Origin: an uncultured virus (IMG/VR IMGVR_UViG_3300042895_000198)
Taxonomy: Duplodnaviria > Heunggongvirae > Uroviricota > Caudoviricetes
Reading direction: 5' to 3' (one strand)
Virus record (IMG/VR): IMGVR_UViG_3300042895_000198
Coordinates: 53,605-73,604 of that record
DNA: 20,000 bases
Made by a program: the position numbers and the translations under genes
In this document: in pieces, positions 1-20,000 of the stretch
Numbering within the stretch: the stretch's first letter is position 1
How the letters are laid out: each line of letters begins with the position of its first letter
Notes under the pieces: model-generated
What the model saw: only the letters and a program-made list of their open reading frames with translations
Told to the model about the DNA's origin: nothing
Databases searched by the model: none

Positions 1-1362
1 GAGATTGAAGAAGAAAGTCATCAATCTAAGACTACAATGAAACACATTCCAAATCCAACACCTGCACAAAAACAAGCAGCTAAAGATATTAAACCCGGCG
101 TTGGCGGTTATCGTGACCGTATTGATATGCTTAAAAGTGCCGGCGTTAAAGAGGAAGTTGAAGCAATCGATGAAGTTAAGATGGCTGATTTGCCATCAAC
201 TAAAGTTCAAGGTCGTGCATATGGTTCATCTAAACCAGAAGCAAGTGCATTTGATGTACTAAAAGGACCAAAAGATAAAGAATTGAAATCTATTGAGTCT
301 GAGAAGAAGAAAAAGAAAATGTCTGAAATGGTTGCCACATATAAAGATGGCGGCATGAAGGCATTCTTTGAGTCTATTGAGAAAGAGGAAATGATTTCTG
401 AAGAACCTGATTCTGCTCAATTTGCAAAAGAATTGGAAGACCAAAAGAAACGTGCAGCTGGTACTAAACCACAAGCTGAAGTTGCTAAACCATCCGTTCA
501 AGCAGTTCAACAAGAAAGAATTGAAATTACCGATGAAATGATTTTTGAAGTTCTTGAAAATGCTGGTATTGATTTTGAATCATTGAGTGATGATGAATTG
601 CAAATAGCTGCAAATGAGGCATATGAAGTTCTTCATGAAATTTCAACAAAGACTTTAGCTAAAGCCGCTAGTGCTGCTTCTGACCCTGATGCAGACTATC
701 ATTATGGTAAGTCACACGACCCGCAAAAGTTTGCAGACCATGCTAAAAAGACTAAAGATGCAAAATCAGCAGCTGCTGTTCAAGGTGCCGCTGATGCGAA
801 AGGCCACTATACAAGACCAGGGCATAGTCTTGGGTCCTATGATAAACTTGCACACAGAACTCCTGCTCGTGTGACTGGTGTTGGAAAAGCAAATAAACAA
901 GATGTTAACAAATTAAAAAAGAGTATAAGTCTAAATGCTGAAGCAACTGAACAAGACATTTACGTTATCGATGCAGATTTGGCTAATGGTGTAGATGCTG
1001 TTAACATTGAAGAACGTACATTGACTGCCGGTGAGACAAAGAAGAAAGAAGAAATTGTTAAATCTATGAAAAAAGGTTTGGCAGGTTTCAAAGAGCGTTA
1101 TGGTGACCGTGCTAAGAATGTCATGTATGCAACCGCCACTAAAAATGCCATGAAAGAAGAAAAAGAAGACCATCATCAAAAAGGTTACGACCATGTGCGT
1201 GAGCCTATTTCTGATGAACCATATCTCGATAATGCTCGTGTAAGATTTAACGAATTAAAAAAACAAAATCCTCATAAAAAAGGATCTCAAGAGCACAAAG
1301 ATTGGCATTCTGGAGCATCAGCTGCATATGAAGAACATAAAGACATATTAAGAGGCAAATAA
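1..1362 (+). CDS. Large Lys/Glu-rich modular protein, probable internal head (core) polyprotein; 5' end lies outside the window
   Basis: Frame is open from base 1 (EIEEESHQSKTT before the Met at 37). Basic modules alternate with acidic linkers ending in [ILV]-x-E (IEE, IDE, ISE, LHE, IEE), as at T4 gp21 protease sites. Confidence 0.6.
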   Translation, partial: EIEEESHQSKTTMKHIPNPTPAQKQAAKDIKPGVGGYRDRIDMLKSAGVKEEVEAIDEVKMADLPSTKVQGRAYGSSKPEASAFDVLKGPKDKELKSIESEKKKKKMSEMVATYKDGGMKAFFESIEKEEMISEEPDSAQFAKELEDQKKRAAGTKPQAEVAKPSVQAVQQERIEITDEMIFEVLENAGIDFESLSDDELQIAANEAYEVLHEISTKTLAKAASAASDPDADYHYGKSHDPQKFADHAKKTKDAKSAAAVQGAADAKGHYTRPGHSLGSYDKLAHRTPARVTGVGKANKQDVNKLKKSISLNAEATEQDIYVIDADLANGVDAVNIEERTLTAGETKKKEEIVKSMKKGLAGFKERYGDRAKNVMYATATKNAMKEEKEDHHQKGYDHVREPISDEPYLDNARVRFNELKKQNPHKKGSQEHKDWHSGASAAYEEHKDILRGK

Positions 1363-3360
1363 ATGAAAACGTGGTCTGAGTTTCTTACTTTACGTGAAAG
1401 GTGTTGGCCTGGTTACAAATCTGTGCCAGGTAAAAAAGCATATTCACCTGGTTCTTGCGTAAAAGAATCTCCTACTATTGAAGAAGATTTGCGTAAATGG
1501 TTTAGTAAAACGGATCCAAAAGGTGGTTGGAAAAGGATCAATAGTAAGGGTGAAGCAATTGGCCCTTGTGCAAGAGAACCTGGTGAACCTAAGCCTAAGT
1601 GTATGTCTAACGAAAAGAGAGCTTCTTTAAGTAAAAAAGAAAGAGCATCTGCCGTTGCGTCTAAAAGAAAACATGACCCTAATCCTGAAAGAAAGGGTCC
1701 ACCAATAAATGTGTCTAACTTTGGAAAAGGAAAGATAAGCGAAGATATGGAAAACTTAAACGAAAAAAATGTACCAACAAGTCCAGAAAAATGGGCTCAG
1801 GCAAAAGCACAGGCTAAATCTAAGTTTGATGTTTACCCTTCTGCTTATGCCAATGGTTGGGCTGCAAAGAAATATAAAGCAATGGGTGGCGGTTGGAAAT
1901 CAGTCAATGAAGTTAAAGAAGTTGGAGATGATCCAACTGGTGATATCCCACCTGATAATCTTGTAAGAAAAGGCACTAAGGTTGTTGCTAAGCAGACGCA
2001 ATTTGAAGAAACAGAGATGCTTGATGAACTATCTAACAATTTGTTATCTCGTTACAAATCTGCTGCTACTAAACAATCTTCAAGTCTTGGTAAAGAAATG
2101 CAATCTGATTCCAGTAAGACCAAAAAGAATACAGAACTACAGAACAAGAGGTTTTCAGGTACTATGAAAGCAACCACTAAACAATTTGCTAACGATATGA
2201 AAAACGAAGCTAAGGATCCTGGTGAATATGACCAAGAAGGTGACATGGCCATGACACAATTGCGTAGTATTATTTACCACGCACAAGAGTTGCATGACCA
2301 ATTAGATAAGGATGACAATCTTCCAGAGTGGGTTCAGTCTAAGATTACTTTAGCGCAAGATTATATGCAAACTGCCCATGATTACATGTACTCACAGAAG
2401 AATGTAACAGAAGAAGTTGAATTGACTGAAGGTCGTCCATCACAACGCCATCCATTGGAAGGCCATGAGTATCACAAAAAATCTGATGAGGCTTTGGTTC
2501 ACATTGCTAAAGATGCACATGCAGCCGCTGAAGCAATGAAGTCACACAATCCAACTGCTGAGAACAAGTATCGTGACCAAGCCAATGATTCTGCAACAGT
2601 AAGACACTATCGTAAGACACATGGTATGGCTGATTGGTACAAAAAGAAGTATGGTCACATAAATGAAAGTGATGCATACGATAAAGATGTTAAACCTTCT
2701 GATAAACCACATGATAAAGAAGCCGCTGCAAAGCGTGCTAAAATTGCCGCAGTAATGGCAAGAAAGAAAATGGCTAAAGAAGAAGTTGAACAATTGGATG
2801 AGTTGTCACCTAGTACCTTACAGAGTTACAAAGTTGCTGGCCACAAGAAGTATGATAGTATTAGAAATAATACTGATGCTGATTCGATGGCTAAGAAATC
2901 TAAATTGGAAAAAGGTATTAAAACTGCTCATGCCAAGCAATTTCCATCTAAACCTGCAGCACCTGCACCAAAGAAAGACCCTAATAGTCGTGGTTACGAA
3001 CAAGGTCGTTATATGGGCGACAGCGTTGAACATGATGAATCATTAATAGAGGGTGAAAGTTGGAAGGTAGATACAGGTTGGAAAAAATCTAAGTCGGATG
3101 AAGTTACAGATAAGTCTGGTGCAAAACATACAGCAATGTCTAGAGCAAAACATTTGGCCAAAATGGCTGCAAAGAAAAATGCCAATCCAACTAAGTCAAT
3201 GCGTGAAGATGCAGAACCTGTTGAGAAAGAACCTGAAGAAGCACCAAAGAAAAGTCGTAAGGCTCAAATTGTTAAAGATGCTAAGAAATCTAAAACCGCA
3301 TCAGCTGATAAGTTTCAATCGGAACCAGAATTAGGTTCCACTATCACTAAAAATTATTGA
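1363..3360 (+). CDS. Large modular internal head polyprotein with capsid-targeting-like N-terminus
   Basis: N-terminus MKTWSEFLTLRE resembles the T4 internal-protein CTS (MKTYQEFIAE). About 10 modules are separated by LRE/IEE/LNE/VNE/LDE/LTE/INE/LDE/LIE. Modules include CWPGYK..CVKE, DLRKWF..C..PKC, KFDVYPSAYANGW and LPEWVQSKITLAQDY. Confidence 0.65.
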   Translation: MKTWSEFLTLRERCWPGYKSVPGKKAYSPGSCVKESPTIEEDLRKWFSKTDPKGGWKRINSKGEAIGPCAREPGEPKPKCMSNEKRASLSKKERASAVASKRKHDPNPERKGPPINVSNFGKGKISEDMENLNEKNVPTSPEKWAQAKAQAKSKFDVYPSAYANGWAAKKYKAMGGGWKSVNEVKEVGDDPTGDIPPDNLVRKGTKVVAKQTQFEETEMLDELSNNLLSRYKSAATKQSSSLGKEMQSDSSKTKKNTELQNKRFSGTMKATTKQFANDMKNEAKDPGEYDQEGDMAMTQLRSIIYHAQELHDQLDKDDNLPEWVQSKITLAQDYMQTAHDYMYSQKNVTEEVELTEGRPSQRHPLEGHEYHKKSDEALVHIAKDAHAAAEAMKSHNPTAENKYRDQANDSATVRHYRKTHGMADWYKKKYGHINESDAYDKDVKPSDKPHDKEAAAKRAKIAAVMARKKMAKEEVEQLDELSPSTLQSYKVAGHKKYDSIRNNTDADSMAKKSKLEKGIKTAHAKQFPSKPAAPAPKKDPNSRGYEQGRYMGDSVEHDESLIEGESWKVDTGWKKSKSDEVTDKSGAKHTAMSRAKHLAKMAAKKNANPTKSMREDAEPVEKEPEEAPKKSRKAQIVKDAKKSKTASADKFQSEPELGSTITKNY

Positions 3361-3372
3361 GTGGTTGACAGG

Positions 3373-3380
3373 TATAAATA
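3373..3380 (+). promoter_or_regulatory. T4-type late promoter (gp55 sigma consensus TATAAATA)
   Basis: Exact TATAAATA in the intergenic gap, about 30 nt upstream of RBS AGGAGA (3401-3406) and ATG 3412. Confidence 0.75.
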
Positions 3381-3411
3381 AACAATCAAATCAGACAAAT
3401 AGGAGAACAAT

Positions 3412-3765
3412 ATGTCTTTATGGGGAAATTTAGATGCCGCTAACAATGCGCCAAAGTTTGCTGGCACTGGCGGTATCGGCTTAACAGCCAACACACAACA
3501 ATTATTTTCAAACACAACATTTGCTACAACAAGCACTTCTTTAGGTATAGCAGGCCAAGCAACTGGTGTCTTTGGCATTAGTGTTACAGAAACAGCCAAC
3601 ACAGGCGGCGGCAGAGCCAACACAGCTGGCGCTCATGCTGGTTGGGTAATGCGTAAAGAAGGCACTGGCGGTCGTGCTGGTCGTATTCAAACAGAAACAT
3701 TGGTTGCTATGGGCTCAATGACTGGTGACTTTGCAACTGCAAACACCACTTATCCAGGTATCTAA
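3412..3765 (+). CDS. Small Gly/Thr/Ala-rich probable virion structural protein
   Basis: Strong RBS and upstream late promoter. The MSLWG..D start and HAGWV...GGRAGR.Q.ETLVAM end are a pattern I recognise from T4-like phage virion proteins. Confidence 0.6.
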   Translation: MSLWGNLDAANNAPKFAGTGGIGLTANTQQLFSNTTFATTSTSLGIAGQATGVFGISVTETANTGGGRANTAGAHAGWVMRKEGTGGRAGRIQTETLVAMGSMTGDFATANTTYPGI

Positions 3766-4142
3766 TGCGATTCTCTGAATATATCCGTGAGATGGAAATT
3801 GGTGCGGTCTCAGGGCCTGCACCAACACCAGCACTCATGGATACAAATTTAGATAGTCTGAATAAGCGTTTGGATTATGATACTGATGAAAAGTTTTTAT
3901 CTCCTGAGTCTGGTATACAAAGGATTCGTAGAGTGTTGCACTTGTATGGTTATGACATGCCAGCACTTTACGATGCCGATCCAGAAGGAGATGAGGTGGT
4001 ACTCGACCTAGATACGGATTTAGGCGTGTACATTTTATATACTCTCACCGATGATAATGATTATGAGTTTTATGCTGAGATTGGCCATGAAAGTCGTATG
4101 CAAGAGCTTTTATCGGATGAGGGAGAACCAGAAGAAGAATAA
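3765..4142 (+). CDS. Acidic hypothetical protein with CTS-like N-terminus (MRFSEYIRE)
   Basis: TAATG stop/start coupling to the upstream gene; very acidic; N-terminus ends in I-x-E. Confidence 0.6.
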   Translation: MRFSEYIREMEIGAVSGPAPTPALMDTNLDSLNKRLDYDTDEKFLSPESGIQRIRRVLHLYGYDMPALYDADPEGDEVVLDLDTDLGVYILYTLTDDNDYEFYAEIGHESRMQELLSDEGEPEEE

Positions 4143-4535
4143 ATGTCCTTTGATGATTTGACAAATGAAAATATAATGATGTATGCAATGAAAGCTTATG
4201 ATAGGCCTAATTGTATAATGAGTGAGTTTAAAGACGATTTAAAACGATTTAATTACCTAAAGAGATTATTCCTTAGGTACCGTAAATATGATGAAATGAG
4301 AGAACAACTGGTAATAAACCATCTAGTCGTTCTCTATAACGTTTTTGGACCAGAAGTTGCAACAAGAATGTTGTTTTTCAAAATGTCAAAAGAAGACTAT
4401 TCGGCACTTAAAACATACTTGATATTTTTAAGTATTATGCCAGATAGAGTGAAAGGTATTAAAGGACATGATATCATATCTTCGGAGATTCCTGTAGACC
4501 AAAAAGTTGTGGATGTATTAAGGGATATCAAATGA
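4143..4535 (+). CDS. Conserved hypothetical protein of T4-like phages
   Basis: Directly abuts the previous stop. Pattern F.DL..EN...YAMK.YD.P.C....EF.DDLKRF.Y.KRL...NH..VLYNVFG is familiar from T4-like phages; function unknown. Confidence 0.7.
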   Translation: MSFDDLTNENIMMYAMKAYDRPNCIMSEFKDDLKRFNYLKRLFLRYRKYDEMREQLVINHLVVLYNVFGPEVATRMLFFKMSKEDYSALKTYLIFLSIMPDRVKGIKGHDIISSEIPVDQKVVDVLRDIK

Positions 4536-4705
4536 AACCGGTTAAAGAAGATGTTGGTGCCGGTGTACCAACAAATAATGTAAGTGGCGGCCAAGTAGCC
4601 GCTCTTGGCGTTGGCCCACAAGGTGAACCTGGCGTTAAGAAGAAAAAGAAGGGTGTTCCTTCTTTCACAACATTCATTAAGAGAAAAGCGAATGTGGCTT
4701 CTTAA
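4532..4705 (+). CDS. 57-aa Gly-rich peptide with poly-Lys (MKPVKEDVGAGVPTNNVSGGQVAALGVGPQGEPGVKKKKK...), reminiscent of T4 gp61.1-type small proteins
   Basis: Below the ORF-track cutoff. ATGA overlap with the upstream stop, fills the gap exactly, and its stop lies inside the start of the next gene. Confidence 0.65.
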   Translation: MKPVKEDVGAGVPTNNVSGGQVAALGVGPQGEPGVKKKKKGVPSFTTFIKRKANVAS

Positions 4706-5147
4706 TTGGTTACCAAATTGGATATTCTATGCGATGGGGTTAATCGGTGTATTAACCTTGGTGGTTACATATTTCATTAAGTTCTTACCAATTCCATTCG
4801 TTTACATGTACAAAACTCCATTGCAGTTGTTATCGATTGCAATGATTGTTATTGGCACATTCATGGCTGGTGCAATATATGATAATGAAGCATGGCTTGC
4901 CCGTGTCAAAGAATTAGAAGCTCAGGTAGCTGAATCTGAAAAGAAATCTGTCGAGAAAAATGTAGAGATAGTAGAGAAGATTGTACATAAAGAAAAAGTC
5001 ATCAAAGAAAAAGGTGACGATATCATTAAGTATATTGACCGAGAAATAGTTAAAAAAGAAGAAGTTATTAAGTACATTGAAAACTGTCCAGTACCAAAGG
5101 ACATTATTGATGCACATAACGCAGCAGCTGCAATGGGTAAAAAATGA
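4692..5147 (+). CDS. Inner-membrane spanin (Rz-like, i-spanin)
   Basis: Start reassigned to ATG 4692 (MWLLNWLP). Two N-terminal hydrophobic helices, a long charged coiled-coil and C-terminal CPVP...HNAAA. Overlaps a downstream lipoprotein gene and lies near the endolysin. Confidence 0.7.
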   Translation: MWLLNWLPNWIFYAMGLIGVLTLVVTYFIKFLPIPFVYMYKTPLQLLSIAMIVIGTFMAGAIYDNEAWLARVKELEAQVAESEKKSVEKNVEIVEKIVHKEKVIKEKGDDIIKYIDREIVKKEEVIKYIENCPVPKDIIDAHNAAAAMGKK

Positions 5148-5410
5148 AAGCTGTTATATTAACTATTACTTTTTTGTTGTCTGGTTGCACTATGTTTGTT
5201 CCTGTCAAAAGGAATTTCCCCGAAGCACCTGTTACTTTAATGGTTAAATGTCCTCAGTTAGAAACTGTACAAGGTGATAAAGTTGCTATAACGGATATGT
5301 TGAAGACTATTGTTAACAACTACCGTTTATATTACGAATGCTCTAATCGTGTTGAAGGTTGGGGTGATTGGTACGTAGAACAAAAGAAAATATTCGATAG
5401 TGTTAAATAA
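5144..5410 (+). CDS. Outer-membrane spanin lipoprotein (Rz1-like, o-spanin)
   Basis: Lipobox LLSG-C, Pro-rich segment (VPVKRNFPEAP), two further Cys, ATGA overlap with the i-spanin. Confidence 0.7.
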   Translation: MKAVILTITFLLSGCTMFVPVKRNFPEAPVTLMVKCPQLETVQGDKVAITDMLKTIVNNYRLYYECSNRVEGWGDWYVEQKKIFDSVK

Positions 5411-5420
5411 AGGATAAGAT

Positions 5421-5684
5421 ATGAAACTAATAATTATTCCATTGAGCCTTCTATTGTTAGTTGGCTGCGCTAGTAAAGATTATGCAGTATATGTTGATGC
5501 TCAAAAGTCTATGTCTAAAGACCTAACAATCAGCGAGACCGCAAGACTTGCCGCTTTGACAGATATGGCAAAGAATTCCGATCCAGCAGTTCGTGCTACT
5601 GGTATCATGTTACTGCAACAACTACAACAAGGTAGTAAAACTGTCACAGTTGAACCACCTAAGAAGAATTGGTTAGGCCTTTAA
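5421..5684 (+). CDS. Small lipoprotein of unknown function
   Basis: RBS AAGGA; signal peptide with lipobox LLVG-C; located inside the lysis cluster. Confidence 0.7.
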   Translation: MKLIIIPLSLLLLVGCASKDYAVYVDAQKSMSKDLTISETARLAALTDMAKNSDPAVRATGIMLLQQLQQGSKTVTVEPPKKNWLGL

Positions 5685-5693
5685 GGATACAAA

Positions 5694-6317
5694 ATGGAAT
5701 TAACAGTACAACAATTAAAACAACTATTACCAAAGAATCCATATGTGGATCATTGGCACCATGCATTAGAACAGTTATTGCCTGACTATGAAATCAATAC
5801 ACCAGAACGTATTGCAGCCTTCATTGCTCAATGTGCTCATGAATCTGGTGGTTTCACGGCACTCAAAGAGAATTTGAATTACAAAGCCGCATCTTTACGT
5901 AAACTATTTCCAAAGTATTTCCCTGATGATGCAACAGCAAGCCACTATGCATCACTACCAAACAAACAAGAAGCAATTGCGAACCGCATCTATGCCAGTC
6001 GCATGGGTAATGGTGATGAGGCCTCTGGTGATGGTTATCGGTTCTGTGGTCGTGGTCTGATTCAATTGACCGGCCGTGATAACTATACATTTTTTGCAGG
6101 CAGCTTAGAAATTTCTGTAGAAGAAGCAACTGAGTATTTGGCCACATTTGAAGGTGCCGCTCAATCAGCATGCTGGTTCTGGGAAACAAACAAACTTAAT
6201 CAATGGGCAGACAAAGGTGATATTGTTACATTGACTAAGAGAATCAATGGCGGTACTATTGGACTTGAAGACCGTATCAAACATTATGAACACGCATTAC
6301 ATGTCTTAGGAGTTTAA
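5694..6317 (+). CDS. Endolysin, glycoside hydrolase family 19 (chitinase-like lysozyme)
   Basis: AAFIAQCAHESGGF..ENLNY, GRGLIQLTGRDNY, SACWFW and TKRINGG..GL.DR motifs; no signal peptide. Confidence 0.9.
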   Translation: MELTVQQLKQLLPKNPYVDHWHHALEQLLPDYEINTPERIAAFIAQCAHESGGFTALKENLNYKAASLRKLFPKYFPDDATASHYASLPNKQEAIANRIYASRMGNGDEASGDGYRFCGRGLIQLTGRDNYTFFAGSLEISVEEATEYLATFEGAAQSACWFWETNKLNQWADKGDIVTLTKRINGGTIGLEDRIKHYEHALHVLGV

Positions 6318-6318
6318 G

Positions 6319-6843
6319 ATGGCCAAAGAAGTTAAAGAAGTAAAGAAAAAAGACGAAGATTGGATGACCAAAAAGTGGCGTCCAATGATGGCGATGATGT
6401 ACATGGTATGCTGTCTTTTCGACTTTGCTTTATTTCCAATCATGTTCACAGTTGTTCAGTTCTGGGAAGTTCAGGCTGCTAATGATGCATTCAGACAATG
6501 GGTTCCAATTACATTGCAAGGCGGTGGATTGTTTCACGTTGCAATGGGTGCCGTATTAGGTGTTTCAGCATATGGTCGTACACAAGAAAAGGTTGCAGGT
6601 GCAGCAAATGTTTCAACCGGTTTACCAACAGGCGGAGTTTCAACACCTACACTATCTTCAGCAGTACCAATGCAAACCAGTTTTAACGCACCAATGCAGT
6701 CAAATGCTTACGCACCATCATTTGGCACACCAACAGGTTTCAACGGAACTTCACAACAAGATTTCAATCAACAACCAATCTCAGTAACAGTAGGCTTTGG
6801 CGGTAAAATGGCGCCACCAGCTGCACCTCAACCATTACTCTAA
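6319..6843 (+). CDS. Holin-like membrane protein (GTA '3TM holin'-like)
   Basis: Directly follows the endolysin. WRP motif before a hydrophobic helix, second helix ending LG...GRTQEK, long low-complexity P/S/T/Q tail. Confidence 0.6.
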   Translation: MAKEVKEVKKKDEDWMTKKWRPMMAMMYMVCCLFDFALFPIMFTVVQFWEVQAANDAFRQWVPITLQGGGLFHVAMGAVLGVSAYGRTQEKVAGAANVSTGLPTGGVSTPTLSSAVPMQTSFNAPMQSNAYAPSFGTPTGFNGTSQQDFNQQPISVTVGFGGKMAPPAAPQPLL

Positions 6844-6852
6844 GGAACTATT

Positions 6853-7062
6853 ATGAAAAAAATTATATTTGTAGCAGGTTTATGTTTGGCATTATCAGGT
6901 CAGGCAATGGCTGAAGGTGAGACAAAGAAAGTTTGCGTTGACGTTAAAGACAAAGCAGGTAAGGTTGTCAATGACGCCAAAACAGGTAAACCAAAACAGT
7001 CTTGCAAAGAAATGAAAGTCCATAAGAAGTTGGAAGGTACTAAAGTGCCTGAGAAGAAGTAA
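6853..7062 (+). CDS. Small exported Lys-rich protein with two Cys
   Basis: RBS AAGGA; Sec signal MKKIIFVAGLCLALSGQAMA with an AxA cleavage site; mature part about 49 aa with a potential disulfide. Confidence 0.7.
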   Translation: MKKIIFVAGLCLALSGQAMAEGETKKVCVDVKDKAGKVVNDAKTGKPKQSCKEMKVHKKLEGTKVPEKK

Positions 7063-7496
7063 TGTCTGACCAAGAGCTTGTTGACTTAAAGGTAGATGCT
7101 GGTGTTTTAAAGACCCAAGTATCGACAATAATCATCCTTTGTGATAAGATGGACAAAGTTATTGAAAAGTTAGCTAACGCTCAAGAAAAGATTGTCGAAC
7201 AAATTTATACCGATATGAGAAAACGAGAAGATGAAAAGGACGCTGATGTGAAAGAATTACATTCACGAATTACCACAATCAGCCGTGAGTTATCTGATAA
7301 GGTAGAATTAACTGAGCGTAGGATTATGGATGAAATCAAATGCCTACGCAACGACATTGCCGAACACAACAAGAAAGAAGATTCTGAACTGAAGAAGATT
7401 CTCGAATGGAAATGGATGGCTGCAGGTGGTATAGTGGCACTTGCGTGGTTGTTCTCACATGTTAACCTAGATATGCTCGGCAAATTAGTTAATTAA
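7062..7496 (+). CDS. Coiled-coil protein with C-terminal transmembrane helix
   Basis: TAATG coupling; heptad-rich charged body; hydrophobic C-terminus WKWMAAGGIVALAWLF. Confidence 0.7.
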   Translation: MSDQELVDLKVDAGVLKTQVSTIIILCDKMDKVIEKLANAQEKIVEQIYTDMRKREDEKDADVKELHSRITTISRELSDKVELTERRIMDEIKCLRNDIAEHNKKEDSELKKILEWKWMAAGGIVALAWLFSHVNLDMLGKLVN

Positions 7497-7498
7497 AC

Positions 7499-7527
7499 TT
7501 GACAAACACCTTCGAGTGTGTTATATT
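7499..7527 (+). promoter_or_regulatory. Sigma70-type promoter for the primase/nucleotide-metabolism operon
   Basis: TTGACA (7499-7504), 17 bp spacer, TATATT (7522-7527) with TG at the extended -10 position. Confidence 0.8.
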
Positions 7528-7535
7528 ATGAGTCT

Positions 7536-8567
7536 ATGTCAATATCTACAGATTCAAAATATATCAAACTGGTGTCTTCCCGCTTGCGTAACTTCAAGCA
7601 GAAAGATGCCTATCTATGGAACTTCTCTTGCCCTATTTGTGGTGACAGCCAAAAGAACAAATTAAAGGCAAGAGGGTATGTGTTCAAAAAAGGCAATGAT
7701 TTATTCTATCGTTGCCACAACTGTGGTTCTGGAGTAAATCTTGCCAACCTTCTCAAGCATGTCGATTCAGCCTTGCACAAAGAGTACGTTCTTGAAAGAT
7801 ACAAATCAGGAGAATCGGGAGCGACACGCCTTCTACCAGAAGCGATTTCAGTCCCATCTCCAAGATTTGGAAAAGTCGAGAGAGTTCGTACCTACGAAAA
7901 GGCAGAATATTGTGACCGCCTTCAAAGTGGACATTTTTGTTTAGAGTATCTCCAACGCAGGCAGATACCTGAGAAGTATTACAAATCGTTACTATTTACT
8001 AATAAGTACAGACAATTTGTAATTGAGGCATTTCCTACGAATGATAAAGATATTGTAGATGATGCTCGTCTGGTCATTCCCTTCTATGACCAATACAATG
8101 AACTGATTGCTCTATCTGGTCGTGCATTAGAAAATTCTAGTGACAAACTACGATATGTGACAGTTAGAACCAATGATAGTACAGACAAACTTATCTATGG
8201 TTTGGATAGAGTCGACCTAACCAAACCAGTTAAGATTGTAGAAGGTCCTATCGATTCCCTTTTCCTTAATAACTGTGTTGCCTCTGGTGATTCAAGTCTA
8301 GCTATTGCTGCTAAATTTGTTGATGCAGAACAAAAAATATTATTATTTGATAATGAACCTCGAAATAAAGAGATTGTGAAGTTAATGCAAGATGCAATCA
8401 AATTAGGTCACAATGTTGTCATTTGGCCTAATACTATGAATGGCAAGGATATTAATGAGATGGTGATGAATGGCATTTCGGTGGATGAAATAGAAAGTAT
8501 TATAAGTAGTAACACCTTCACAGGTCTTGAGGCGCAAGCCAAATTTACATTTTGGAAGAAAATATGA
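7536..8567 (+). CDS. 61: DNA primase, T4 gp61-like
   Basis: Zn-binding CPICGDS...CHNCG; TOPRIM motifs VEGPIDSLFL, FDNEPRN, KDINEM. ATG 7536 preferred to GTG 7518, which lies inside the promoter. Confidence 0.92.
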   Translation: MSISTDSKYIKLVSSRLRNFKQKDAYLWNFSCPICGDSQKNKLKARGYVFKKGNDLFYRCHNCGSGVNLANLLKHVDSALHKEYVLERYKSGESGATRLLPEAISVPSPRFGKVERVRTYEKAEYCDRLQSGHFCLEYLQRRQIPEKYYKSLLFTNKYRQFVIEAFPTNDKDIVDDARLVIPFYDQYNELIALSGRALENSSDKLRYVTVRTNDSTDKLIYGLDRVDLTKPVKIVEGPIDSLFLNNCVASGDSSLAIAAKFVDAEQKILLFDNEPRNKEIVKLMQDAIKLGHNVVIWPNTMNGKDINEMVMNGISVDEIESIISSNTFTGLEAQAKFTFWKKI

Positions 8568-9244
8568 AGATAGAATTGATTAGTTATTCTCAACGTCCAG
8601 CTGGAGTTGACCACGATGATACGTTAACAGATTTGGTAGCATACTGTGCAAGGGTCTCAAACCCAAGTAATCAGAACAATAAAGATACCGCTGAGAAGTT
8701 GATTCGCTATTTGGTCAATAACCAACATTGGTCGCCACTTGAGATGGTGAGTATGTGTTTAGAAATCGAAACTACACGGGATATTGCAAGGCAAATGCTG
8801 AGACACAGGTCATTTTCATTCCAAGAATATAGTCAACGATATGCTGACCCTACAAAGGACTTGGAATTTGTAACAAGAGATGCTCGCAAACAAGATAATA
8901 AAAATAGACAAAACAGCATAGACTTAGACATTCAAAATAACGATTCGGATAGGTTCCTACAATATCAATGGGAACGTATGCAAGAAAATGTTATTAAACA
9001 ATCTCAAAATGCTTACGAATGGGCAATAGTAAAAGGTATTGCCAAAGAGCAGGCTCGTGCAGTATTACCAGAAGGCCTGACTGTTTCACGTTTGTATATG
9101 AACGGAACTTTGCGTTCTTGGATTCACTATATACAACTCCGTTCCGCTAACGGCACACAAAAAGAACACATGGACATAGCACTCAAATGTGCAGAAGTAA
9201 TTGCCAAAGTATTTCCGATGGCAAATGAGTATATCACAAAATAA
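8564..9244 (+). CDS. thyX: FAD-dependent thymidylate synthase
   Basis: ThyX signature RHRSFSFQEYSQRY, plus HWSPLE and KEQARAVLP; ATGA overlap with the primase stop. Confidence 0.95.
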   Translation: MKIELISYSQRPAGVDHDDTLTDLVAYCARVSNPSNQNNKDTAEKLIRYLVNNQHWSPLEMVSMCLEIETTRDIARQMLRHRSFSFQEYSQRYADPTKDLEFVTRDARKQDNKNRQNSIDLDIQNNDSDRFLQYQWERMQENVIKQSQNAYEWAIVKGIAKEQARAVLPEGLTVSRLYMNGTLRSWIHYIQLRSANGTQKEHMDIALKCAEVIAKVFPMANEYITK

Positions 9245-9261
9245 TAATAATTGGAGTAATA

Positions 9262-11052
9262 ATGAATATCATTCATGGTATTAAGGTAGACTATTCTCGG
9301 GACAATTTGTTCGATGAATTGGGTCATAAAAGATTAAAAGAAAGCTACATGAAGGAGGATGAGGTATCACCACAAGAAAGGTTTGCTTATGTTTCAAAAT
9401 CGTTTGGGTCTAACGAAGCACATGCACAACGTTTGTATGAGTATTCTAGTAAGCATTGGCTTTCCTATTCTACACCTGTGCTCAGTTTTGGGCGTTCTAA
9501 GCGTGGCTTGCCTATATCATGTTTCTTACCTTATCTACACGATAGTGCAGAAGGCCTTGTCGATTGTTTGGCGGAAGTAAATTGGCTCAGTATGCTGGGC
9601 GGAGGAGTTGGAATTGGAATTGGAATCAGGTCTACAGATGATAAAAGCGTTGGCGTTATGCCTCATCTTCGCACTTATGACGCTAGTAGTTTGGCATACA
9701 GACAGGGGAGGACGAGGAGGGGGTCTTATGCTGCTTATCTTGATGTTTCTCATCCCGATATTCTTATCTTTTTAGAGATGCGTAAGCCGACTGGTGATCC
9801 CAATATGCGATGTATGAACCTACATCATGGTATCAATATTACTGATGACTTCATGCAAATCGTTGAGAGGTGTATGCTAGATAAAGATGCTGATGATTCA
9901 TGGGAACTAAAAGACCCTAACAACAATGAGGTGCGTGAAGTTGTATCAGCCAAAGACCTTTGGCAACGTATCTTAGAAATGCGTATGCATACTGGTGAAC
10001 CTTACTTACACTTCATTGATGCAAGTAATCGTGCCATGCCTGAGTTTCAAAAGAAACTAGGCCTAAGTATTAAACAATCGAATTTGTGTAGTGAAATTAT
10101 ATTACCGACTGATAAAGACCGTACTGCTGTATGTTGCTTATCGTCACTAAATTTGGAGTATTATGATGATTGGAAATCTGACAAACTTTTTCTTCGGGAC
10201 GTTGCTGAGATGCTTGATAACGTTCTCCAGTATTTCATTGATAATGCTCCTGACAGCATATCAAGAGCAAAATATTCAGCTAGCCGTGAACGCTCTATTG
10301 GTATTGGCGCCCTCGGCTATCATGCTTATCTACAGAAGAATTCAATCCCGTGGGAATCAGCATTGGCAACAGGCCGAAACATTCAAATCTTCAAATACAT
10401 AAGAGAACAATTAGATGATGCAAATATCCAATTGGGTACCGAAAGAGGCGAAGCACCCGATGCGGCAGGTACTGGACGGCGTTTCTCTCATATGCTTGCT
10501 ATTGCTCCTAACGCTTCTTCTTCTATTATTATGGGTAATACTTCTCCCTCTATTGAGCCCTTACGTGCGAATGCGTATAGACAAGATACTCTCAGCGGTT
10601 CTTCCTTGAATAAGAACAAGTGGCTTGATAGAATCATCAAGGGACTTACGCAAACTCAAAATGAGTACAATGATATCTGGTCATCTATCATTGCGAATGA
10701 TGGCTCTGTACAACATTTAACTTGGTTGTCAGATTGGGAGAAAGATGTATTCAAAACCTCAATGGAAATTGACCAACGATGGGTTATTCAACATGCAGCT
10801 GATAGACAACAGTATATTGACCAGGCTCAATCATTGAACCTATTCTTTAGACCTGATGTGAACGTAAAGTATCTACATGCAGTACATTTTCAAGCATGGA
10901 AACAAGGCCTGAAAACACTATACTATTGCCGTAGTGAGAAGTTGGCCAAGGCAGATAAAGTGTCGAAGCGTATTGAACGCCAAGTTATTGAAGAAATTGA
11001 CTTGAAAGCTCTTGCGGCCGATGATTCAGTTTGTTTGGCTTGTGAGGGATAA
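9262..11052 (+). CDS. nrdA: Ribonucleotide reductase class I alpha subunit (short, no ATP cone)
   Basis: PISCF, SNLCSE, VCCL, IAPNASSS, KTLYY and C-terminal CLACEG; uninterrupted. Confidence 0.95.
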   Translation: MNIIHGIKVDYSRDNLFDELGHKRLKESYMKEDEVSPQERFAYVSKSFGSNEAHAQRLYEYSSKHWLSYSTPVLSFGRSKRGLPISCFLPYLHDSAEGLVDCLAEVNWLSMLGGGVGIGIGIRSTDDKSVGVMPHLRTYDASSLAYRQGRTRRGSYAAYLDVSHPDILIFLEMRKPTGDPNMRCMNLHHGINITDDFMQIVERCMLDKDADDSWELKDPNNNEVREVVSAKDLWQRILEMRMHTGEPYLHFIDASNRAMPEFQKKLGLSIKQSNLCSEIILPTDKDRTAVCCLSSLNLEYYDDWKSDKLFLRDVAEMLDNVLQYFIDNAPDSISRAKYSASRERSIGIGALGYHAYLQKNSIPWESALATGRNIQIFKYIREQLDDANIQLGTERGEAPDAAGTGRRFSHMLAIAPNASSSIIMGNTSPSIEPLRANAYRQDTLSGSSLNKNKWLDRIIKGLTQTQNEYNDIWSSIIANDGSVQHLTWLSDWEKDVFKTSMEIDQRWVIQHAADRQQYIDQAQSLNLFFRPDVNVKYLHAVHFQAWKQGLKTLYYCRSEKLAKADKVSKRIERQVIEEIDLKALAADDSVCLACEG

Positions 11053-11691
11053 ATGTCTCACATTATTGCAAATTTACCACCGGTAAAGTGTTTTGTGCAT
11101 AAAGAATTCTTATATGATTTTGAAAAAGGATTTGGTGAACTTGTTCCTTGCTGGTGGGTAAGTATTAAATCTCTGAGAGGACAAGCCTTTCGTATTGAAT
11201 CATATTTAAATGAATATGGTGCTTTGTATGATAAATTGCCAATTAGTGCATACTGTTGGAAACCAATTGAAGGCGAACCGTTACCATTAGATTGTCTGCA
11301 ATTATGGGATTGTTTAAGTTATGATATTACTGTATTGAAGAAAGCACAACTTCAATCTATGAAATGTAAATTTAAACTAAAGACAGGAGACTGGATGTAC
11401 GGTGAATATATGTTCACAATAGATTCAGCTCATCCAGATTTTAATGTTATAGATACTGGCTTCTCTGAAGATGTTGAGGACCATAAGTCATATAACTTTA
11501 TTAAATGTGACAATGGACAATTTGCGTGTCAACCAAATAATAGAATGATTGTATTTGAACCTTCAAGTAATCCTAAAGAATTAAAATATCCAGACTTTAA
11601 AGTATCAACCAAAAAATGGTCTGTTGAAACCGAAGCCAAATGGTCTCTCGGTGACACAGACACTTACATGTATGAAAGAAAAGAAAAATGA
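11053..11691 (+). CDS. Hypothetical protein within the RNR operon
   Basis: 212-aa ORF abutting nrdA and overlapping thioredoxin; Cys/Trp-rich; no motif I can assign. Confidence 0.75.
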   Translation: MSHIIANLPPVKCFVHKEFLYDFEKGFGELVPCWWVSIKSLRGQAFRIESYLNEYGALYDKLPISAYCWKPIEGEPLPLDCLQLWDCLSYDITVLKKAQLQSMKCKFKLKTGDWMYGEYMFTIDSAHPDFNVIDTGFSEDVEDHKSYNFIKCDNGQFACQPNNRMIVFEPSSNPKELKYPDFKVSTKKWSVETEAKWSLGDTDTYMYERKEK

Positions 11692-11933
11692 AAAAAGTAA
11701 TAAGATTTACCGCCTCATGGTGCCAACCATGTAAAATGTTGGCTAAAACATTAGAAGATGTACAGACCAACTTACCAATTGAAATTGTCGATATTGATAA
11801 AGATTCTGATGTTGCAATCGAATATGGCATTCGTGGTGTGCCAACATTGGTTATGGTTGAAGATGGTACGATATTGAAACGCTTAGTTGGTATGCAGAAC
11901 ACAAAACAATTACAGGAATGGTTCAATGATTAA
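11688..11933 (+). CDS. Thioredoxin
   Basis: FTASWCQPCK active site and IRGVPTL cis-Pro motif; lies between nrdA and nrdB. Confidence 0.92.
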   Translation: MKKVIRFTASWCQPCKMLAKTLEDVQTNLPIEIVDIDKDSDVAIEYGIRGVPTLVMVEDGTILKRLVGMQNTKQLQEWFND

Positions 11934-12909
11934 AAAAACTAACAGCCGATTGACCGATGAGCGGTCAGCATTCAAACCCTTTAATTATCCATGGGCATAT
12001 GATGCATGGTTGAAACATGAACAATCACATTGGTTGCATACGGAAGTACCAATGGCTGAAGATGTTAAAGATTGGAAAAAGAAACTATCTACAAGTGAGA
12101 AAGAGTTTTTGACCAATATTTTCCGTTTCTTTACACAAGGTGATATTGACGTTGCAGGGGGTTATGTTAATAATTACTTGCCATATTTTCCACAACCAGA
12201 AGTTCGAATGATGTTGTTAGGCTTTGCAGCTCGTGAAGCATTACACATTGCGGCTTATAGCCACTTGATTGAAACTCTTGGCCTGCCTGATACCACATAC
12301 AACCAATTTATGGAGTATCAGGAGATGAAGGACAAACACGATTATGTGATGAACATCTCAGCTCAGAATACTACAAAAGAAAATACAGCAACACATATTG
12401 CCGTGTTCTCAGCATTCACAGAGGGTATGCAACTGTTCAGCTCATTTGTTATGTTGTTGAATTTCCCACGTACAGGTAAAATGAAGGGTATGGGTCAAAT
12501 TGTTACTTGGTCTATTGTTGATGAAACAATGCATGCCGAGAACATGATGAAGTTATTTAAGACCTATATACAAGAAAACAATGAAATCTGGAATGATGAT
12601 TTGAAATCTAGAATCTACACCATTGCTGAAAAAATGGTTGAACTAGAAGATAAATTTATTGATTTGGCATTTAGTAGTGGTGAGATGGAAGGTCTTACAG
12701 CGGATGAATTGAAGAAATACATCCGTTACATTGCTGATAGAAGACTCATTGGCCTTGGTATGAAAGGCATTTTTAAAGTTAAACGTAATCCACTCCCATG
12801 GGTTGAAGAAATGATTAATGCACCAACGCATACTAATTTCTTTGAGAACCGGTCTACTGACTATGCTAAGGCTGCTCATACTGGTACATGGGATAATGTG
12901 TGGGCTTAA
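11926..12909 (+). CDS. nrdB: Ribonucleotide reductase class Ia beta subunit
   Basis: Di-metal ligands and radical Tyr: FFTQGD, EALHIAAY, TEGMQLF, DETMH; C-terminal NFFE.R.TDY. ATG 11926 chosen as start. Confidence 0.95.
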   Translation: MIKKTNSRLTDERSAFKPFNYPWAYDAWLKHEQSHWLHTEVPMAEDVKDWKKKLSTSEKEFLTNIFRFFTQGDIDVAGGYVNNYLPYFPQPEVRMMLLGFAAREALHIAAYSHLIETLGLPDTTYNQFMEYQEMKDKHDYVMNISAQNTTKENTATHIAVFSAFTEGMQLFSSFVMLLNFPRTGKMKGMGQIVTWSIVDETMHAENMMKLFKTYIQENNEIWNDDLKSRIYTIAEKMVELEDKFIDLAFSSGEMEGLTADELKKYIRYIADRRLIGLGMKGIFKVKRNPLPWVEEMINAPTHTNFFENRSTDYAKAAHTGTWDNVWA

Positions 12910-12936
12910 TTTAAATACAACAAAAAAAGGATTAAT

Positions 12937-13374
12937 ATGAAAAAATTACTAGTTATCGCACTTATGGTGCCTTTCATTGCTTTTGCTCAGGGCAAACAAA
13001 AACCTGGTGTGACATATGATGCAGTATTGACCAGAGTGGTTGATGGTGATACAGTTGCATTTCAAGCCAACTTTCTACCTGAACCACTAAAGAAAGAACT
13101 TAGCATTCGTGTCTTTGGTGTTGATACACCAGAGAAAGGCCATCGTGCATTGTGCCCTAGTGAGGCCACAAGAGGTGAAGCTGCAAGTGCTTTCACTAAG
13201 GCAGCCGTAAATGCTTCAACTAAGCGCCAAGTTGTCCTAATGGATTGGGACAAGTATGGTGGCCGTGTGTTGGGTGATGTATTACTTGATGGTAAAAGTT
13301 TGCGCCAAATGTTAATTTCAAATGGCTTTGCCCGTGAATACTATGGCGAGGCAAAACAAAGCTGGTGTAACTAA
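12937..13374 (+). CDS. Staphylococcal-nuclease (thermonuclease)-like protein with signal peptide
   Basis: RVVDGDT, IRVFGVDTPE and DKYGGRVLG motifs; N-terminal MKKLLVIALMVPFIAFA. Confidence 0.88.
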   Translation: MKKLLVIALMVPFIAFAQGKQKPGVTYDAVLTRVVDGDTVAFQANFLPEPLKKELSIRVFGVDTPEKGHRALCPSEATRGEAASAFTKAAVNASTKRQVVLMDWDKYGGRVLGDVLLDGKSLRQMLISNGFAREYYGEAKQSWCN

Positions 13375-13520
13375 TGGCTACACTACATCACGTATGCGAT
13401 AACTGCGATTCACAATTCACAATCAAATATGATGTGGAAAAATGTGAAGATGATCCTCACTTCTGTCCATTCTGTAGCGAATACATACTAGAGAATGACA
13501 CAGAAGATGAGGATGATTAA
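13374..13520 (+). CDS. 48-aa zinc-ribbon protein with acidic tail
   Basis: Below the ORF cutoff: MATLHHVCDNCDSQFTIKYDVEKCEDDPHFCPFCSEYILENDTEDEDD; TAATG coupling at both ends. Confidence 0.75.
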   Translation: MATLHHVCDNCDSQFTIKYDVEKCEDDPHFCPFCSEYILENDTEDEDD

Positions 13521-13921
13521 TGTGGTTATATAACAATATAGAATTTACAGAAGACATGGTTGGTGATTGGTTTGGGTATATCTACGAAATCACCAACCTC
13601 ATCGATGGCCGCAAGTATGTGGGTAAGAAATTATTCACACGAGCTGGTACAAAACAAATCAAAGGTAAAAAGAAAAAGGTTCGCCTTTCCTCTGGATGGG
13701 CGAACTATTGGTCTTCGTCCAGAGAATTGCAAGAAGATGTTAAAAAACTAGGAGAGAAGAACTTCAGTCGTAAGATATTGTACCTATGTAAAACTAGGTC
13801 AGAATGTTCATATAGAGAAACTAAGGAGATTTTTATCAGAGATGCACTACTAACCACGGAGTATTATAATAGTTGGGTTTCGTGTAAGATACACAAGGCT
13901 CACGTATTGAATAAACTATGA
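13520..13921 (+). CDS. GIY-YIG family nuclease-domain protein (Seg-like, catalytic domain only)
   Basis: GYIYEITNLIDGRKYVGKK, YWSSS, downstream Glu and YYN motifs. Confidence 0.75.
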   Translation: MWLYNNIEFTEDMVGDWFGYIYEITNLIDGRKYVGKKLFTRAGTKQIKGKKKKVRLSSGWANYWSSSRELQEDVKKLGEKNFSRKILYLCKTRSECSYRETKEIFIRDALLTTEYYNSWVSCKIHKAHVLNKL

Positions 13922-13965
13922 AACATTGTAAAGAACCTGATTCGTTACCTAAGAGAAGGAAAACC

Positions 13966-14712
13966 ATGGCTCGTAAGACAACCGCCAATACAATCATTGA
14001 AACCGAAAGAGTTTCAAGACCATCCAATCACCTCAGACTGAGGCTTGATGACCTTAAAACATTTGACCCGTTGACAGAAAATCAAAAACTATTCTTTGAT
14101 GCATACAAACGTGGAGATTATTTTGTAGCACTACATGGTGTTGCAGGTACAGGTAAAACCTTTTGTGCCTTGTATAAGGCCATTGAAGAAGTGATGGACA
14201 AATCAAACCCATTTGCTAAGATTATTATTGTTCGCTCTGCCGTACAGAGCCGTGAGATTGGCCACCTGCCAGGTGATGTAAATGAGAAGATGGAAATCTA
14301 TCAACAGCCGTATCGCCAAATCTGTGAGACACTATTTGGTCGCAAGGACGCATGGGATAGACTAGAGGAACAAGGCCACATTGAATTCATATCTACATCA
14401 TTCATTCGTGGTATGTCCTTTGATGATGCTATCATTATCGTGGATGAGATGCAGAATATGACCTTTGAAGAAATAGATACAGTTATGACCCGTGTTGGTT
14501 ACCGCTCAAAGATTATATGGTGTGGTGATTACAGGCAGACCGACCTGAATAAGAAGAAGAATGACGTAACAGGCATTCTCAAATTCTTTGATGTAGCACA
14601 CCACATGAATGCCTTCACTCGCATTGAGTTTACACCTGATGACATTGTACGCTCATCATTGGTTAAAGATTACATTCTTGCCAAACTACAATATGAGGAT
14701 GCAATGGACTAA
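13966..14712 (+). CDS. phoH: PhoH-family ATPase
   Basis: Walker A GVAGTGKT, IGHLPG, FIRGMSF, IVDEMQN, GDYRQTD, DIVRS; RBS AAGGA before ATG 13966. Confidence 0.93.
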   Translation: MARKTTANTIIETERVSRPSNHLRLRLDDLKTFDPLTENQKLFFDAYKRGDYFVALHGVAGTGKTFCALYKAIEEVMDKSNPFAKIIIVRSAVQSREIGHLPGDVNEKMEIYQQPYRQICETLFGRKDAWDRLEEQGHIEFISTSFIRGMSFDDAIIIVDEMQNMTFEEIDTVMTRVGYRSKIIWCGDYRQTDLNKKKNDVTGILKFFDVAHHMNAFTRIEFTPDDIVRSSLVKDYILAKLQYEDAMD

Positions 14713-14717
14713 GGCAA

Positions 14718-14733
14718 TAGAGTTCGGACTCTA
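14718..14733 (+). other. Short stem-loop after phoH (possible 3' stabiliser or weak terminator)
   Basis: TAGAGT-TCGG-ACTCTA, 6 bp stem, no U tract. Confidence 0.35.
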
Positions 14734-14740
14734 GTGAAAA

Positions 14741-14772
14741 ATGTTGCAGCTGCACATATATAATAGTATAAT
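14741..14772 (+). promoter_or_regulatory. Sigma70-type promoter overlapped by a palindromic operator (TGCAGCTGCA)
   Basis: TTGCAG (14744-14749), 17 bp spacer, TATAAT (14767-14772); perfect palindrome at 14745-14754 flanked by ATG...CAT. Confidence 0.65.
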
Positions 14773-14791
14773 CACTAATATCGTAAACACT

Positions 14792-14950
14792 ATGTTCAAA
14801 CTCTTTTCTTACCTATTATCCTTCTTTGAAGGCACCAGTTACCAATCACGCTTGGACAGATACCTTTCCAATCGTAGTGTAACTGATGCATCACAGCTAG
14901 AATACTATGTCAGAGAGTTTGAACGTAATCAACATAAGGCATATCTGTGA
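14792..14950 (+). CDS. Small DUF3563-like protein
   Basis: MFKLFSYLLSFF...RLDRYLSNRSVTDASQLEYYVREFER resembles the YL....D...LE...R..E pattern of betaproteobacterial DUF3563 proteins (by eye). Confidence 0.5.
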   Translation: MFKLFSYLLSFFEGTSYQSRLDRYLSNRSVTDASQLEYYVREFERNQHKAYL

Positions 14951-15051
14951 AAAACATTCTAAACACTATTTACAAAGCATTTGTAACCCTTGGTAGTTTC
15001 ACTAAGGAATACCGAGAAACCAAATACGGTGCATACCGCACCGGCAAATAA
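14947..15051 (+). CDS. 34-aa amphipathic peptide
   Basis: GTGA overlap with the upstream stop, AAGG upstream; MKNILNTIYKAFVTLGSFTKEYRETKYGAYRTGK. Confidence 0.45.
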   Translation: MKNILNTIYKAFVTLGSFTKEYRETKYGAYRTGK

Positions 15052-15074
15052 CCTATCGTCTAAGGAGATAAACC

Positions 15075-15323
15075 ATGGCCAATTCTATTTTTACACCATT
15101 ATATTTTGCAAACTACTTCGTTGACCAAGTACAAGATGCAAAGAACAAGATTGTTGACACATTCGTGTTTGATGACAAAATCAAAGCATCCATTAAAGAC
15201 TTCGTTGAAGCACAACGTGACTTCACTAAGCAAGTAAACCGCACAACTAATGAAGTTGCTGAGTTGACTACAGTAACTCTCAAAGAAATGGCTGAGAAGA
15301 CAGTCAAAGCCGCTAAGATTTAA
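15075..15323 (+). CDS. Phasin-like amphipathic helical protein
   Basis: Strong RBS TAAGGAGA; 82 aa predicted all-helical, Ala/Lys/Thr/Phe-rich, no Cys or Trp; downstream of a TGC-palindrome promoter. Product assignment is tentative. Confidence 0.5.
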   Translation: MANSIFTPLYFANYFVDQVQDAKNKIVDTFVFDDKIKASIKDFVEAQRDFTKQVNRTTNEVAELTTVTLKEMAEKTVKAAKI

Positions 15324-15327
15324 TTGT

Positions 15328-15362
15328 TATACATATGCTTTGGAGGATATCTGAAGCATATG
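15328..15362 (+). promoter_or_regulatory. RBS/start-codon-sequestering hairpin with overlapping late-promoter-like TATACATA
   Basis: CATATGCTTTGGA (15332-15344) pairs with TCTGAAGCATATG (15350-15362), 13 bp including 2 G-U. It contains GGAGG and ATG 15360. Confidence 0.6.
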
Positions 15363-15614
15363 AAAAAACTAGTAGCGCATCGTGCAAATAAACGATTTAT
15401 GGATATAGCATTCAAATCACAATCGTGGCAACCAACTGAACGCAATGGATGGATTATAAAATTCTCCATTTTTAATGATGACAAGATATTGTTTGTGTTT
15501 CTCTCCAGATATACAGGCCAGACAGTTATCAGAGAGTTTGGTGATGAAGATGCCGCTGTGGACTATATCAACCTCATAACCGATTTAGATGCCGAAGAAT
15601 GGCACGTACTATAA
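15360..15614 (+). CDS. Hypothetical protein
   Basis: GGAGG upstream of ATG 15360; ends just before a terminator. Confidence 0.7.
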   Translation: MKKLVAHRANKRFMDIAFKSQSWQPTERNGWIIKFSIFNDDKILFVFLSRYTGQTVIREFGDEDAAVDYINLITDLDAEEWHVL

Positions 15615-15622
15615 TCAGGTAT

Positions 15623-15649
15623 AAACCCGCTTCGGCGGGTTTTCTTTTT
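15623..15649 (+). terminator. Rho-independent terminator with C(UUCG)G tetraloop
   Basis: AAACCCGC-TTCG-GCGGGTTT followed by TCTTTTT; this tetraloop is typical of T4-like phages. Confidence 0.92.
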
Positions 15650-15662
15650 GGCCACTATATAA

Positions 15663-15696
15663 TTGTACCGCAATAAAATTATGGTTAGTATATAAT
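15663..15696 (+). promoter_or_regulatory. Probable sigma70-type promoter
   Basis: TTGTAC, 17 bp spacer, TAGTAT; also TATAAT at 15691-15696; RBS AGGAGG follows. Confidence 0.45.
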
Positions 15697-15714
15697 GTTA
15701 CATTAGGAGGAAAC

Positions 15715-15936
15715 ATGAATGATAAGTTGAAAGAGATTGCCCTACATGCAGGTGGCAGTCATTACCCTGTTGTTGGTGGGGAAACACTAGAGAAATTTGC
15801 CCGTCTATTGATTGCCGAGTGCATTGATGCGGTAAAGAATACACCAACAACAGCCGCATTTACTACATTTGACAAAGCTGTGGTTGATAATACGATTGCA
15901 AATAGTGTCAAAGCCATTGAGCAGAGGTTTCTATGA
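15715..15936 (+). CDS. Hypothetical phage protein
   Basis: Perfect RBS; MND..KEIA..AG...LEKFA.L.I.EC pattern common in small phage ORFs. Confidence 0.75.
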   Translation: MNDKLKEIALHAGGSHYPVVGGETLEKFARLLIAECIDAVKNTPTTAAFTTFDKAVVDNTIANSVKAIEQRFL

Positions 15937-16352
15937 AAATAGGCTTTACCTGTTCGGCATTTGATTTACTACATGCCGGTCACATTCTAATGCTCAAAGA
16001 GGCAAAGGCACAATGTGACCACCTGATTGTTGGGTTACAGACTGACCCAACCATTGACAGAGCAACTAAGAATAAACCTATCCAAAGCGTCTTGGAACGA
16101 TACATCCAACTGTCCGCAGTAAAGTATGTGGATGAGATAGTGGTTTATGAAACAGAGCATGACCTGTTACAAATACTCAAGGCATACAATATTGATATTC
16201 GGGTATTAGGAGAAGAATATGAGAACAAGCCATTTACTGGCCATGACCTACGAATTGAAACACACTTCAATAAACGTACCCATAGTTTTTCCACTACCGA
16301 ATTGAGAAACCGTGTCATTGACAGGTACAATGAGCAGGAGTATAAGAAATGA
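15933..16352 (+). CDS. Cytidylyltransferase-family protein (glycerol-3-phosphate cytidylyltransferase/TagD-like)
   Basis: HIGH-type motif FDLLHAGH, LIVGLQTD, ER...L.AVKYVDE, RTHSFSTTELR. Confidence 0.88.
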   Translation: MKIGFTCSAFDLLHAGHILMLKEAKAQCDHLIVGLQTDPTIDRATKNKPIQSVLERYIQLSAVKYVDEIVVYETEHDLLQILKAYNIDIRVLGEEYENKPFTGHDLRIETHFNKRTHSFSTTELRNRVIDRYNEQEYKK

Positions 16353-16486
16353 TAGACCTCATAAATGCCTTTATGATGGGTGTATTTGCCACACTACTGT
16401 ATCAAATTGTGAGAGAATTAGACCTCGTTGGTAATTTAATACAATTATTTAAAGATTGGTCTAATAATGAGCAAACAAGAAGATAA
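16349..16486 (+). CDS. 45-aa membrane peptide
   Basis: ATGA overlap, AGGAG upstream, hydrophobic N-terminus MIDLINAFMMGVFATLLYQIV; fills the gap. Confidence 0.5.
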   Translation: MIDLINAFMMGVFATLLYQIVRELDLVGNLIQLFKDWSNNEQTRR

Positions 16487-16718
16487 AGACAAACGAAGCA
16501 GCCGCATTCATGCCGATGAAACTGCTGTTAAGAAACAGGTTAAGATTGCTAAAGTGCATGGCATTGAGGTGAAAGAACCTCATAAGTTTGCCAAGCACCA
16601 TGCGCTAGATTGCGGCAACCCTAATTGTCCAATGTGTGCTAGTCCACGTAGAATATACAAAGAGCCAACTATACAAGAGAAATCATTTCAACAAACTGAA
16701 AATTGGAATAAAGAGTGA
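16467..16718 (+). CDS. Small basic protein with Cys/His cluster (possible Zn binding)
   Basis: HHALDCGNPNCPMC motif; Lys/Arg-rich. Confidence 0.7.
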   Translation: MSKQEDKDKRSSRIHADETAVKKQVKIAKVHGIEVKEPHKFAKHHALDCGNPNCPMCASPRRIYKEPTIQEKSFQQTENWNKE

Positions 16719-17062
16719 ATCATTATCAAAACTATAACATTAATGGCGATGTGTACCGAGACACCGAGGTCTATTCTGTTATAGATAACCTACAGTTGGA
16801 TAAGCTTGTATTGTCTCAGGTCACCTTGCATAAGCATCAGGAGACTAGAGGCCATGTGCATGATGGCTGTGAAGAAGTATATTTCTTCCAGTTTGGCCAA
16901 GGTCATATGGTTATTGGTACTGAGTCTGAAACCGTAACTGCTGGTTCTATTGTATTGGTGCCAGATGGCCAGTTTCATAGAGTTATCAATACAGGCCTAT
17001 CCGACCTTGTATTTCATACAGTTTACAACAAGACACAAAGCAGAACAGTATATGCAAAATAA
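16715..17062 (+). CDS. Cupin-domain protein
   Basis: Motif 1 GHVHDGCEEVYFFQFGQG; motif 2 AGSIVLVPDGQFHRVINTG. Confidence 0.88.
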   Translation: MNHYQNYNINGDVYRDTEVYSVIDNLQLDKLVLSQVTLHKHQETRGHVHDGCEEVYFFQFGQGHMVIGTESETVTAGSIVLVPDGQFHRVINTGLSDLVFHTVYNKTQSRTVYAK

Positions 17063-17234
17063 CCATTGGGGTGAACCGGATGATATCGAGCCAATGCCAG
17101 ATTGGATGTTGGCTGAGACACACCGCAACCCGAACTACAGACCATCCAGAGGCAAGAGTTTAACCGAGATGATTGAAGATGCCTTGAAGAAACCTCCAGT
17201 ACCAATTATCATACAGGAACCAAGAAATGATTAA
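17052..17234 (+). CDS. Hypothetical protein
   Basis: ATG 17052 overlaps the cupin end (MQNNHWGEPDDIEPMPDW...); fills the gap. Confidence 0.55.
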   Translation: MQNNHWGEPDDIEPMPDWMLAETHRNPNYRPSRGKSLTEMIEDALKKPPVPIIIQEPRND

Positions 17235-17640
17235 CTTTAAAACCTTTCTTAATGAACGTGTCCGAGTTGGCCGAGTACAACGCTTTGGCGCCAAGGCACA
17301 TGATGAGTGGCGTAAGAACTTTGACCCAACAGGTACCAAAGAACGAATTAAGGACAATAGTGATGGTACAAAGGGCAATATCAATGTGCCGTTTGATAAA
17401 TTACATCCTGATTGGAAACGAGAAAACCTTGCCGCAGGTAAGGCTGCAATGGATGCTAACAGAATACATCCAAAAGATACTGAAAAGGCTGCAGAGCATG
17501 TCCACAATGAGTGGATGAAACGTAATCCAAAGGGTGAACACAATGCCTCTCAGCATGTACCATATAACCAACTATCTGAACCTGAGAAAGAAAAAGATAG
17601 AGTCCATGTCCGAAGAATGCAGAGGATAAAGAATAGATGA
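17227..17640 (+). CDS. Tandem RyR (ryanodine-receptor repeat)-like protein with CTS-like N-terminus
   Basis: Two internal repeats: AHDEW...VPFDKLHPDWKREN and VHNEW...HVPYNQLSEPEKEKDR; N-terminus MINFKTFLNE. Confidence 0.7.
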   Translation: MINFKTFLNERVRVGRVQRFGAKAHDEWRKNFDPTGTKERIKDNSDGTKGNINVPFDKLHPDWKRENLAAGKAAMDANRIHPKDTEKAAEHVHNEWMKRNPKGEHNASQHVPYNQLSEPEKEKDRVHVRRMQRIKNR

Positions 17641-17777
17641 TTGAATTCAAAGATTTACAATCGGATGATCCGATTATTCAAGGAGAACTTGATATGCTAA
17701 AAGAACTAAACCCTGTATTCCTACGCATAGAAGAACTGCCGGATGATTATGAAATGACGCCTTACCATGACCATTGA
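17637..17777 (+). CDS. 46-aa acidic hypothetical protein
   Basis: ATGA overlap; MIEFKDLQSDDPIIQGELDMLKELNPVFLRIEELPDDYEMTPYHDH. Confidence 0.5.
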   Translation: MIEFKDLQSDDPIIQGELDMLKELNPVFLRIEELPDDYEMTPYHDH

Positions 17778-17844
17778 TTTCATTATTTTTATTGCAATAA
17801 TAGTCGTTACCATTTGTGTAATAGCATGGGACAAGAACAAGTGA
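17767..17844 (+). CDS. 25-aa single-pass membrane peptide
   Basis: MTIDFIIFIAIIVVTICVIAWDKNK; overlaps both neighbours (TGATG coupling downstream). Confidence 0.45.
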   Translation: MTIDFIIFIAIIVVTICVIAWDKNK

Positions 17845-18086
17845 TGCACCAGAAGATGAGTAATCCAACCAATATTCCAACACCTCAAACCTTCCACGTT
17901 GAGATGATGATAGACCCTGTACTATTTGAAAAGATAATGAGTGATGAGAAATACAAAGAGCATATCAAAGACAGGTTAGCCATTGATTTGGCCAAACATT
18001 TGCTTGAGAGTGCCCGTACCACATTCACCTATTCAGAGGACATTGATAGTGATAACTACTATGTCCGTGCGAAGATAATAGTATGA
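17844..18086 (+). CDS. Hypothetical protein
   Basis: Coupled to both neighbours; exact start uncertain (17844 or 17856). Confidence 0.6.
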   Translation: MHQKMSNPTNIPTPQTFHVEMMIDPVLFEKIMSDEKYKEHIKDRLAIDLAKHLLESARTTFTYSEDIDSDNYYVRAKIIV

Positions 18087-18583
18087 AACTAGATTTTTGT
18101 GCCGTTTGCGGTGTAACAACCGATTTACACCAACACCATATAGAACCAGTCATTATGACCGGTGTTAAAAGAAAAAAACTAAAAGGTTATGATCCGAATA
18201 AGAAGCTGAAAGAGTGTGAACCGACTGAAGTATTTGCTTGGTTATTTGACCAAGGCATTATATCCGATGATGGTGAGATAACCGTATGCTCATATCATCA
18301 TCACCTGATCCACGGTATAGTTAAATTTCAATTAGCAGAACATCATAAGTTAATTAGAGAAGGCCAACAAAAGGCTCGAGCAAGAGGTGTAAAATTTGGT
18401 AGACCAACTAAACAAGATGACCAAACTATATTCAAAGTAAAAGAATTAAGAGAATCCGGTGTAGGTATTAAGAAAATTGCTAAAGAACTTAGCCTTGGTA
18501 TAGGTACGGTCTATAGTATAATGGAAAAGACCAATGAACCAACCTTTGCGGACATGTATAAGGATCGGTATAATAATGGATGA
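18083..18583 (+). CDS. HNH-like nuclease domain fused to a resolvase/invertase-type C-terminal arm and HTH
   Basis: CAVCG..LHQHHIEP...VCSYHHHLIHG, then IREGQQKARARGVKFGRP and GVGIKKIAKELSLGIGTVY. Confidence 0.7.
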   Translation: MKLDFCAVCGVTTDLHQHHIEPVIMTGVKRKKLKGYDPNKKLKECEPTEVFAWLFDQGIISDDGEITVCSYHHHLIHGIVKFQLAEHHKLIREGQQKARARGVKFGRPTKQDDQTIFKVKELRESGVGIKKIAKELSLGIGTVYSIMEKTNEPTFADMYKDRYNNG

Positions 18584-19148
18584 AATATACCAACCAGACC
18601 ACTGGCGTAGTATATCCAGACTAGTCTCCGACATTGCCTTGCCTATCTTTCCACATATAAAAGGGAAGAAACTAAAGTCGGAGATTATGTCCAACCTGTT
18701 CGAAACCCAATCGGCCAAGTATTTCAATTCAATTAATATACCAACCCAATCTGCTCAGAACGACCGAGAACCAGACCTATTATTCACCGACCATTCAGTT
18801 GAGATAAAGGTTTCTGGTATAGACCATCCATTCACCAAGAATGCTAAGTGGATGGGTGGTAAGTATAGTAAGAGAGAATGTGATTATATCTTTATCCTCT
18901 GGTACTACCAACAACCAACCGATAATTATATCATAGAAGAACCAGAATACCTGTCCTTTGCCATAATCCAATGCCATTCCACTATAGAGGACTGGAAGAC
19001 AATAGACAACGATAAGAATAATTACTATGCCACCGTTATGTCCCTTGATAGAATCTATAGTAAACCACATAGAATACTGTTAGGGAATAAGGTGATAGAT
19101 GATATAGTCCTTGAGAATACCTATGAAACCAAAAACATTCACATATAA
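18576..19148 (+). CDS. PD-(D/E)XK restriction-endonuclease-like protein
   Basis: SNLFE helix followed by EPDLLFTDHSVEIKVS; ATG 18576 chosen as start. Confidence 0.55.
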   Translation: MDEIYQPDHWRSISRLVSDIALPIFPHIKGKKLKSEIMSNLFETQSAKYFNSINIPTQSAQNDREPDLLFTDHSVEIKVSGIDHPFTKNAKWMGGKYSKRECDYIFILWYYQQPTDNYIIEEPEYLSFAIIQCHSTIEDWKTIDNDKNNYYATVMSLDRIYSKPHRILLGNKVIDDIVLENTYETKNIHI

Positions 19149-19350
19149 CGAAATAATAAAATTCTTCCTGGCCAATGGTCTGCCACTATCAGATAAACAA
19201 GTATATCTAATAGGGACAAAGGTAAAGGAAGAACTGGCCGCATTAGAGATATACCATATAGAGCAGAAGAAAAAGCGAGAGGCCAAGATGCTTAAAATGG
19301 TAAAAAGAAAAGAATCCAAACAAAAAAGTAAAACCTCTGTGGATAACTAG
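19123..19350 (+). CDS. Basic hypothetical protein
   Basis: ATG 19123; Lys-rich C-terminus whose last codons contain the first DnaA box. Confidence 0.55.
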   Translation: MKPKTFTYNEIIKFFLANGLPLSDKQVYLIGTKVKEELAALEIYHIEQKKKREAKMLKMVKRKESKQKSKTSVDN

Positions 19351-19368
19351 TGTATAACCTGTGTATAA
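19338..19368 (-). promoter_or_regulatory. Three tandem DnaA boxes, 11-bp period
   Basis: Plus strand TGTGGATAA (19338-46), AGTGTATAA (19349-57), TGTGTATAA (19360-68); minus strand TTATCCACA, TTATACACT, TTATACACA. Confidence 0.7.
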
Positions 19369-19379
19369 GTAGGTAGTAA

Positions 19380-19518
19380 CCGACCTGTAGTAAACCAGCG
19401 AGAATCCGTGACCAATGAGTGGCCAATATAAATTAAAAGAATGTCCGACCTGTAATAAAGAACACCGTAAACGTGGACTATTCTGCAGCCAATCGTGCTC
19501 TAATGTTGACCGACCTGT
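19380..19518 (+). repeat. Three direct CCGACCTGT repeats at an exact 65-bp period
   Basis: Copies start at 19380, 19445 and 19510; the first two extend to CCGACCTGTA-N-TAAA. Confidence 0.6.
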
Positions 19519-19711
19519 TACTGATAATATGCGAAGTGCTATGCGTAAGGTCGCCGTAGAGTATAATAGAACGCCTGAGGCCATCGCAAAACAGAAAATG
19601 ATTGGTACCCCGTTGGCCAGTTTGACTATCGAAGATTTTGCCGTAGATATACCAGACCTGCCACCTGACCTCTCAGATTGGTCAGAGTATGATAAAGCGT
19701 CAGACTGGTAG
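19415..19711 (+). CDS. Small zinc-finger protein
   Basis: CPTC-x9-FCSQSC motif (TRASH/treble-clef-like, common in phage nuclease-associated modules); acidic tail. Confidence 0.7.
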   Translation: MSGQYKLKECPTCNKEHRKRGLFCSQSCSNVDRPVTDNMRSAMRKVAVEYNRTPEAIAKQKMIGTPLASLTIEDFAVDIPDLPPDLSDWSEYDKASDW

Positions 19712-19784
19712 TTGAAAACGAAAGTTCTCATTTTTCCATAGTAGCCAGCCGCCATGTCCACCCCAGCCGCTTTCGAATGGTACC

Positions 19785-19813
19785 ATTATACCCGAAACCG
19801 CTGCTTTTGTCAA
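19785..19813 (-). promoter_or_regulatory. Perfect-consensus sigma70 promoter on the minus strand
   Basis: Reverse complement reads TTGACA-AAAGCAGCGGTTTCGGG (17 bp)-TATAAT. Confidence 0.8.
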
Positions 19814-19861
19814 CCCCCCCCACCGCTACGCCGTTGCAGGCATACAACAGCCAAATAACGC

Positions 19862-19889
19862 TTGACAATCCCACTGGTTCTGTTATACT
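19862..19889 (+). promoter_or_regulatory. Strong sigma70-type (early) promoter
   Basis: TTGACA (19862-67), 16 bp spacer, TG-N-TATACT (19884-89); upstream of ATG 19925. Confidence 0.75.
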
Positions 19890-19924
19890 TACAGGTGTTC
19901 CGTTGAAAAGTAAAGGTTTTGGAT

Positions 19925-20000
19925 ATGGGCTGGAATAAGAATGGTTCTACTGTAATGGCTGATTATCTTGGCCAAAAGGTTACTGGTATTGTTACTGAGA
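19925..20000 (+). CDS. Start of a hypothetical (early) protein, truncated by the window end
   Basis: MGWNKNGSTVMADYLGQKVTGIVTE... open to the end, downstream of the promoter, AAGG upstream. Confidence 0.6.
   Translation, partial: MGWNKNGSTVMADYLGQKVTGIVTE

Follow-up and report, generated by a model that had tools for sequence, protein, structure and literature searches.

A phage gene cassette with two spacing alleles of a PhaR-operator-like box over its promoter

Organization of the unit and its relatives

The window analyzed here is a stretch of 20,000 nucleotides (positions 53,605 to 73,604 of the uncultured Caudoviricetes record IMGVR_UViG_3300042895_000198, a contig of 73,604 bases), and positions below are those of the window unless stated otherwise. 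The region of interest is one transcription unit composed of a promoter, four small genes that we refer to as A to D, and a terminator, all on the plus strand. A phoH-like gene (13918..14712, +; Pfam PhoH, E 3.2e-45) lies upstream, outside the unit; its product finds its best matches in cyanophages at less than 48% identity, which is uninformative on the host. The end of this gene is separated by 28 bases from an operator-like inverted repeat, ATGT-TGCAGCTGCA-CAT (14741..14757, no strand assigned), which has TGC-N4-GCA where the PhaR-type site has TGC-N3-GCA and is called the box in what follows. The putative sigma-70-type promoter (14744..14772, +), which a preliminary description of this DNA had given as TTGCAG-17-TATAAT, is present there, with the -35 TTGCAG at 14744-14749, a 17-base spacer, and the -10 TATAAT at 14767-14772.

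Gene A (14792..14950, +) encodes a protein of 52 aa. The ATG at 14741, from which the preliminary description had started, is in frame and lies inside the palindrome; diverged homologs of A with a GGAG ribosome site of their own start at the equivalent of 14792. Gene B (14947..15051, +; 34 aa) starts with a GTG that overlaps the stop of A (GTGA), and its product has the conserved core LGSFTKEYRE. Gene C (15075..15323, +; 82 aa) encodes an amphipathic two-helix hairpin and is preceded by an AAGGAG ribosome-binding site (15062..15067, +) seven bases before its ATG. A possible RNA structure at the junction of B and C has a z of -2.25 and no compensatory pair. Gene D (15360..15614, +; 84 aa) is conserved and lies directly 3' of C, and downstream of it an intrinsic terminator (15623..15650, +) closes the unit with a stem-loop at 15623-15642, in which the stem AAACCCGC-TTCG-GCGGGTTT has 8 pairs (five are G-C), and a T run behind it. 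Three small amphipathic-helix genes had been described earlier; A, B, and C are present as described, whereas gene D and the terminator of the same unit had been omitted, and the term amphipathic suits C, whose hydrophobic moment peaks at 0.67 (shuffles, 0.44 +/- 0.08), but hardly A and B, which lie weakly above their shuffles.

The cassette was found again together with its promoter in 38 related viral contigs, in which gene C is 80-100% identical. Gene A is present in 35 of the 39 versions (the window and the 38 related loci), and among the 38 related loci the ribosome site of C is AAGGAG or AAGGAA at 32 and AAAGGAG, AAAGGA, or TAAAGGA at the other six. In eight of the related loci (L008, L011, L030, L031, and L035-L038) the cassette is preceded by other sequence, and the box is still present where the upstream flank is swapped. 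Persistence of the box among loci so closely related (80-100% in C) is, on its own, weak evidence. A nucleotide search of deposited phages with 13900-16400 gave no match, and an Rfam search over 14500-15800 gave nothing close to the gathering score. Searches of PHROGs and NCBIfam with proteins A to D yielded no informative name and no match under E 0.004; B was without a match in Pfam, PHROGs, and NCBIfam, D was without one in Pfam or PHROGs, and a sequence-profile search of the PDB gave nothing below E 0.1.

The -10 of the promoter matches its consensus at 6/6 and the -35 shares only 3/6 with TTGACA, for which reason the site was missing from the output of a promoter scan. There is a further TATAAT at 14759-14764, and a double -10 of this layout is also seen at contig position 24396. 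Among the 39 versions, 29 have a 6/6 TATAAT 16-18 bases past the -35 (17 bases in 28 versions and 18 in L014). Genes A to D are covered in four lake/freshwater metatranscriptome runs by assembled contigs of RNA libraries, which may contain DNA and from which a 5' end cannot be placed. Contigs of three runs begin at 14785, 14793, and 14798, which is 13-26 bases past the -10 and a weak hint only, and none covers 14582-14769, a gap that proves nothing alone. Elsewhere in the contig there are TATAAATA boxes that resemble T4 late promoters.

Products of genes A and C

The evidence supports gene A as a remote relative of DUF3563, the family to which it had been likened by eye. In a profile-profile comparison with hhalign, 11 phage A-family sequences aligned with 20 DUF3563 sequences of Burkholderiales at 93.6% (E 2e-7), over 44 of 52 columns and with 32% identity, and in a protein atlas DUF3563 is a neighbor of A at 0.89 with 190 shared features. 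The protein itself falls below the Pfam model: Pfam gave no match for A at E<=1, and DUF3563 (gathering cut-off 26.9 bits) matched nowhere in the contig at E<=10, and a search with PF12086 matched one of the 11 A-family members (E 0.043). At 52 aa, A falls in the size range of the family, which is presumably 47-60 aa. A word search for relatives of A returned only close kin (nine proteins), and in bacterial genomes the search gave one weak partial match only, in an Anaerolineales MAG.

Small proteins encoded on large phage contigs form a large unnamed family that includes the product of gene C. We collected 32 representatives and, separately, 353 proteins, none of which is named or carries a Pfam domain; relatives of C were not found in bacterial genomes, and tblastn of C against deposited phages gave no match. 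Two further candidates, both large repeat proteins, were discarded, P0017 as spurious because it is made of cadherin-like repeats, and P0014 solely on its 13 separate matched stretches. An AlphaFold2 model of C has a pLDDT of 90.6, with helices at residues 8-30 and 34-81.

C had been likened to phasins, and for this no homology was found. Pfam as a whole gave no match for C at E<=1, Phasin_2 (PF09361; cut-off 24.9 bits) matched nothing on the contig at E<=10, and two of 29 relatives of C gave sub-threshold matches (E 0.0078 and 0.02). The C family reached 0.5% in hhalign against eight phasins and 1.5% against 30 phasin domains of Burkholderiales, and Foldseek with the model of C against the PDB gave nothing below E 0.8, a search that is non-discriminating for so plain a fold as a helical hairpin. 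In the protein atlas, the nearest Pfam-bearing neighbors of C are Phasin_2 (0.86; on 13% of the cluster), PHB_acc, and PHA_synth_III_E, and one viral neighbor cluster is auto-named phasin family protein. With no demonstrable phasin homology in C, a link of the cassette products to PHB granules depends on their context and on the kinship of A with DUF3563, and any granule-related role of A and C is putative.

The two spacings of the box and their bacterial counterparts

The bases at 14741-14757 read ATGTTGCAGCTGCACAT, in which the perfect palindrome is only the 10-mer TGCAGCTGCA (14745-14754), with the outer arms ATGT and CAT one base out of register. This palindrome overlaps the -35 at 14744-14749, as had been reported. 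Across the 39 versions, the core of the box is TGC-N3-GCA in 21 and TGC-N4-GCA in 18. The box of the window is TGC-AGCT-GCA, with no N3 register on either strand, and it occupies the same place as the N3 box of the relatives. N3 versions read, for example, TTGTTGCATTGCAACAT, and the N3 centers seen are ATT, AAT, and GGT, all of which fit R-N-Y. The two alleles are equal in length, and the 17-base promoter spacer is kept in both. A tree built from the linked 540 bases requires at least six changes of the allele label, at least four of them forced by well-supported branches, and its most divergent clade is all N3.

Three published motifs were used for comparison: the PhaR site TGCRNYGCASMA of B. 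diazoefficiens, from DNase footprints, to which PHB abolishes binding in vitro (PMC6201568); the motif YTKNTGCRNYGCANMAR of the R. eutropha PhaR sites, described as palindromic about a single central base (PMC12849132); and the H. seropedicae PhbF site TG-N-TGC-N3-GCAA (PMC3206438). The B. diazoefficiens work gives exactly the 12-mer TGCATTGCAACA as the site of a PhaR-repressed gene in its Table 2 and a phaP4 site that overlaps the -35 as well (PMC6201568). Scored against these motifs, the N3 allele reaches 14-16/17 (R. eutropha), 10-11/12 (B. diazoefficiens), and 8-9/9 (H. seropedicae), and the N4 box of the window reaches 12/17 on YTKNTGCRNYGCANMAR and 8/12 on TGCRNYGCASMA in strict register. 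At these scores, the box of the window is not callable as a PhaR site by sequence alone. Its left arm, ATGTTGCA, matches YTKNTGCR at 7/8 and, with the center shifted, its right arm, TGCACATA, matches YGCANMAR at 7/8. The earlier proposal of a PhaR-like operator thus stands for the family, in which the N3 form of 21 of the 39 versions fits the three published motifs, and not for the copy in the window.

Bacterial genomes were scanned with the N3 16-mer TTGTTGCANTGCAACA and with a matched N4 pattern, TTGTTGCANNTGCAACA. In these scans, which are samples and not censuses and comprise at least 80 loci per pattern, the first neighboring ORF of the N3 pattern was Phasin_2 in 8/80 and PhaC_N in 1/80 among the matches listed; likewise among the matches listed, phasin or PHA-synthase genes adjoined 0/80 N4 loci versus 9/80 N3 loci, with neighbor cut-offs of E<=1e-8 for the N4 control and E<=1e-5 for the N3 set, in which no phasin match had an E value above 2.9e-14. 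The regions upstream of 30 phasin genes from Burkholderiales contain 49 TGC-N3-GCA sites, distributed over 27 of the 30, versus two N4 sites. The comparison with betaproteobacterial phaP promoters that the preliminary description had suggested favors the N3 form of the relatives and not the N4 form of the window. For 20 bacterial DUF3563 genes, the upstream regions contain 17 TGC-N3-GCA sites, spread over 12 of the regions (3.4/kb versus 0.78/kb in the rest of the loci), and two sites with N4 spacing.

Because N4 is almost absent at phasin promoters, the copy in the window is most likely a strongly weakened or PhaR-blind allele, and it may no longer respond to PhaR at all. The PHB_acc_N domain, which is the DNA-binding domain of PhaR, was found neither in the contig nor in four relatives, which include a record that is 95% complete; given its absence from the phage records searched, the repressor would have to be that of the host, which probably belongs to the Burkholderiales.

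Readings of the locus and comparison with known systems

Our preferred reading, to which we assign a probability of about one half, is that the locus is a unit of a T4-like lake phage with a PhaR-derived sequence at its -35 and that the copy in the window is PhaR-blind or strongly weakened. The unit would move as a cassette among related phages, and the sequence over the -35 would derive from the operator of PhaR, the proteobacterial repressor that senses PHB granules. Judged by its fit to known sites, the N3 allele would be bound by PhaR, and in versions that carry it host PhaR would shut the promoter until PHB granules titrate PhaR off. The N4 allele would have one base added at the dyad center and one removed just after, so that the spacer stays at 17 and the half-sites are moved one base apart, a spacing that natural PhaR-controlled promoters appear to avoid. 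Binding of PhaR has probably been lost in this allele, and the copy in the window would fire as an ordinary early promoter; that the window allele is expressed only while the host holds PHA is doubtful.

Some dimeric repressors tolerate a change of one base in spacing, and host PhaR might still bind TGCAGCTGCA in the window, the genes being made only when PHB titrates PhaR. We consider this unlikely. Both half-sites are intact, the box is placed exactly as the N3 box of the relatives, and N4 is common (18/39) and occurs on several backgrounds, which fits a functional state over decay; however, N4 is outnumbered by N3 2 to 49 upstream of the 30 phasin genes and 2 to 17 upstream of the 20 DUF3563 genes, none of the 80 N4 loci versus nine of the 80 N3 loci among the matches listed adjoins a phasin or PHA-synthase gene, and the R. 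eutropha sites are reported to have a single central base.

Alternatively, the locus could be a promoter only, with the palindrome a by-product of a TTGCA-type -35 and no operator role in any allele. The contig contains 78 palindromes of 10 bases versus 84 +/- 8 in Markov shuffles, which is the chance rate; the published 12-mer consensus is not enriched over the contig (6 sites at >=11/12 versus 14 expected); and the relatives are close kin, all of which is in line with such a by-product. This is nevertheless quite improbable, given that a 20-bit pattern matched by the N3 allele was found at this promoter only in five related records (398 kb) and nowhere in a reversed control, that the N3 centers are all R-N-Y, that the box persists where different sequence lies upstream, and that the first gene is a relative of DUF3563, whose bacterial genes carry the same box. 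Least probable of all is that the N4 palindrome is the site of another dimeric regulator, of host or phage, so that the allele switch re-wires the cassette: among the matches listed, TTGTTGCANNTGCAACA adjoins MarR-family regulator genes in 7/80 and NrdD genes with Crp-type neighbors in about 13/80, which indicates that N4-spaced half-sites are used by other regulator families, but these loci are mostly from Firmicutes, Bacteroidota, and similar lineages and not from PHB-storing proteobacteria, the right arm in the window is GCAC and not GCAA, no candidate regulator gene was found beside the cassette, and with a single copy of the 10-mer in the 73,604-base contig no regulon is visible.

A bolder proposal, which we regard as tentative and somewhat unlikely, is that the phage switch reads host PHB through PhaR, that natural populations maintain a PhaR-responsive N3 version and a PhaR-blind N4 version of it, exchanged by recombination, that the DUF3563-type and hairpin proteins act on granules or on PhaR, and that bacterial DUF3563 genes, which have had no assigned function, belong to the PhaR regulon. 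If true, phages would time early genes by the carbon reserve of the host via the host's own granule sensor; use of a PhaR operator by a phage was not reported in the literature searched. The window holds the altered allele and is thus probably a copy without PHB sensing, so that the claim for the window itself is more modest. The two alleles constitute a natural experiment, in which the same promoter is found with canonical and with shifted spacing. The enrichment of PhaR-type boxes at bacterial DUF3563 genes would be a first lead on this family, of which the literature searched made no mention.

Several known systems can be compared with the unit. Like the early genes of T4-like phages, its small uncharacterized genes lie amid nucleotide-metabolism genes, and the layout of its promoter resembles that of other promoters of the contig (TTGACA-17-TATAAT). 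To our knowledge, an operator for a host regulator over the -35 is no described feature of T4-like early promoters, and the literature searched contained no paper on one. Protein A shares with DUF3563 (PF12086) a hydrophobic N-terminus followed by YL(A/S)...D..LE.(R/Y).R..(E/D)R, but it is phage-borne and carries two extra residues between the YL and LE motifs. C resembles phasins in being small, all-helical, and amphipathic; it differs in having two helices within 82 aa, whereas phasins have 170-250 aa and a domain of about 100 residues. The closest parallel is the PhaR/PhbF/AniA-phaP circuit of Cupriavidus necator/Ralstonia eutropha, Herbaspirillum seropedicae, and Bradyrhizobium diazoefficiens. 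In the phage, the site is not on a bacterial chromosome, no phaR gene was found in the records searched, a single box lies over the -35 whereas many Burkholderiales phaP promoters have two flanking boxes, the spacing in the window is N4, and the products are not demonstrable phasins. The phage unit and the bacterial circuit both have a TGC/GCA inverted repeat at a sigma-70 -35/-10 that drives small helical proteins, and the N3 box of the phage relatives fits the published motifs as well as the operators that we found at bacterial phasin genes.

Promoter and gene unit

The promoter lies on the + strand and is composed of a -35 element TTGCAG (14744–14749), a 17-base spacer, and a -10 element TATAAT (14767–14772), and its -35 is overlapped by a perfect palindrome, TGCAGCTGCA (14745–14754), whose flanking ATGT/CAT arms are offset by one base. 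The promoter is absent from the promoter scan output because its -35 fits TTGACA at only three of six positions. Gene A (14792–14950; 52 aa), gene B (14947–15051; 34 aa), and gene C (15075–15323; 82 aa), which has a strong AAGGAG site, follow on the + strand, and gene D (15360–15614, +; 84 aa) continues the unit, which is closed by a good terminator (15623–15642, +). Direct reading of the sequence thus bears out the preliminary description of a palindrome over the -35 of a TTGCAG-17-TATAAT promoter followed by genes A, B, and C as a real promoter–operator–operon unit. Taken alone, the palindrome is unremarkable; the contig has 78 ten-base palindromes versus 84 ± 8 in shuffled sequences. Parts of A, B, C, and D are represented in contigs assembled from four metatranscriptome runs of lake or freshwater origin, belonging to four studies; three of these contigs start at 14785, 14793, and 14798, and none covers 14582–14769. 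These starts fit a transcript start just 3' of the -10 and are a weak hint of it, because contigs from RNA libraries can hold DNA.

Two further features were seen nearby. From the 3' half of B to the start of C (14990–15045), the DNA is almost invariant even in the clade in which A is at 44% identity, and two hairpins are possible there, one being GGTGC-ATACC-GCACC at 15027–15043 (fold z-score -2.25; no compensatory pair was seen in these hairpins). Right behind the terminator, two TATATAAT boxes (15650–15700) precede the next small gene (15715–15936) and may be the next promoter in the style of the cassette promoter.

Two box alleles and their relation to PhaR operators

Gene C is encoded on 38 viral contigs at 80–100% identity, and A and B were found in 34 of these (absent from loci L014, L020, L021, and L024). 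As regards the conservation of the palindrome 5' of homologues, on which the proposed operator had been staked, the box recurs in one of two forms, TGC-N3-GCA (the N3 allele) or TGC-N4-GCA (the N4 allele), and box and promoter are retained even where the 5' flank is different (L008, L011, and L030–L038); therefore, the promoter travels with the cassette. Among the 39 versions (the window and 38 loci), 29 have a 6/6 TATAAT at the correct distance, 18 including the window carry N4 (TGCAGCTGCA in 17, TGCAGCTGCG in one), and 21 carry N3 (TGCATTGCA in 16, TGCAATGCA in four, TGCGGTGCA in one). The two boxes are equal in length, N4 having one central base more and one A fewer behind GCA than N3, and the aligned loci show that the 17-base promoter spacer is preserved in the N4 form. 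A tree was built from the linked 540 bases with 38 rows, the locus of L012 being too short for inclusion; it demands no fewer than six changes of the allele label, at least four of them forced by well-supported branches, and its most divergent clade is all N3. From these sequences we infer that N3 is probably the older allele, as judged by midpoint rooting only, and that the alleles probably shifted between backgrounds by recombination.

PhaR is a host repressor that senses PHB granules. According to the respective papers, the motif TGCRNYGCASMA from B. diazoefficiens derives from DNase footprints, with binding abolished in vitro by PHB (PMC6201568), the R. eutropha motif YTKNTGCRNYGCANMAR is palindromic about a single central base (PMC12849132), and the motif of PhbF, the H. 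seropedicae counterpart, is TG-N-TGC-N3-GCAA (PMC3206438). The commonest N3 form, TTGTTGCATTGCAACAT, scores 11/12, 16/17, and 9/9 against these motifs, respectively, and all three N3 centers seen (ATT, AAT, and GGT) fit R-N-Y. The exact 16-mer TTGTTGCANTGCAACA occurs at no fewer than 120 places in bacterial genomes; in 80 flanked loci among the matches listed, the first adjoining ORF is Phasin_2 (PF09361) in eight and PhaC in one, all nine from Alpha- or Betaproteobacteria, and at these phasin loci the box overlaps or flanks TTGCAA-type promoters. About 14 other listed matches lie within the metH coding sequence and are unrelated. The comparison with phaP-type promoters suggested earlier favors N3 and not N4: upstream of 30 Burkholderiales phasin genes, we found 49 N3 sites in 27 of the 30 regions and two N4 sites. 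Across the 398 kb of five related phage records, TKNTGCRNYGCANMA occurs at this promoter only, in the sole record with the N3 allele, and the reversed control gave no match in the same records. Judged by sequence, the motif scores and the matches at bacterial phasin promoters mark the N3 allele as an instance of a real, PhaR-type operator. The exact 16-mer also adjoins a methylmalonyl-CoA mutase gene in four alphaproteobacterial loci (L056, L091, L102, and L105), and this gene may be a further PhaR target.

The window's own N4 box scores 12/17 and 8/12 against the R. eutropha and B. diazoefficiens motifs, respectively. In none of 80 loci among the matches listed does a matched N4 control, TTGTTGCANNTGCAACA, adjoin a gene for a phasin or a PHA synthase, with neighbors read at an E value of 1e-8 or less (all N3 neighbor matches are 2.9e-14 or less). 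The control palindrome TTGTTGCA-NN-TGCAACA occurs, among the matches listed (L160–L239), in other phyla, mostly Firmicutes and gut lineages; a MarR-family gene adjoins it in seven loci, and in about 13 it has nrdD (anaerobic ribonucleotide reductase) on one side and a gene for a Crp/cNMP-binding regulator on the other. By every sequence test, then, the window's N4 form does not qualify as a PhaR operator; its half-sites are intact, so weak PhaR binding may be possible. The PhaR-like operator of the preliminary description stands for the cassette family, to which a PhaR-type operator does belong as far as sequence can tell, but not for the window's box, whose spacing is wrong. On the likeliest reading, to which we give a probability of roughly one half, the window copy would be an allele, either PhaR-blind or weakened, of the switch still carried by its relatives. 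PHB_acc_N, the PhaR DNA-binding domain, was not found in the contig or in four relatives; any PhaR acting here would be that of the host.

Products of the cassette genes

Gene A has no direct Pfam, PHROGs, or NCBIfam family match; however remote, its link to DUF3563 (PF12086), proposed by eye, proved right, as a profile of 11 phage sequences matched one of 20 Burkholderiales DUF3563 sequences (93.6%, E 2e-7, 44 of 52 columns). DUF3563 is also its sole named neighbor in the protein atlas (score 0.89, 190 shared features) and the sole Pfam family matched by any of 11 gene A family members (by one member, E 0.043). The family is present in 16 of 121 sampled Burkholderiales and 2 of 121 sampled Alphaproteobacteria genomes, tallies in which the center genome of both groups was picked for having it and the Burkholderiales count includes one unpublished genome. 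Upstream of 20 bacterial DUF3563 genes, the N3 core has 17 sites in 12 regions, a density of 3.4 per kb; the remainder of the same loci has 0.78 per kb, and the N2, N4, and N5 spacings have 0.2–0.6 per kb, N4 having two sites upstream of these genes. The R. eutropha motif reaches at least 15/17 in 11 of the 20 regions versus 45 of 400 windows drawn at random from these loci. No mention of DUF3563 was found in the literature searched. A divergent LysR-type regulator gene adjoins several Burkholderiales DUF3563 genes (L285, L289, L293, L294, and L298 among loci L281–L301).

At least 353 small proteins, all unnamed, make up the family of gene C, and some of them lie on contigs as long as 218 kb. 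AlphaFold2 confidently models C as a two-helix hairpin (pLDDT 90.6), in which one stretch is strongly amphipathic, and C sits near PHA-granule families in the protein atlas, which is a lead only. Homology to phasins was looked for with Pfam, Foldseek, and hhalign and not found, and the earlier phasin-like call was not sustained by profile, fold, or profile–profile comparison. Genes B and D matched no family.

Genomic setting

The stretch is present in lake-water metagenomes and forms the final 20 kb of a single contig of 73,604 bases (37.7% G+C; nearly all genes on the + strand), rated 42% complete by CheckV; a related record of 157.7 kb is rated 95%. Among the window's gene products are ThyX, the two subunits of ribonucleotide reductase, a nuclease, a SegE-type GIY-YIG endonuclease, PhoH, a GH19 lysin, and a holin. 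The endonuclease gene (13520–13921) adjoins phoH, and the related viral locus L011 has a further GIY-YIG gene inserted after phoH, ahead of the cassette, an arrangement that fits homing-endonuclease traffic at this junction.

Several sigma-70 promoters near the consensus TTGACA-17-TATAAT lie in gaps of the contig. One 212-base gap (contig 24391–24602) holds two strong ones with a G+C-rich structured stretch between them, and one of these shares the double -10 layout of the cassette promoter (TTGACA, then TATATAAT, then TATAAT). Four TATAAATA boxes occur in the contig, on the + strand only and each close 5' of a gene start (contig 985, 7640, 10099, and 56977, the last being window 3373); such a box also lies directly 3' of the PhaR-type box in relatives L030, L031, and L035–L037. 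The TATAAATA boxes resemble T4-type late promoters, and the layout of promoters and TATAAATA boxes in the contig resembles the arrangement in T4-type phages.
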